The position numbers were made by a program, and so were the translations under genes. Below are positions 1 to 64,000 of a DNA stretch of 64,000 nucleotides, in pieces. The stretch's first letter is position 1. Every line of letters starts with the position of its first letter. The notes beneath the pieces are model-generated. The model was not told the origin of the DNA, did no database searches, and worked only from the letters and a program-made list of their open reading frames with translations. This DNA comes from Phycisphaeraceae bacterium (GTDB lineage Bacteria; Planctomycetota; Phycisphaerae; Phycisphaerales; Phycisphaeraceae): NCBI GenBank assembly GCA_963674705.1, contig OY771506.1, forward strand, positions 704,001-768,000, written 5' to 3'.

Positions 1-7
1 TTTTCAT
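1..7 (-). CDS. Probable 5' end (ATG AAA A...) of a gene running off the window, predicted threonine-biosynthesis gene
   Basis: ATG at 7-5 preceded by AGGATGGA and lying downstream of a Thr attenuator. Only two codons are visible. Confidence 0.4.
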
Positions 8-47
8 CGTATTTCCATCCTGACTGAATGCTGACTCATGGATTCTT

Positions 48-114
48 GTAGGTCCGGGCCTGCCCGGACGCCGTCGATATTGTTTGCCATTTGTCCGGGC
101 GGGCCCGGACCTAC
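48..114. repeat. GTAG-type REP doublet in inverted orientation (REPIN-like)
   Basis: GTAGGTCCGGGCCTGCCCGGAC (48-69) and GTCCGGGCGGGCCCGGACCTAC (93-114); each is internally palindromic. Confidence 0.75.
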
Positions 115-123
115 GCTTGGTTA

Positions 124-154
124 CTAATGGCTAAAGGCTAACAGCTAATGGCTA
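124..154. repeat. Heptamer tandem repeat
   Basis: ctaatgg ctaaagg ctaacag ctaatgg cta; the same block recurs near 25215, 43113 and 56853. Confidence 0.75.
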
Positions 155-160
155 TCTAAT

Positions 161-187
161 AAAAAAGCCGCCCGGTGAGGGACGGCC
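161..187 (-). terminator. Rho-independent terminator of the attenuator
   Basis: Minus strand GCCGTCC-CTCACC-GGGCGGC-TTTTTT. Confidence 0.8.
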
Positions 188-216
188 GCGTTTTTCTGCA
201 AGGGTTCTTACCCCAC

Positions 217-291
217 CTAGCAGACCACGGCCCTCCCGCCGGTAGTGGCGGTGGTCGTCGTAGTCGCGGTGGTGGTGCTGATCCGGTTCAT
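217..291 (-). CDS. thrL: Threonine attenuator leader peptide MNRISTTTATTTTTATTGGRAVVC
   Basis: 24-codon ORF with 10 Thr codons, resembling E. coli ThrL ([21 protein letters not shown]), followed by overlapping antiterminator and terminator. Confidence 0.85.
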   Translation of the reverse strand: MNRISTTTATTTTTATTGGRAVVC

Positions 292-300
292 AGCCTGTAA

Positions 301-328
301 AGGGTACATCGGATATCCGAGCCGTCAA
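301..328 (-). promoter_or_regulatory. Candidate sigma70-type promoter of the leader
   Basis: TTGACG-N16-TACCCT ending 9 nt before the leader ATG; the spacer holds the perfect palindrome TCGGATATCCGA (309-320). Confidence 0.4.
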
Positions 329-403
329 GGTGAACCATTTTGCCCGTTGAGATCGGCTCGCACATCTCGGTACGGCCCCATATACCCACCCTCCCGGGAT
401 TCT

Positions 404-1159
404 TCAGCCCTTACACATCCTCCTTTTCTCTACCTCCAGCAGAGCCAACTCCCGGATGTGCATCGGCGCATCTTCCGTCCATCGACCTATCTTCGAATGA
501 AAGTGATTGATGTGGCTGTCTATCGCATCTTGCGATCGCTCATGAACTTTAATCTCTACCAACGCGGCTTTGAAGTACTGCTCATGAATACACAGCTCCA
601 ACCATACCTGCTCAGCATCAGTCGGGTCTAGCTCATAAAGCATATACCTGACCAGTTCCTCATCTTCCATCCAGTCCCACATCAGCCAGCCGAGCAAGGT
701 TTTCATCCAATGCTCGTCGGTATCCGGCGTAGGCACCATCTGGTTGATCCACTGCAGAAACGCCCACGGCTCCATCACCGTGCGCGCAATCCGTATCATC
801 TGCCCGCCGATCTCACCGTCACCATTCTTGTAATGATGTTGTATGGCCTCGGACGCTTGATTCAGCCAGAGATACCCCGTCTTGTCCAAACGAACGATCG
901 CTTTGAATGCCTCAACCGCTACGTAATGACCACAATCCCAATCGATCGGGTCGTATAACAGCTCCAATAGCCGCGATATCAGTTTCTTCTCGCGTCCCGT
1001 CCCGGGTTGAATGGCTTGGCAGGTATGCCACCGCTGCACCGGATTGTCATCGCTAAGACCTTCCAGCCAATAGTCCGGATGCAGCAAATCCCGCTTCTTC
1101 TTAGCCACGGCGTCCCCCTTTTCCCGAATACAACATACACCACATGTTCTATCCATCAC
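404..1159 (-). CDS. Hypothetical protein, possibly HEAT-like helical
   Basis: 251-aa ORF with protein-like composition; start uncertain; no family recognised. Confidence 0.6.
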   Translation of the reverse strand: MMDRTCGVCCIREKGDAVAKKKRDLLHPDYWLEGLSDDNPVQRWHTCQAIQPGTGREKKLISRLLELLYDPIDWDCGHYVAVEAFKAIVRLDKTGYLWLNQASEAIQHHYKNGDGEIGGQMIRIARTVMEPWAFLQWINQMVPTPDTDEHWMKTLLGWLMWDWMEDEELVRYMLYELDPTDAEQVWLELCIHEQYFKAALVEIKVHERSQDAIDSHINHFHSKIGRWTEDAPMHIRELALLEVEKRRMCKG

Positions 1160-1206
1160 AAGATAGTAAATATGATATCAACGGTGTAAGAAAAAGAAGG
1201 AAGTAG

Positions 1207-1241
1207 GTATCGGATGCCAAGAATTACATGGTATACGACAC
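1207..1241. repeat. Degenerate palindrome of the GTGTCGGATACC family
   Basis: gtatcggatgcca-N9-tggtatacgacac, related to 4987-5030 and 1950-1979. Confidence 0.55.
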
Positions 1242-1254
1242 TGTTTCCAAACCC

Positions 1255-1890
1255 TTACTGCTCAGGACTCCAGTCTGTTACGCTGCGCCACTTCGATCCC
1301 TGGCCATCCCGCTCGAACACCGCGCCAACAGGTTGCTTCAGTGGTTCAAGCAAAGAAGGGTCCCTGTCCAATAGCCAACCGACATTCACGATTCTGACGT
1401 TCTGCGCATCATTGGCATATTCATCCGTTTCGTGGCCGGTGAACATACGCCACCCGCTATCCTCTTCCCGGTCCGCAGACTCTCGGTATACAAACCGTAT
1501 GCATTCCCCATCATCAAAACACATGCTCGATACAAGTGCCTTCTGCTGAGCAGAATCAATCCAACGCGGATCGCCCTTCTTGATCACGGTTCGTGCGATG
1601 TGGCAGGGCTTGAACGTCACCTCGTCCCCGGCTTTCAAATCACTGATGTACAGGGGATTACTCTCCAGTTTCCCCCGGTACGGCCGAAGCAGGCCAAGTG
1701 CCCGCGTTACGATAACCCACATCCTCTCCGCCCGCGGCTCATCTTCCGACGGATTGTCCAGAAGAAAATGCAGGCGTACCGAGTCGCCCACAGCTTGGCT
1801 TCGCCTTTCCTGAAGAGGCGGGATAAAGAAAGATTCCGGATGCTCGTCTGCAGCAGCTTCGACATCCTCAAGCTTCAAGAGCTTGGCCAT
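1255..1890 (-). CDS. DUF2185/Imm33-like domain protein with a DUF2314-like N-terminus
   Basis: Motifs AERMWV and YRE..D.EDSGWRMFTGHETDEY. Confidence 0.75.
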   Translation of the reverse strand: MAKLLKLEDVEAAADEHPESFFIPPLQERRSQAVGDSVRLHFLLDNPSEDEPRAERMWVIVTRALGLLRPYRGKLESNPLYISDLKAGDEVTFKPCHIARTVIKKGDPRWIDSAQQKALVSSMCFDDGECIRFVYRESADREEDSGWRMFTGHETDEYANDAQNVRIVNVGWLLDRDPSLLEPLKQPVGAVFERDGQGSKWRSVTDWSPEQ

Positions 1891-1949
1891 GGGTACACCT
1901 CCATTATGGTGTACTTCATAGCGTCGGAAAAGAAATCAAGCAATAAGTA

Positions 1950-1979
1950 GTGCCGGATACAGGTAGTATCCGGTGTCAC
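1950..1979. repeat. Palindrome of the GTGTCGGATACC family
   Basis: gtgccggatac-aggta-gtatccggtgtcac. Confidence 0.5.
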
Positions 1980-2015
1980 TTACTATCGCTTCGTCACCCC
2001 CAACCACATGTCGTT

Positions 2016-3794
2016 TCAAGCAGCGCGTAGCCGGCGGCATGTCAGCACCAACCCACCAACCCCCAGTAGCACCAGCGCCGCAGGTTCCGGGATGTTGGCT
2101 GTAACACTTGGTGGCGTGCCCGCGTTCCAGTTGTTCAGCACGATGTCCAGATCGTCTAAGCCCACATAACCATCACCCGAGGGATCGCCCTGCAGCCAGT
2201 CGTTGGCGGTTACATTCTGGTTCCAGTGGTTCAGCACGATGTCCAGATCATCCAGGCCGACGAAGCCGTCGCCGTTCAGATCGCCCGCCTGTACGGGGAC
2301 CGTGCTCAGCGATGTCAACCGCAGCGTGTTCCCGTTCACCACATCCAGCGAATACCGCCAGTCCCCGTTCCACGGGTCCAGGCCGAAAACGTACACCGCA
2401 CTGAACGGATTGCCCGTTGATAAGAAGAACGAATCAGACACGATCAGGTCAAAGGTCTGCCCGAGTTCGGGGATGAAACCATCTTCAAACCAGAGCATCA
2501 TCCCGCCATCCAGCGACACGTTACCGCTGACATCGATCGCGGAATAGCTGACGCCGCGCTCCGTTCCGGCGATGTGGAACTCGACAAAACCCTCGTAAAG
2601 CTGCGTGTACTCACCCTGGATCGAGAGCAAGCGGTCCGAGTCGCCGGGGCCGACCAATCCGTGTTCATTGATAACCTCAACCGCATCCACGCTGCCCGTA
2701 CCGCGCAACTGTCCGCCCGCTCCCATGAACACGGTGCCGTCATAGATGGATTCGGTTTCGGCCTCGGTTTCACCGAGGATGACCCTGCCGTCACCGACGA
2801 TCAACTCACCCGAACCCGCGCCACCTACGTATAACTGCTCCGCGCGCAGGACCGAGCCGTAACCAATGAGTTCCACCACACCGAGACCGCCGGCCTCCGT
2901 ACCGATCTCCACGCCGATGCATTGCATCGAGCCGCCGTCTACGATGCTGAGATAACCCTCGCCATATCCGCCGACAACCGACAGGTAGACGCTGTTGCTG
3001 ACGTAGGACGCATCCTCTCCATAAATAAGGACGCTCCCGCTGCCCGACGCAGAATAATTACCGATGAATAACTCGCCGTCAGAGATCACGCTGCTGTACT
3101 CGTAGATCTCCATTTCGCCGTGGCCGTTATCCCCGATGTTGATCGGCGCCGCCTCCGCTTCGAGCACGCCGCCGCCCTGCACATAGATGTAACCCTCCGA
3201 ACCGGCATTTTCCCCGGCAGTGATCCACCCCGAACCATCGATCGTACGAACATCCGCACCGTCAACCGTCAGCACGCCGACACCATAATGACCGACAACA
3301 ATGTTGGTGTCCGAAACAATATTGGCAGAGGCATCAACAATAAGATCGCCTGTCCCACCCCAGAAGCCCAGATCGATCCGATGGGTTTCGATACTGCCGT
3401 TGTAAAGGATCAGCGAACCGAAGTCGCCGCCGTTCTCCCCAACAATCAGGGGATGGAAGCCGTCAGGCGTCAGCGTGTAGGTGTTGCCCGACAGGTCGAA
3501 CTCGACCAGGTCCGTGCGGACGATCATCTGTTTGTTTGTGACCGAGCCGCCGGAGAAGTCGACGACGTAAGAGATCCACGAATCCAGATCAAAGATCGCC
3601 ACATCATCCGTGCCCGGCACCTGAATCGGGTCCCAATTCACATCATCGTTAAACAAACCCCCGCCCTCGCTATCCCAATACACGTCGTCCGCAGACGCCA
3701 CCGAAATGATGCACGCATTAATTAAAAGCGCACAGACCGCACGCCAGACCATTCGATGTTTCAACAACATGAGCCCCTCCTTCAATACGAGCAC
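2016..3794 (-). CDS. PEP-CTERM surface protein with Gly-rich beta-helix-like repeats and a dockerin-like domain
   Basis: Signal peptide; VG..G.G.L.I..GG repeats; duplicated GD.NGDG.VGLDDLDIVLN.WN; C-terminal IPEPAALVLLGVGGLVLTCRR. True start probably slightly downstream. Confidence 0.9.
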   Translation of the reverse strand: MLVLKEGLMLLKHRMVWRAVCALLINACIISVASADDVYWDSEGGGLFNDDVNWDPIQVPGTDDVAIFDLDSWISYVVDFSGGSVTNKQMIVRTDLVEFDLSGNTYTLTPDGFHPLIVGENGGDFGSLILYNGSIETHRIDLGFWGGTGDLIVDASANIVSDTNIVVGHYGVGVLTVDGADVRTIDGSGWITAGENAGSEGYIYVQGGGVLEAEAAPINIGDNGHGEMEIYEYSSVISDGELFIGNYSASGSGSVLIYGEDASYVSNSVYLSVVGGYGEGYLSIVDGGSMQCIGVEIGTEAGGLGVVELIGYGSVLRAEQLYVGGAGSGELIVGDGRVILGETEAETESIYDGTVFMGAGGQLRGTGSVDAVEVINEHGLVGPGDSDRLLSIQGEYTQLYEGFVEFHIAGTERGVSYSAIDVSGNVSLDGGMMLWFEDGFIPELGQTFDLIVSDSFFLSTGNPFSAVYVFGLDPWNGDWRYSLDVVNGNTLRLTSLSTVPVQAGDLNGDGFVGLDDLDIVLNHWNQNVTANDWLQGDPSGDGYVGLDDLDIVLNNWNAGTPPSVTANIPEPAALVLLGVGGLVLTCRRLRAA

Positions 3795-4040
3795 GTACGT
3801 TAGATGTGACGATATTGCTTATACCCTTTGCCCGGCTATACAGCCGGATTTCCCCCGCACAAGTTTAGTAAAACACCCCGCGAAACACAAGACAAATGTT
3901 CTTTTTATCGGCGTTTTGGCAGGAAATAACACGGTAACGCCTGTTCAGGCCACGGCTTTCCGCACGCAGCTTATCCAGGTTTACATCAGCCCCGTCCATT
4001 ACCCAGCAATGGAACATTGTGAATACAGGTTGCATTAAAG

Positions 4041-4061
4041 CCCAGCCATTGCATGGCTGGG
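4041..4061 (-). terminator. Hairpin after the ATP-grasp gene (terminator or REP-like)
   Basis: cccagcca-ttgca-tggctggg with a short T run on the minus strand. Confidence 0.45.
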
Positions 4062-4073
4062 TTGCCCTACCTA

Positions 4074-4970
4074 TCACTTCCCCAGACTTCTCATCACCGA
4101 CGCCGCAAGCTTCTCCCCAGCCAAACGATTAAATCGGAACAGCAACTCCGGCTCAAACAACTCAACCTCCATCACCGTCGGCTTATGGTCCGCGCTATAC
4201 AAAACATCCACACGCGCATAATGCAGTTTCCCCGGGCAAACTTTCACAACATCTTCGGCAAATCGCTTCTCTGGTTCGCTGGCGGTATGTGCCACCGCAT
4301 ACCCACCATGATCGTCCTGCACACGGAACTCACCCGCTTTTGCCAGCTTCCTGACCGCGTGCGTGAACCGCCCATCGATCACGATCAACGACAACTCCCC
4401 CTGCTCAACAATCGCCGGCAGGAACGGCTGCACCATCATCGTCTTGGCCGCTATCAACGACTGGAACTTCGGCTCGAACGCTTTGGCGCCCGCTTTGGAT
4501 ACCCTGAACGTATCCACCCCTCCCGCCGACATCGCGGGCTTGATGACTAACTCATCACATGCCAATTCCGAAAACAACCGCCCCAGCTCTGCTTGTGTCG
4601 ACCGTTCAACAAACAACGTAGGAACCGTCATCACCCCCTTCTCCGCCAACTCCAACAGGTAACGCTTCTCCTGGTTCCACTTGATCACCTCATACGGATT
4701 CACCAACGGCAGCTTGTCACGCACATACTCAAGCCATTCATTGAACGGCCCGGGCTTCTCAAGGTAATCCCACGTGCTGCGAAACACCCCGCACCCGATC
4801 TTCGACCAGTCTACGTTTGTATCCGACCAACTGATCCGCTCTGCCTTCACACCATGCCGCTTGAAGTAGTCCAGCATGATGCTCTCTTCATAAATCACCT
4901 GCGCGTTATAAAAACTGTGCGGATCAGGATGCAACAGTGCATCACAAGTTAATACAGCAATGTCCAGCAT
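4074..4970 (-). CDS. ATP-grasp ligase (RimK/glutathione synthase-like)
   Basis: RSTWDY, VIKPAMSAGG, MVQPFL, FRVQDDHGG, YARVD, MEVELFEP. Confidence 0.85.
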   Translation of the reverse strand: MLDIAVLTCDALLHPDPHSFYNAQVIYEESIMLDYFKRHGVKAERISWSDTNVDWSKIGCGVFRSTWDYLEKPGPFNEWLEYVRDKLPLVNPYEVIKWNQEKRYLLELAEKGVMTVPTLFVERSTQAELGRLFSELACDELVIKPAMSAGGVDTFRVSKAGAKAFEPKFQSLIAAKTMMVQPFLPAIVEQGELSLIVIDGRFTHAVRKLAKAGEFRVQDDHGGYAVAHTASEPEKRFAEDVVKVCPGKLHYARVDVLYSADHKPTVMEVELFEPELLFRFNRLAGEKLAASVMRSLGK

Positions 4971-4986
4971 GCTTATCTCAAGAAAA

Positions 4987-5030
4987 AAGTGTCGGATACC
5001 ATTAATGATCGCTAATGGTATACGACACTT
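4987..5030. repeat. Near-perfect 18-bp inverted repeat (GTGTCGGATACC family)
   Basis: aagtgtcggataccatta-N8-taatggtatacgacactt. Confidence 0.75.
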
Positions 5031-5094
5031 ATAGTAAGGTCATTTTTGTGTAAGCGAATCAGCCGGTGCAAGAACCGTGGGGTCGGGCCATTAT

Positions 5095-5754
5095 TCAGCC
5101 ACGTCGGCGCAGTATCACCCATCCGGCCGCCACCAGGATGCAGGCAGACGCAGGCTCGGGAACGTCCATGTCCGACAAGGGCATCATCGTCTTGAAGACA
5201 TAAACCAGATTGTCCGGATCGCCCGTGAACGGCGAAAGGTCGTACCCGAGCAGCAACGTCGGCAGATCACCCACCGTCGAGACAAACGAACTGTGTGGAG
5301 CGTACTCGATGCCACTGGCGCCGATCATCCGCTCCTCCTCAACACCCATCGCCTCATCCGGCGCGATCCCCATGATGCTCAATGTGTCCGGCGACGCAGG
5401 GTTCGGATCCAGGCCGTAGATCGTCGTGATCTCCGCCATGCCCGTTCTGCTGTCGTCCGACCAGGTCTGGTACGCCAGACCGATCACGTCCTTGGAAGGT
5501 AAAACCACGCCAAAAGAAAAATCGTACTCAATCCAGAACCTCGTCCGGTCTTTGACAATCCGGTTGATCTTCGGATTGTAGTTGTAGGTGTCCTGCGGGA
5601 AGTGGAAGATGATAATGATGCCGTTCTGCGGGTTCGGTGGCGGATCGAGCGTGGCTTTCAGATCCAGGAAAGGCCCGTCGATCACCGAGCCGTGCGCCGC
5701 CGATGCTATCAGAGTCAAACATACCGTAAGTACAAGTAATAAACGTGAAACCAT
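5095..5754 (-). CDS. PEP-CTERM protein
   Basis: Signal peptide; C-terminal VPEPASACILVAAGWVILRRRG; AGGAG RBS. Confidence 0.88.
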   Translation of the reverse strand: MVSRLLLVLTVCLTLIASAAHGSVIDGPFLDLKATLDPPPNPQNGIIIIFHFPQDTYNYNPKINRIVKDRTRFWIEYDFSFGVVLPSKDVIGLAYQTWSDDSRTGMAEITTIYGLDPNPASPDTLSIMGIAPDEAMGVEEERMIGASGIEYAPHSSFVSTVGDLPTLLLGYDLSPFTGDPDNLVYVFKTMMPLSDMDVPEPASACILVAAGWVILRRRG

Positions 5755-6128
5755 GCGCTTTCTCCTCTCTTAGAGATGGGACTGGACGACCACGTAAACC
5801 ACACACCGCGTTCCGCCCGATGCCGCAACGAGTCGTCCGTTTGAATTGGTTGAGTTTTCCAGAGGGCAGAAGTGAAGTCCCGACCCGCCCCGAGTCGGCC
5901 AAGCACGCCTTGGGATGTTCTGTTCACTACGCTCCGACAGACCGCAAGAACCCTAAGACGCTCCTCGGGTATGTCCGCATTTTACCGACACGCCTGCCGA
6001 AAAAAAGACCGACACAAACACAAAAAAGCAAAATAACAACATAAGCTCAACCGAGCGTAAGGTCGGATGATGATGGCCGTGGCAACGATCGGTTTCCCGC
6101 GCCCATATCTGGACAATCCTTTGTCAGA

Positions 6129-7079
6129 TTACTCTTGCACCGCTGATTCCGCCGGCGTGTAGCTAAATCCCGTAATCACCACCTCCGCAGGCTTACCGTC
6201 CGTCGGCGGGTCGGCGACCTTGTCGCGGTTGGCATCAACAAGCCACAGGTTCAGGCGGATCGTCGTAGTGGCGTGCGGCTTGGGGATGAGGATCGGGTCG
6301 GACGTCTTGCCATCCCCATCACCGACCACGCGCGGCGGGTTGTTGCTATCGAACCGCCATTTGCAGATCAGCTTATCCGGGTCCGGCCCATCGCCACCGA
6401 CATACGCGGCACACTCAACGTAGTCCGGCATCCACGTAATGACGTGCGTGCTCGCCTGCCCCTTCAGATCGATCGTCTCAGCGTTGTACCGTTCAGGGTG
6501 CTTGCCATCCGGGCCCCACGCGGGGTGCACCGAGTAGTGCAGGTTCGGCGCATCGGCCTCGCACCAGCGGGTCAGCTCGATATCGATCTCGCTGTTGGCA
6601 TCCGTCTGCCAGGATTCGTTATCCCACGTAAACAACCCCAGCACGATATTCGGATCAAGCTGGTCCGGCCCTCCCCCGCCCCCGGAAGTTTCCCCGGAGG
6701 TTTCCCCGGAAGTTTTGCCCCCAGCCCCGTAAGCTTCTGACGCTCCCGCATCTGTACCTGCCAACCGAAACTCATACGTCCCGTACCCCGCCGGCTGATC
6801 GCAGACCACCTCCGTACTCAGCCATCGCCCGTCCCGTTTGTGGACCGTCAGGTGCAGGTTTCCATCCTCATCCACCCAGACATCGCGCGGATCGGCGGAG
6901 AAGTAGTTGGGTCCGGGGCCCACCAGTTCATCGCTCTGCTTGATCTGCCAGCGCTGGCCGGCAAACGCCAGGCTGTCCCGGCTCGATTCCGCTTCAACTT
7001 CAGCCACCGCACACCCTTCATTTAGCAATAGAACCAGCATTAGCAAGGATATACCAACAATTATCGCTCGGTTATTCAT
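6129..7079 (-). CDS. Secreted GH16-like glycoside hydrolase
   Basis: Signal peptide; GYGTYEF; catalytic-type EIDIE motif; LNLW. Confidence 0.78.
   Translation of the reverse strand: MNNRAIIVGISLLMLVLLLNEGCAVAEVEAESSRDSLAFAGQRWQIKQSDELVGPGPNYFSADPRDVWVDEDGNLHLTVHKRDGRWLSTEVVCDQPAGYGTYEFRLAGTDAGASEAYGAGGKTSGETSGETSGGGGGPDQLDPNIVLGLFTWDNESWQTDANSEIDIELTRWCEADAPNLHYSVHPAWGPDGKHPERYNAETIDLKGQASTHVITWMPDYVECAAYVGGDGPDPDKLICKWRFDSNNPPRVVGDGDGKTSDPILIPKPHATTTIRLNLWLVDANRDKVADPPTDGKPAEVVITGFSYTPAESAVQE
6680..6715. repeat. 3 x 12-bp in-frame tandem repeat
   Basis: ccccggaagttt ccccggaggttt ccccggaagttt, encoding KTSG-ETSG-ETSG. Confidence 0.85.
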
Positions 7080-7237
7080 AATCAGGCCCTTATTTTCATT
7101 GCGTGAAGAATTAACAGCATACTTCCACCGCCCTCGCCCCGCAAACTCTTTTGTTTGAACTTAAAACGTGTACAATGAGGGGCCGTCCTTGCCATGTGCG
7201 CATCGGCGCGGCTTTCACATAGGCGAAGGATTGAACA

Positions 7238-8539
7238 ATGGTTAGCAGCACATCAACGCAATTGGCGTTTGGGTTCTCCGCTCGAGCACGCAATGCCGTG
7301 GACCAGCCGATCAGCTACCTCATGGAGGTGGCACTGGCCCGACCGGACCTGATCTCGCTCGCCGCGGGGTTCGTCGACTACCAGACGCTGCCCGGCGTCG
7401 AGGCAGACAAGATGCTGCACGCTATCCTCAGCGATCCCAAGGCCGCGCAGGCCGCTCTCCAATACGGCAAGACCCAGGGCATCAACGAGCTGCGTGAAGA
7501 AGCCTACAAGCACCTCGCCGAGTGTGACGGCATCGCCCCGGAAGAGTTCCCCGGCAACCCGGACTGCGTCGCACTGACCACCGGCAGCCAACAGATGCTG
7601 CACATGCTCGCCGACCTGCTCGTCGACCCCGGCGACATCGTCATCACATGCTGGCCCAGCTACTTCGTCTACACCGGCGCGCTGTCCGTCTTCGGCGCAA
7701 AGGTCCGCAGCGTCGACCTCGACCAGAACGGGATGATCCCCGAAAGCCTCGAAGCCGTACTCACCGACATCCAGAAATCGGGCGAGCTGCACCGCGTGAA
7801 GATGGTTTACACCTGCACGCACCACCAGAATCCGACCGGCATCACACTCAGCGCCGAGCGCCGGCCTCAACTGCTCGACATCGTCAAGAAGTTCTCCACC
7901 GAAAACCGCATCCTCCTGCTCGAAGACAACGCCTACCGCGAACTGACCTACGAAGGCGACCCGCCCGTCTCGATCAAGAGCTTCGATACGGATAACGAAT
8001 ACGTTGCGTTATTGCACACGTATAGCAAGCCGTTCGCGCCCGGTCTGAAGACAGGCTACGGCCTGCTGCCCGCCGACCTTTGCGAAAAGGCCATGATGCT
8101 CAAGGACGGCCGTGACTTCGGCTCCGCGAACCTCAGCCAGCACTTATTATTGCGGGCCGTGCGCAGCGGCGCGTTCGACAAGCAGGTCAAGATCCTCTGC
8201 GAAGCCTACGCCCAAAAACGCGACGCCATGCTCGAAGCGCTCGACGAATACCTTGGCGACTTCATGCCCGAACAGACCAGTTGGACCAAACCGACCGGCG
8301 GGCTCTACGTCTGGCTCACCCTGCCCGAATCCATCGACACCGGCAGGCACGGCCCACTGTTCGCACGCGCCATCGAACGCGGCATGTTCTACGTCCCCGG
8401 CGCTTACTGCTACCCCGCCGACCCCACACGCAAAGTCCCCAACAACCAGATCCGCCTCAGCTTCGGCGTCCCCACCGTCGAACAAAACCGCGAAGGCATC
8501 AGGTTGCTGGCGCTCGCGATTAAGGATGTAGCCAAGTAA
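7238..8539 (+). CDS. PLP-dependent aminotransferase class I/II (2-aminoadipate transaminase-like)
   Basis: ISLAAG, LQYG, QNPTG, EDNAY, TYSKPFAPGL, GGLYVW, IRLSF. Confidence 0.9.
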   Translation: MVSSTSTQLAFGFSARARNAVDQPISYLMEVALARPDLISLAAGFVDYQTLPGVEADKMLHAILSDPKAAQAALQYGKTQGINELREEAYKHLAECDGIAPEEFPGNPDCVALTTGSQQMLHMLADLLVDPGDIVITCWPSYFVYTGALSVFGAKVRSVDLDQNGMIPESLEAVLTDIQKSGELHRVKMVYTCTHHQNPTGITLSAERRPQLLDIVKKFSTENRILLLEDNAYRELTYEGDPPVSIKSFDTDNEYVALLHTYSKPFAPGLKTGYGLLPADLCEKAMMLKDGRDFGSANLSQHLLLRAVRSGAFDKQVKILCEAYAQKRDAMLEALDEYLGDFMPEQTSWTKPTGGLYVWLTLPESIDTGRHGPLFARAIERGMFYVPGAYCYPADPTRKVPNNQIRLSFGVPTVEQNREGIRLLALAIKDVAK

Positions 8540-8540
8540 G

Positions 8541-8617
8541 AATCGCTGATTGCTAATTGTTAATCGTTAATGTGAAAAAACAATAAATCAGCGATTAACG
8601 ATTAGCGATTAGCAATC
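8541..8617. repeat. Inverted heptamer arrays (AATCGCT/AGCGATT)
   Basis: aatcgct gattgct aattgtt aatcgtt ... agcgatt aacgatt agcgatt agcaatc. Confidence 0.75.
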
Positions 8618-8664
8618 AAGTTATCTGTAACCCAACCAAACTAACACCCCCGCGCCCCTTCCCT

Positions 8665-9366
8665 ATGTCCCTCTCCCTCTCACACGGCAAAACGCTTAAC
8701 GTCGATCGCTTCGGCATCGCGCAGGAAGACCTGCCATCCATGGACGAAGGCAAGATCGATCTGCGCACCTGGTTTAAAGACGCGGACGGTAATCTTCCGG
8801 ACACTAATAGGCCGTTGGAACTGGAGATCGGCTCGGGTAAAGGCACGTTCCTTGTCCAGCACGCGAAGCTGTACCCGAACGTCGACTACCTCGGCATCGA
8901 ATGGGCCAAGGCGTTCTGGAAGTTCGCCGCGGACCGCGCTCGACGCCATGGCCTGGATAACGTGCGCCTGCTCCGCTGCGATGCAGACATGTTCGTCAAG
9001 CACTACGTGCCCGACCAGACGTTCAGGCAGGTGCACATCTACTTCCCCGACCCCTGGCCGAAGAAACGCCATCACAAACGCCGCCTGATCCAGGAAGGTT
9101 TCCTGCGCGAACTGCACCGCGTGCTGATCCCCGCGAACCAGGAAGTGGCCAGCGAAACCGCTTGCGTGCGTATCGCCACCGACCATGGCGATTACTTCGA
9201 GTGGATGGGCGAACACGCCGCGAAAGTGACGGACCTTTTCGACCGCGAACCCTTTGAACGCCCCGCCTCGGCCGGCGAAGGCGAACTGGTCGGCACGAAC
9301 TTCGAACGCAAGTACCGAGAAGAGGGCCGCGTCTTCCAAGGCATGATCCTGCGCAAGCGGCCGTGA
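8665..9366 (+). CDS. trmB: tRNA (guanine-N7)-methyltransferase
   Basis: LEIGSGKG, FPDPWPKKRHHKRR, ATDH, TNFERKY. Confidence 0.95.
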   Translation: MSLSLSHGKTLNVDRFGIAQEDLPSMDEGKIDLRTWFKDADGNLPDTNRPLELEIGSGKGTFLVQHAKLYPNVDYLGIEWAKAFWKFAADRARRHGLDNVRLLRCDADMFVKHYVPDQTFRQVHIYFPDPWPKKRHHKRRLIQEGFLRELHRVLIPANQEVASETACVRIATDHGDYFEWMGEHAAKVTDLFDREPFERPASAGEGELVGTNFERKYREEGRVFQGMILRKRP

Positions 9367-9452
9367 CCGACGGGCCTTGTTCAGTTATAGTGAAGATAGA
9401 TAAGCTCGGACGGCACGATTGACCGCCCTTCTCGTGATACGGAGATCTACCC

Positions 9453-9950
9453 ATGCGATCCATACTGACTGCTTCAGCATCCATACTCATCGCCGCCAGC
9501 CTGCTGGTTGCCCCCGGCTGCGAAACCGCGCCCGAAGAAATGCCCTACCAGACCATGGACCTGGCAGAGCCTGTGCCCATGACTTACAAAGCGATCGGCG
9601 GACACCCGGCCCTTTCCGAGCCCGGCGTGCAACTGATCAGCTCGCAAGCACAGCTCGATGCACTCGGTGTCAACGACCTGCTCGGTCGAACGATCAACTT
9701 CAACAACGACGAAGTCATCCTCGCTACCCTCGGCGAAATGCCCACCGCCGGCTACTGGATCAACATCACCGCCGTCAACCAGGAAGGCGACCTCCTCCAG
9801 GTCTACGGCCAAGCCAACCGCCCCACCGAAGACATGGCCGTCGGCCAAATGATCACCTACCCCTACTGCGCCGTCGTCATCCCCAAAACCGGCGCTACAC
9901 AAGTCCGCGACCAGATCGAATCCGTCGAAGGCATGGAACCACCGATGTAA
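9453..9950 (+). CDS. Lipoprotein with PrcB C-terminal-like domain
   Basis: Lipobox VAPGC; LGEMPTAGYWINI and QMITYPY match the PrcB_C pattern. Confidence 0.78.
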   Translation: MRSILTASASILIAASLLVAPGCETAPEEMPYQTMDLAEPVPMTYKAIGGHPALSEPGVQLISSQAQLDALGVNDLLGRTINFNNDEVILATLGEMPTAGYWINITAVNQEGDLLQVYGQANRPTEDMAVGQMITYPYCAVVIPKTGATQVRDQIESVEGMEPPM

Positions 9951-9990
9951 GCCACATCGCGCACTTCGACATCGACCAACCCTATAAACC

Positions 9991-10026
9991 AAAAGCCCGG
10001 TCATAGCCTGCAAGGCTTTGGCCGGG
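9991..10026. terminator. Bidirectional terminator-like hairpin, direct-repeat copy 1
   Basis: aaaagcccggtcatagcctgcaaggctttggccggg followed by a T-rich tail. Confidence 0.75.
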
Positions 10027-10062
10027 TTGTTTTACTTTCACACACCCCAAACAAACTTCGAC

Positions 10063-11517
10063 CTACTCACCCCCCGCTTCATCGCGCCGATACGAATTAA
10101 TCAACGCCGCGATCTCCCTCTGTTTACTTTCCAGCGCTCGGTCGCCCGGTGTGAATCCGATCGCGTCCGGCGCTGCCGGGTCGGCGCCGGCTTCCAGCAG
10201 GATCTTTACGCATTCTTCTTCATAACATATGACCGCTAAATGCAGGGCCGTGAATCCCGGACTGTACTGTTGGTCCGCACCTGCTTTGGCTTCCATGTCA
10301 AAACCGTAGTCGATCAGGAACCGGACGATGTCGGGCCGACCTTTTTCAACCGCCTTATGAAGTAGCGTCCCGGTCGCCGGGTAATCGCACCACGTCTTGC
10401 AGTCGCCTGTCGCATCCAGCTTCTGCCGAAGTTCTTCCCATTCACCGGAGTCGGCGAGCGGCGTGATGACGTGTTCCCACCAGAGATCGGTAATCGTGTA
10501 GCCAAAGACATCTTTATACTCAAACGATTCGCCGGGCCGGTGCCCCTGACCGTCTTTTGCATAAAGATCGCCGCCCGCTTCCAGCAACGGCGGCATCATC
10601 TTGTAGTGCAGGTATTCTCTTGCCAGCCAGTGAACGGGTGTTCTGCCATGCTTATCTTTCTGATGCACATCCGCCCCCGCGTCGATCAGCATCGTCACGA
10701 GCGTCGGGTCGGTCGAGCTGATGTAGCCGAGATAATGAAGCGCCGCTAGGCCATCCTTATCGGTGGCGTTCGGGTCGGCGCCGTGCTTTAGCAGGAATTG
10801 CACCGTGGCGTGCGGCGGCTTGCTCTGCCGAAGCGCCAGCTCAAGGAGCGTCTCGTCACTCATGCCCCCCTTGCCCAGGTTGGGATCGGCGCCGAGCGCG
10901 ACAAGCCGCTGCATCAGCGGGAGGTTATTCCTTACGACCGCATAGCCAAGCATTGTTTGACCCTGCATCGTCTCATCGACGGCATTGATATCGATCGGCT
11001 CCTGCATGATCCGGTCAAACACCGCATTAGGTCCGCCAACAAAAAGAGCGAGCATCGCCGGCGGGCATGCTTGATTGTAGATCGGATACCGCCCCCTGCC
11101 CCAATCAATCGCCAATAGCGGGTCGACCGTCAGCAGGTAATCGACCTCCGCCAGGTTCCCCTGCATGATCGCTTGCACAAACTGTGTCGGCCTGGTCGCT
11201 ATCTGGTTGTAAAGCCGATCAAACCCCCACAATCCCGCCCACGCACACGCCACCAACACCACGGCCGTCACCAGCATGGGCTTGTGCCGGGCGCGGTGAC
11301 CCACCTTCGCGTTAAAGATGTCGTTGTACTTGCCGCATTCAGGACAATCCAGCGGCAACTCCAGACCGTTTAGGTCATACCCGCATTGCCGACACAGCCG
11401 GTGCCGATCCAGATACTTCGCTCGCCCCCCCTTTTTCCAAAGATACAGCGCCACCGGTATCAGCAACAGCGCCACCCACCAGCCAACATGCCACAGATAG
11501 ATGTAGTTATGCGTCAT
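10063..11517 (-). CDS. Membrane-anchored ankyrin-repeat protein with zinc ribbon
   Basis: TM, CRQCGYDL..CPECG, TM, then ankyrin repeats (GRTPVHW, GTLLHKA, GFTALHLA, GADPN). Start set at the ATG at 11517. Confidence 0.88.
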   Translation of the reverse strand: MTHNYIYLWHVGWWVALLLIPVALYLWKKGGRAKYLDRHRLCRQCGYDLNGLELPLDCPECGKYNDIFNAKVGHRARHKPMLVTAVVLVACAWAGLWGFDRLYNQIATRPTQFVQAIMQGNLAEVDYLLTVDPLLAIDWGRGRYPIYNQACPPAMLALFVGGPNAVFDRIMQEPIDINAVDETMQGQTMLGYAVVRNNLPLMQRLVALGADPNLGKGGMSDETLLELALRQSKPPHATVQFLLKHGADPNATDKDGLAALHYLGYISSTDPTLVTMLIDAGADVHQKDKHGRTPVHWLAREYLHYKMMPPLLEAGGDLYAKDGQGHRPGESFEYKDVFGYTITDLWWEHVITPLADSGEWEELRQKLDATGDCKTWCDYPATGTLLHKAVEKGRPDIVRFLIDYGFDMEAKAGADQQYSPGFTALHLAVICYEEECVKILLEAGADPAAPDAIGFTPGDRALESKQREIAALINSYRRDEAGGE

Positions 11518-11637
11518 CCAAACCCCACAACGAACCGGACCAGCCCCATCATATATAAGGACGTTGCCGATCAGACAACGATGACATGCTAACCTATGAA
11601 TCCCCGCAAAAATGCCGTTCGGCCCGAATACAAACAA

Positions 11638-11673
11638 AAAAGCCCGGTCATAGCCTGCAAGGCTTTGGCCGGG
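11638..11673. repeat. Direct-repeat copy 2
   Basis: Identical 36-mer to 9991-10026. Confidence 0.9.
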
Positions 11674-11783
11674 ATTCTTTTTCCCAGAACCAATGCCCCC
11701 AACTCAATCCCACCAGCCCCCGCTATTACCGGACCGCACCCGACTAACCGATCTAACCCTCATAAACAGCCGATGTACTTCGC

Positions 11784-13076
11784 ATGGAATTAAACGGCCT
11801 GACAACCGCGCGATCGACGCGGCGGGTGTTGATGTTAGCCCACCGCGTCCCCTTCCCGCCCGACCGGGGCGACCGCATCCGCGCCTATCACATGCTCAAA
11901 CTCCTATCGCGCCACTTCGAGGTCGGCCTCGCGTGCGTCAGCGATGAAGAAGTCAGCATCGAACAGCAGCGGGTCCTTAGCCAACTCGCCGGACGGCTCG
12001 CCATCCAGAAGACCAACCCCCTTGTCGGCAAGGCACGCGGCGTGTCGGGCCTCATGCGCGGCGAAGCCGTCACGCCCAACCTTTTCTACGATCCGAAACT
12101 CGCAAGGAAGATCATCAACTGGCACGCCAAGCGCCCGTTCGACGCGGTACTCACCTTCTGCACCGGCATGATCCGCTACGCACGCATGCTGACGCACCCC
12201 GCGCATCGCCCGCCGCAGTTCGCTCGCACGCGCCCGATCCATGTGCTCGACCTGGTCGACGTCGATTCACAGAAGTGGGCCGCCTACGCCAAGAACGCGC
12301 ACGGCCCGATGAAGTGGATCTACACCAAGGAAGCCGAACGCATCGCACGCATCGAATCAGGCATCGAAGACCGCTTCGACCGCATCAGCGTCATCAGCCA
12401 GCCCGAAGCAAACACCTATCGGCAATACCTCCGCGACCACCCGGGCCTCGCCGTCGTCGAGAACGGTGTCGACCTGAAGTATTTCGCGCCGCGCCCCGAT
12501 GTCAGCAGCGAAACAATCGTCTTCGTCGGCGTGCTCAACTACAAACCCAACATCGAAGCGGTGCAGTGGTTTGTCAAGAAAGTCCTACCGTACGTGCATC
12601 GCAAGCATCCAAACGCGGTGTTCAAAATCGTCGGCAAAAACCCGGGCCCGAAGGTCAAAGCGCTGCGTCACCACAAGGGCGTTGAAGTCGTCGGCACGGT
12701 TCCCGATGTCAGGCCATACCTCGAACAGGCCGCCGCCGTCGTCGCGCCGCTTAAGGTCGCGCGTGGCGTGCAGAATAAAGTCCTCGAAGCCATGGCCTGC
12801 CGGCGCGCCGTCGTCTGCTCACCCGAAGCCGCCAACGGCATCCGCGCTTTGCCCGGCCGCCATCTTTTGGTAGCGGATCACCCCAAGCTCTTCGCGCGTT
12901 ACGTGCGTGGTCTTATCCGTGACGATCACTACCGCCAGCAGGTCGCCGCCGCAGCACGGCGTTGCGTCGAGCGCCGTTACGCCTGGCCGCAGGCACTCGG
13001 CCCGATGATCGAATTACTCGGTGGTTCGCGCAGCGAATGGGGATCGGTCACGCCGCCGCTCGCGATTGCAGCGTAA
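11784..13076 (+). CDS. GT4 glycosyltransferase, PEP-CTERM/XrtA-system type (TIGR03087-like)
   Basis: AHRVPFPPDRGDRIR, DLVDVDSQKW, ARGVQNKVLEAMA. Confidence 0.9.
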   Translation: MELNGLTTARSTRRVLMLAHRVPFPPDRGDRIRAYHMLKLLSRHFEVGLACVSDEEVSIEQQRVLSQLAGRLAIQKTNPLVGKARGVSGLMRGEAVTPNLFYDPKLARKIINWHAKRPFDAVLTFCTGMIRYARMLTHPAHRPPQFARTRPIHVLDLVDVDSQKWAAYAKNAHGPMKWIYTKEAERIARIESGIEDRFDRISVISQPEANTYRQYLRDHPGLAVVENGVDLKYFAPRPDVSSETIVFVGVLNYKPNIEAVQWFVKKVLPYVHRKHPNAVFKIVGKNPGPKVKALRHHKGVEVVGTVPDVRPYLEQAAAVVAPLKVARGVQNKVLEAMACRRAVVCSPEAANGIRALPGRHLLVADHPKLFARYVRGLIRDDHYRQQVAAAARRCVERRYAWPQALGPMIELLGGSRSEWGSVTPPLAIAA

Positions 13077-14025
13077 AAACCCCTGCGTTTTCAGCTATAT
13101 CCTCAAACGTCTCAAGATGCTCGGCGATCGGCCGCCAGGTGCTTTGCGCCCCCGATTCATCAAACGCCTGGATCACATGCTCGAGCTTTTTCGCCGCGCT
13201 CTTAAGCCCCGTATACGTCCGCAGTCGACCCGTCGCGCTCAATGGCATCTTCGGCATACCGGGATCAAACTCCCAAGGATGGAAGTACAACACCGCCGGC
13301 CGCTTCTCAACAGCCGCCTGACGCAAACCGCGCTTCATCAATGACAACGGCAACAACCGGAAGTACCCGCCGCCCGCGACCGCAAGATTCTTCCCGCCCA
13401 CGCGCCACGTCAACGGCGGCAACTCAAGCAGCCGCTTACCCGTTGCACTCGAACGAATAAAGTATGGCCGATCCGGCGCATCCGGCACGCCGTAACTCGG
13501 ATGACTCACCGGGAATACCGAAGCATCGTAACGCAGCCCCGCCTCGGCCAGCACATCCACCGCCCAGCTCGTCTGCCTCGTCACCGACCACGTCGGCGCG
13601 CGATACCCAAGCACGGGCCTGCCCGTCTGATCTTCAAGCACCCGCTTGCTCTCACAGACATCGCACAACATCGACTCCGCCGTCAACCGGTGCAGCCGAT
13701 CGTGCATCGAACCATGCGAGCCCACCTCGTGCCCAAGCTGGACACACCTGCGCGCCAGCTTCGGATGCCGCTTCGCGATGCTGCCCAGAAAGAAGAACGT
13801 CGCCCGACACCCCGTGCGATCGAACAGATCAAACAGCAAATCCATGTTCCGCTCGACGCGCGAGGGCCAATCATCCCACCGCCCGGGCCCGACCGCATCG
13901 TACGCCGCCTCGATCTGAAAGTACTCCTCCACATCGATGCTGATGCAGCGGATCGGCGCAGCACTTGCCTGCCCGGCAGCCCCGCGCTCAAAAGCTTCAA
14001 ATAAGTTGCCTTGTTCTTGAGCCAT
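13048..14025 (-). CDS. XrtA-system polysaccharide deacetylase (DUF3473)
   Basis: SIDVEEYFQ, GHEVGSHG..H, GYRAP, GGGYFRL, YFHPWEFDP. Confidence 0.9.
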   Translation of the reverse strand: MAQEQGNLFEAFERGAAGQASAAPIRCISIDVEEYFQIEAAYDAVGPGRWDDWPSRVERNMDLLFDLFDRTGCRATFFFLGSIAKRHPKLARRCVQLGHEVGSHGSMHDRLHRLTAESMLCDVCESKRVLEDQTGRPVLGYRAPTWSVTRQTSWAVDVLAEAGLRYDASVFPVSHPSYGVPDAPDRPYFIRSSATGKRLLELPPLTWRVGGKNLAVAGGGYFRLLPLSLMKRGLRQAAVEKRPAVLYFHPWEFDPGMPKMPLSATGRLRTYTGLKSAAKKLEHVIQAFDESGAQSTWRPIAEHLETFEDIAENAGVFTLQSRAAA

Positions 14026-14398
14026 ACCGATCCTGGCGGTTTTCACGAATCCCGCTACGAACATCGACCACCGCCGACCGATCGGTTGTGATTTTGGCCT
14101 TTAAAGCCATTTGAGGCCGGTAAAAAAAGGAAAACCGTTGACCAGCCGGCAGTTATTATGATATTATCAGCCTGGCTTGTGTGGTTCGGATCTAACCTGA
14201 TAAGGGAACCCCCAAGGGCCGATAATCGGATCCGCCACATCATCATTGTGCGACATGTAATTATCACCGGGATGGACCGTTGTGCATCTCAGCCCGGCTT
14301 GGCGGATTGAAATCAACAAACGCGTTTGCATACAAACAGGGCGGCCGCGCGTTTGATATCAGCCCATTTCGAAGATCATGTACATAAGGGCATGCATC

Positions 14399-15250
14399 AT
14401 GAACAAGCGAAGTAACAGCCTTCCGGGATTCACCCTCATCGAACTGCTCGTCGTCATCTCCATCATCGCGCTGCTCGTCGGCATCCTGCTCCCGGCCCTC
14501 GGCGCCGCACGCAAGAGCGCCCAACGCATCAAGTGCCTCAGCAACGCTCGACAGGTCGCTCTCGCCGAGGTGTCCTACAGCACCGACAACGGCGAGTTCA
14601 TCATCAACTACAAAAGCAACCTCAAGTCCCGGCCCGACGGCGACATCGCCAATGATGACAAGTGGTGGTGGTCCTCCAAGCTCGTGCTCGACGGCTACCT
14701 GCCCGGTATCGAGTCCTTCACCTGCCCAAGCTTTGAAATCTCCGGCGGTGAAGGCACGGCCAGACCCGTCACCGACTACTATGAAGCCGAAGTGGAATCT
14801 GCCTTAGGCCCAAGACTGTACTGGTGGGGCCGTGTGCACTACGGCGTCAACGTCTACTTCCTCAACACACGCATCGGCCACCCCCTCGAGTCCGACCCTG
14901 CGACCGAGCCCGAACGACGAAACCAGTCCGCACGTGAATCCGAGGTCCGAAACCCCTCCGCGACCAACATGCTCATGGACTCGATCTACGAACGCGACAT
15001 CCAGGAGAAGAACCGCTACTGGGGCATGGCCTACATCTTCCCGTCGTGGGACCCGCCTCACCTTCAGGTCGGCCACGCCGACGCTCGCCACCAGAACTCC
15101 ATCAACGTCGGATACGCCGACGGCCACGGCGAAAACGTACAGGTCTCCGATAAGGAAAACCCCTTCCACGAAGATGAGTTGACGGACATCCGCAACACCG
15201 GAGGCCGAACGTGGGGCGATCCCGACAATAACAAGTGGGACCTCAAGTAA
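14399..15250 (+). CDS. Prepilin-type N-terminal cleavage/methylation protein with H-X9-DG motif
   Basis: [43 protein letters not shown]. Confidence 0.92.
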
Positions 15251-15274
15251 TCCAACACACTTGGATATCCCTGC

Positions 15275-15300
15275 AAACCGGCCCAACGGGTCGGTTTTTT
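15275..15300 (+). terminator. Rho-independent terminator
   Basis: aaaccggccc-aac-gggtcggttttt. Confidence 0.75.
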
Positions 15301-15355
15301 ACAGGCCCGCAAAGGCCGCCTTGCATACTCACCCAATCACAGGCATATTGTCCCC

Positions 15356-16594
15356 ATGCTTAACTACATCTGGGCCGGTCTGATCATCATCAGTGTCATC
15401 TTCGCCCTCTGGCAGGATGGCTCTGACTTCGTTAACCACCGATATCGCAACGGCGACGCCTTGAGCGTCGAGATACAAGGGCTGCCCCCGGACTATGAAG
15501 CGCAGGACTCGCTTAAAAATGTCGAGGTAACGGTCCAAATCGATCCCGATGAATACCTGGCGTTCTTCGACCCCATCGGGCAGATGGGATACGCCGACGA
15601 TTCACCTGAAGCAGCAAAACTCCGCAAACAGGTTGTGGACTTCTTCAATAAACCTCTGCCCGCGACCTTGAAAACCTCCGACAAGGGTCGGGAGTTGTAT
15701 ATCACTAAGCCTACATCCCTGCCGGTACCTTTAGATGCTATTTACGGCATCCACAAAAGCGATACCGATGATCTACCCGCGCTCATCACCTCATGGGATT
15801 CATTTGAAGTTACCAAGCCCGAAATTAAAGCCGACGAAACATCCCCGACAACCGAAGCATCGTCAGAACAACGCGAAGCGGTTGCCGAGGTAACGGCAGA
15901 GACCACCGAGTCAACCGAAGTATCTACCGAAGTGACAACCGAACCTGCCGAGGAGCTGGAGCCCGCATCTGCTACCGCAACCGCAACTGCATATATCACG
16001 TTCGGGCATACCGGCTTCGTCAAGATGCACACTATCGGTGAGGTCATGTTCAAGAAAGCCAAAGGCGCTGTTACGCTGGCACTCGAACTGATCGGTGTGA
16101 TTGCATTGTGGATGGGCATGATGAAGATCGCGGAAAACTCGGGCCTGATCGATATCTTTGTCAAGATCGTCCGGCCCGTGCTCAGCCCCCTGTTTCCGCA
16201 ACTGCCCAAGGACCACCCCGCGCTGGGTTTGATCGCGCTGAACCTCGCCGCCAACATGCTCGGGCTGGGTAACGCGGCCACACCGTTTGGGATAAAGGCC
16301 ATGGAGTCTCTGCAGGAGCTTAATCCCGAGAAAGACACCGCCACCAACAGCATGATCATGCTGTTGGCTATCAATACCGCTGGCGTCCAACTCATCCCGC
16401 CCGTCACTCTGATCGCTATCCTTGGCATCGCCGCCGGTGATGTGTTTGTACCCATCCTGATCGTAACCGGTCTATCCATGGTCATCGCGATCGTCACGAC
16501 GATACTGCTTAGCCGGATGAAAATGTTCAAAAAATCAGACCCCATGCGTAACGGCCCCGTGAAGCCTCAAACCGTTGAAGGAGGGGCCGCCTGA
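15356..16594 (+). CDS. spmA: SpmA-family (nucleoside-recognition Gate domain) membrane protein with a large extracytoplasmic insertion
   Basis: MLNYIW start; LWMGMMKIAE; ANMLGLGNAATPFGIKAMESLQELNP; LAINTA. Confidence 0.88.
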   Translation: MLNYIWAGLIIISVIFALWQDGSDFVNHRYRNGDALSVEIQGLPPDYEAQDSLKNVEVTVQIDPDEYLAFFDPIGQMGYADDSPEAAKLRKQVVDFFNKPLPATLKTSDKGRELYITKPTSLPVPLDAIYGIHKSDTDDLPALITSWDSFEVTKPEIKADETSPTTEASSEQREAVAEVTAETTESTEVSTEVTTEPAEELEPASATATATAYITFGHTGFVKMHTIGEVMFKKAKGAVTLALELIGVIALWMGMMKIAENSGLIDIFVKIVRPVLSPLFPQLPKDHPALGLIALNLAANMLGLGNAATPFGIKAMESLQELNPEKDTATNSMIMLLAINTAGVQLIPPVTLIAILGIAAGDVFVPILIVTGLSMVIAIVTTILLSRMKMFKKSDPMRNGPVKPQTVEGGAA

Positions 16595-17136
16595 TGGAAG
16601 TTTTCCAAACTTATTCCAGTTACTTTGCCACCATCATCATGCCGCTACTGGTCTGCCTCATCCCTTTGTACGGCATGATCAAGGGCGTGAAGGTTTATGA
16701 ATCATTCGTCGAAGGCGCCAAGGAAGGCTTCAAGATCGGCGTCATGATCATCCCCTACCTGGTCGCGATCTTCGTGGCGATCAATATGTTCAAAGAATCC
16801 GGCGCGATGGAGATGATGCAAAACGCGCTACGTCCCGTGCTCAGCTTTGTCGGCTTCCCGCCCGAACTTGTGCCTATGGCAATCATCCGACCGCTTACAG
16901 GCAGCGGTTCGTCCGCCGTCGTCGCCGACATGGCGCAACAGTACGGCACAGACTCTCCCCTCACGCGCATGGCAGGAACCATGTTCGGCTCAACCGAAAC
17001 AACCCTCTATGTCCTGGCGGTCTACTTTGGTGCAGTTAATGTGAAAAAGACACGCTTCGCCCTTGCCGCAGGCCTCATCGCCGACGCCGCCGCGATCTTT
17101 TTAAGTGTTTATGTGATCCGGCTGATGTTCGGTTGA
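16594..17136 (+). CDS. spmB: SpmB-family membrane protein
   Basis: VKVYESFVEGAKEG, RPLTGSGS, GSTETTLYVLAVYFG; TGATG coupling to spmA. Confidence 0.9.
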   Translation: MEVFQTYSSYFATIIMPLLVCLIPLYGMIKGVKVYESFVEGAKEGFKIGVMIIPYLVAIFVAINMFKESGAMEMMQNALRPVLSFVGFPPELVPMAIIRPLTGSGSSAVVADMAQQYGTDSPLTRMAGTMFGSTETTLYVLAVYFGAVNVKKTRFALAAGLIADAAAIFLSVYVIRLMFG

Positions 17137-17192
17137 GCAAAGAATAATTACTTCACGCCACACGTTTCTTTTCCCTCGGATTGAGTACATTC

Positions 17193-18704
17193 ATGCCATA
17201 TACATTTTTAAAACGTAACCACTCGTTTGCTTCTGCTCTTCTGTTCAGCGTCTTAGCGTTGACGCTCTCCGGCTGCCTCGGCCGAGGCACCGTCGATGAG
17301 CCGACCCAACTTTCACTCGCCGAAAAACTCGACACAATCCTGCACAGCAAGGCAGACACCGGCGCGATCGTCTCCGCTCGCTTCGTCGAAGTACCCAGCG
17401 GCAACGTCATCTACGAAACCGAAAACACCGACTATCCGTTCAAGCCCGCGAGCAACATGAAACTCACCGTCACGTCCGCCGGCCTGGACTTCTACGGCTC
17501 GGACCACACCTTCAAAACCTACCTCGCGCTCGACGGTAAAGACCTCTGGATCATCGGGACAGGCGACCCCGCGACCGGTGACCCGAGACTCGCCAAAGCA
17601 GCCGGTGGCGACCCGACCACCATGCTCGGTGATTGGGCCAAAGCCCTCAAAGATCGCGGCATCACGCAGATCGACGGCGACATCGTCTACGACGATCTCA
17701 TCTTCGATAAGTTCTACATCCACCCGTCGTGGTGGCCCAGCAACCTCCTGCACTGGTACGCGGCCCCGGTCTCCGGCCTCGCGTTCAACGATAACTGCGT
17801 CGACATCACAGTCACCCCGGCAGAAGAAGGCGAGCCCGCCAACTACACCGTCATGCCCCCGGTCGAGAACATCGAGGTCATCAACAACACGATCTGCGGC
17901 GGTGAAGAAAACAACCCTTCAATCGTCAAGAAAACCGGCGGCAACATCTACGTCATCTCGGGCCCGGTCACCAAAGAAACCGAACTGAAAAGTAAACCCG
18001 TCGAAGACCCCGGCGCGTTCTTCGCCGATGCACTGAAAACAAAACTGAAAGCCGAAGGCATCGAAGTGACGGGCAAAATCCGCCGCGCCGAAGCGCACCT
18101 CGATGGCAGCCTGGTCCCCTCCGATGACAAGATCGTCGCGGTCCACGAATCCACGATCGCGGATGTGCTCTCGCGCATCAACAAGCAGAGCCAGAACCTG
18201 TTCGCCGAAATGCTCTGTAAGTCGATGGGACATGACTATCAACTTAAGCGTGGTAAAAACGAGCCCGGCTCCTGGCTAAACGGCAGCTTCGTGATCGAAA
18301 AGTTCTTCGCAGAACACGGCATCAACGCGCACCCGCTCGTCGTCACCGACGGCTCGGGACTCAGCGATAACAACCGCGTCACCACCAAGATGATCAGCGA
18401 AATATTCCTTGTGATGCACGACCACAAGGACGCCAAGGTCTTCTGGGACAGCCTCACCATCGGCGGCATCGACGGCACGATCGGTAGCCGATTCAAAGAG
18501 GTAAAAGGTAGAGTACGTGGCAAGACCGGCTTCATCGACGGCGTCCGCTCACTCTCCGGCTACGTCGAAACCGACGCCGGCCCCACCGTCATCTTCTCCA
18601 TCATCTATAACCAGATCCCCGATTCCGTCAAACCCTTCGAGCAACTGCAAGACGAAGCCGTCATGCTCATCATGCACGAATACAAACCCACCGATACGCA
18701 ATAA
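17193..18704 (+). CDS. dacB: D-Ala-D-Ala carboxypeptidase/endopeptidase, peptidase S13 (lipoprotein)
   Basis: Lipobox LSGC; PASNMK, SQN, DGSGLS, KTG. Confidence 0.92.
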   Translation: MPYTFLKRNHSFASALLFSVLALTLSGCLGRGTVDEPTQLSLAEKLDTILHSKADTGAIVSARFVEVPSGNVIYETENTDYPFKPASNMKLTVTSAGLDFYGSDHTFKTYLALDGKDLWIIGTGDPATGDPRLAKAAGGDPTTMLGDWAKALKDRGITQIDGDIVYDDLIFDKFYIHPSWWPSNLLHWYAAPVSGLAFNDNCVDITVTPAEEGEPANYTVMPPVENIEVINNTICGGEENNPSIVKKTGGNIYVISGPVTKETELKSKPVEDPGAFFADALKTKLKAEGIEVTGKIRRAEAHLDGSLVPSDDKIVAVHESTIADVLSRINKQSQNLFAEMLCKSMGHDYQLKRGKNEPGSWLNGSFVIEKFFAEHGINAHPLVVTDGSGLSDNNRVTTKMISEIFLVMHDHKDAKVFWDSLTIGGIDGTIGSRFKEVKGRVRGKTGFIDGVRSLSGYVETDAGPTVIFSIIYNQIPDSVKPFEQLQDEAVMLIMHEYKPTDTQ

Positions 18705-18717
18705 CGTGCCCTTTCAA

Positions 18718-18878
18718 TAGCCGCGAGCTGCCAGCTCGCGCGCCAATGAACAGCCCCCACATATAGCCCGACCACCGCGGTCGGGTTTTTCTTTTACCCC
18801 TATTTTTCCCGATAAAAACGCTCGCTCGGCGCGGGCCTCCCGACCCCGCCGCCCCCTTAGCCCCCGGCTTGCCGGGGG
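18718..18878. repeat. Cluster of palindromes including a terminator at about 18766-18795
   Basis: cgcgagctg-c-cagctcgcg; cccgacc-accgc-ggtcggg-tttttctttt; cccccggc-tt-gccgggg. Confidence 0.65.
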
Positions 18879-18994
18879 TACCCAACCCGCACTTCATTCA
18901 ACAACAAACAACACACCCCATCAGCCGGGACCAAAGGTCTAGCTATAGCACGAACCAAAAGCCCGAATCCCATCCCCTCACCAACCCCGCTCAA

Positions 18995-19023
18995 GACATC
19001 TAATATAAGTTATATTAGATGTC
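18995..19023. repeat. Perfect AT-rich 14-bp inverted repeat
   Basis: gacatctaatataa-g-ttatattagatgtc. Confidence 0.85.
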
Positions 19024-19051
19024 GTAAAGCAAACCCACCGCACAACCGCCC

Positions 19052-20059
19052 TTACCCCAACCAATCCCACTCCACCAGACCGAGCGCCCCGTCTGCCGTC
19101 AATTCGTATTCCGCATTCAACGGCAGCGGCGCGTACTGCGGCCCATGCCCGACCGGTAACTGATACGCAACCGGGAAACCATACCGCTCCGCCTGCGTAA
19201 CGAATATCCCCTTGATCGCTTCAAAGTTTTCGTAAACCGGACGCAGCGGGATACGCTCGTGCTTGGATTTATCCGACATCACCATCGCCGCCTGCTCCGG
19301 CGAAGGTTTATGCTTGAGCACCTGGTACGCATCGTCCACACAATCCGTAAATTCACCCAGCACCACCGCCGCGATCCCATCCAGCCCGCCCGCCTGCGCG
19401 ATCTGGTTGAACAATGAATCCAATCGGTAATACCCTTCGCCAAGGTCTTCAAAGAACAGGATCTTCCCGGCCATGTCCTTCTCTTCCCAGGGCGTACCCG
19501 TCAGGTAATTCCACACCGCGAGGTTCCCGCCGATGAGTTTGCCGCGGATCGTTTGCTTCGGCGCGTTGGCCAGGTAGCGCATCCGTTCGTTGTGCCAGGA
19601 CATCGCGATCTTCTGCTGACGAACCAGCGCGAGTGTATCGTCGAAGTGCGCGTTACTGATGCTGTAAAAGTCGCTGGCAGGCATCGAGGCGTGCAGCGTC
19701 GACCAGCCCCAGCGCGAGTGTACGTAGTGATGCAGCGCAGTCACATCCGAATAACCAACCAGCAGCTTCTTCTTCGGCACGCCACGCAACGCGGTCAACT
19801 CATCCAATATCGGTAGCAACCTCGGCCCGCCCGAACCACCTCGGCCCGACCAGATCACGTCGATCTGCGGATCATGGGCAAACTCAAACAGCGCCTCGGC
19901 GCGCTCACGGTCCGTGCCGGCAAACCAGTAGTGCTGCTTGGCGCATTGCTCGTGCACTCGGACGTTGAACCCCGCGTTTCTCAGCTTATCAACGCCGAGC
20001 GACAGCTCGACCTGGGGCGTGGCGGAACAGGGACAGACGATGCCGATGTTGGTAATCAT
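19052..20059 (-). CDS. LD-carboxypeptidase (peptidase S66)
   Basis: AGTDRERA, GRGGSG, GYSDVT (Ser), GGNL, FFED (Glu), VGHG (His). Confidence 0.9.
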   Translation of the reverse strand: MITNIGIVCPCSATPQVELSLGVDKLRNAGFNVRVHEQCAKQHYWFAGTDRERAEALFEFAHDPQIDVIWSGRGGSGGPRLLPILDELTALRGVPKKKLLVGYSDVTALHHYVHSRWGWSTLHASMPASDFYSISNAHFDDTLALVRQQKIAMSWHNERMRYLANAPKQTIRGKLIGGNLAVWNYLTGTPWEEKDMAGKILFFEDLGEGYYRLDSLFNQIAQAGGLDGIAAVVLGEFTDCVDDAYQVLKHKPSPEQAAMVMSDKSKHERIPLRPVYENFEAIKGIFVTQAERYGFPVAYQLPVGHGPQYAPLPLNAEYELTADGALGLVEWDWLG

Positions 20060-20176
20060 GATGTTTGGGTCTTGAGTCTGGGGCCTGGTCGGATTCTTCA
20101 ATACACTTTGGATCCGCAAGGATATCGACATACCATAGCGGATAGTAGACGCATGATACCCAAGGAGAACGATCGC

Positions 20177-21223
20177 GTGTCAGACAACAGAACCATCAAG
20201 CTCGGCCTGATCCAGCACGCCTGCCCCGTCGGCTCGACCCCGCAGCAGAACCTGGATAAAGCGATACAAATGATCCGCGACGCCGCCGGCCAAGGCGCTC
20301 ATCTCGTCGCGACGCAGGAACTCTTCACCGGGCCCTACTTCCCGCAGATCGAGGATGATGCCCGCTTCGACCTCGCCGAGCCCATCCCCGGCCCGAGCAG
20401 TAGCGCCCTGTGCAAACTCGCCGATGAACTCGGCATCGAGATCACCGCCAGCCTCTTCGAGAAACGCGCGCCAGGCCTCTACCACAACACCTCCATCATG
20501 ATCGATCAACATGGCAAGATCGTCGGCCAGTACCGCAAGATGCACATCCCCGACGACCCACGCTTCTACGAAAAATACTACTTCACCCCCGGCGACGCAC
20601 CCCCAACAACAATACAACCATCCAATCCTTCCGGGGCCAACGCCGGTGCATGTTGCCCTCCCCCCAACGCCGGTCCCGAGCGCAGCGAAGGTCCGGGTAC
20701 TTCTTCACAAAAAACGGGGTCTGACCCCGTTTATCAATCATCATACTCTTCCCTCCCCAACCCACACGGCTTCACCACCCAGCACATGTCACGCGCCACC
20801 ACCGGCATGCTCGTCTGCTGGGACCAATGGTTCCCCGAGGCCGCACGCATCACCGCGCTCAAGGGCGCCCAGGTCCTCTTCTACCCGACCGCGATCGGCT
20901 GGTACCACGGCGAAACCGACGAGGAGAAACCGCGCCAACGCGAAGCCTGGCAGATCATGCAGCGCTCGCACGCCATCGCCAACGGCGTGTTCGTCGCCGC
21001 GATCAACCGCGTCGGCACCGAGGACGACCTCACCTTCTGGGGCCACTCCTTTATCGCCGACCCCGGCGGCCGCATCATCGCCCAGGCGTCCGGCGACAAG
21101 GAAGAAGTCATCGTCGCCGAGTGCGACTTGTCCAAAATCGAAGCCGTCCGCCGAGGCTGGCCCTTCCTGCGCGACCGCCGCGTCGACGCCTACCAAGGCC
21201 TGCTCAGCCGGATGCTCGACTGA
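20177..21223 (+). CDS. Carbon-nitrogen hydrolase, N-carbamoylputrescine amidase-like, with a ~57-aa repeat-derived insertion
   Basis: QELF, YRKMHIPDDP.FYEKYYFTPGD, VCWDQWFPEAAR, FLRDRR; AGGAG upstream of the GTG at 20177. Confidence 0.9.
   Translation: MSDNRTIKLGLIQHACPVGSTPQQNLDKAIQMIRDAAGQGAHLVATQELFTGPYFPQIEDDARFDLAEPIPGPSSSALCKLADELGIEITASLFEKRAPGLYHNTSIMIDQHGKIVGQYRKMHIPDDPRFYEKYYFTPGDAPPTTIQPSNPSGANAGACCPPPNAGPERSEGPGTSSQKTGSDPVYQSSYSSLPNPHGFTTQHMSRATTGMLVCWDQWFPEAARITALKGAQVLFYPTAIGWYHGETDEEKPRQREAWQIMQRSHAIANGVFVAAINRVGTEDDLTFWGHSFIADPGGRIIAQASGDKEEVIVAECDLSKIEAVRRGWPFLRDRRVDAYQGLLSRMLD
20662..20697 (+). repeat. REP-like family copy inside the coding sequence
   Basis: ccccaacgccggtcccgagcgcagcgaaggtccggg. 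Confidence 0.88.
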
Positions 21224-21457
21224 CCAATCTCCCATTTTTCGACACTTTCCCGCGTTCGTGCGCTCAAACGGTCAAACGGCCGGATAATCAACGCGTTTAC
21301 GACAGCCTTGTGCGCATACCCACCAATCACGACAAACCCGTGCGCCCGTTCTGTGGTGGATAAGTCGCGCACGGTGAGCGCGCGATTTGCATTTGACGTT
21401 AATATGGTTCAAGTATGATTTGCGGTGTCGGGGTTCGCCGCGCAGAACCCATTTTGA

Positions 21458-21721
21458 CACCTCCGACATCACCGGGAGCGCTCTCATACCAGCTTCCAAA
21501 TATCATGCCAGGATGTACGAGCAGTCCTCGACTTCGCCCGCAAACAAAACATCGACTTTCTTCAACAGCGCAAGATCGAATGTTCAGAACAAGACACATG
21601 GGACTACGGCACGTTGGCCACCCTGCTCTTCAACCGCCAAGGCGCCTACCGCGGCCCGTCCGATTCGACTTTTGTGTTGATGACGTTTGGTGAAGTTACG
21701 ATCAGGAAGAAGGCGGAGTAG
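21458..21721 (+). pseudogene. Start-less 3' gene fragment, DUF6882-like
   Basis: Open frame ...VRAVLDFARKQNIDFLQQRKIECSEQDTWDYGTLATLLFNRQGAYRGPSDSTFVLMTFGEVTIRKKAE* after an in-frame TGA. Family recalled from its pattern only. Confidence 0.45.
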
Positions 21722-21912
21722 TTGAAGCAGCATACTTTGTCACTTCTTGATTAAAGTGCGACACTCGGCAATCATGTATATTGAATTCGTCACTGACTAT
21801 CGAAGGAGGTGTGACATCATGCAGGCAAGAACAACGACTGGATTTGCATTCAATTTGATGAATACACCTGATCCATGCGCTTCTGGGAAGAGACTGAAAG
21901 GATACCTTCGAT

Positions 21913-22719
21913 ATGTCAATCGAAAGCAAGAACAGTTATTCTGCTGATCCGCACCTTGCGGAAGTTTACGATCAATTCGAGACACAAACAGAAGACGTCG
22001 ACCTGATACGTCGACTCATCGGGACTGAACCTGACCGGTCTATTTTTGAGCCATTTACAGGGACGGGTCGGATCGCTATTCCCATTGCTCGGGACGGGCA
22101 TCGTGTGATCGCACTCGATGATTCGCGGGTGATGCTGGATCGTTTACGACAGAAACTGTCGGATGAATCTCAAGCGGTTCGTGACCGTATCAAGATCGTT
22201 CATGCGAACGTGTTCGCGGCAAGCTGGCCGGACGATCAGGACGTCGTGCTGCTGGGTGGGAATTGCTTCTATGAGGTCAGTTCGTCGGATGAACAGCGAG
22301 CGTTAGTGTTTCGCGCGGCGGCTGCGCTTCGGCCGGGTGGGCATGTTTACATCGGACACGACAACCACCCGAGCGACCTGCTGGATGAGAGCTGGCGGCG
22401 TCCGCCGAACGATCCGCGTCCGGCTTATCCAAGAGGTGAGTGTGCAGACGGGACGCGCCTGGAGGCCACGAGCGAGACTGCGTGGTACGACGTGCACGGC
22501 CGGTTCGTGCACTACAAACGTCGGCTGAACGTGACCTCACCGGACGGAACGGTGACACAACATCTTTGGGAATCCACATGCCATCCAGCCATCATGGCCG
22601 ATACGCTGGCATGGACGGAACAGGCCGGACTGGTTGTCGAGCAGACGTTCGGCGATGTACACGGCATGCCTTATAAACCCGAAAGTAGTCGGGCTATCGT
22701 ATGGGCGCGACGGGATTGA
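21913..22719 (+). CDS. Class I SAM-dependent methyltransferase
   Basis: LAEVYD, EPFTGTGRIA, LRPGG, FGD..G.PY.PES.R.I..ARR. Confidence 0.85.
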   Translation: MSIESKNSYSADPHLAEVYDQFETQTEDVDLIRRLIGTEPDRSIFEPFTGTGRIAIPIARDGHRVIALDDSRVMLDRLRQKLSDESQAVRDRIKIVHANVFAASWPDDQDVVLLGGNCFYEVSSSDEQRALVFRAAAALRPGGHVYIGHDNHPSDLLDESWRRPPNDPRPAYPRGECADGTRLEATSETAWYDVHGRFVHYKRRLNVTSPDGTVTQHLWESTCHPAIMADTLAWTEQAGLVVEQTFGDVHGMPYKPESSRAIVWARRD

Positions 22720-22850
22720 TATGGGTTGCATCAGTGGGAACAAACGGGGCGGCGGTTTGCGTCCCGTTTTGTTTATGGGTAAGTCGTAGATCCAGTGTAT
22801 TGCGGCGCGACCGGTGGTCGCGGCTTTACATTATTGGCGTTAATTCAAAC

Positions 22851-23966
22851 TCACGCCTGCGCGAACTTTTTGCCGACGGCGAAGTGTTGGTATTCTTCTT
22901 CGCTGGGTCGGCCCCAGAGCGCCCACAATTCTCTTGTCGATGGGCTCATGATGCAGGCGCCGGCGGTTTCTACGTCGTAGCCGGGGATGGGGGATTGGCA
23001 GACGGAGAAGCCTTCTTCGGTGCGGATGCGGGTGAGTTCCATGAGTTTTTCGACGGTGAGTCGGCCGTGGTTCACGGTCAGGTAGGCGTGGGCCTGGTCG
23101 AGCCGGGTTTCGGTGCTCTGTCGCGCTTGCGGGGTTCGCGGGCGTTCGAGACTGATCATGGGTTGTTCGAGGCAGTGGTTGGAATGTGCGAAACTCTTTT
23201 CGAGCTTGGTGACGCAGCGCAGGGTGGGACCTGCTTCGACGTTGTAGCCTTCACCATCCGGTCCCATGACCATGTAGTTGTGGGCGCCGGCGAGGTCTGC
23301 CTCGGCGAGGATGTTCATGGCGGCATCGAGATCGGTTTGGGCGAGCATCTTGCGGACGACGAAGGGCCAGGTAACGCCGCGCTTGCCTTCGCGCGTGTAG
23401 AGGTTGCTGATGCCGACGCTGATGCCGACTTCGTTCATGCCGATCATGCCGACGCAGCCGTTGACGGTGAACGTGAGTGCGGCGGGCACGCCGTAGGGGT
23501 GGACCTCGAGCATTAAGACGTAGGGCTTGACGCCGACGTGCATATCCCAGGTCTGCGCGAGGTACGGGCGGTTGTCTTTGGCTTCGCCGGCCGAGATGAG
23601 GACGCCTGTGCAGCCGCCGGGGTCGTCGACGATGTGCTGATGCAGGACGTCGGCGAAGTCTGTGAAGCCGTTCATGATGAGCAGCTCATTCATAGGCACG
23701 CCCGAGCCGTCGGAGATGCCTTCGAGTTCGGCGCAGAGGTTGTCGTCGAAGCGGTGGTGATACGGCATACAGCGGTCGGCGAGGTCGTGGATGACGTGCA
23801 GGTGGATGCCGCCACCGGTCCAATCTTTGGACGAACAGAGTTGAAGTCGTTGCTGGGTGAGTTCGCCGATCTCTTTAGCAAAAGCCTGGCCGTGCTTATG
23901 GCCCATGCTGTAGGGATCGCCGCTAACGGAAAGTGTACGGATCGCTGGCAAAGCAGACACCTCCAA
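22851..23966 (-). CDS. Peptidase C45 family autoproteolytic acyltransferase/hydrolase
   Basis: G.PY.MG..HG, GGCTG, AQTWD, IGMNE.G, HSNHC. Confidence 0.88.
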   Translation of the reverse strand: MEVSALPAIRTLSVSGDPYSMGHKHGQAFAKEIGELTQQRLQLCSSKDWTGGGIHLHVIHDLADRCMPYHHRFDDNLCAELEGISDGSGVPMNELLIMNGFTDFADVLHQHIVDDPGGCTGVLISAGEAKDNRPYLAQTWDMHVGVKPYVLMLEVHPYGVPAALTFTVNGCVGMIGMNEVGISVGISNLYTREGKRGVTWPFVVRKMLAQTDLDAAMNILAEADLAGAHNYMVMGPDGEGYNVEAGPTLRCVTKLEKSFAHSNHCLEQPMISLERPRTPQARQSTETRLDQAHAYLTVNHGRLTVEKLMELTRIRTEEGFSVCQSPIPGYDVETAGACIMSPSTRELWALWGRPSEEEYQHFAVGKKFAQA

Positions 23967-24004
23967 GTGTGGTACGCGATGTGTTTGTTAATTATACGTG
24001 ATGT

Positions 24005-24062
24005 GGGGCTGGGGGCCAGTGGAATTTGGGGATTAGGGATTGGGGGTTGGGGATTCGTAATT
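24005..24062. repeat. G-rich heptamer tandem repeat
   Basis: ttgggga ttaggga ttggggg ttgggga; a C-rich counterpart lies at about 24220-24250. Confidence 0.7.
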
Positions 24063-24252
24063 GAGTATTTGAATTAATTCGGTTGATGCGGATTGACTGA
24101 CGCGGCGATCTGCGATCACCCGCTAAACAGTGGGGAATGGTCAGAAGCTGATCGCATGAGTAAGCAAATAACGTCACGGTCGTGATATTGATCGCCGGGG
24201 AAAACACTTGTTGCGACTAGACCCTGGGCCCTGGACCCTATACCCCAATTCC

Positions 24253-24966
24253 TCAATGTGTCAGCGCGTAGGCGAGGATGTTGACGTTTAGTTTCTTAGC
24301 GCTTTTGACTTCATTTCCGCCGCAGCAGCAGCAGTTGGGGCCGGCGTTGCCGGTGTCGTTGAGGCCGTCGGGCGACCAGATCATGACGACGCGGCCGTCG
24401 ATTTCGAGGGCTTCGAGGTAAGGCAGCCTGGGGCCGCCGGACTTGTAGCGGGACTGGGTGATGTCGTAGACACTGTGGTAGATGGGGTGGTCCGCGGTGA
24501 GTTTGGTGAGTTCGAAGTCGGGGAAGGCTTCGCTCATCATCTTCTTGAAGCTTCGGTTCCACGGCTGGGAGCTGCAGCCGGCGGAGGCGACGAGGAAGCC
24601 GCCGCCATAGAGATAATCCTGAAGGTTGGACAACTGCTGCTCGGTGAGGTCGAAGGTGCCTTCACCGGACATGACCGCGAAGGGGTAGTCGAAGAGTTCC
24701 GCTGAATCGAGGTGGACCTCGTCGAAGCCGGGGTGGGTTTTGATGTGCGTTTCCTCGGCAGCGGTTTTCAGGAAGCCATCGGAGAAGCAGACGGCTGTCT
24801 TGCCGTTATCGTAAACGAGCTTCGCACAATAGACGGCCGCTTCCTTGGGTTCGTTATCGACATCGTCCTCGGCACGGTCGGATTGTTGAGCGGAGAGCGA
24901 GGGGACGATGAGCGTGATGATTGCGAGCAAGGCAAGGAGACGGGATTTGTGGGTGATGGATTTCAT
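24253..24966 (-). CDS. DUF4159 domain protein
   Basis: LFDYPFAVMSGEG, YLYGGGFL, DHPIYHSVYDI, NILAYALTH. Confidence 0.85.
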   Translation of the reverse strand: MKSITHKSRLLALLAIITLIVPSLSAQQSDRAEDDVDNEPKEAAVYCAKLVYDNGKTAVCFSDGFLKTAAEETHIKTHPGFDEVHLDSAELFDYPFAVMSGEGTFDLTEQQLSNLQDYLYGGGFLVASAGCSSQPWNRSFKKMMSEAFPDFELTKLTADHPIYHSVYDITQSRYKSGGPRLPYLEALEIDGRVVMIWSPDGLNDTGNAGPNCCCCGGNEVKSAKKLNVNILAYALTH

Positions 24967-24994
24967 CGGGGTGCCTTGGAGGTATTTTAAGGTA

Positions 24995-25280
24995 ATCGAT
25001 GAGTAGTATTCAATATTTAATCTGTAATTGCTGATGTTTAATCGCTAATTGGGGGAGAGAAGAGTCGTTCACGGTTTGTGGCTAGGGTGGTGTGTCGATT
25101 GAGGGTGAAGATTGAATGTTAGCGAGTGAATATTAGCGTTTAACGATTAAAGATTAGAGATTAAATGCGGCCCGGCCCTTCGCTTCGCTCAGAACCGGCG
25201 TTGGGGGGAGTAAAGCCATTAGCCCTTAGCTGTTAGCCATTAGCACAAATCATAAATTATCAATCCTAAATCATAAATTT
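24995..25280. repeat. Heptamer arrays plus a REP-like copy (25171-25206, reverse)
   Basis: cccggcccttcgcttcgctcagaaccggcgttgggg; agccatt agccctt agctgtt agccatt; aaatcat aaattat caatcct aaatcat. Confidence 0.8.
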
Positions 25281-25289
25281 TTCCAGACC

Positions 25290-28178
25290 CTAATTCTCCT
25301 CTGCGATGCGTTTGAAGTAGGCTTCGGCTTGCTCGCGGTATTGGGTGGGTAGGGTTTGCAGTTGGACGGCCTGGAGGTTGTCGATGGTGGAGGGTTCGGC
25401 GTTGATGACTTCGGCGTATTGGTCGGGGTCGAGGTCGCTGTCGATGGATCGGCCTTGAGCACGGCGGGCGTTATTGCGGGCGCGGCGTGATTCGCTGTCG
25501 CTGTTGGGTTGGCCGGGCATTTGTGGGCCGATCATGGAAAGGCGCGCCATGTTGCCGGCCATGCCGTAGCCTGAACCGCCTTGAAGACCTGAACCCGGCG
25601 CGCGTTGGCCGGCGGCCATCTGTTGTAAGAGGCTCTGCATGTTCTGGCGGGGCAGGTTGAAGCAACCGTCGAGGTCGCTGCTTGCTTGTGCCTGGGCTTG
25701 ATCGACATCGGTCAGTAGCGAATCGAGTTGGTCGGCGGCTTCACGCGCGGCCTGATGTGCGAGCGGTCCGTTGCCTGCGTTGGCGGCTTTTTCGGCGGCG
25801 GATTGCGTGGAGACGATGCCCAGGCTGTCGATCCGGTCAGCGATGTCCAGCGCGCCGTTACTCATGCGCGGCAGCGTCTGGCTTGCATCTTCGGCCGCTT
25901 CACGCAGGGCCTGGGCTGCATCTTCCAATTCATCTCGCAGTTCGGCCTGTTCTTGGGCAAGCTTCTCAGCACGGGCCTGGTCTTGCGGCGAAAGCGGATT
26001 CGACTCGGCCAGGCTCGATAGACGCACCGCCAACTCATCCTGCGCCAGCGCGACCCGGCGGATGCGCTCGCCCTGCTGCATCAAGTCGTCGGCATGCCGG
26101 AGTTTTTCAAGCTCCGCTTGTGTGTATTCGGTTTGCTGCCGGGTTTCTTCGGAGAACGGTTCGTTCATCAATGCGAATTCGTCGGCAAGCTCTTGCATCT
26201 GCGATGGCTGGGACTGGCTGGAGTCGCTGTTTAGATGTTCGAGCGCATCATTGAGTGCTTGAGCGAGTTGCTGCTGGTTTTCCAAGTCGTCGGCGAGCTG
26301 CTCGAGCATCTGCTTGTAGTTTTCTTCAAACTCATACAGCGAGGATTGATCGGTGCGTTGATTCAGCTCCTCCGCCAGCTCAGAGCTTTGTTCGGCATAA
26401 TCGGTGAGGGCCTGCTGCAACTGCTGCATGGCTTGTTGTTGCTCATCGGTGAGCGCTTCGCCTGCGTTGAGCTGGTTCTGCAACTCGGCTAGTTCGTGGA
26501 GTAGTTCATCGCGCTGAGCTTCGAGATCACCTAAGCGATCGAGTATCACTTCGTACTCCGCGGCAAGGTCATCGATGCGGTACTGCGTGCGGGCGAGGTC
26601 CATGTACTGCTGCATGGTGATGATGTGGATCGCGTGGACGGGGGACTCGGTGGACTGCGGGGCGTCCGGATGATTGTCCTGCGCGCTGGCGAAGTATTTG
26701 AGCGTATCGCCTGCTCTTGCGTTGAACAGGTGCGGCTGGATGGTGTAGGCGGACCGGGCGACGGTGTGTGATGATTTTTCGAAAACGAGTTCGAGGTCGA
26801 TCGGCTGTGTAGGTTGATCGTTGATGCCGAGGTGTAGCGTGGTTTGATTGATGGCGATGTCGTCACCGGCTACGAATGTTGTATCGATCGGCCAACCTTC
26901 GGGGACGACGGCCTGACGGTCGGGCTCGAGGATATCGATCTTCGGCGGACGATCGGGAAGCGCGGTGAGTTTGCCTTGCAGTGTGTCGACGCCGGGCTTG
27001 TTGTCTGAGCCGGAGAGGGTGAGTTTGAATTCGCCTGAATATTGCAGGGGGAAAGTGACGGCTGCGATGCGCGCGTCGGTCGGGTTGGGCGTGAGTTGAT
27101 AGGTTTGGTCGGTGGGGGTTTGGTTGTTGGATGGTGTTGATGTAGTAAGTTCGAGCGAGCCGCCTGCGAGTGTGGTGTTGCTTTCGATGTGCAGCGTGAT
27201 GCTGGAGCCGGTAAGTGCACGGATGCCTGTGGAGGTCAGGCGGTAGTGTGCATCGGGCCAGTTGGTGTAGTCGGGGTAGTCGTATGTGATGGTTGCGCGT
27301 TCGATTAAGGGGGAGGTGTCGGGGGTGAGTGTGTAGAGCTTGCTTCGGCCGCGCTGTGTGGTGATGTAGAAACGGCGTGGGGTTTCGACGCGCTCTAGGC
27401 GGAGGGCGTAGTGGTAGGTTGTGTCCTCTTGCTGAACCGTTTGGTCTGGCGCGAACGTGCGATACATCGGCAAAGGTTGGGACTTGACATCGTCATCGAC
27501 GAAGACGATATGCGCCGGGCCGAGTTCGCCGGGGGCGGAGAGGTTGGCACGGATGGTGGCCGGTTTGCCGAGGTAGACGGGTTCGGGATCGATGCGGACA
27601 TGGAACTGAACGAGCGTGAAAGGCGGCAGGTCGGCAAGGGGCAGGACCAGGCGGGGGATCACGGCGTGGAAGATGGACGGGATAAGCAGGTAGATGATGA
27701 GTAAGCCGACGACGACTGCTGCGGCGGGTTTGAAAGCTTCCTTGACGGGGCGGCGGTCGATGATGGAATCAGGCGCGATGTCTTTGGCCGTCGCTTCGGC
27801 TTGCTCGATCGCTTCAGCTCGCAGCGAGGCGCTTGTGTGTGGATCGTTTTGCGATGCGAGGTCGATCGCGTTGATGAGCTGGTTATCCTTAATATCCAGG
27901 CGTTTTTCGATGTAGAGTGCGGCAGTGCGGATATCCGATTGGCCACGCAACATCGAACGCAGCAGCGGGCGCAGCGCCCAGACGGCAGCGGCGATGATCG
28001 CAAGATCAAGCAGCAACAGACCCGCGCCGGACAGAGCGTACCCCGCGTCGATCAAAACAGCGCCGGCGATGGATAACACGATGACTAATACCGCGCGCAG
28101 CGCATGACTTATCTGTTCGACGAGGTGCGTGGAACTTGCGACGTGATTCGTCAGGCGGTTGATGTGCGGGGTGTTCAT
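25290..28178 (-). CDS. Large membrane-anchored coiled-coil protein (DUF4175-like)
   Basis: N-terminal TMs, LINAIDL, YPDYT, DRPP, a long Q/E/L coiled coil, P..YRE..EAYFKRI; ATGA overlap with the upstream gene. Confidence 0.85.
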   Translation of the reverse strand: MNTPHINRLTNHVASSTHLVEQISHALRAVLVIVLSIAGAVLIDAGYALSGAGLLLLDLAIIAAAVWALRPLLRSMLRGQSDIRTAALYIEKRLDIKDNQLINAIDLASQNDPHTSASLRAEAIEQAEATAKDIAPDSIIDRRPVKEAFKPAAAVVVGLLIIYLLIPSIFHAVIPRLVLPLADLPPFTLVQFHVRIDPEPVYLGKPATIRANLSAPGELGPAHIVFVDDDVKSQPLPMYRTFAPDQTVQQEDTTYHYALRLERVETPRRFYITTQRGRSKLYTLTPDTSPLIERATITYDYPDYTNWPDAHYRLTSTGIRALTGSSITLHIESNTTLAGGSLELTTSTPSNNQTPTDQTYQLTPNPTDARIAAVTFPLQYSGEFKLTLSGSDNKPGVDTLQGKLTALPDRPPKIDILEPDRQAVVPEGWPIDTTFVAGDDIAINQTTLHLGINDQPTQPIDLELVFEKSSHTVARSAYTIQPHLFNARAGDTLKYFASAQDNHPDAPQSTESPVHAIHIITMQQYMDLARTQYRIDDLAAEYEVILDRLGDLEAQRDELLHELAELQNQLNAGEALTDEQQQAMQQLQQALTDYAEQSSELAEELNQRTDQSSLYEFEENYKQMLEQLADDLENQQQLAQALNDALEHLNSDSSQSQPSQMQELADEFALMNEPFSEETRQQTEYTQAELEKLRHADDLMQQGERIRRVALAQDELAVRLSSLAESNPLSPQDQARAEKLAQEQAELRDELEDAAQALREAAEDASQTLPRMSNGALDIADRIDSLGIVSTQSAAEKAANAGNGPLAHQAAREAADQLDSLLTDVDQAQAQASSDLDGCFNLPRQNMQSLLQQMAAGQRAPGSGLQGGSGYGMAGNMARLSMIGPQMPGQPNSDSESRRARNNARRAQGRSIDSDLDPDQYAEVINAEPSTIDNLQAVQLQTLPTQYREQAEAYFKRIAEEN

Positions 28179-30397
28179 AGCAGCCCCCCTGCTCTTCGGA
28201 GGATCCACTCGACGCCCGCCCATGAAAGGATCAATGACATGATCCAGCCGTGGTTCCATGCGTAGACGGGTTTAGGCGGCGTTTGCATCGCTTGCTGCTG
28301 TTTATCGAGCAGTTTGAAAAACTCATCGGGATCGTCTGCATTCAGGCATCGGCCGCCGCTGGTTTCGGAGAGGGTGCGCAGTGCGCTGCGGTTGGCGCTG
28401 GTGTGCATGCGTTCGATGTCGATGTGGTAGCAGTTGAACTGGGCGCGCATGCTCTGGCCGGGCGCATCGGGCGCGTGAGCGGTGACGGTGTAGACGCCGG
28501 GCATATCGGGGTGCAGCTCAGCGCGTCGGCGTGTGGTGACGCCGGGGACGGGGGCGAGTTCAACCGTAGAGCGCGAACCATCGGGCGCTTCGACGACGAC
28601 GAGCGGATCGATCGAATCGAAGCCGCTTCGGCTGATCAGATCGAGTTGGATCGGATCGCCGATCTGTACGCCGAGGCGAGACAGGCGCAGGCTGATAGGG
28701 ACGCCGGGCTTGAAGTCGCTGCCGAGCGCGAGCCAGCGGACGCTATCCATCCAGAAGCGGTCGAATGTGTCGTTGGTCTGGTCGCTTCTTCGTGGTCGCA
28801 GCGCCCAGCGCCAGAGGCCTTCACCCAAGATGGACACGACCATGCCGCGGCCATAGGGCATGGTGACGATAGCGGGTTGGCCTTGGGTTTGATTGTGTGC
28901 AATACCTTTGGGACGTGTGCGTGCGAGCACGCGCGCGGCGGCTTTTTCACGGATGACGACGGGGATGTTGATGAGTGTGGGCGAATCGATTGATTGGTCA
29001 TGACTGGGCGGCGGCTGCAACATGCCGATCGGTTCGAGGTCGAGTTGCTGGTTGTGCAGCGAGCCTTGGCCGAAGATGACGGGTTCGACGCTCGATAGCA
29101 CAGACGCTGTTTGCTGGTCTTCATCAAGCTCGGGGTCGTATGCTCTGCCGCGTGCGAAGACGAGTCGGCCGCCGTGCTGGGAAACGTAATCGGGCAATAG
29201 CGCGATGGTATCTTCGCTAAGCACGTTCGCGATGCTTTGGCCGAGGATGATGATGTCGTATCGGCCCAGGTCTTCGAGTGTCTGGGGCAACTCGGCGGAT
29301 GTGCCATAAAGCGAGACGATGGCTTCGCGTTTGTCGGGGGTGATCTGCGTGATCTGCGTCAGTTCGATGCGTGCATCTTTGCGCAGCGCGTGGGCGAGGA
29401 ACTTGGTGTCCCAGTAGGGTTGGCCTTCCAGTAACAGGACGCGCAAACGTTTGGCTGTGACTTCGACGAAGACGGGCTGCGTGTTGTTGTTGTCGTCGAC
29501 TTCGCCGGGGATGGGGTCGGCCCAGACGCGGTAATCGTACGTGCCCGGTTCGTTGTGCACGATCGGGACGTCGATGGCGGCGGTGTCTTTGCCGTTGAAC
29601 GTAATGGGCAGCGTCTGGAGGTTATCGCCCTGCTGCACGTGCACGAACATATTTTCCTGGCCGATGTTGGATCGCATGACGCTGACGGTGATCGAGCCGG
29701 GCTCTTCAGCGAAGAGGTATGGCTGTCGCGGCACGGCAACGACGGCGAGGTCGCGCGCCATGCCCGGGCCACCGAGCGGGACGGTATAGATCGGGCAAGC
29801 GCGTGAGCGTGCGAGTTGGCCGACCGGGTGCATGGGCGCGTTGAGCGTGTCCCGACCGTCGGAGAAGATGAGCATAACCGAGCCGGGCGGGACGGTTTCG
29901 ATCAGGCTGTCTGAGACAGATTGGGCGATGTTGGATACATCAGCGGTTGAAACGGTTTCGCCCGGCTGTTGCAACACATCATCGGTGATCGAGCGCAGCG
30001 ACCTGTCGAATGTGAAGAGCTGCACGTCGTAGTCCTCGCGGAGTTGCTCAAGCCAATCGGGGGTCAGCCAGTGCGTGCGAGCGAAGTCGTAGCGCGGCTG
30101 CTGCTCGACATCGGCGGTCTGCATCGAGGCGGAGCTATCCAGCAGGATGCGCAGCACAGGCCGGTTCATATACGCGCTGCCGGCCTGCATGATGCTCGGG
30201 CCCATGAGCAGGGTTGTGACGGCCGCGATCAGGATGATGCGCATGGTGAGTGTGAATGCGCCGAGCGTCGGTTTTTGCAGTGTGGAGCGTGAGTATGACC
30301 AGACGGATAAACCGATCAGCACGGCTGTGGCGGCGAGCGTGAGGGTCGGCGGGAAGTACGGCCGCCAGAACATGGCTAGTGGCAACGTGCAGATCAT
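28175..30397 (-). CDS. Membrane protein with VWA and glutamine-amidotransferase-like domains
   Basis: LLDSSASM, FSDGRD, RVLLLEGQP, LWRW, EWILRR.GLL. Confidence 0.85.
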   Translation of the reverse strand: MICTLPLAMFWRPYFPPTLTLAATAVLIGLSVWSYSRSTLQKPTLGAFTLTMRIILIAAVTTLLMGPSIMQAGSAYMNRPVLRILLDSSASMQTADVEQQPRYDFARTHWLTPDWLEQLREDYDVQLFTFDRSLRSITDDVLQQPGETVSTADVSNIAQSVSDSLIETVPPGSVMLIFSDGRDTLNAPMHPVGQLARSRACPIYTVPLGGPGMARDLAVVAVPRQPYLFAEEPGSITVSVMRSNIGQENMFVHVQQGDNLQTLPITFNGKDTAAIDVPIVHNEPGTYDYRVWADPIPGEVDDNNNTQPVFVEVTAKRLRVLLLEGQPYWDTKFLAHALRKDARIELTQITQITPDKREAIVSLYGTSAELPQTLEDLGRYDIIILGQSIANVLSEDTIALLPDYVSQHGGRLVFARGRAYDPELDEDQQTASVLSSVEPVIFGQGSLHNQQLDLEPIGMLQPPPSHDQSIDSPTLINIPVVIREKAAARVLARTRPKGIAHNQTQGQPAIVTMPYGRGMVVSILGEGLWRWALRPRRSDQTNDTFDRFWMDSVRWLALGSDFKPGVPISLRLSRLGVQIGDPIQLDLISRSGFDSIDPLVVVEAPDGSRSTVELAPVPGVTTRRRAELHPDMPGVYTVTAHAPDAPGQSMRAQFNCYHIDIERMHTSANRSALRTLSETSGGRCLNADDPDEFFKLLDKQQQAMQTPPKPVYAWNHGWIMSLILSWAGVEWILRRAGGLL

Positions 30398-32532
30398 CGT
30401 CTCCAGTGTCCGAGTAAAAACATCTCCGCTGCCAGCAACACACACGCCACCAGCAACGGCCAACCCCACAGTCCCTTGTGTTCGTCCGCTTGTGCCTGTG
30501 ATGCCTGAGCGGTCGTGCTGACCTGTGCGACACGGTCGGTCAGGACGGCTGTGATCTCGTCTGCATTGATCAGCTGCAGGTCGCCTTCGCGCGGATCGAT
30601 ATTGACCGCCACTGTGCCGAGCAAGGTATCGCCCTGGCGTGCGGTGTAGAAGCCGGGCGAATCAGGTGAGGTGATGATGATGTCGGAGGTTGGTTCGCCG
30701 AGGACGAGCGAGGCATCAGTTGGCGTTCGGCCGTCAGGCAGGTAGGCGGTTGGCGCGGAGGCGCTTCGGTCGATAGGGACATCGGTCGAGAGTGTGGCGG
30801 ATCGGCCGACGTGGTTTTCGATCGGTCTTGCGTTTGTGTTTTGCAGGTAGTCGGCGGTGCATTGCATGAGCGCGACAAAGAGGCTGTGTTTGCCGAGGTC
30901 GCTTTGCTTAGCGTCGGGGCTGAAGTTGGCGATCATGATCCGACCTGCGCCGCTATTGCGCGAAAGCAGCGCGGGGGTATCGTCTTGGTAGCGCAAGAGG
31001 ATGCTTGCATTCGGATCGGCGTGCCCCCCTACCCATGCGTGATTGATTTGCATCTGTTGAAAAGCATGCTGGGCGGTTTCGCTGAATCCTGAGAGCAAAG
31101 GCGAACGCCAGTCGCCGTGCGTGATGGTAAGCGGCTTCTGCGCAGGCTCGATAATGCGCAGCGCTTCAGGTTGCCAGAGCGGATCGACATCCGGCTTGAG
31201 CGATTCGAGCGCGGAGAGGTTGGCGACAGCGTTGATATCGGTCGCGAAGAATATCACGCCCCCACCGCTTTCGATGTATTGATGCAGAGCGCTTAGTTGG
31301 GTATCCGAGAATATTTGCGTTTGGCCGATGAAGACAGCGGCGGCGGAGTTGATGTCGGGCGAGAATGGTTCGGAGCTGTGCTTGTGGTTGACGATGAAGC
31401 GGTCGAGGTTGCTGCCGTGCGGAGCGAGCGCGCGGGAGATGAAGTAGCTTGCGCCCCCCCCGGAAGCGCCGGAAGTATCAGCATTATCGTCGCTGATAAG
31501 CAAGATGGGGGTTTGCTCGACGCCGTAGAGTACCTGGTAGCAGGTGTTGTCGATCGCAAGCGCATCGGTGGACAGCTTGAACTCTGCGCGGTGTTCGCCC
31601 GGCCGATTGAGTGTAGCGGTGAAGACGACCTCACGGCTTTGTCGCGGCTCGATCGTGATCGGTCTGGGCTGCAGTGCTTGCTCACCGATGGATGCATGAA
31701 CCGTAACGGATTGCATCTGCTCGCTGTGGTTCGCGACGGTGACATGCAGGTTGAACGGCTGGCCGACGCGCGGGTTTGTCGGCTGCGAAACCGGCGAATG
31801 GATGGAGAGGTTTGTCGGGGAGCGAGCGGGCGGCGTGTAGATGGCGACGTTCACATCGTCGGGCAGTGTCATGTGTTGATCGAGTTGTGTAAGCGTGTCG
31901 GTCCAGTTGGTTTGCTGGAGGTCGGAGAGGATGAACAGGCGTGTCTGGCCGTCGTGTTCGGCGAGCATGCGACCGGCCAGCGAAAGCGCGGCGTTGAGAT
32001 CGGCGCGCTCGGCGGTGGGCTTAAGCGTCTTCAGGTCGGATTGCAGCGCCTGGAAGTTGTCGGCCATCACGGGCAGTGCGGAGCGCGGCCTGGCGGCGGC
32101 GAAGATGATGTTGGCGACGTCTTTGCCGGGCTTGAGTGAATCGAGGATGCGATCGGCTTCTGCTTGCAGAGATTGACTTACCGGGATGCCATGGATGAGT
32201 TGGCCCGTCGAGGCGCTGGTGTCGATGACGATAAGTGTTGCGCGCTTGGCGTCGGGAGATTGGCCGGCGTGCGCCCATTGCCAGACGGGCTGCATGAACG
32301 CGAGCACGATCGCGAAGACCGCAAGGCAGCGTAAAAGCAGCAGCCACCAGCGGCGCATCTTGAACATGGAGGACTGGCTTGCCGTGGCGGCGACGAGCAG
32401 GACGATGCTTGGGAAGGTGACACGCCGGCGGGCTTTGCGGTTGAGCAGGTGCGCCACGATCGGCAGCACGACCAGGCCCGCGCCAAGTACCAGGCTTGGT
32501 GCAAGGAGCGAGATGGCGGCGAGCGTGGTCAT
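30394..32532 (-). CDS. BatA-domain VWA protein
   Basis: LPIVAHLLNR..RR.TFPS, LLLLRCLA, IDTSAS, LSDLQ, AVN.DPRE.DL. Confidence 0.88.
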   Translation of the reverse strand: MTTLAAISLLAPSLVLGAGLVVLPIVAHLLNRKARRRVTFPSIVLLVAATASQSSMFKMRRWWLLLLRCLAVFAIVLAFMQPVWQWAHAGQSPDAKRATLIVIDTSASTGQLIHGIPVSQSLQAEADRILDSLKPGKDVANIIFAAARPRSALPVMADNFQALQSDLKTLKPTAERADLNAALSLAGRMLAEHDGQTRLFILSDLQQTNWTDTLTQLDQHMTLPDDVNVAIYTPPARSPTNLSIHSPVSQPTNPRVGQPFNLHVTVANHSEQMQSVTVHASIGEQALQPRPITIEPRQSREVVFTATLNRPGEHRAEFKLSTDALAIDNTCYQVLYGVEQTPILLISDDNADTSGASGGGASYFISRALAPHGSNLDRFIVNHKHSSEPFSPDINSAAAVFIGQTQIFSDTQLSALHQYIESGGGVIFFATDINAVANLSALESLKPDVDPLWQPEALRIIEPAQKPLTITHGDWRSPLLSGFSETAQHAFQQMQINHAWVGGHADPNASILLRYQDDTPALLSRNSGAGRIMIANFSPDAKQSDLGKHSLFVALMQCTADYLQNTNARPIENHVGRSATLSTDVPIDRSASAPTAYLPDGRTPTDASLVLGEPTSDIIITSPDSPGFYTARQGDTLLGTVAVNIDPREGDLQLINADEITAVLTDRVAQVSTTAQASQAQADEHKGLWGWPLLVACVLLAAEMFLLGHWRR

Positions 32533-32553
32533 GGTTTAACTCAAGATCGCAGG

Positions 32554-33585
32554 TTAAACACGCGCAGCGCGTGTGAACAGGTAATCACGCAAGGCATCGT
32601 GGTAATGCGTCGCGGTCGAAACGCGGTGGTAATCGATGCCGCGCGCGGTCAGGTCGTCGTGCCAGTTGTCGCATAATTCTTTGATGCGTGATTCGTAAGA
32701 TAGTCGGATGTCCGGGACGTTAAGGCGGACGCGTCTTTCGGTTTCGCTGTCGATAAAGATCGCTTCCTGCATGTCGGGCAGTTGCCATTCATCCTCGTGC
32801 AGGATGTGGAAGACGATGGCTTCACCTCCGCGCGAGGTGAATGCGGATAATGCTTTTAAGATCGGATCGCGTCTTTCCAACAGGTCGGAGAAGACGATCA
32901 GCAGGCTGCGGCGCGGCAGGCGTTGCGTGAAGTATTTGGCGGAATCGGCGAGGTTGGCGTTGTCGTTTACGCGCACGCGGTGCATGGCTCGCAGCATGTT
33001 GTTGAGCTGTTCGAAACCGCCGCGCGCATCGTGTTCGCGGTGCAGGCCCCTGCGTGCAAATGCGAAGGCGATGTGGTCCTGCTGGCGGATCGTCAGAAAT
33101 CCGATGGCCGCAGCGATCAGGCATGCCTGGTCGTACTTACTGGGGTGTTCGATGATGTGGCTGGTTTTTCGCGTGTCGACTTTCGTGCCCAGCGCTTTGA
33201 GTTTACCCATCCAGGATTGAGCGGGTTTGACGGGTCGTTTGGGGTCGAGGCCGTCGTATGCCATGGAAGCCGAGGCGTCGATGAGCAGGCCGACGGTCAT
33301 GTCGGTCTGGTGTTCGAAGAGTTTGATGAAGAGTCGATCGCTTCTGCCGAAGACTTTCCAGTCGATGTCGCCGACCTCGTCGCCGGGCGCGTATTCGCGG
33401 TAGTCGTTGAACTCGACACAGTGGCCGCGCTGCCGGGAAGTGTGACGGCCGGCGTATCGGCCGCGGATGGGGTGGCGCGGTGCGAAGATGTAGTTGCGCA
33501 GCACCGCCAGGTCCTGCACCTGAAGATACGGGCTGATGTGCGAGGGCTCGGCCGGGCTGTCGGGTTGGACTGTCTGGTCGGGCAT
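32554..33585 (-). CDS. DUF58 domain protein
   Basis: G.H.S...G..VEFNDYREYAPGD, IDWKV, DASASM, FSDLL. Confidence 0.92.
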   Translation of the reverse strand: MPDQTVQPDSPAEPSHISPYLQVQDLAVLRNYIFAPRHPIRGRYAGRHTSRQRGHCVEFNDYREYAPGDEVGDIDWKVFGRSDRLFIKLFEHQTDMTVGLLIDASASMAYDGLDPKRPVKPAQSWMGKLKALGTKVDTRKTSHIIEHPSKYDQACLIAAAIGFLTIRQQDHIAFAFARRGLHREHDARGGFEQLNNMLRAMHRVRVNDNANLADSAKYFTQRLPRRSLLIVFSDLLERRDPILKALSAFTSRGGEAIVFHILHEDEWQLPDMQEAIFIDSETERRVRLNVPDIRLSYESRIKELCDNWHDDLTARGIDYHRVSTATHYHDALRDYLFTRAARV

Positions 33586-33637
33586 GGGGATCAATTAAGA
33601 ACGAAGTTTGGAAAATTGTAAGAGACAAGAAAAACGG

Positions 33638-33697
33638 CCCTCACCCCGGCCCTCTCCCGGGGGGAGAGGGAGGAAGACGCTAAGCCGCGAGCGGCTT
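33638..33697. repeat. CCCTCACCCC-type palindromic REP-like element plus a second palindrome
   Basis: ccctcaccccggccctctccc-ggg-gggagaggg; taagccgcgagcggctta. Confidence 0.7.
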
Positions 33698-34721
33698 ATG
33701 TTGGGGCGGGTTCCTGGTGGGTTACTTCATCGATGATCCGCTGGATGATCTTGTCGGTGGATAGTCCTTCGCCTGCGGCCTGGTAGTTAGGAAGCACGCG
33801 GTGGCGCAGGACCAGCGGCGCGGCCTGGCGGATGTGGCCTTGCGTGACGGTGGGCGAACCGTCGAGCACGGCGAAGGCTTTGCCGGCTAACACCATGTGC
33901 TGACCTGCGCGCGGGCCGGCCCCCCACTGCACGAAGCGCGACGCCCAGTCGCTGCTCGATTCTCTACCCGGGCGCGTCGCGCGCGCCAGCGCCACGGCAT
34001 AACTGACCACGTGCTTACTCACCGGAACACGGCGGACCAGTTGTTGGTACTGCATCATCTGCTGTTTAGTGAATACGGTTTTAAGTTCGATGGGACGCGG
34101 CGCGGTCGTCTCCATAACGATCTGCTCTTCATCATCGACATCCGGGTAATCCATCCACAGGCTGAACATGAAGCGGTCGAGTTGCGCTTCGGGCAGCGGG
34201 TACGTGCCTTCCTGTTCGATGGGGTTCTGCGTGGCGACGACGATGAACGGGCGCTGAAGCTCGTGGCGCTTGCCCATGCTGGTGACTTGCAGTTCCTGCA
34301 TGGCTTCGAGCAGCGCGGATTGTGTCTTGGGCGGCGTGCGGTTGATTTCGTCGGCGAGGATGATGTTGGCGAAGACCGGGCCGGGCACGAAGCGCATGGC
34401 CCGGTTGCCTGATTCATCGTCTTGCAACAGTTCCATGCCGATGATGTCGGCGGGCATCATGTCGGGGGTGAACTGGATTCGGCGGAATTCCCAGCCGAGG
34501 ACTTGTGCGAGTGTTTTGACGAGAAGTGTTTTTGCCAGACCGGGCACGCCGACGAGCAGCGCGTGTCCTTCGCAGAAGGTGGCGGCAAGTAAGGCACGGA
34601 CGGTGTCGTTCTGTCCGATGATGACCTTTGCGACCTGCTCTTCCAAACGTCGGAAACCGTTCGACGCTTCGGAGAGCAGCGCGACATCATCCACGGCTAA
34701 TTCCTTGACCTGATCACTCAC
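33696..34721 (-). CDS. moxR: MoxR-family AAA+ ATPase
   Basis: GVPGLAKT, RIQFTPD, LADEINRTPPKTQSALLEAM, QNPIEQEGTYPLPEAQLDRF. Confidence 0.95.
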   Translation of the reverse strand: MSDQVKELAVDDVALLSEASNGFRRLEEQVAKVIIGQNDTVRALLAATFCEGHALLVGVPGLAKTLLVKTLAQVLGWEFRRIQFTPDMMPADIIGMELLQDDESGNRAMRFVPGPVFANIILADEINRTPPKTQSALLEAMQELQVTSMGKRHELQRPFIVVATQNPIEQEGTYPLPEAQLDRFMFSLWMDYPDVDDEEQIVMETTAPRPIELKTVFTKQQMMQYQQLVRRVPVSKHVVSYAVALARATRPGRESSSDWASRFVQWGAGPRAGQHMVLAGKAFAVLDGSPTVTQGHIRQAAPLVLRHRVLPNYQAAGEGLSTDKIIQRIIDEVTHQEPAPT

Positions 34722-34957
34722 GGCAGGCTCCTACCTGATGCTCTGATGCGTTGGGTTTTCCTATTTTAATAGGAATGTCCCGGTTCTATGTTGTCGGCCA
34801 CGAAGGATCCCCCCGGAACGGACCCGACGAAACCATTCCCCCTGGATCATGCCCTTTGGACCTCAATTATCCAAAGCGGCAAACAAATGCGTGCGGCTGA
34901 TACCGAATGTATCAGGACACGTGTCCCGGGTGTTGGATTGTGTGACGATTATTCCCA

Positions 34958-36139
34958 TCATTGCGACTGTTGGCTGGATGCCCGGTCCAGCAAGGCTTGC
35001 AGAGCCCCCACATTATCGAGCCGGCCTACAACTGCCGGGGCGCCGGGCACAAAAAGTACGGGCACATAGTCCGCGCCGCTTTCCCCATAAGATAGGACGT
35101 TGCGGCTTATCCGATCTTGCATACGCGGATCGTTATAAGCTTGTTCAAAAGTTTTTTCTCCAAGCCGTCGGATTGCCTCGGCGCGGGCGTTTTTAGCGGT
35201 GCGGGGCTGCACGGGCTCGTACATCCACCGATCAAAATCCGGGTAAGCCCCGGGGTCTGCCAGGAAAAAGGCGACCGCGATCCGGGTCAATTCGCAGCTT
35301 TCCTTGAATCGCTCGTCAATATCGTCCGAGACATGAGGATTGCAGCCGTGATTCAGAGGCATGGGCAGGAGGACGACGGTAAGCCGGCCCGGGTGCTGCT
35401 CTTGATATTCCTCGACGACGCTGTGCGTGTGTCGGCAGTGCAGGCAGGCGTAATCGAGCATCATGACCATGACCTGCTTGCCGTCCGGCGGACCGAGCAG
35501 CGGTTCTTCGCTGAGGTTGAGTGTGAGTTTGCCGTCGAGGACGGTGACGGTGCGGCCAGTGGCGGTTTGTTGATCGCTGCTGTGGGTGTCGAGTGTGATG
35601 AGCATCGAACTTGTGCCCATCTGCACGAGCATCATGGCGAGGACGAGAACGAGACCGAGCACGATCGCGGGGATGCTGCGCAAACGGATGCGCCAGAACA
35701 AAAGAGGCGCGAGTATCAAACCGATCGTGTGATCGGCCATGCAATAGGGGCAGATCGCTCGAAGCGGGATGAGTTGCAGGTAGATAAACCAGATAGCGGA
35801 ACCCGCGATGACGGTGGCGAGCAGTGAGAGCACGAATCTTGCAATGTAATTTGTCTTTTCATTCGCAGAGCGTGAGAAGAACAAGGCGATGATGATGCCG
35901 ATGTAGACGCCCATCGCGAGCAGGCTGACGGGGATGCCCAGACAGTGCGAGAACTTGCTTGATAGGACTTCTGCACATCCGGAACCCGAACCACAACCTG
36001 CGGGGCTCATGCCTTTACTCATCGAGGTGTAGGACAGGTAGGCACTGATGAGTAGCGCGGTAGCCGCCAGACAAATCATGAGGATGAACTCAAAACGAGC
36101 CGGGCCCGGTTTCCGGTAGTCGTCGAAAGGATCATTCAT
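34958..36139 (-). CDS. VKOR-family disulfide oxidoreductase fused to a DsbA/thioredoxin domain
   Basis: CGSGSGCAEVLSS, ICPYC in the TM region, DYACLHC. Confidence 0.88.
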   Translation of the reverse strand: MNDPFDDYRKPGPARFEFILMICLAATALLISAYLSYTSMSKGMSPAGCGSGSGCAEVLSSKFSHCLGIPVSLLAMGVYIGIIIALFFSRSANEKTNYIARFVLSLLATVIAGSAIWFIYLQLIPLRAICPYCMADHTIGLILAPLLFWRIRLRSIPAIVLGLVLVLAMMLVQMGTSSMLITLDTHSSDQQTATGRTVTVLDGKLTLNLSEEPLLGPPDGKQVMVMMLDYACLHCRHTHSVVEEYQEQHPGRLTVVLLPMPLNHGCNPHVSDDIDERFKESCELTRIAVAFFLADPGAYPDFDRWMYEPVQPRTAKNARAEAIRRLGEKTFEQAYNDPRMQDRISRNVLSYGESGADYVPVLFVPGAPAVVGRLDNVGALQALLDRASSQQSQ

Positions 36140-36160
36140 GTGCCCGGATTGTACGGCAGG

Positions 36161-37261
36161 TTATCGATTGTTGTTCAGCTCGTTGATTTTTTCAGCCAGC
36201 ATGTGTGTGAACACCTCGCGGCCGGCGGGATTCAGGTGCGCGTAATCGGAAAAAGCGTCGTCGGGCATGGCGTCGCGCAGGTCGATGACGAGGATGTTGC
36301 GTCCGACGCTGACTTCATCGATCAACTCGCGGAAGACATCGTTGGATTCGGGCGGCAACCAGCCGCGCAAGCTGGATGACACGGGCAGATTCACAATGAT
36401 GATCTGCTTGGGCCCGAGCGCATCAAGGTCGGCGATGAGGTCGCGGAAGGCGTCGGCGTGGCGTCCGGTGGTTGAATAGCTTTCGGCCTGGAACCAGCCG
36501 AAGCGGGACCAGCCGTTGAACTGGCGTTTGAGGTATTTTTCGGGCCGACGGTCGGGGACGTCCCTGCGTCCCAGCGGGCGCCAGGGGCGGTCTGACGGTT
36601 GGAACAAACCGACCGCGCCGCTGTCGAGTCGTTCATGCAGGGCGAGGCGTGCTTCGAAAAACGCGATGTTGGTGTGGTGGCTGATGTTGCGGCGCTGGTT
36701 GCGGACCCAGTTGTGATCCTTAAGCCAACGGTCCGGCCGCCAACTGTACTCGGAAGGTTCATTCTTTTTCGCTCGATCATCTACCGAGGCTTCCGTTTCG
36801 TCTTCTTCGAGGTCGGCTGCGCCCTGGCCGACAAGCATGGTGGCGTGCAGGCCGAGGATGATGGTGTCGGGTTGGACCTTGCTGGCGGTAAGCGTCTGGG
36901 CGTAGAGCCGGAGCTTGACGAAGCTGCTGCCGAAGCCGTTGATGAGAAGCCAGGGATGACGCGGGACAACTTCTTTTTTCAGCAGCGTCGGGTCGATGCC
37001 TCGGAGGGTGGTGGATTGCCCGAGGACGACGCCGAACGCTTCGGGGCCTTCGTTATGATGATTGCGGGTTTGCAGTTCGACGCCGGCGACGTTTTCGCCG
37101 ATGGTTTGCAACTGGACCCAGGCGATTTTCTTTTCCGGGTCGTTGAACATGGCCGGGTCGCTGCCGAACATGACGTTCAGCAGGATGTTGCAAAAGACGA
37201 ACGCGCACAGCATCCCCCCACTGACGATGAGCAGGCCGTGATATCGTTTGAAGTCAATCAT
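36161..37261 (-). CDS. DltD-like membrane-anchored SGNH-fold protein
   Basis: One N-terminal TM; VVLGQST (block I-like); FSDYAHLNPAG (DxxH); lies downstream of the MBOAT. Confidence 0.7.
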   Translation of the reverse strand: MIDFKRYHGLLIVSGGMLCAFVFCNILLNVMFGSDPAMFNDPEKKIAWVQLQTIGENVAGVELQTRNHHNEGPEAFGVVLGQSTTLRGIDPTLLKKEVVPRHPWLLINGFGSSFVKLRLYAQTLTASKVQPDTIILGLHATMLVGQGAADLEEDETEASVDDRAKKNEPSEYSWRPDRWLKDHNWVRNQRRNISHHTNIAFFEARLALHERLDSGAVGLFQPSDRPWRPLGRRDVPDRRPEKYLKRQFNGWSRFGWFQAESYSTTGRHADAFRDLIADLDALGPKQIIIVNLPVSSSLRGWLPPESNDVFRELIDEVSVGRNILVIDLRDAMPDDAFSDYAHLNPAGREVFTHMLAEKINELNNNR

Positions 37262-37272
37262 GACCGCGTCGG

Positions 37273-37404
37273 CTAAAAACCCTGATAGAAGAACGTTTCA
37301 CCCGTGCGCGAGAGCCAGTACGCGGCGACGATCATGAGGACGATCTTGATCAGCCGGTATGTCCACTGCCACCAGGTAAGTTTGATGGCTGGGTCATCAC
37401 TCAT
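37273..37404 (-). CDS. DltX-like small membrane protein, 43 aa (absent from the ORF track)
   Basis: MSDDPAIKLTWWQWTYRLIKIVLMIVAAYWLSRTGETFFYQGF*; one TM; C-terminal FFYQGF; TGATG overlap with the MBOAT stop. Confidence 0.85.
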   Translation of the reverse strand: MSDDPAIKLTWWQWTYRLIKIVLMIVAAYWLSRTGETFFYQGF

Positions 37405-38573
37405 CAGAACAACTCCTTCCAGGGGTAGCCGATGATCAGCAAGGAGAACGCGACGTATTCAAAGGTCAGGAACTGAGCGACCAGGCGGTACGTCCACTTC
37501 TGTCGGTAGGCTTTGACGCCCTTGCTGCCCAGTTTTTTTGTCAGCCAGTAGCGGTAGGTATTGGTGATGACCAGGCCCACGGCGTGCATCGCGCCCCAGA
37601 AGAAGAAGGGCCAACTGACGTTGTGCCAGAGCCCGCAGAGCAGAAACGCGACGGTGAAGGCGAAGGTCGCGATGAGCAGCGGGTGTTTGCCGCCGGTCTT
37701 GCGTGCCATGTTCAGTTGCATGGGGATGAACATGTTGCGCCTGATCCACAGGGACAGCGAGATGTGCCAGCGGTCCCAGAAGTCGATCATATTGCGGGCG
37801 ATGTAGGGTTTGTCGAAGTTTTCGGGAGTGTGGATGCCCATGAGTTTGCCGATGCCGACGGCGATGTCGCTGTAGGCGGAGAAGTCGAGGAAGAGCCAGA
37901 TGTAATGCATCTGCACTTCGAAGAGCATGTAAGGACCGGTCACGTAGAAGTCGGTCAGGAATACATGCTGGATCGTGAAGGCGACAACGAACTTCTTGAA
38001 TAGTCCCAATGCGATGCGTTCGATACCTTCCAGCGCCTGGACCGGCGTAAGCGGATCGGGCACGGACGGTTGATCGTAAAAGTCTTCGTAAGACTGGATC
38101 GGCCCGGCGGCGAGCATGTGGAACGGGAGGATGTAGTTGATCGTTGCCACGGGGTTCGGTGAAGGTCGGCCGCCCTGGTAGACGACGCGCCCGACATCGA
38201 AGATACGCAGCATCGCGTACGAATAACCGACCGCCGCCAGGATCGGATTGACCCCGCCCACGCCCAATGCTATCGAGACGTCCGGTCGCTTGTTGAACAC
38301 GAACAACACCAAGGCGATCAGCAAGCCGACGAACATCAACACCAGCCGCCAGGGCTTCGGCTGTGCGAGGATGCGCAAGCCTGACCAGATACATAACACA
38401 CCCGCCAGCACCCACAACACCTGCACGTGCAGTATGAGTGAGATGAACATGATGTTGACCGCGGCGAACACATACTGACGTGCGGTCGCCTTTGTCAGCG
38501 GCGTTAACAGCACGACCGCCAGCAGCATGGTCATCCAGAATTCTTTGGTCGCCAGGTCGATCGTTGGAATCAT
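37404..38573 (-). CDS. MBOAT-family O-acyltransferase (DltB/AlgI-like)
   Basis: AGPI, GLFKK, DFSAYSDIA, PENFDKPY, FWDRWHISLS, GLWH. Confidence 0.92.
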   Translation of the reverse strand: MIPTIDLATKEFWMTMLLAVVLLTPLTKATARQYVFAAVNIMFISLILHVQVLWVLAGVLCIWSGLRILAQPKPWRLVLMFVGLLIALVLFVFNKRPDVSIALGVGGVNPILAAVGYSYAMLRIFDVGRVVYQGGRPSPNPVATINYILPFHMLAAGPIQSYEDFYDQPSVPDPLTPVQALEGIERIALGLFKKFVVAFTIQHVFLTDFYVTGPYMLFEVQMHYIWLFLDFSAYSDIAVGIGKLMGIHTPENFDKPYIARNMIDFWDRWHISLSLWIRRNMFIPMQLNMARKTGGKHPLLIATFAFTVAFLLCGLWHNVSWPFFFWGAMHAVGLVITNTYRYWLTKKLGSKGVKAYRQKWTYRLVAQFLTFEYVAFSLLIIGYPWKELF

Positions 38574-40411
38574 CCGGGGATCGCCTCGGCGGTTTTGATG
38601 TGGGTGACAACGTTCGGCGGGTCGGACAGGTTGAGCGTGTAGACGACTGAGCCGTCCGCGTCCTCGGTTTTCCGCTTAAAGCCGAGTCGGTCGTAGAGGT
38701 CGGCTACGAGCTTGTTCTTCGCGGTAGGGATGAACTCGCCTTCAAGCGTTTTGAATCCGGCTTGCAACGCGCGCTCGAGCAGGATGCTGAACATGAACTG
38801 TTCGGATGTCCTGTTGATGACGCGGCAGCTCATGAGCCAGGTGTCGATACGCAGGGTTTGCTCATCATTCGGCACCGCGATGACGAGGGAGACGAGGCCG
38901 TGATCGCCGAACTTATCGCTTAGCCGAAGCGTCATACCGACCGCGCCTGTTTGGGCGAGCATCGCACGGACATCCTCGGCGGTGTGGCGGCGGGTGGTCA
39001 GGTTGAACTGGTTGGTCTTACCCAGCAGTTGGACGACGCGCTGCATGTCGGTTTCGTCGATGTCGCGCACATCGGCGATCATTTCCAGTGACGCGAGATA
39101 ATCATCGATCGAAGCGAACGACTGTTCGGCATCGCGGCGCTTGCGTTCGACGGCGTATTGCTCAGCCCGCTGACGATCCGCGCCGGAGACTTCGACGGCC
39201 TCGAAGTAGAGCCCCGCTTCCACCGCACGGACGTAACCGGCGGCATCCTCGGGTACTTCGACGACTTCCACTTCGGGCAACACCTGGCGGACGTGTTCGC
39301 GCTCAGCAGGGTTGTCATCAACGAAGACGAAACTATCGAGCCCGAGGCGCAGCGTCTTGGCGATGCGTTCGATGGCCAAGGGTTTGGGGTCCCAGCTTGC
39401 TTCAAACGCGGCGAAGTCGTCGAGCGTGAGGACCATGTCCGGGTGTTTGCCGAACGGTTCACGCGCATCGTCGGGGTTGTTCTTGGAGCAGACGGCCAGG
39501 ACGACGCCGCGCTCGGCTAAACCCTTGGCGTACTTCTGGAAGGAGCGGTAGGCTTCGCCATCCGCGGTTTCACCGACGGAGATGCCGAGTGGGCCGGTCT
39601 CGCCTACTACGCCGCCCCAGAGTGTGTTGTCCAGGTCGAGTACGAGCACCTTCTTCGGGCCGGTCGTCACCGCACGAAGAGCGGCGGCGAGGTGATAGCT
39701 CAGTAACGAAGTGCCTTCTTCGCTGAACGGCTGCTTGGTCCAGTGGTATCGGCGAGCATCGTAAAATTGATCACGGCCCATCTGCCCGGCGACGCGCTGA
39801 AGGTCGACGAAGTACGCGCCTTTGGGCAATGCTTCACGCAGGGCGCGGTCCATCGCACGCATCAGGCCCGTGGGCCCTTCGGGTTCGCCCGAGAGGTTGA
39901 CGCCAAACGGACCCGCATCGATACAGTCGTAACCGACCTGGATGATGCGGGCCTTGAGTTGATTGGCTGCGATCTGCCAGGCTTGTTGCCAAAAGGCTAA
40001 TTCGTCGGCAACGCGATCGGTGGGGCTGCGGTCTGCGCCGCTAAGTAATCGTTGATGCCAGGGGACGAAGACGACGGTGTCGATGCGCTCGCCCGAGGAG
40101 GCGGCGGTCAGCAGTTCCTGCATGACGTTGTCGTATTCGCCGTCGATGACGTAGGCGGACATACCCCGGCCGAGGGCTTGTGCGGCCAGGCCGTTAGCGA
40201 GCCAGGTGGTTGTGCATTGGCCGACCATCAGGACGCGGTGGACGTCGCTATTGTCTTTGAATTGTTTTTCGATGTAGCGGCCGGCCTTGTCGATCTCTTC
40301 GCCGGTGAATCCGCCAAGACGCAGCGCGGCGCGCAGCAGCTCAATGCCCTCATCGGCCTTGCCTGCTTTGCGGAGTTTCACGGCCTGCTTGATCTGGTCG
40401 GCTGGATTCAT
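38570..40411 (-). CDS. FkbH-like protein (HAD-IIIC; glyceryl-ACP loading)
   Basis: KKVLVLDLDNTLWGGVVGE, CSKN, FVDDNPAER, KTNQFNLTTRR, DKFGDHG, WLMSCRV. Confidence 0.93.
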   Translation of the reverse strand: MNPADQIKQAVKLRKAGKADEGIELLRAALRLGGFTGEEIDKAGRYIEKQFKDNSDVHRVLMVGQCTTTWLANGLAAQALGRGMSAYVIDGEYDNVMQELLTAASSGERIDTVVFVPWHQRLLSGADRSPTDRVADELAFWQQAWQIAANQLKARIIQVGYDCIDAGPFGVNLSGEPEGPTGLMRAMDRALREALPKGAYFVDLQRVAGQMGRDQFYDARRYHWTKQPFSEEGTSLLSYHLAAALRAVTTGPKKVLVLDLDNTLWGGVVGETGPLGISVGETADGEAYRSFQKYAKGLAERGVVLAVCSKNNPDDAREPFGKHPDMVLTLDDFAAFEASWDPKPLAIERIAKTLRLGLDSFVFVDDNPAEREHVRQVLPEVEVVEVPEDAAGYVRAVEAGLYFEAVEVSGADRQRAEQYAVERKRRDAEQSFASIDDYLASLEMIADVRDIDETDMQRVVQLLGKTNQFNLTTRRHTAEDVRAMLAQTGAVGMTLRLSDKFGDHGLVSLVIAVPNDEQTLRIDTWLMSCRVINRTSEQFMFSILLERALQAGFKTLEGEFIPTAKNKLVADLYDRLGFKRKTEDADGSVVYTLNLSDPPNVVTHIKTAEAIPG

Positions 40412-40428
40412 GCTTGTCTACTTACCGT

Positions 40429-41379
40429 TTACTTTTCAGAAGGAACGCAGACGTAGGCCACGTCGATCGACGGGTCCTGCTTGTTCTTGCCGTAGTCGGC
40501 GACGCGGAAAGATTTTTCGGCGACGATGTCGAAGCCCGCCTCTTTGAGCATGTCGTTGACCTGATGGCACTCGGTGAAGAGGTACAGGTGATCGATGGCG
40601 TTGGAGTTCACGACGGTCGTGGCGAACATCGGTGCGCCGGGCTTGAGGCAGCGGCACAGTTCTTTCAATGAGAACAGCGGGTCGGGCACGTGCTCGATGA
40701 TTTCGGCGAAGACGCCCCAACTCAGGGTGTTGTCTTCGTAGGGCCAGCGGACGCGTGCGTCGCCGGAGCCGAGGGTGTAGCGGTCTTTGGCGATACCGGC
40801 TTCAGCGAGCAGCTTGCCGGCGTATTCGATAGAGAATCGGCTGACGTCCAGGCTGTTGGTGCTGGTGCCGGGTTTGGCTTCGAGGATGTTCAGCAGGTAC
40901 AGGCCGTGCCCGAACCCGAACTCGCAGCCGACGCCTGAATCCGGGACGCGGGACAGGAACGCTTCGGTGAAGAAGTGGTGGATATCGAAGTGGATGGGCC
41001 AGTAGGCGTGGGTGAGCATGAGCCCTTCGAGGTAGAACTTACCCATCACGTCAGGGTTGTCGTAGACCTCTTTATAAACATCTTCGAAGTCGCTGTGGCT
41101 GTATTCCTGTGTCTGCATGAAGCGCGCCTGCTCTTTGAGGTAGGCGTAGGTGTATTCGATGAGTGAATCCATCGGCGAGCCGCCCATACGCTGGGCGAGG
41201 TCGACGAGGTGTTCGGCCTGCTGCCAGAAGGCGTCGCCGTGGGTATTGATCTGGTGTTCGGCGTGCGGGGCGAGGAGGTTGCGTGCTTTTTCCAGCAGGT
41301 CCTGTGTGAAGCGGGCGGCGATGGGGTACTTGGCCGCGGCGGATTCGATCGCTGATTGCACGTCGGTTACATGTGTCAT
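40429..41379 (-). CDS. Class I SAM-dependent methyltransferase
   Basis: EFGFGHG, EIIEHVPDP, LKPG. Confidence 0.85.
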   Translation of the reverse strand: MTHVTDVQSAIESAAAKYPIAARFTQDLLEKARNLLAPHAEHQINTHGDAFWQQAEHLVDLAQRMGGSPMDSLIEYTYAYLKEQARFMQTQEYSHSDFEDVYKEVYDNPDVMGKFYLEGLMLTHAYWPIHFDIHHFFTEAFLSRVPDSGVGCEFGFGHGLYLLNILEAKPGTSTNSLDVSRFSIEYAGKLLAEAGIAKDRYTLGSGDARVRWPYEDNTLSWGVFAEIIEHVPDPLFSLKELCRCLKPGAPMFATTVVNSNAIDHLYLFTECHQVNDMLKEAGFDIVAEKSFRVADYGKNKQDPSIDVAYVCVPSEK

Positions 41380-41413
41380 GCGTCTTACTCGTTAGATATC
41401 AGGTTCGTTTTAT

Positions 41414-41806
41414 TCAGGAAACGTTCTGCACCAACTCCACGGTAACACCCCGCGTGTAGATCGGGGAGATGAAGTTGATCAGCAGTGGGCCGGCGTCGAC
41501 GGGTTCGGATTCGAGGAGCTCAACCCCCTGCTCGTTTAACTGTTTGGCTGCCAGCACGATGTCGTCGACTTCAAACGCGACGTGGTGCAGGCCCCCCATC
41601 CCTTTATTGAATTTGGCAAGCACGCCGCCTCGCGGCACGACAAATTCGATCAGACCTCTCGGCCCTTGGGTGAAGATGCATTCCGCCTCATACGCGGGGA
41701 CGAACTGGCGCCGGCCCATCTCCAGGCCGAACAGATCGACCCACATCGTGACCAGCGACTCATCAGGGACGACGATGCCCACGTGATGCAATGCGGGATT
41801 GTTCAC
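41414..41806 (-). CDS. VOC-family protein, methylmalonyl-CoA epimerase-like
   Basis: LHHVGIVV, IEFV.P, GGLHHVAFEVDDI, VELVQ. Confidence 0.85.
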   Translation of the reverse strand: MNNPALHHVGIVVPDESLVTMWVDLFGLEMGRRQFVPAYEAECIFTQGPRGLIEFVVPRGGVLAKFNKGMGGLHHVAFEVDDIVLAAKQLNEQGVELLESEPVDAGPLLINFISPIYTRGVTVELVQNVS

Positions 41807-41850
41807 CTACCGGCACTCCTTGCCTTGGTCGCGATCCATCCATGCCCTTT

Positions 41851-42093
41851 TCAGGCCTTGGCCAGGTGCGCATCCACCAGCGACGCCAGTTCGCCGACGT
41901 CCTTGAGGCTGGCGACTTCAGTCCCGGTGAACCGCACGCCGAAGCGTTTTTCCACCGCCAGGATCAGGTTGACGTGCATCAGCGAGTCCCATTCGTCGAT
42001 GTCTTTGGCGGATGTGGAGCTTTCGATCTCCAGTTCATCATCGTCGAAGACCTCCTGGAAGACCTCGCTTAGCTGTTCTAATGTCTGACTCAC
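41851..42093 (-). CDS. Acyl carrier protein (80 aa)
   Basis: WDSL phosphopantetheine site, VEKRFGVRF; GTG start with AGGAG. Confidence 0.92.
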   Translation of the reverse strand: MSQTLEQLSEVFQEVFDDDELEIESSTSAKDIDEWDSLMHVNLILAVEKRFGVRFTGTEVASLKDVGELASLVDAHLAKA

Positions 42094-42172
42094 GTGTACG
42101 GCTCCTGATCGGGTTAAGACTATTGAATAAGGCTTAGAATAAGCCAAGGTGGGTAGACCCGCAATGACGGAA

Positions 42173-42946
42173 TCAGTCATCCAGATCGATGGAAACCGGG
42201 GCGTGATCGGAGACGGCGAGGCCGGCCTCGCGGTCGATGTGGGCGTGCTTGAAGCGTTTGGCGGCGGCGCGGTTGGCGAGCAGGTAATCGATACGCCAGC
42301 CGCGATCCAACTTACGTGCCTGACCACGGTTACTCCACCAGGAATACGGGCCCTGAACGTCGCCGGCATGTTGGCGGATCAGGTCGGCCCAGCCGTTATC
42401 CAGCAGGTCGGTAAACCAGGCGCGTTCGTGGGGCAGGAAGCCGGAGGTTTTCTCGTTGGATTTGGCGTAGAAGATGTCGCGCTCGGTGTGGGCGATGTTG
42501 AAGTCCCCGCCGAGGATCGTCGGGACGCGCGACCTGGCGAGCTTCTGGGCCCAGGGCATGAACCGGGCCATCCACTTTTCCTTCTCGGCCTGTCGGTGGT
42601 CGCCGCTGGAGCCGGAGGGCAGGTAGACACTGACGAGGCGCAGCCCTTCGATCTTGACACTCAGGACACGGCCTTCCAGGTCCTTGTCATCATCAGATAA
42701 ACCCGTGCCAAGCACCTTCATCGGGTGGCGCGACCAGACAGCAACGCCGGCGTAGCCTTTCTTCTCAGCAGGATGCCAATGCACATGCCAACCGTCCGGC
42801 GCAGCCCATGGCATGGGAAGCTGATCGGGCAGCGCACGCACTTCCTGAAACAGCAGGACATCCGGCTTGACGCGGTCTATGTGTTCTTCAAACCCTTTAC
42901 GCAACGCGGCGCGCAGGCCGTTGACGTTCCATGTGGTGATACGCAT
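42173..42946 (-). CDS. xth: Exodeoxyribonuclease III
   Basis: TWNVNGLRA, QE, GYAGVA, GDFNIAH, GWRIDY, SDHAP. Confidence 0.95.
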   Translation of the reverse strand: MRITTWNVNGLRAALRKGFEEHIDRVKPDVLLFQEVRALPDQLPMPWAAPDGWHVHWHPAEKKGYAGVAVWSRHPMKVLGTGLSDDDKDLEGRVLSVKIEGLRLVSVYLPSGSSGDHRQAEKEKWMARFMPWAQKLARSRVPTILGGDFNIAHTERDIFYAKSNEKTSGFLPHERAWFTDLLDNGWADLIRQHAGDVQGPYSWWSNRGQARKLDRGWRIDYLLANRAAAKRFKHAHIDREAGLAVSDHAPVSIDLDD

Positions 42947-42966
42947 GGGAGCAGTTTAGGGGAAAC

Positions 42967-43262
42967 GGGTGTGGGGTGTGGGGAATTGTATTTATGATTT
43001 AGGATTTAGGATTTAGGATTGATGATTTTGTTTTCCCAACGCCGGTTCTGAGCGCAGCGAAGGGCCGGGTATCTTGAATGTTCAATCTTCGATGTGGAAT
43101 GTTCAATCTGTGCTAATGGCTAATGGCTAATGGCTAATGGCTGACGATCGTATATGTACAAAAACCGCCCGGACCTTCGCTGCGCTCAGGACCGGCGTTG
43201 GGGGGAAGAAACATTAACGATCAGCGATTACACATTGAACATCGCACATCGAACATTAGACA
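42967..43262. repeat. Composite repeat: inverted REP-like pair (43035-43069 and 43168-43204) within heptamer arrays
   Basis: cccaacgccggttctgagcgcagcgaagggccggg and its inverse; gatttag x3; gctaatg x4; aatgttc-type and aacgatc-type units. Confidence 0.85.
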
Positions 43263-43274
43263 TCCACCCCTCCC

Positions 43275-44519
43275 CTACCGTCGTTGTTTCCACGGGGTGT
43301 CCGTCTTGCCGGGGTTGAGGTCTTTGATGAGTTCTTCGGCGAGGGGTTTGGGTTTGTGGTTGTCGTCGCGGTCGAACAGGTGTGAGTAGGCGAAGCCGGA
43401 GAAGCCGTCGGCGTGTAGTTTCTGGGTGATCGCGACCTGTTGGATGATGACGTCGGCCTTGTTGCCGAAGCTCATGCCGGGCACGACCCAACCCTTTTCA
43501 GGTTTTCGGTCGAGCAGCGATTTGCTGCGCTGGGTGAATTGGGCGTTGTCGCCGGTGTAGTTCATCGTGATCGCGGCGTCGAGGTAGCCTTTCTTCATCC
43601 AGGTGACGTAGTCCTGCATCTTGGTCTTGTAGGCATCGTCGGGATCGGCCATGACCGAGGCGCTGATGATGAGGTTGGGCTTGATCTTGCGGACGCGCTC
43701 GCTGATCTTGCGAGTGGTTTCGGTGATCTGCGCGGCCCGCCATTTGATCCAGGCGTCGGGGTCGAGGTCGGGCGCAGCGATGCCGGTCTCTTTGCTGAAA
43801 CGGGCGAGGCTGACGGGGTCGAACGACCAGTTGCCGAGTTTCTTTTCACGGGCTTCGTAGCCTTCGGCGACTTCGTGGATCTCGCGCGGGTATCGGATGT
43901 AGTCGTAGTGCAGGCCGTCGAGGTCGTAGTTTGTAACGAGTTCTTCGCAGAGGTCCGCCAGGTAATCCTGCACCTCGGGGACGCCGGGGCTGATGAAGCT
44001 GTACCAGTCGCGTTTGTTATCGATCTCCTGGTCACGGGGGATCATGCGTTTGCCGGCGGCGTCACACATGAACCAGTCGGGGTGTTCCCACCAGAGTTGG
44101 CCGCTGTCCTTCGGTGGGAACTTCTGCGAACGCCAAGCGGGGAAGACGTTGAAGTAGGCGTGCACCTCGATGCCTCGCTTGTGTGCCTCGGCGATGGCGA
44201 TCTTCAGCGGGTCCCAGCCGGGGTCTTTGCCGGTCGTCTCCGGGCCTTCGCTGGTCAACTCCCAGGCCCAAGGTTCGATCTTGGACGGGTAGAACACCGT
44301 GCCGTTGCCGCGGACCTGGAAGAGGATGACATTGAAGCGCATGGAAGCGCAGTTATTGATGATCTTGCGGACATCCTCGGGTTTCTTGTAGTCCCAGCGT
44401 GTGACCCAGATCGCACGGACCTGTTTGTCGGGCCGGGCGGCTTGTGCGGGGGCGATGGCGAGCAGACTTAATAGTGAAACCAGAGCTGTGACGAGGAATT
44501 TTTGCCAAAGACGGGTCAT
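43275..44519 (-). CDS. Secreted glycosyl hydrolase-like 10 (UPF0748/DigH-like) protein
   Basis: RAIWV, FQVR..G...YPS, WDPL...I.EAHKRGIEVHA, YDLDGLHYDYIRYP. Confidence 0.88.
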   Translation of the reverse strand: MTRLWQKFLVTALVSLLSLLAIAPAQAARPDKQVRAIWVTRWDYKKPEDVRKIINNCASMRFNVILFQVRGNGTVFYPSKIEPWAWELTSEGPETTGKDPGWDPLKIAIAEAHKRGIEVHAYFNVFPAWRSQKFPPKDSGQLWWEHPDWFMCDAAGKRMIPRDQEIDNKRDWYSFISPGVPEVQDYLADLCEELVTNYDLDGLHYDYIRYPREIHEVAEGYEAREKKLGNWSFDPVSLARFSKETGIAAPDLDPDAWIKWRAAQITETTRKISERVRKIKPNLIISASVMADPDDAYKTKMQDYVTWMKKGYLDAAITMNYTGDNAQFTQRSKSLLDRKPEKGWVVPGMSFGNKADVIIQQVAITQKLHADGFSGFAYSHLFDRDDNHKPKPLAEELIKDLNPGKTDTPWKQRR

Positions 44520-44623
44520 TATCTTGCTCCGAAAGATGATTGCAGGACACCCAGGACAGACCCCAAGACAGGTCTATCAGACGTGCGTTAATTATATAAT
44601 AAATCGACGGCTGTGGGTATCAC

Positions 44624-46126
44624 TCACCCCGCGCTGGACATCTGGCCGGTGTTCATGCGGGGGGCGGGCAGGTCGGAGTTGCCCATGATATAGGTATCGA
44701 TGCAGCGGGCGGCGCCACGGCCTTCGGCGATGGCCCAGACGACCAGGGACTGGCCCCGTCGGCAGTCGCCGGCGGCGAAGATGCCTTCGATGCTGGTGGC
44801 GAAGCGGCCGTACTCGGCTTTGAAGTTGCTGCGCTCGTCGCGTTCGAGTTCGAGCTTGTCGGCGAGCGTGTCTTCGGGGCCGAGGAAACCCATCGCCAGG
44901 GTGACGAGGTCGGCGGGGAACTCGCGTTCGGAGCCGGGGACTTCGGTCATCTGGAATCGGCCGCTATCGTCTTTCTTCCATTCGACCTGGATGGTCTTGA
45001 CGGCCTTGACGTGGCCGTTGCCGTCATCGACGAATTCCTTGGTGAGGATGCAGAACTCGCGTGGGTCCTTGCCGAACTTGACAGCGACTTCCTCGTGGCC
45101 GTAGTCGACGCGGAAGATGCGGGGCCACTGCGGCCAGGGGTTGTCATCGGCGCGCTGGACGGGCGGGACGGGCAAAAGCTCGAAGTTGACGACGGACTTG
45201 CAGCCGTGGCGCATGGAGGTGCCAAGGCAGTCGGTGCCGGTGTCGCCGCCGCCGATGACGATGACGTTTTTATCTTTGGCGGAGATGTAGTTGCCGTCTT
45301 TCAGGTTGGAATCCAGGAAGCTCTTGGTGTTCTTGTGGAGGAACTCCATGGCAAAGTGGATGCCCTTGAGGTCTCGGCCTGGCACGGGCAGGTCGCGCGG
45401 GACGGTCGCGCCGCAGGCGAGCAGGATCGCATCGTAATCGTGGCGCAGCTTGTTGATGTCGACATCGACGCCGACGTGTGCGTTGGTGATGAAGCCGACG
45501 CCTTCTTCGATCATGCGGTCGATGCGTCGCTGGACGATGTTTTTGTCGAGCTTCATGTTGGGGATGCCGTACATCAGCAGCCCGCCGACGCGGTCGTCGC
45601 GTTCGTAGACGGTGACGGTGTGGCCGGCCTTGTTGAGCTGATCGGCGGCGGCAAGCCCGGCGGGGCCGGAGCCGACGATGGCGACGCTCTTACCCGTGCG
45701 GTCGGCGGGCGGCATCGGCTTGACCCAACCTTCTTCATAGCTGCGGTCGATGATGTTGCACTCGATGCTCTTGATCGTCACGGGTGGTTCGGTCACGCCC
45801 AGGCAGCAGGAACCCTCGCACGGCGCAGGACAGACCCGGCCGGTGAATTCGGGGAAGTTGTTGGTCTTGGCCAGGCGTTCGTACGCGCCGCGCCAATCGC
45901 CGTGGAAGACCTTGTCGTTCCATTCGGGGATAAGGTTGTCGATCGGGCAGCCGGTCTCGGACTGACAGAACGGCACACCACAATCCATGCAGCGCGCACC
46001 CTGCTCGCGGAGCATCTGTTCATCTGCGTGCTCGATGATCTCGTAGAAGTCGTTGATCCGCACGTCCGGCGCGCGGGAGGTCATCGGCTGTCGCTCGTAT
46101 TCCAAGAATCCTGTTGGCTTACCCAA
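44624..46126 (-). CDS. gltD: Glutamate synthase small subunit
   Basis: (M)GKPTGF at the TTG at 46126 with [41 protein letters not shown]. Confidence 0.96.
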
Positions 46127-46228
46127 GGTCAGTCTCCAAGTTTTGAACACCTCAACACAACGAGGGGTCCGTTCTAAATCAGCGTTGCGCGGCGGGGCCA
46201 CGTGCTTGTCCTGAATCATCCGGTCCAC

Positions 46229-50916
<4,688 letters not shown>

Positions 50917-50920
<4 letters not shown>

Positions 50921-51885
50921 ATACCCGCTCCCATGAGTGCGGTGTTGTCGTGTTGAATCTGTTGGTCGAAGTCTGAGTCGGGCCCGGCATGGGCGACGAG
51001 GAAGTCGGCGAAGGCCTGGGCCTCGGGCGGGAAGGCTGAGCCGTTACGGCAGCGGCGTTTGCAGATGATGCCCATCGGCCTGACGAGCCTGGGCGTCAGT
51101 GGCAGCATCGCCAGCGTCCCGGCCGCCACCTCTCGCATCACCGTACGGTCCGGCAGGATCGTCACCTGCTGTGTCACGGCCACCGCCCCCTTGAGCGTGT
51201 CGATGTTGTCGAACACGTTGATGATCGTGGGCTTGGCGTTATGCGACTTGAAGTACTCACGAATCCGACGTCCTACCGGCAGGTCCGGCTCAAAGGTCAC
51301 CATCTCGTATTGCTGCAGGTCCTTAACATCTACCTGCTTGCTAGCGAGGATGGGGTGCTGTGGATTGCACACGACCACCATCGTCTCGTCCCGCAGTGGG
51401 ATGCAATCGACCTTACGCCAAGTCTCCGGGTAGGACACGATGCCCATATCGCTCTCACCGTCGTGGACAGCCTGGTAGACCAGCTCGGGCCTGACGTAAC
51501 GGATTTCAACGGAGATCTTCTTGTGCTGTTCGATGAACTGCTTGCGCGCTCGGCTCAGCAGGTCGATCCCGGCCGAGTAGATCGCACTGACGCGGACCAG
51601 GCCCTCCGGGTCCTTGGTCAGCCCGGCGACCCTGGCTTCGAGGTTCTCGTATTCCTGGACCAGAGACTCACAACCTCGGGCGAAGATCGCCCCGGCATGG
51701 GTCACCGCCAGCGGGCGGACGGAGCGGTCCAGCAGCGTCACGCCCAGCTTTTTCTCCAGTTGCCCGATGCGCTGGCTGGCTGCGGATTGACTGATACCGT
51801 GCAGCTCCGCCGCCTGGGAGAAGCTGTGGTGTTTGACCACGTCGGCAAATAGCTTGAGCGTCTGCATTGGTTCGTACACGCACAC
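50917..51885 (-). CDS. LysR-family transcriptional regulator
   Basis: [31 protein letters not shown]; its stop overlaps the gltB ATG. Confidence 0.93.
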
Positions 51886-51928
51886 ACACTTCTATAATAA
51901 GTATAATTAATACCTAAGCTCGCAGTTC

Positions 51929-51943
51929 ATAACTTTAACTTAT
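51929..51943. promoter_or_regulatory. Candidate LysR-binding box
   Basis: ATAA-ctttaac-TTAT (T-N11-A) in the AT-rich divergent intergenic region. Confidence 0.55.
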
Positions 51944-52072
51944 CCAAGACGGGAAAGCAAGGGATTTAAGGCCTCCACAAGAGATCAAAAAGACTTTTCT
52001 TGTATTGGTTGATATCTAAAGCTGTGACATAGACTTGTCCGATCGGATAGCAACCGTAGAGATGGCAACAGG

Positions 52073-53233
52073 TTGGCCGATAGTTATTTACAGCGTATGA
52101 ATGAGGATCGCCCTACGATCGGCCACGTGTTACACCAGCTCAACCGCGCCGGCGCGGAGATGCTCGCGGCGGACCTTGCGCGGAAGCTGCGGGATCGGTA
52201 TCGGTTCATCTTCCTGTGCCTGGACGGTATCGGGACACTGGGCGAAGAGCTGGCAGCGGAAGGCTTCACGGTTGTCGAGCTGGATCGAAAGCCGGGTATT
52301 GACTGGAAGGTCGCCAACCGGTTGCGTGCGGTGGTGAAGCAGCAAGGCATCCACCTGCTACATGCTCATCAGTACACGCCCTTCTTTTATGCCTCGTGTT
52401 CGCGACGGTTTTCGGTCCTGCCGCCGATTCTTTTTACCGAGCACGGCCGACACTACCCCGATCAGCGCAAGCCCAAGCGCGTGCTGGCCAACCGCTGGCT
52501 GATCAAGCCGCATGACCGTGTGACCGCGGTCGGCAGGTTCGTAAAACAGGCGCTGATTGATAACGAGGGGATCGCGGAAGGCCGGATCAAGGTGATTTAC
52601 AACGGGATCGACCCGGATGACTTCCCCCCTGCCGACGCTGAATCGCGCAAACGTGCCCGGCAGATCATCGGTGTGGATGATGAAGTGCCGCTATTGATGC
52701 AGGTAGCTCGGTTCCATTCGGTGAAAGACCACGCCACGGCCATCCGGGCGATGGCGCAGGTCGCTGCGGGCTTCGCCCAGGCGAAGCTGTGCCTGATCGG
52801 TGAGGGTGATGAGCGAAGCCACATCGAGGCGCTGGTCAGCGAGTTGGACATCCGCGAGAACGTGATTTTCATGGGCGCGCGGGCCGATGTGGCAGCGTTA
52901 CTGCCGGCTGCGGATGTGTTTGTCTTGTCGAGCCTGAGTGAAGGCATTTCCGTAACGCTGCTTGAAGCGATGGCAACCGGGTTGCCGATCGCGGCGACGG
53001 ATGTGGGCGGGAATCCCGAGGTTGTGGAGCACGAAGAAACGGGCCTGCTGTCGCCGCGAGAGGACGATGAAGCCTTGGCGATGAATCTGATGAGTCTGCT
53101 CAATGATGCGGATCGACGCCGGTCGATGGGCAACAAGGGTCGGGCACGACTGCTGGAGACATTCACGCAAGAACGCATGCACCAGCAGTACACGCAGCAC
53201 TACAGCCGTCTGCTGGGCATGGAGGCGGGGTAG
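52073..53233 (+). CDS. GT4 glycosyltransferase
   Basis: TEHGR, IYNGID, KDH, SLSEGIS..LLEAMA, TDVGGNPE. Start may be 52097. Confidence 0.92.
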   Translation: MADSYLQRMNEDRPTIGHVLHQLNRAGAEMLAADLARKLRDRYRFIFLCLDGIGTLGEELAAEGFTVVELDRKPGIDWKVANRLRAVVKQQGIHLLHAHQYTPFFYASCSRRFSVLPPILFTEHGRHYPDQRKPKRVLANRWLIKPHDRVTAVGRFVKQALIDNEGIAEGRIKVIYNGIDPDDFPPADAESRKRARQIIGVDDEVPLLMQVARFHSVKDHATAIRAMAQVAAGFAQAKLCLIGEGDERSHIEALVSELDIRENVIFMGARADVAALLPAADVFVLSSLSEGISVTLLEAMATGLPIAATDVGGNPEVVEHEETGLLSPREDDEALAMNLMSLLNDADRRRSMGNKGRARLLETFTQERMHQQYTQHYSRLLGMEAG

Positions 53234-53298
53234 GCCATTTGATCTTTCATCAATAATGTCTGGCGCTATCGCCAACTTGATTAGCCTACAATCCGGTT

Positions 53299-54168
53299 AT
53301 GAAGAACAAAAGATTATCTATTGTCATGGGGACGCTGGTTTTACTTGCGGTGCTCAGCCCTTCGCTGCTGGCTCAGTCTGAAACATTCGAATCATTCACA
53401 CATGCATGGCGGGATGACCCCGTGTGGTTTGATGGCAAGGCCGAGTGCGCCACGTATGAAGCGACGCGCACGATCTACGGCAAGCCGCGAACCTACACCG
53501 CACGCATCTACATCAATAAGGAACACGCCAGCCCTGAAACTTTCACGAAAAGTCCCGATGGAACAGGGCGTGCGGTTTTCAAGCTGCACGTGCGTGATGA
53601 TATCCCAACTGAAAATTACACGTATCATTTTTCGACGATGTGTTACGTGGGCCAGGACGATCTGAAGAGCCTGAAGCTGGACATGGGATCGCAGGAAGAC
53701 TGCGGTGCAACGTTCAAACAGTACATCAATCACGCGGGAACACTTCGCTGGCGTCAATTCAGCTACTTCCCAGATGAGGGGGAGCGCGGCGATGAACTGA
53801 AGCCTGAAACCAACTTTGCGTTTCAGGACGCACTACCGCTGATTTTGCGAGGGTATCCTTTTGATAATCCGCCCAAGACACTGGAACTGCAGCTGTTGCG
53901 TGATCAGACGGATACGCACCTGACCTTACCGGACGAATTAAAAACCGGTGTTGCGATCGTGACATACAAAGGGGTCGATTGGATTGGTGTGCCTAATCAA
54001 GACGATAAGGCCCATCACTTGGTCGTCCACCTTGCACCGGACTGGGTAGAGCATTACTGGTTTGCGGCGGACCCGGAGTTGTTACACGTCATGGTCCGGC
54101 ATGAGGGTGGGCATGGGATAAAATATGAATTAAAAACACTTGAACGTCGTGCATACTGGCGTCGCTAG
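53299..54168 (+). CDS. Secreted hypothetical protein
   Basis: Signal peptide; WFDGKAE and SQEDCG blocks look conserved; function unknown. Confidence 0.75.
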   Translation: MKNKRLSIVMGTLVLLAVLSPSLLAQSETFESFTHAWRDDPVWFDGKAECATYEATRTIYGKPRTYTARIYINKEHASPETFTKSPDGTGRAVFKLHVRDDIPTENYTYHFSTMCYVGQDDLKSLKLDMGSQEDCGATFKQYINHAGTLRWRQFSYFPDEGERGDELKPETNFAFQDALPLILRGYPFDNPPKTLELQLLRDQTDTHLTLPDELKTGVAIVTYKGVDWIGVPNQDDKAHHLVVHLAPDWVEHYWFAADPELLHVMVRHEGGHGIKYELKTLERRAYWRR

Positions 54169-54232
54169 GGCCTCTGGCCCGATGTAAGGGGTTGTACTAG
54201 GATGTGCAGGCTAACCCCACGAGGGCGAAAGA

Positions 54233-55750
54233 TTGATGCGTAAACGTATCCTGCTGCTGAGCCTGTTCTTTTTATGGGCGTATGCTTCACTGGCCTACGC
54301 CGGGCCGTTGGATGGTGCGCTTGAGCAACTACTTAACAGCCGGGACCTGCGCGGCACAAGCTATTCAATCTGCGTGATTGATGCGGATACCAACGAACTG
54401 CTCGCCGAGATCCGTGCCGATGAACCGATGATCCCGGCCAGCAACATGAAACTGCTGACCACCGCATCGGCGCTGGACATGCTGGGTGCTAATTTTGTTT
54501 TCCGGACCGAACTCGGTGTGATCCCCGAATCCCCCAATATGGGGAGCCAACTTATCATCCGGGGCGACGGCGATCCGGCGCTGGGCGATCCGATTCTGCT
54601 TAAGGAAGCCAACCTTACCGCAGAAGACCTGCTTACGCAGTGGGTCGATGCTGTGAAACAAACCGGCCAGACACACTTCGCACGGCTGATCGTGGACGAC
54701 ACGGTGTTCGACCAGCAGATGGTGCATCCCTCCTGGCCCGAGGGGCAGTTGCACAAGCACTACTGCGCCCAGGTCGCCGGGATCAACTTCCACGACAACT
54801 GCTTGCACATATTGCCTTCACCGGCAAGCCGTGTCGGCGCGGCCCCGCGATACGAACTGTATCCGGATTCACCCTTCCTGACGGTTTTCAACAGCGCGGT
54901 TACCGGCAAAGCCAACGAAGTGTGGATGGATCGCAAGCCCGGCACGAATGAGCTGACGTTGAAGGGGCGGGTTAAATCTACGTTCTATTCGCCGATACGT
55001 GTGACGCTCAACGATCCGCCGGTATACCTGGCGCAGTTGCTTATCGATCGACTCGGTAAAGCGGGGATACAGGTCGACCAGGTCGGTCGGCTTGTGCCGG
55101 GCCAGGCGTTGCCGGCGTATCAACCGATCCATCGTGTCGAAACCGTTTTGCCGGCGGTATTGCGGCGGACGAACCAGGACTCGATGAACCTGTTCGCCGA
55201 GGCGTTGCTCAAGCGGATGGGGCATGCGTTGACCGGCTCCTCCGGCAACTGGGAAAACGGCGCCGCTGCGATCCGTCACGCCTTAACCGAACGTCTGGGC
55301 ACGCATGCCACCGGCGCGACGATCGCCGACGGCAGCGGTCTTAGCCGAGATAACAAGGTGACGGCACGCGTGTTGGCTGAACTGCTGCAATCGATGCATC
55401 AAGATGCGGAGAAAGGCCCGATCTTCCTGGCGAGTCTTTCCTATAACGGAAAGGTCGAGCCAGACGAATCCATGGGCGACGGCACACTCGACGGGCGGTT
55501 CCGCAAGCTGCCAACCGGCCATTGGGTCTACGGTAAAAGCGGCTATATCCGCGGCGTCTCCGCGCTGTCCGGCTACCTGATCATCACCGATCCCAACGCA
55601 GCGACCGAACCCGGTAAGCCCATTGCCACCAAGCACACGATCGCGTTCAGCTTCCTGTTCAACGGCTTCCCGCCTTCGATCTCCAACGCCAGCATGAAAG
55701 ATCTGCAGGACCGGATGGTCGAGGTGATTGATCGGGAAGTTGGGGGATGA
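54233..55750 (+). CDS. dacB: Second peptidase S13 D-Ala-D-Ala carboxypeptidase/endopeptidase
   Basis: PASNMK, GDGDP, SMN, DGSGLSR, KSG. Confidence 0.92.
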   Translation: MMRKRILLLSLFFLWAYASLAYAGPLDGALEQLLNSRDLRGTSYSICVIDADTNELLAEIRADEPMIPASNMKLLTTASALDMLGANFVFRTELGVIPESPNMGSQLIIRGDGDPALGDPILLKEANLTAEDLLTQWVDAVKQTGQTHFARLIVDDTVFDQQMVHPSWPEGQLHKHYCAQVAGINFHDNCLHILPSPASRVGAAPRYELYPDSPFLTVFNSAVTGKANEVWMDRKPGTNELTLKGRVKSTFYSPIRVTLNDPPVYLAQLLIDRLGKAGIQVDQVGRLVPGQALPAYQPIHRVETVLPAVLRRTNQDSMNLFAEALLKRMGHALTGSSGNWENGAAAIRHALTERLGTHATGATIADGSGLSRDNKVTARVLAELLQSMHQDAEKGPIFLASLSYNGKVEPDESMGDGTLDGRFRKLPTGHWVYGKSGYIRGVSALSGYLIITDPNAATEPGKPIATKHTIAFSFLFNGFPPSISNASMKDLQDRMVEVIDREVGG

Positions 55751-55751
55751 A

Positions 55752-55893
55752 TCTAATTTCTAATCGCTGATCGTTAATCGCTAATGTGTCGCACGGGGTG
55801 GAGGCAAATAGATATCCGGCCCTTCGCTGTGCTCAGGACCGGCGTTGGAGCAAGAGATATTAGCGATTAACGATCAGCGAATAGCGATTAGAG
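55752..55893. repeat. MITE-like unit: inverted heptamer arms around a REP-like copy (55816-55848)
   Basis: tcgctgatcgttaatcgctaat ... attagcgattaacgatcagcga. Confidence 0.78.
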
Positions 55894-55899
55894 ATTCTT

Positions 55900-56757
55900 C
55901 TACCACACCCCATCCAATATCTGACGGATCGCATGAGCGACGCCGTGATCGTGGTTGGGTTTGGTGACGTAATTTGCGTGTTGTTTGGCGGCGTCGATGG
56001 CGTTTTCCATGGCGATGCCGCAGCCGGCGGCCTGGAGCATGGCGACGTCGTTGATCTCGTCGCCGATCACCGCGATGCTTTCGTGGCCGATATTCATTTG
56101 CTCAGCGATCCACTCTAAGCCGTGCCATTTGTTCACACCGGGTGCGAAGACTTCGAGGATGTGGACCGCTTCATCGGGATCAGGTGACTGGACGGCGGCG
56201 AAGGCGTGGGCTTCGATTTTGTCGGCAAAGTTTGCCTGCACTCTTTCGAGGATGCGCGGCATCTGTGAGCCGGGCGCGACCATGCCGATGCGCAGCGTGT
56301 GTTGAAGATCGTCGGGTGTTACCTCGCGTTGTTCGTGCAGTTGCGATTGGGTGAAGTCGAACCACCACTTGCTGTTGGGTGTGACCTGGCCGTGGCCGGT
56401 GATGAGGTATTCGTGACCGACGCGGTTGGGTTCGCGATAGGCGAGCACGGCATGCGGTTCATCGCGCAGCAATTCAACCAGATCCGACGCAATCTGTGGA
56501 TCGAACGCTGTGTGATGGGCGGACTTACCCGACTTTACATCGGTGATAGTCGCGCCGGTAACGAAGACACCGAGCCCGAGGTCGGGTACCTGGTCGAGGA
56601 TGTATTTGGACTCGCGCCAGCCGCGGCCGGTGCAGGGCACGACCGTCAATCCCGCCTGATGTGCTTCTGCGATGGCGGCAGCGTTCTCCGGGCTGAGTTT
56701 GCCCTCCGGGCACAGCAGTGTGCCGTCCAGATCGATTGCAAGCAGGCGGTACTTCAT
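55900..56757 (-). CDS. Cof-type HAD-IIB hydrolase
   Basis: AIDLDGTL, CTGR, GVNK, IGDEINDVAML. Confidence 0.92.
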   Translation of the reverse strand: MKYRLLAIDLDGTLLCPEGKLSPENAAAIAEAHQAGLTVVPCTGRGWRESKYILDQVPDLGLGVFVTGATITDVKSGKSAHHTAFDPQIASDLVELLRDEPHAVLAYREPNRVGHEYLITGHGQVTPNSKWWFDFTQSQLHEQREVTPDDLQHTLRIGMVAPGSQMPRILERVQANFADKIEAHAFAAVQSPDPDEAVHILEVFAPGVNKWHGLEWIAEQMNIGHESIAVIGDEINDVAMLQAAGCGIAMENAIDAAKQHANYVTKPNHDHGVAHAIRQILDGVW

Positions 56758-56794
56758 AGGGCGCACTGTATGCAGGAGGGGGTCAGGAATCAAA

Positions 56795-56926
56795 GGGGTG
56801 TGGGGTGTGGGAATTGTAATTTTGAATTTAGGATTGATGATTTATGATCTTTGCTAATGGCTAACAGCTAAAGGCTAATGGCTTTTCTCCCCCCAACGCC
56901 GGTCCTGAGCGCAGCGAAGGGGCGGG
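56795..56926. repeat. Heptamer arrays plus a REP-like copy (56891-56926)
   Basis: gggtgtg gggtgtg; atttaggattgatgattt; gctaatg gctaaca gctaaag; ccccaacgccggtcctgagcgcagcgaaggggcggg. Confidence 0.82.
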
Positions 56927-56970
56927 CATCTGATTTCAGACACCCGCCCGTTTTGTGTGCCACGTTTTCT

Positions 56971-57867
56971 CTAGACACCGGGTTCCGGTGCAGGAGAAGG
57001 CGCGGGCTGGATCAGTTCGAACTCGTCCGCCTGGATGCGGATCGGCTCGCCGAAGTCCGGCATGCTGATCATCTGATGGATTTTCTTCATGACTTCTTCG
57101 GGTAGCTGCGGTTGTTGTTCGGATTCTGGATCCCATACCCCATCAAAGAGGACCTTATCATCGGCATCGGTCACTTTCAGGTGTGGGCCGTCGTCGGTTA
57201 TTTGGTTTAACTCGATGGTGTGGTTGCCGTCCTTCATGCTTAATTTGAATCGCTCGCTGGGCACAAATTTTTCAGGCATGATGAATTGTTCGGGAACGAC
57301 ATGCTCAAGGTCGGTCTTAAGCTTTTCCAGTTCAAACTTCGGTATCGTGAAGAACTTAGCGTTGCTAGGCATGGTCATGTTGGGAAAATACATGCCGGGC
57401 GCTGGGCCGGGCATCATCGATAATTCGGGCACCTCGTGTTCGGCAAGCGTCGCGGTAATCTGTTGGCTTTCCCCGCCACGGATCAGAGTAAGTTTCACGG
57501 TGTCGCCGGGCTCGTGCAGGCGGATCAACACCGCGAGCTGCTCGAAGTTGACCAGCAACTGGTCGTCGAGTTTGTGCAATACATCATGCTTCTCAAGCCC
57601 GGCCGCCTGCGCGGGGCTGTCATCGGCGACGTGCGTCACGACGAGCCCGAGGCCCTTGGGGAGTTTGAGCTGGCTGTTCAATGCCGGGGAAACGCGATCG
57701 GCGGTAATACCCAGGAAAGTCGCTTTGACCATCTTCTGCTTGGGCGCATTTGCCATCACGTGAAACATTGGACCGGGTACAGGTGCATCCGGCTTTTTAT
57801 CTGCGTGCACGGGGGCTGTAACAAGCCCCATCATCAATAAGGCAACGGAGAGTGAAAAACGGTACAT
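56971..57867 (-). CDS. Secreted PDZ-domain protein
   Basis: Signal peptide; FLGI, GLVV..V..DSPAQAAGL..HDVL; no protease domain seen. Confidence 0.88.
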   Translation of the reverse strand: MYRFSLSVALLMMGLVTAPVHADKKPDAPVPGPMFHVMANAPKQKMVKATFLGITADRVSPALNSQLKLPKGLGLVVTHVADDSPAQAAGLEKHDVLHKLDDQLLVNFEQLAVLIRLHEPGDTVKLTLIRGGESQQITATLAEHEVPELSMMPGPAPGMYFPNMTMPSNAKFFTIPKFELEKLKTDLEHVVPEQFIMPEKFVPSERFKLSMKDGNHTIELNQITDDGPHLKVTDADDKVLFDGVWDPESEQQPQLPEEVMKKIHQMISMPDFGEPIRIQADEFELIQPAPSPAPEPGV

Positions 57868-57898
57868 GGCTTGTTTCCTTATACAAAATGCGTTTGAT

Positions 57899-58387
57899 TC
57901 AATAGGGATTCTGTCTGGTTAATGTGACTTCACGCACGGGGCGGATCAGCTCGATATCGCGGTTATTTCCAGGATCAAACCATCGCGTGCGTTCGATGGT
58001 ATCCTGAACAGTAGCGCGGATCGGTGGTCCGGCATCGATGTTGTAAGAAAACTGCGATTGAGCGATCGGCCACTGCGCATCGATCTGCGTGGGCCCCGAC
58101 ACGAGACGCGGACCGGCTTCATCAGAATACGTCGGCGTCAGTTCTTTGACCTCACCCAATCGCCCGGGCGTTGATTGATTGTTCGTGTTGTTCTGCAGAC
58201 CAAGCAATAAACCGGCGGCGAAACATATTCCTCCGAAACACGCGGCGGCAGCGTACCCGCGCCAATGTGAACGCCGATGGACCATCGTCTGCTCGATGCG
58301 GTGATCGAGCATCCGGCTCGGTTTATGCAATGGCAAGCCGCGCAAGGCGGTTTCCAGTCGTTCATCGTGGGGTTCTTGTTGGTTCAT
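57899..58387 (-). CDS. Putative single-TM anti-sigma factor
   Basis: ATGA-coupled to the ECF sigma gene; short N-domain followed by one TM. Confidence 0.7.
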   Translation of the reverse strand: MNQQEPHDERLETALRGLPLHKPSRMLDHRIEQTMVHRRSHWRGYAAAACFGGICFAAGLLLGLQNNTNNQSTPGRLGEVKELTPTYSDEAGPRLVSGPTQIDAQWPIAQSQFSYNIDAGPPIRATVQDTIERTRWFDPGNNRDIELIRPVREVTLTRQNPY

Positions 58388-58896
58388 ACTTCATCTCCCA
58401 ATACATCACGCAGCCGGCAAAGTGCGCGTTGGTAGCGCGAACTGATCGTGCTTAACGGCTCATCACACGCTTCGGCGATCTGCTGAAACGTCAAACCCGC
58501 ATACACCTTCATCACGACTGCGTGGCGCTGCTCATCGGGCAGGTTGTCGACCGCGTCGCGCAGCCGGTCGGCTGTTTCATCGGCGAGCACGGATTCGGAC
58601 GGATCGTGATACTGGCCGTTGTAGAGCGAGGTCGGGTCCGTCGCTGCTGTTTGTTTCCGACTCACCGTATCGATCGCGGTGTTCCGCACGGTGGCGAAGG
58701 TGTACGCAACCGGATCGCCACTGGCCGCAGTGCCGCGTCGCCACAATCTGGCGAACGCTTCCTGGACCGCGTCTTCAGCCAGGGCCGGTTGGCGGGTGAT
58801 CGAAAGCGCCAGGCTGTACAGGCCTTGGCGATGATCCCGATATATCCCTTCCAGTGAATCTCTCACCGATCCGGCGCCTCCCTCGGCCGCGTCCAT
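58384..58896 (-). CDS. ECF RNA polymerase sigma factor
   Basis: AEDAVQEAF, VRNTAID, LPDEQR, GLTFQQIAE, TISSRYQRAL. Confidence 0.92.
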   Translation of the reverse strand: MDAAEGGAGSVRDSLEGIYRDHRQGLYSLALSITRQPALAEDAVQEAFARLWRRGTAASGDPVAYTFATVRNTAIDTVSRKQTAATDPTSLYNGQYHDPSESVLADETADRLRDAVDNLPDEQRHAVVMKVYAGLTFQQIAEACDEPLSTISSRYQRALCRLRDVLGDEV

Positions 58897-58955
58897 GTTC
58901 TCTACCTGTATACACCCCCAAACCCGGTCGGGTTTACGCATCGGGGTGAAGTTTT

Positions 58956-60392
58956 TTATAGAAGTGGTGAGAACAGCGAAGCCGCGCCTTCGGCGTATTG
59001 CTTGATGATCGGCCGCTCGCGCCATTCGCTGAGCATGACCGGCTTGGAGTTATTGAGATACTGTTGCTGAGCGAAACGCAGATGCTTGGTGATCTGCCCG
59101 CCGTAAAGCAGAACATTCACTTCAAAGTTCAGGTAAAACGAACGGATATCGAGGTTTGCAGAACCGAGCAGCGCAAAGGCATCGTCGACGGTGATCGTCT
59201 TGGCGTGCAGCATGCCGCCGTCGTAGGTGTGGATGTTGATCCCCGCTTCGAGCAACGGCTGGTAGTAATAACGCCCGGCTGCGGCGACGAGCGGGTGGTC
59301 GGACTTCCGTGGCACGATCAGGTCGACCTGCGCCCCACGATCCGCCGCCATCGACAGCGCGACCAGGCTCGGTTCATCGGGGACCAGGTATGGCGTGGTC
59401 ATGATGATGTGCCGTTGGGCGGCGGACAGGGCCGCGATCAGCACGCGACGGAAGGTTTCACCCTCGTTGTTCGGTCCTGTCGGCACGACCTGTGCGGGGA
59501 TGTCGCCGGTCGGTTCGAGCGGGGGAAAAAGGTCCTCACCGCCAAGCGCCTGATCGGTTTCAAAGGTCCAGTCTTCGCAGAAAAGTTGCTGGAACTGCGA
59601 GACGACGGGCCCGGTGAATCGTGCGGACAGGTCGACCCACTTGCCCGCATGCTTGTGGCCGTAATCTTCATTGACCGCGTTATGGCTGCCGGCATAAGCG
59701 CTGCGCCCGTCGATCACCGCGACTTTTCGGTGGTTACGTAGATCGATCCGCGCAAGCTTTCTGCGCCAGGGAGCGACCGGCAGCATGGGGATGACTTCCA
59801 CGCTGTTATCGCGCAGATGCTTGGGCATCTCGCTGCGGAAAAACGGCCGAGAACCCGCGGCGTCCGCCAGCAACCGGCAGGCAACGCCCCGCTTGCTCGC
59901 GCGGACCAGCGCTTCGGTGATCTTTGTGCCGATATCATCGGGCCGATAGATGTAGTAGAGCAGGTGTGCGTGGTGCTTGGCCGCGTCGATATCTTCCACA
60001 AGCCGATCGGTCAGGTCGTCCGCACTGGAAAGCAGTTCAACATCGTTGCCCGCGATGATCGGGTTGCCGCTGATGCGTTCGGCCTGGAGGATCATGTTGT
60101 GTTGCTGCGGCTCGATCTCTGGCCGAACAACAAACTCCGCAAAGCGTTCGGGATTATAGCGGGCGCGCGATTGCGCCTGTGAGATGCCATAGGTTCGGAC
60201 GCGACGTTTGCCGAGGTGGCTCACGCCGATCAACAGATAGATAAACAGGCCTAATTCGGGCAAGAAGAAGATGAGCACCAGCCAGGCCATGGACGTGCTG
60301 GGTGAGAAGCGTCTGCGCAGGATGACACCGGCCATCACGATCCGGATGATCCATTCGGATGCCGCCAGCAGAATGAGTAGAAACCAAGCCAT
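58956..60392 (-). CDS. cls: Cardiolipin synthase
   Basis: Two N-terminal TMs; RNHRKVAVIDG and LHAKTITVDD HKD motifs. Confidence 0.93.
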   Translation of the reverse strand: MAWFLLILLAASEWIIRIVMAGVILRRRFSPSTSMAWLVLIFFLPELGLFIYLLIGVSHLGKRRVRTYGISQAQSRARYNPERFAEFVVRPEIEPQQHNMILQAERISGNPIIAGNDVELLSSADDLTDRLVEDIDAAKHHAHLLYYIYRPDDIGTKITEALVRASKRGVACRLLADAAGSRPFFRSEMPKHLRDNSVEVIPMLPVAPWRRKLARIDLRNHRKVAVIDGRSAYAGSHNAVNEDYGHKHAGKWVDLSARFTGPVVSQFQQLFCEDWTFETDQALGGEDLFPPLEPTGDIPAQVVPTGPNNEGETFRRVLIAALSAAQRHIIMTTPYLVPDEPSLVALSMAADRGAQVDLIVPRKSDHPLVAAAGRYYYQPLLEAGINIHTYDGGMLHAKTITVDDAFALLGSANLDIRSFYLNFEVNVLLYGGQITKHLRFAQQQYLNNSKPVMLSEWRERPIIKQYAEGAASLFSPLL

Positions 60393-60453
60393 GCAATATC
60401 ACCCCTGATACGGCCTACAGGTTAGCGGGCGATTGAGCTTTTAGCCAAGCAGA

Positions 60454-61596
60454 TCACCCAACAGGTTGAGAAGCCGTCGCAAGCGATCGCATGATGCGGA
60501 CCGCGACGTTGTCGCACGTGATCGAGAGATTGACGTTGGAAGCCAGCAGCATCTGCGCCTCATTGGTCGCTTCAACAACATTCAGCCAGGGAGTCAAAAT
60601 TGCTTCGCTTACGATCGTGTCATCCGGATCACATTGACTGGTGAGTTCAGCGATTCTGCTGCGAGCGTGGTTGGCGATCAGCGACCACATCATGTCGGCC
60701 GCCTGCTTGTTCGCGGCTTCCTTGGATGCGTTGTCATGTGCTTTGACCCAGTCGCCGGCAAACGTATCGATGAAGTCGTAAAGCATCTGGCCCAGCCCGG
60801 GCGTCGGTCTGCCTTGCGCTGCAAGATCGAGAGCGGGCAAGACATTGTCAGACCAACGAAGCAGATCGAACCGCGTGATGATCTGTGACCGCCCCATGCT
60901 GCCATCGGCAAACTGCATCAGAGCCCGGCGTTGGGTCGCGCTTAAATCCGGTGCGTGTCGGTCGCACCACCGCTCTATCGCTTCATTCGGCAAGGAAGTA
61001 AACGCGACACGCATGCACCGGCTGCGGATCGTCGGCAGCAGTTTGTCTTCGTTGCTGGTCACCAGGATGATCGTCGTCCCGTCGGGCGGTTCTTCAAGCG
61101 TCTTGAGCAAGGCGTTCTGGCCTGTCGGGTTCAGCAGTTCCGCTTCATCGACGATGAACACCTTGCCGTGCCCGAGCTTCGACGCCAGGTACGCGGGTTC
61201 GATTAATGCCGAGCGGAGCACCTGCACCGGGATGCTGGTGAGCTTGCGGTCGCGGATCGTGCGGTCTTCGTTGAAGCGAGCAAGCTCTTTGCGGATGACG
61301 TGCAGGTCCGGGTGGGCGGTGGTCAGGCCGTGCGTATCGTCTTCTTCGTCCGCGTCGTCTTCCTGCGAAAGCGATCTCAATAACCGGCACGATTCACAAC
61401 TGTCGCATGCGCTGACCTGGCCGGTTAATCCGGTCTGGCGATCATGACACAGCAGCACACGTGCGTATGCCAGCGCGGTGGTGAACTTCCCGACACCGGT
61501 GGGCCCGTGGAAGATCAGGGCGTGGTGCTGGCGACCGGTACTTAGCTGGCGATCCAGCAGGTCGATCGCCCGAGGTTGTCCGAGGATGCGGTCCAT
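60454..61596 (-). CDS. holB: DNA polymerase III subunit delta'
   Basis: GPTGVGK, CDSCESC, HPDLH, DEAE, NALLKTLEEPP, LPTIRSRC. Confidence 0.93.
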   Translation of the reverse strand: MDRILGQPRAIDLLDRQLSTGRQHHALIFHGPTGVGKFTTALAYARVLLCHDRQTGLTGQVSACDSCESCRLLRSLSQEDDADEEDDTHGLTTAHPDLHVIRKELARFNEDRTIRDRKLTSIPVQVLRSALIEPAYLASKLGHGKVFIVDEAELLNPTGQNALLKTLEEPPDGTTIILVTSNEDKLLPTIRSRCMRVAFTSLPNEAIERWCDRHAPDLSATQRRALMQFADGSMGRSQIITRFDLLRWSDNVLPALDLAAQGRPTPGLGQMLYDFIDTFAGDWVKAHDNASKEAANKQAADMMWSLIANHARSRIAELTSQCDPDDTIVSEAILTPWLNVVEATNEAQMLLASNVNLSITCDNVAVRIMRSLATASQPVG

Positions 61597-61754
61597 AAGT
61601 CCATCCTAGCAGAGACCGGCTAAATGTATCAGTCTGGTGCGGTTTTTCAGAAATATATCAAGGTTTTGCCGAGCATTTGCGTGCGACGGGCACTCGGCAA
61701 ACGGCCCCGGCTTTGATACAATCCGGTGCTCATTCACTTATTAGCGAGGTGGCC

Positions 61755-62444
61755 ATGACAACCCCCAACGGCCCGTTTGATGCGCCTGTGGACTCGGCCG
61801 ATCCCGGCATGGGTAGACCGATCGTGGCGCTGGTGATGGTCTTCATCGTTGGTATAGCGTGCGTCGGCCTGATCTACGCCGTCGGTGAACCGATCGATCC
61901 AACCACGATGGTCGCGGCAGACGGTTCGGACCAAGTAGACGCCGAGGCGAAAACAACAGAAGAAGTCGACACTTCAAAACCGTCGACCCACAACACAATA
62001 CCCCCCGCTCAAGCCTACGTCTCCCCCGGCGGCACCAACCCCTTCCCGAATTACGGTGAACCCAAAGCCCCGCCGATACCTCCCACTCAACTCATCGATG
62101 AGCAAACGTTCGACGCCCCACCGCCGCAGGCTTCCACGCTCCCCGATCCCGAAGGCCCCGTGCCGTGGGACGAGGCGTACAAATACCTCGATCGTGTGAT
62201 CACCGTAAAGGGCACGATTGTTGACACGAATAACATCGGGAACATCTGCTTCCTGAATTACGACTCCGACTGGCAGGACAAGTTCTACATCGCGATGTTC
62301 AAGGAAGCGTTTGAACTGTTGCCCGATCCGCCGGAGGAACACTACCTGAATAAAACACTGTTGGTCACCGGGAAAGTCACGCTGCATAAAGACCGCCCTC
62401 AGATCGAGGTGCGGGATGTGTCGCAGATCGAGGTTGTTGACTGA
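61755..62444 (+). CDS. Membrane-anchored protein with a C-terminal OB-fold-like domain
   Basis: TM, Pro-rich linker, VITVKGTI...VTGKVTLH..RPQIEV...SQI. Confidence 0.7.
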   Translation: MTTPNGPFDAPVDSADPGMGRPIVALVMVFIVGIACVGLIYAVGEPIDPTTMVAADGSDQVDAEAKTTEEVDTSKPSTHNTIPPAQAYVSPGGTNPFPNYGEPKAPPIPPTQLIDEQTFDAPPPQASTLPDPEGPVPWDEAYKYLDRVITVKGTIVDTNNIGNICFLNYDSDWQDKFYIAMFKEAFELLPDPPEEHYLNKTLLVTGKVTLHKDRPQIEVRDVSQIEVVD

Positions 62445-62530
62445 CCGGTTATTGATTAACAGCACAAGCCAAGCGTACCACGAATCAGTACCCAATTATC
62501 CTTAACCACCTTGGAGATTGAGAACCCCTC

Positions 62531-63937
62531 ATGAGCTCAGGAAGCAAACCCGGCAGTGCGGACCAGCCTCTGCGTGTCGCCATCATCGGTGCCGGCCCCG
62601 CCGGCTTCTACGCCGCAGATCACCTGCTTAAGCAAGCAGACCTTAACGTGGAAGTCGACATGTTCGACCGGTTGCCGACGCCCTTCGGTCTTGTGCGCCA
62701 CGGCGTCGCGCCAGACCACCCGAATATCAAGAAAGTCACCAAGGTCTTCGACCGCACCGCGCAGAACCACAAGTTCCGTTTCTTCGGCAACGTCACCTGC
62801 GGTACACACCTTAAACCCTCCGACCTCCGCAAGTACTATCACCAGATCGTCTACACCGTCGGCGCCCAGACCGACCGTCGGCTCAACATCCCCGGCGAAA
62901 AATTGAAAGGCTCGCACTCGGCGACCGAGTTCGTCGCCTGGTACAACGGCCACCCGTATTACCGTGACCTGGAATTCGACCTGTCACAGGAAAGTGTCGC
63001 GGTGGTCGGTGTGGGCAACGTCGCGGTCGACGTCGCTCGCATCCTCTGCCGGACGGTGGATGAACTGAAGGAAACCGACATCGCCGACTACGCGCTCGAG
63101 CAGCTTGCCGAGAGCAAGGTCAAGCATGTTGTGATGCTCGGCCGGCGCGGGCCCGCTCAGGCCGCGTTCAGCCTGCCGGAACTCAAAGAACTGGGCAAGA
63201 TGCATGATGCACAGGTTCGCGTTTTGCCCGAGGAAGTCGCGCTTGATGAACTGACGATGAAGTACATGGCCGACAACCCCGACAGCACCGTCGAGAAGAA
63301 GGTCGAGACGCTGCAAGCCCTGGCCGAAGCGCCGGACGAAGGCAAGTCGCGTGACCTGATCATCCGCTTCCTCGTCTCACCGACGCAGATCACCGAGAAG
63401 GACGGCTGCGTTGCAGGCATCGACATCATCCACAATGAACTGTACAAGACCGACGACGGCACGCTCCGCCCGCGCGCTACTGAAAAGAGCGAACACCTGG
63501 ATTGCGGGCTCGTGTTCCGCAGCGTCGGGTATCAGGGCGTCGCGCTGGAAGGCGTCCCCTTCCATTCACGCTGGGCGGTGATCCCGAATGAAAAAGGCCG
63601 CGTTACCGATGACAAGACACACGAGCAACTCGTCGGTGAATACTGCGCCGGCTGGATCAAACGTGGCCCGACCGGTTTGATCGGCACGAACAAGGGCGAC
63701 GCCATCGAAACCGTTGAGTGCATGCTTGAAGACGTCCAGTCGGGCAAGCTGCTCAACCCCGAGCACCCCGACGCCGATGCCGCAGAGAAGTTCGTGCGTG
63801 AACGCCAGCCGGCGTTCTTCAGCTACGACCACTGGCAATCGCTGGACGCCCACGAACTTAACCTCGGCAAAGAGCTTGGCCGACCCCGCGTGAAACTCAC
63901 GACGATCGAGTCCATGCTCGATGCGCTGGGGGATTGA
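62531..63937 (+). CDS. Ferredoxin-NADP+ reductase, adrenodoxin reductase/FprA type
   Basis: GAGPAGFY, FGLVRHGVAPDH, GVGNVAVDVAR, GWIKRGPTG.IGTN. Confidence 0.92.
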   Translation: MSSGSKPGSADQPLRVAIIGAGPAGFYAADHLLKQADLNVEVDMFDRLPTPFGLVRHGVAPDHPNIKKVTKVFDRTAQNHKFRFFGNVTCGTHLKPSDLRKYYHQIVYTVGAQTDRRLNIPGEKLKGSHSATEFVAWYNGHPYYRDLEFDLSQESVAVVGVGNVAVDVARILCRTVDELKETDIADYALEQLAESKVKHVVMLGRRGPAQAAFSLPELKELGKMHDAQVRVLPEEVALDELTMKYMADNPDSTVEKKVETLQALAEAPDEGKSRDLIIRFLVSPTQITEKDGCVAGIDIIHNELYKTDDGTLRPRATEKSEHLDCGLVFRSVGYQGVALEGVPFHSRWAVIPNEKGRVTDDKTHEQLVGEYCAGWIKRGPTGLIGTNKGDAIETVECMLEDVQSGKLLNPEHPDADAAEKFVRERQPAFFSYDHWQSLDAHELNLGKELGRPRVKLTTIESMLDALGD

Positions 63938-63968
63938 GTTAAGGTTGGTCGCGACAAATTAACCAACA

Positions 63969-63998
63969 GCCGCAGGCGGAAGCCTGCGGTTTTTCTTT
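63969..63998 (+). terminator. Rho-independent terminator
   Basis: gccgcaggc-ggaa-gcctgcggt-ttttctt. Confidence 0.85.
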
Positions 63999-64000
63999 GG

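Follow-up and report, generated by a model that had tools for sequence, protein, structure and literature searches.

What would a Dlt-type export machine carry in a diderm bacterium if an FkbH protein stood in the place of its adenylating loader? The question is posed by a locus of a Phycisphaeraceae bacterium (assembly GCA_963674705.1, contig OY771506.1, positions 704,001 to 768,000), which was analyzed as a window of 64,000 nt. Seven ORFs on the minus strand, at 36161..42093, encode in this order a carrier protein (ACP), a VOC protein, a methyltransferase, FkbH, an MBOAT protein, a 43-aa peptide and an SGNH protein. Successive genes are spaced by 44, 34, 17, -4, -1 and 11 nt, the FkbH and MBOAT genes overlapping by 4 nt and the MBOAT and peptide genes by 1 nt; the preliminary description of seven packed genes with two overlapping junctions was accurate. 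All seven genes are present and, as judged from alignments, keep their catalytic residues. The operon lies between xth upstream and a VKOR-thioredoxin gene downstream. Family searches found no glycan genes adjoining it, and several related loci likewise have none. A promoter scan of the locus returned 2 candidates versus 3.0 expected, that is, nothing above chance. What is new is the layout of the Gram-positive Dlt machine, including its microprotein, combined with a different loader and with tailoring enzymes. We consider it very probable that the operon encodes a three-part relay of the Dlt type fed by an FkbH-loaded ACP.

Carrier protein and predicted FkbH loader

The ACP (80 aa, 41851-42093, minus strand), which would play the role of DltC, scores above the cut-off of PF00550 (28.3 bits versus 20.8) and has a predicted phosphopantetheine site at Ser37 within a WDSL motif. 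Its start codon is GTG with AGGAG upstream, and a single phosphopantetheinyl transferase gene of the ACPS family is found elsewhere in the genome. FkbH (613 aa, 38570-40411, minus strand) is of the long form, combining an FkbH_N domain with a HAD-IIIC/FkbH domain; it matches PF21211 and is well above the cut-off of TIGR01686 (294.6 bits versus 146.65). D259, D261 and the SKN motif are conserved in 35/35 sequences and C529, which we take to be the thioester cysteine, in 33/35, with two rows gapped at that position. The N-terminal domain was considered as a second catalytic SGNH domain and rejected, as its block I has no Ser and no DxxH was seen. The genome holds no FkbH other than the operon copy, and the family was found in 0/14 control genomes. 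Among 80 GTDB loci retrieved with FkbH as the sole query, many of them short contigs, ACP is present in 64, MBOAT in 45 and both in 42.

No adenylating enzyme was found among the seven operon genes and the two flanking genes, in agreement with the earlier proposal that FkbH occupies the place of DltA. FkbH is thus the predicted glyceryl-ACP loader, and since it replaces DltA, the cargo is likely glyceryl-ACP. By the family chemistry known from OzmB, the enzyme would take 1,3-bisphosphoglycerate, remove the phosphate and load D-glyceryl on Ser37 of the ACP.

Probable export relay

The MBOAT protein (389 aa, 37404-38573, minus strand) is a short DltB-type member without a fused shuttle motif and scores above the MBOAT family cut-off. 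Against the DltB model TIGR04091 it reaches E 1e-52, with a score of 179.6 below the equivalog cut-off of 375, and is therefore DltB-like rather than DltB. Its only relatives in the PDB are DltB proteins (E 5e-31), and H317, invariant in 19/19 sequences, aligns with the histidine of the DltB GFWHG motif.

The 43-aa peptide (37273-37404, minus strand) has no family match and terminates in FFYQGF, an instance of the FxYxxF motif. Such endings are found in 5 of the 106,946 stop-to-stop frames of at least 30 codons genome-wide, two of the five being this peptide and the other MBOAT of the genome; the rarity of the ending argues that the peptide is more than a chance frame. Residues F38, Y40, Q41 and F43 are invariant in 20/20 aligned homologues, a count in which F38 and Q41 alone are a free test because an [F/Y]xYxxF ending was the criterion by which the homologues had been selected. 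The gene has GGAG upstream and its start is coupled to the MBOAT stop by TGATG, and its 19-residue hydrophobicity window stays below the threshold of 1.6. By analogy with DltX, Tyr40 is predicted to be the acyl carrier. A separate FxYxxF peptide accompanies 25/27 short-MBOAT loci, and all 25 also have an SGNH gene.

The last protein (366 aa, 36161-37261, minus strand) was assigned to the SGNH type by its model fold and invariant residues. It matches Lipase_GDSL_2 weakly (E 8e-5, below the cut-off), and a search of its profile against PDB sequences gave E 0.65 at best. The model (pLDDT 87.9) matches the SGNH fold with Z 14.8 and rmsd 2.8 over 172 aligned residues, and its top Foldseek matches are DltD proteins at E 1.6e-3, just short of E 0.001. 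G81, S83, G111, D339 and H342 are invariant in 24/24 sequences, and a single N-terminal hydrophobic helix (residues 10-28) would anchor the protein in the membrane. In the role of DltD, it is predicted to make the final transfer to the acceptor. Counterparts of DltB, DltX and DltD had all been named in the preliminary description, and each assignment holds. The genome also has a second SGNH copy, behind pilM-like genes, as well as another MBOAT, with a fused motif, that neighbours an FtsW/RodA gene and could serve peptidoglycan.

VOC protein and exchangeable methyltransferase

The VOC protein (130 aa, 41414-41806, minus strand) is above the cut-off for Glyoxalase_4 and resembles methylmalonyl-CoA epimerases, matching TIGR03081 at E 2e-16 with a score of 60.6, below the cut-off of 114.95. 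Among solved structures, methylmalonyl-CoA epimerases are closest to it (1jc4, E 1.7e-9). H8, E54, H75 and E124, presumably the metal ligands, are invariant in 18/18 sequences and align with those of solved epimerases; a His/Glu/His/Glu four-ligand site also serves glyoxalases. The family has an additional invariant cysteine, Cys43. A housekeeping methylmalonyl-CoA epimerase was rejected, because methylmalonyl-CoA mutase (PF01642) was found in none of the 5 genomes of the genus searched, with 8/14 controls positive. Fusions of VOC to the methyltransferase (P0041) and to FkbH (L030) place it in the cytoplasmic loading step. FkbH, ACP or MBOAT occur in 27/34 loci with this VOC type (VOC-A), the remaining seven being contigs of 1.0-4.3 kb, and the one new VOC-A among 400 sampled Alphaproteobacteria lies together with all three. 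The distribution is patchy: 150 genomes sampled from the Phenylobacterium family gave no VOC-A apart from that of the centre genome. When homologues were searched with a VOC protein from Alphaproteobacteria, no Sphingomonas name appeared among the best 120 of 729 matches. VOC is predicted to be a C2 epimerase of the ACP-bound unit.

The methyltransferase (316 aa, 40429-41379, minus strand) is a class I SAM enzyme of clade A, above the cut-offs of Methyltransf_11/23/25 and lacking a hydrophobic helix. Its model (pLDDT 95.6) matches class I enzymes that methylate O, N or C, and the fold search gave no standout relative. It is predicted to methylate the ACP-bound unit. In relatives it is replaced by a clade-B enzyme with which it shares 29% identity, the clades being taken from a quick version of the tree. 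Ten genomes of the same genus have the operon: three carry VOC with the clade-A methyltransferase and seven the distant clade-B enzyme and no VOC, nor was any VOC match found genome-wide in those seven. In the fetched loci, VOC-A stands beside 28/34 clade-A and 0/21 clade-B methyltransferase genes; because these loci are related and come from several different queries, the counts cannot be treated as independent. Six VOC-A loci are without clade A, and two clade-A loci (L116, L135) have no VOC even though the upstream DNA is present. Clade D is mixed, with VOC in L074, L155 and L218 and none in L157, L204, L219, L220 and L222, and a different VOC type is found in one clade-B locus (L210), so that coupling to stereochemistry is no family-wide rule. 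Among 23 regions retrieved with a methyltransferase profile from even samples of three phyla, 21 contain FkbH, ACP or MBOAT. Queried with the single SGNH protein, metagenomes yielded no relatives, and the scan was repeated with an alignment of the methyltransferase. The earlier expectation that VOC and methyltransferase accompany the cluster stands, since both recur with it in relatives and in other phyla; in the genus they are not constant components, 7/10 genomes having another methyltransferase and no VOC. Judged by gene content, what stands between ACP and FkbH is an exchangeable cassette.

The VOC protein may act otherwise than as an epimerase. With the same relay and loader, it would make or channel another intermediate, either an enediolate C-methylated by the clade-A methyltransferase or one from a glyoxalase-like rearrangement, and the cargo would not be L-O-methylglyceryl. 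Channelling fits the tight coupling of VOC to clade A and the VOC-methyltransferase fusion, and the score under the epimerase cut-off, the C-methyltransferases among the fold matches and the additional Cys43 point in the same direction. However, the homologous clade-B enzyme works without VOC (0/21), and VOC occurs without any methyltransferase match in L030, L034, L037 and the plasmid-borne cluster of L156, indicating that the two steps are separable; the best solved relatives of VOC are, moreover, epimerases. We regard this alternative as unlikely. The best reading of the co-occurrence pattern is that VOC inverts C2 from D to L and that each methyltransferase clade favours a different enantiomer.

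Proposed pathway and its acceptor

After loading, VOC would interconvert the D- and L-glyceryl thioesters through an enediolate at its epimerase-like metal site. A hydroxyl would then be methylated by the clade-A methyltransferase, which probably accepts the L form alone and would thereby pull on the VOC equilibrium; in relatives that have a clade-B enzyme but lack VOC, the product would be the D form. By analogy with Dlt and PatAB, MBOAT would acylate Tyr40 of the microprotein, and the group would move on to Ser83 of the SGNH protein and finally to an acceptor on the periplasmic side. The cargo would thus be a glycerate-derived acyl group, inverted at C2 and O-methylated, placed on a glycan of the cell envelope. 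In this scheme the acceptor, the site of methylation and the epimerisation step are all inferred, and its chances as a whole, from relay to glycan acceptor, appear to us about even.

Instead of a polysaccharide, the same chemistry could modify peptidoglycan, a lipid of the membrane, or a glycoprotein of the periplasm or of pili. In favour of such acceptors are the absence of flanking glycan genes from the operon, the pilM-like neighbours of the second SGNH copy and a cytoplasmic cassette without an MBOAT match that adjoins mprF and acvB (L155); peptidoglycan is also the target of PatAB-type relays (PMC12148441). By contrast, glycosyltransferase or sugar-nucleotide genes flank at least eight related loci (L030, L034, L045, L074, L111, L114, L115, L156), and peptidoglycan could be served by the fused-motif MBOAT near FtsW/RodA. 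These acceptors are, in our judgement, unlikely. Far less probable is that the unit keeps its 3-phosphate, or that the phosphate or the acceptor is methylated rather than a glyceryl hydroxyl: the extra N-terminal domain of the long FkbH and a methyltransferase fold that does not fix the target atom would allow it, but the HAD phosphatase motifs are intact across the FkbH clade, and the methyltransferase, with no hydrophobic helix, is encoded between ACP and FkbH. A small secondary metabolite, with FkbH and MBOAT on separate substrates as in suomilide, is hardly credible: FkbH, methyltransferase and MBOAT do occur together with separate roles in the suomilide and varlaxin clusters (PMC10143770), but no NRPS or PKS gene is found in the operon or the window, the DltB-type MBOAT is followed by a shuttle peptide and an SGNH gene in 25/27 loci, and the FkbH and MBOAT genes overlap.

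A bolder version of the preferred scheme is possible and is offered tentatively. The operon would be a second complete machine of the DltC/DltB/DltX/DltD type, fed from glycolysis, with VOC as a carrier-bound glyceryl C2 epimerase. Depending on whether the cassette contains VOC with clade-A methyltransferase, clade-B methyltransferase alone or VOC alone, the surface decoration would be L-O-methylglycerate, D-O-methylglycerate or unmethylated L-glycerate, so that members of one genus would switch stereochemistry much as serotypes switch. L-glyceryl groups on bacterial glycans such as gellan would then be explained by the VOC family.

Comparison with known systems

We found no published account of such an operon; Schultz et al. 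2023 (Nat Microbiol, DltX mechanism) could list some. Glycerate decorations themselves are known: gellan carries O-linked L-glyceryl (PMC9737242), glyceroyl or methylglyceroyl groups are also present on Tannerella and Vibrio glycans, and according to a 2017 paper the genes behind glyceroyl substitution were not identified (PMC5378307). If the proposed pathway is true, it would point to a source of these unexplained decorations. ACP, FkbH, VOC and methyltransferase are four small soluble proteins, which makes the question of the glyceroyl genes testable in vitro, and the natural pair of clade-A and clade-B methyltransferases is a built-in control for stereochemistry. In the flagellin locus of C. 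jejuni, cj1302 (fkbH domain) neighbours cj1301, annotated as an epimerase, and the glycan carries dimethylglyceric acid (PMC7099621, PMC3068675). The likeness to our operon is one of annotation; the group there substitutes pseudaminic acid on flagellin, and an MBOAT relay is not mentioned.

FkbH together with a methyltransferase is also found in the varlaxin/suomilide NRPS starter (OMT-FkbH-PCP-ST), for which FkbH and an O-methyltransferase were proposed to yield carrier-bound 2-O-methylglycerate. That unit enters a peptide, and the available excerpt describes no epimerase, shuttle peptide or SGNH protein (PMC10143770). The methoxymalonyl-ACP cassettes (OzmB/D/E/F/G; FkbG-K) share an FkbH-family loader, a dedicated ACP and a methyltransferase with the operon, but the proteins differ in size, FkbH having 613 aa versus 366 aa and the methyltransferase 316 aa versus 221 aa in OzmF (PMC9057759, available excerpt). 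In addition, family searches found no dehydrogenase pair of the methoxymalonyl type in the operon. Type I PKS was not found genome-wide, the four ketosynthase matches lying in frames of 430-480 aa, all more than 390 kb away. Methoxymalonyl extender synthesis was accordingly rejected, as the earlier note of no PKS or oxidoreductase nearby had suggested.

Among export systems, PatA/PatB and AlgI/AlgJ O-acetylation resemble the operon in their acyl-Tyr shuttle motif, SGNH partner and diderm envelope. In those systems the motif is fused to MBOAT and acetyl-CoA is the donor (PMC12148441); the FkbH operon encodes the motif in a gene of its own and is predicted to draw its acyl group from an ACP thioester. 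With Dlt the operon shares the carrier protein, the short MBOAT with its catalytic His, the separate FxYxxF microprotein and the anchored Ser-Asp-His SGNH protein. It differs from Dlt in having FkbH instead of the adenylating DltA, in its two tailoring enzymes and in its diderm host, in whose genome (96.6% complete) a search for TagF-type glycerophosphotransferase (PF04464), leaving LtaS aside, gave no match, with 3/14 controls matched. According to the available excerpt of a 2025 paper (PMC12148441), MBOAT/SGNH pathways other than Dlt have neither a carrier protein nor a DltX-like microprotein. The FkbH operon, which occurs in diderm phyla, has both and differs from Dlt in its loader.

Organization of the operon and its putative export genes

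ORF calling places seven minus-strand genes at window positions 36161–42093, exactly where the preliminary description had put them, encoding in order ACP, VOC, a methyltransferase (MTase) of clade A, FkbH, MBOAT, a small peptide and an SGNH protein. The operon is a real feature. Its intergenic gaps measure 44, 34, 17, −4, −1 and 11 nt, the GC content of its genes is 53–61% versus 56.6% for the genome, and in a Phycisphaeraceae MAG (L033) the gene order is identical and FkbH is 98% identical, which assigns the host to the planctomycetes. It is flanked by xth and by a VKOR-thioredoxin fusion gene (34958–36139). The latter follows the SGNH gene after a gap of 21 nt and is kept in four fetched loci (L017–L020), but L021 and L024 gave no match; it is probably a neighbour rather than part of the operon.

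The only solved relatives of the 389-aa MBOAT are DltB proteins (E = 5e-31), and its H317, invariant in 19/19 close homologues, aligns with the histidine of the DltB GFWHG motif. The MBOAT C-terminus lacks the fused shuttle motif, and the next gene encodes a 43-residue peptide ending in FFYQGF. PMC12148441 defines FxYxxF as the motif by which DltX and PatA shuttle the acyl group. Only 5 of 106,946 frames genome-wide have this ending. A separate motif peptide and an SGNH gene are found in 25 of 27 loci with a short MBOAT; of the two exceptions, L036 runs off its contig and L064 has no match to either peptide or SGNH. The 366-aa protein is hard to detect by sequence (Lipase_GDSL_2 match in 12/24 homologues), and S83, G111, D339 and H342 are invariant in all 24. 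Its predicted structure (pLDDT 87.9) has DltD as best Foldseek match (E = 1.6e-3). VIA-align ranks SGNH enzymes on top (Z 14.8, rmsd 2.8, 172 aligned), and the alignment with DltD (Z 11.4, rmsd 4.6, 232 aligned) is the longest among the matches listed. The proposed SGNH nature of the protein is upheld by both comparisons and by the retained S83, D339 and H342.

Two other gene rows involve related motifs. The other MBOAT of the genome (L002:9613-13661) carries a fused FIYFQF motif and is followed by a 309-aa gene without Pfam match and an FtsW/RodA-family gene; this row could include an acetylation pair of the PatAB or AlgIJ kind. At L032:446-3479, genes for a carbamoyltransferase, a 58-aa peptide with an FxYxxF ending and an SGNH protein are consecutive and no MBOAT gene intervenes; they may form a relay that shuttles carbamoyl groups. 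A similar peptide is found at L028:12540-12680.

Predicted loading genes

FkbH scores above the TIGR01686 cut-off, and its HAD motifs and C529 are kept across the clade. The D form of the loaded glyceryl is expected from glycolysis. In the related OzmB, transfer proceeds from 1,3-bisphosphoglycerate via an enzyme thioester to ACP (review PMC9057759). FkbH orthologues occur in 9/10 other genomes of the genus and, as a distant copy, in 1/26 other genomes of the family. FkbH, ACP and MBOAT recur together: among the best 80 of 593 confirmed FkbH stretches, ACP is present in 64 and MBOAT in 45, with the fused motif in 20 and the split form in 8. In this set, the loader is thus broadly linked to MBOAT, and only a minority of loci have the split Dlt-like form. 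L093 and L205 each contain a pair of distinct FkbH-ACP sets in a 20-kb span. In the N-terminal SGNH-like domain of FkbH (38570–40411, residues 64–68), Cys occupies the SGNH Ser position in 27/35 aligned sequences.

A variable slot for putative tailoring genes

The site beside xth is kept in all eight relatives with contigs reaching that far, and gene content between ACP and FkbH varies among same-genus relatives. VOC and clade-A MTase are found in the genome holding the window (G000), G004 and G005. Seven relatives (G001, G002 and G006–G010) carry a clade-B MTase, 26–30% identical to clade A, the G007 contig stopping within the gene; no VOC match was found genome-wide in these seven (completeness 76–96%). 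VOC and MTase do accompany the cluster in relatives, as expected, but VOC and the clade-A MTase are not fixed components of it. A quick tree resolves clades A and B as distinct branches with good support. Genomes of both types group together in the xth tree (G005 with G006, support 0.95; G000 and G004 with G009, support 0.81) and, weakly, in the FkbH tree (G005 with G006, 0.68), which suggests from these sequences that the slot content switched more than once in the genus.

Across loci, the VOC family of the operon (VOC-A) is present in 28/34 clade-A versus 0/21 clade-B loci; these figures become 31/34 versus 1/21 once a second VOC type is included. Duplicates and overlaps (L003–L016, L033, L128, L129, L130, L139, L141, L224, L145–L154) were dropped, and L158–L200 were left out, their MTase loci having been refetched longer as L201–L223. 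No p-value is given because the loci are related. VOC-A is missing from six clade-A loci: three start at a contig edge and carry the other VOC type, one has just 381 nt upstream, and two have no VOC despite upstream sequence of 2.6 kb (L116) and 0.8 kb (L135). Among the loci obtained by sampling three phyla evenly, at 400 genomes per phylum, VOC-A was present in 2/2 clade-A and 0/8 clade-B loci. VOC is fused to MTase in the retrieved hit P0041 and to FkbH in L030. VOC also occurs with FkbH and ACP, without clade-A MTase, in six loci. Clade-D MTase is found both with and without VOC, which counts against a simple VOC-MTase rule.

L210:7386-14537 (Myxococcota) encodes two ACPs, FkbH, a fused-motif MBOAT and three MTases of the operon's MTase family, one of which shares its frame with a second VOC type; the locus may build a doubly methylated unit. 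On a Paroceanicella plasmid (L155:12737-22302), genes for ACP, FkbH, MTase and VOC, together with a hypothetical gene, immediately precede mprF and acvB, and 30 kb of sequence gave no match to MBOAT. The VOC-FkbH fusion (L030:3-21015) lies in a polysaccharide locus that also encodes an AurF-like protein, a second small carrier-like protein and an AMP-binding enzyme.

Predicted chemistry and acceptor

The nearest solved relatives of VOC are methylmalonyl-CoA epimerases, its four metal-site positions are invariant, and a search of five genomes of the genus found no methylmalonyl-CoA mutase for it to serve. In epimerases of the VOC fold, the proton at C2 of a thioester is exchanged; glyoxalase I acts on alpha-hydroxy thioester enediolates. 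VOC would epimerise C2 of glyceryl-ACP, a thioester with exactly one such centre. Since an epimerase alone yields a mixture, a later step must select one form; a stereoselective, SAM-driven clade-A MTase would be that step. We infer that such selectivity would account for clade A, and not clade B, travelling with VOC.

At least eight related loci lie amid glycosyltransferase, flippase or sugar-nucleotide genes; one neighbour scan for glycan context took 38 of 135 called neighbours, chosen as likely glycan or cassette genes. The window operon and several related ones stand alone, without glycan neighbours, and a genome search found no TagF-type gene. A second, stand-alone SGNH copy, 47% identical, lies just after pilM-like genes (G000:C1:3131156-3132211; L001:10157-11242). 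It is restricted to G000 and G004 among 19 genomes searched and could give a second acceptor.

Comparison with known systems

Precedents exist for each piece of the operon, the relay being that of Dlt. FkbH occurs with a methyltransferase in varlaxin and suomilide (PMC10143770), in C. jejuni the neighbour of fkbH is annotated as an epimerase (PMC7099621, PMC3068675), and gellan carries L-glyceryl (PMC9737242). Genes for glyceroyl substitution are reported as unidentified in one account (PMC5378307). The papers found to name FkbH together with MBOAT concern cyanobacterial peptides. No description of this operon type was found in the full-text literature, most subscription papers lying outside coverage and some being judged by title and term counts. 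With this operon, whose chemistry and acceptor are predictions, the source of glyceroyl stereochemistry could be tested simply. Its architecture contradicts a statement in PMC12148441 that non-Dlt pathways lack both a carrier protein and a DltX-type microprotein. The operon is predicted to work like Dlt, by the same type of relay, but is not a Dlt member because it lacks DltA.
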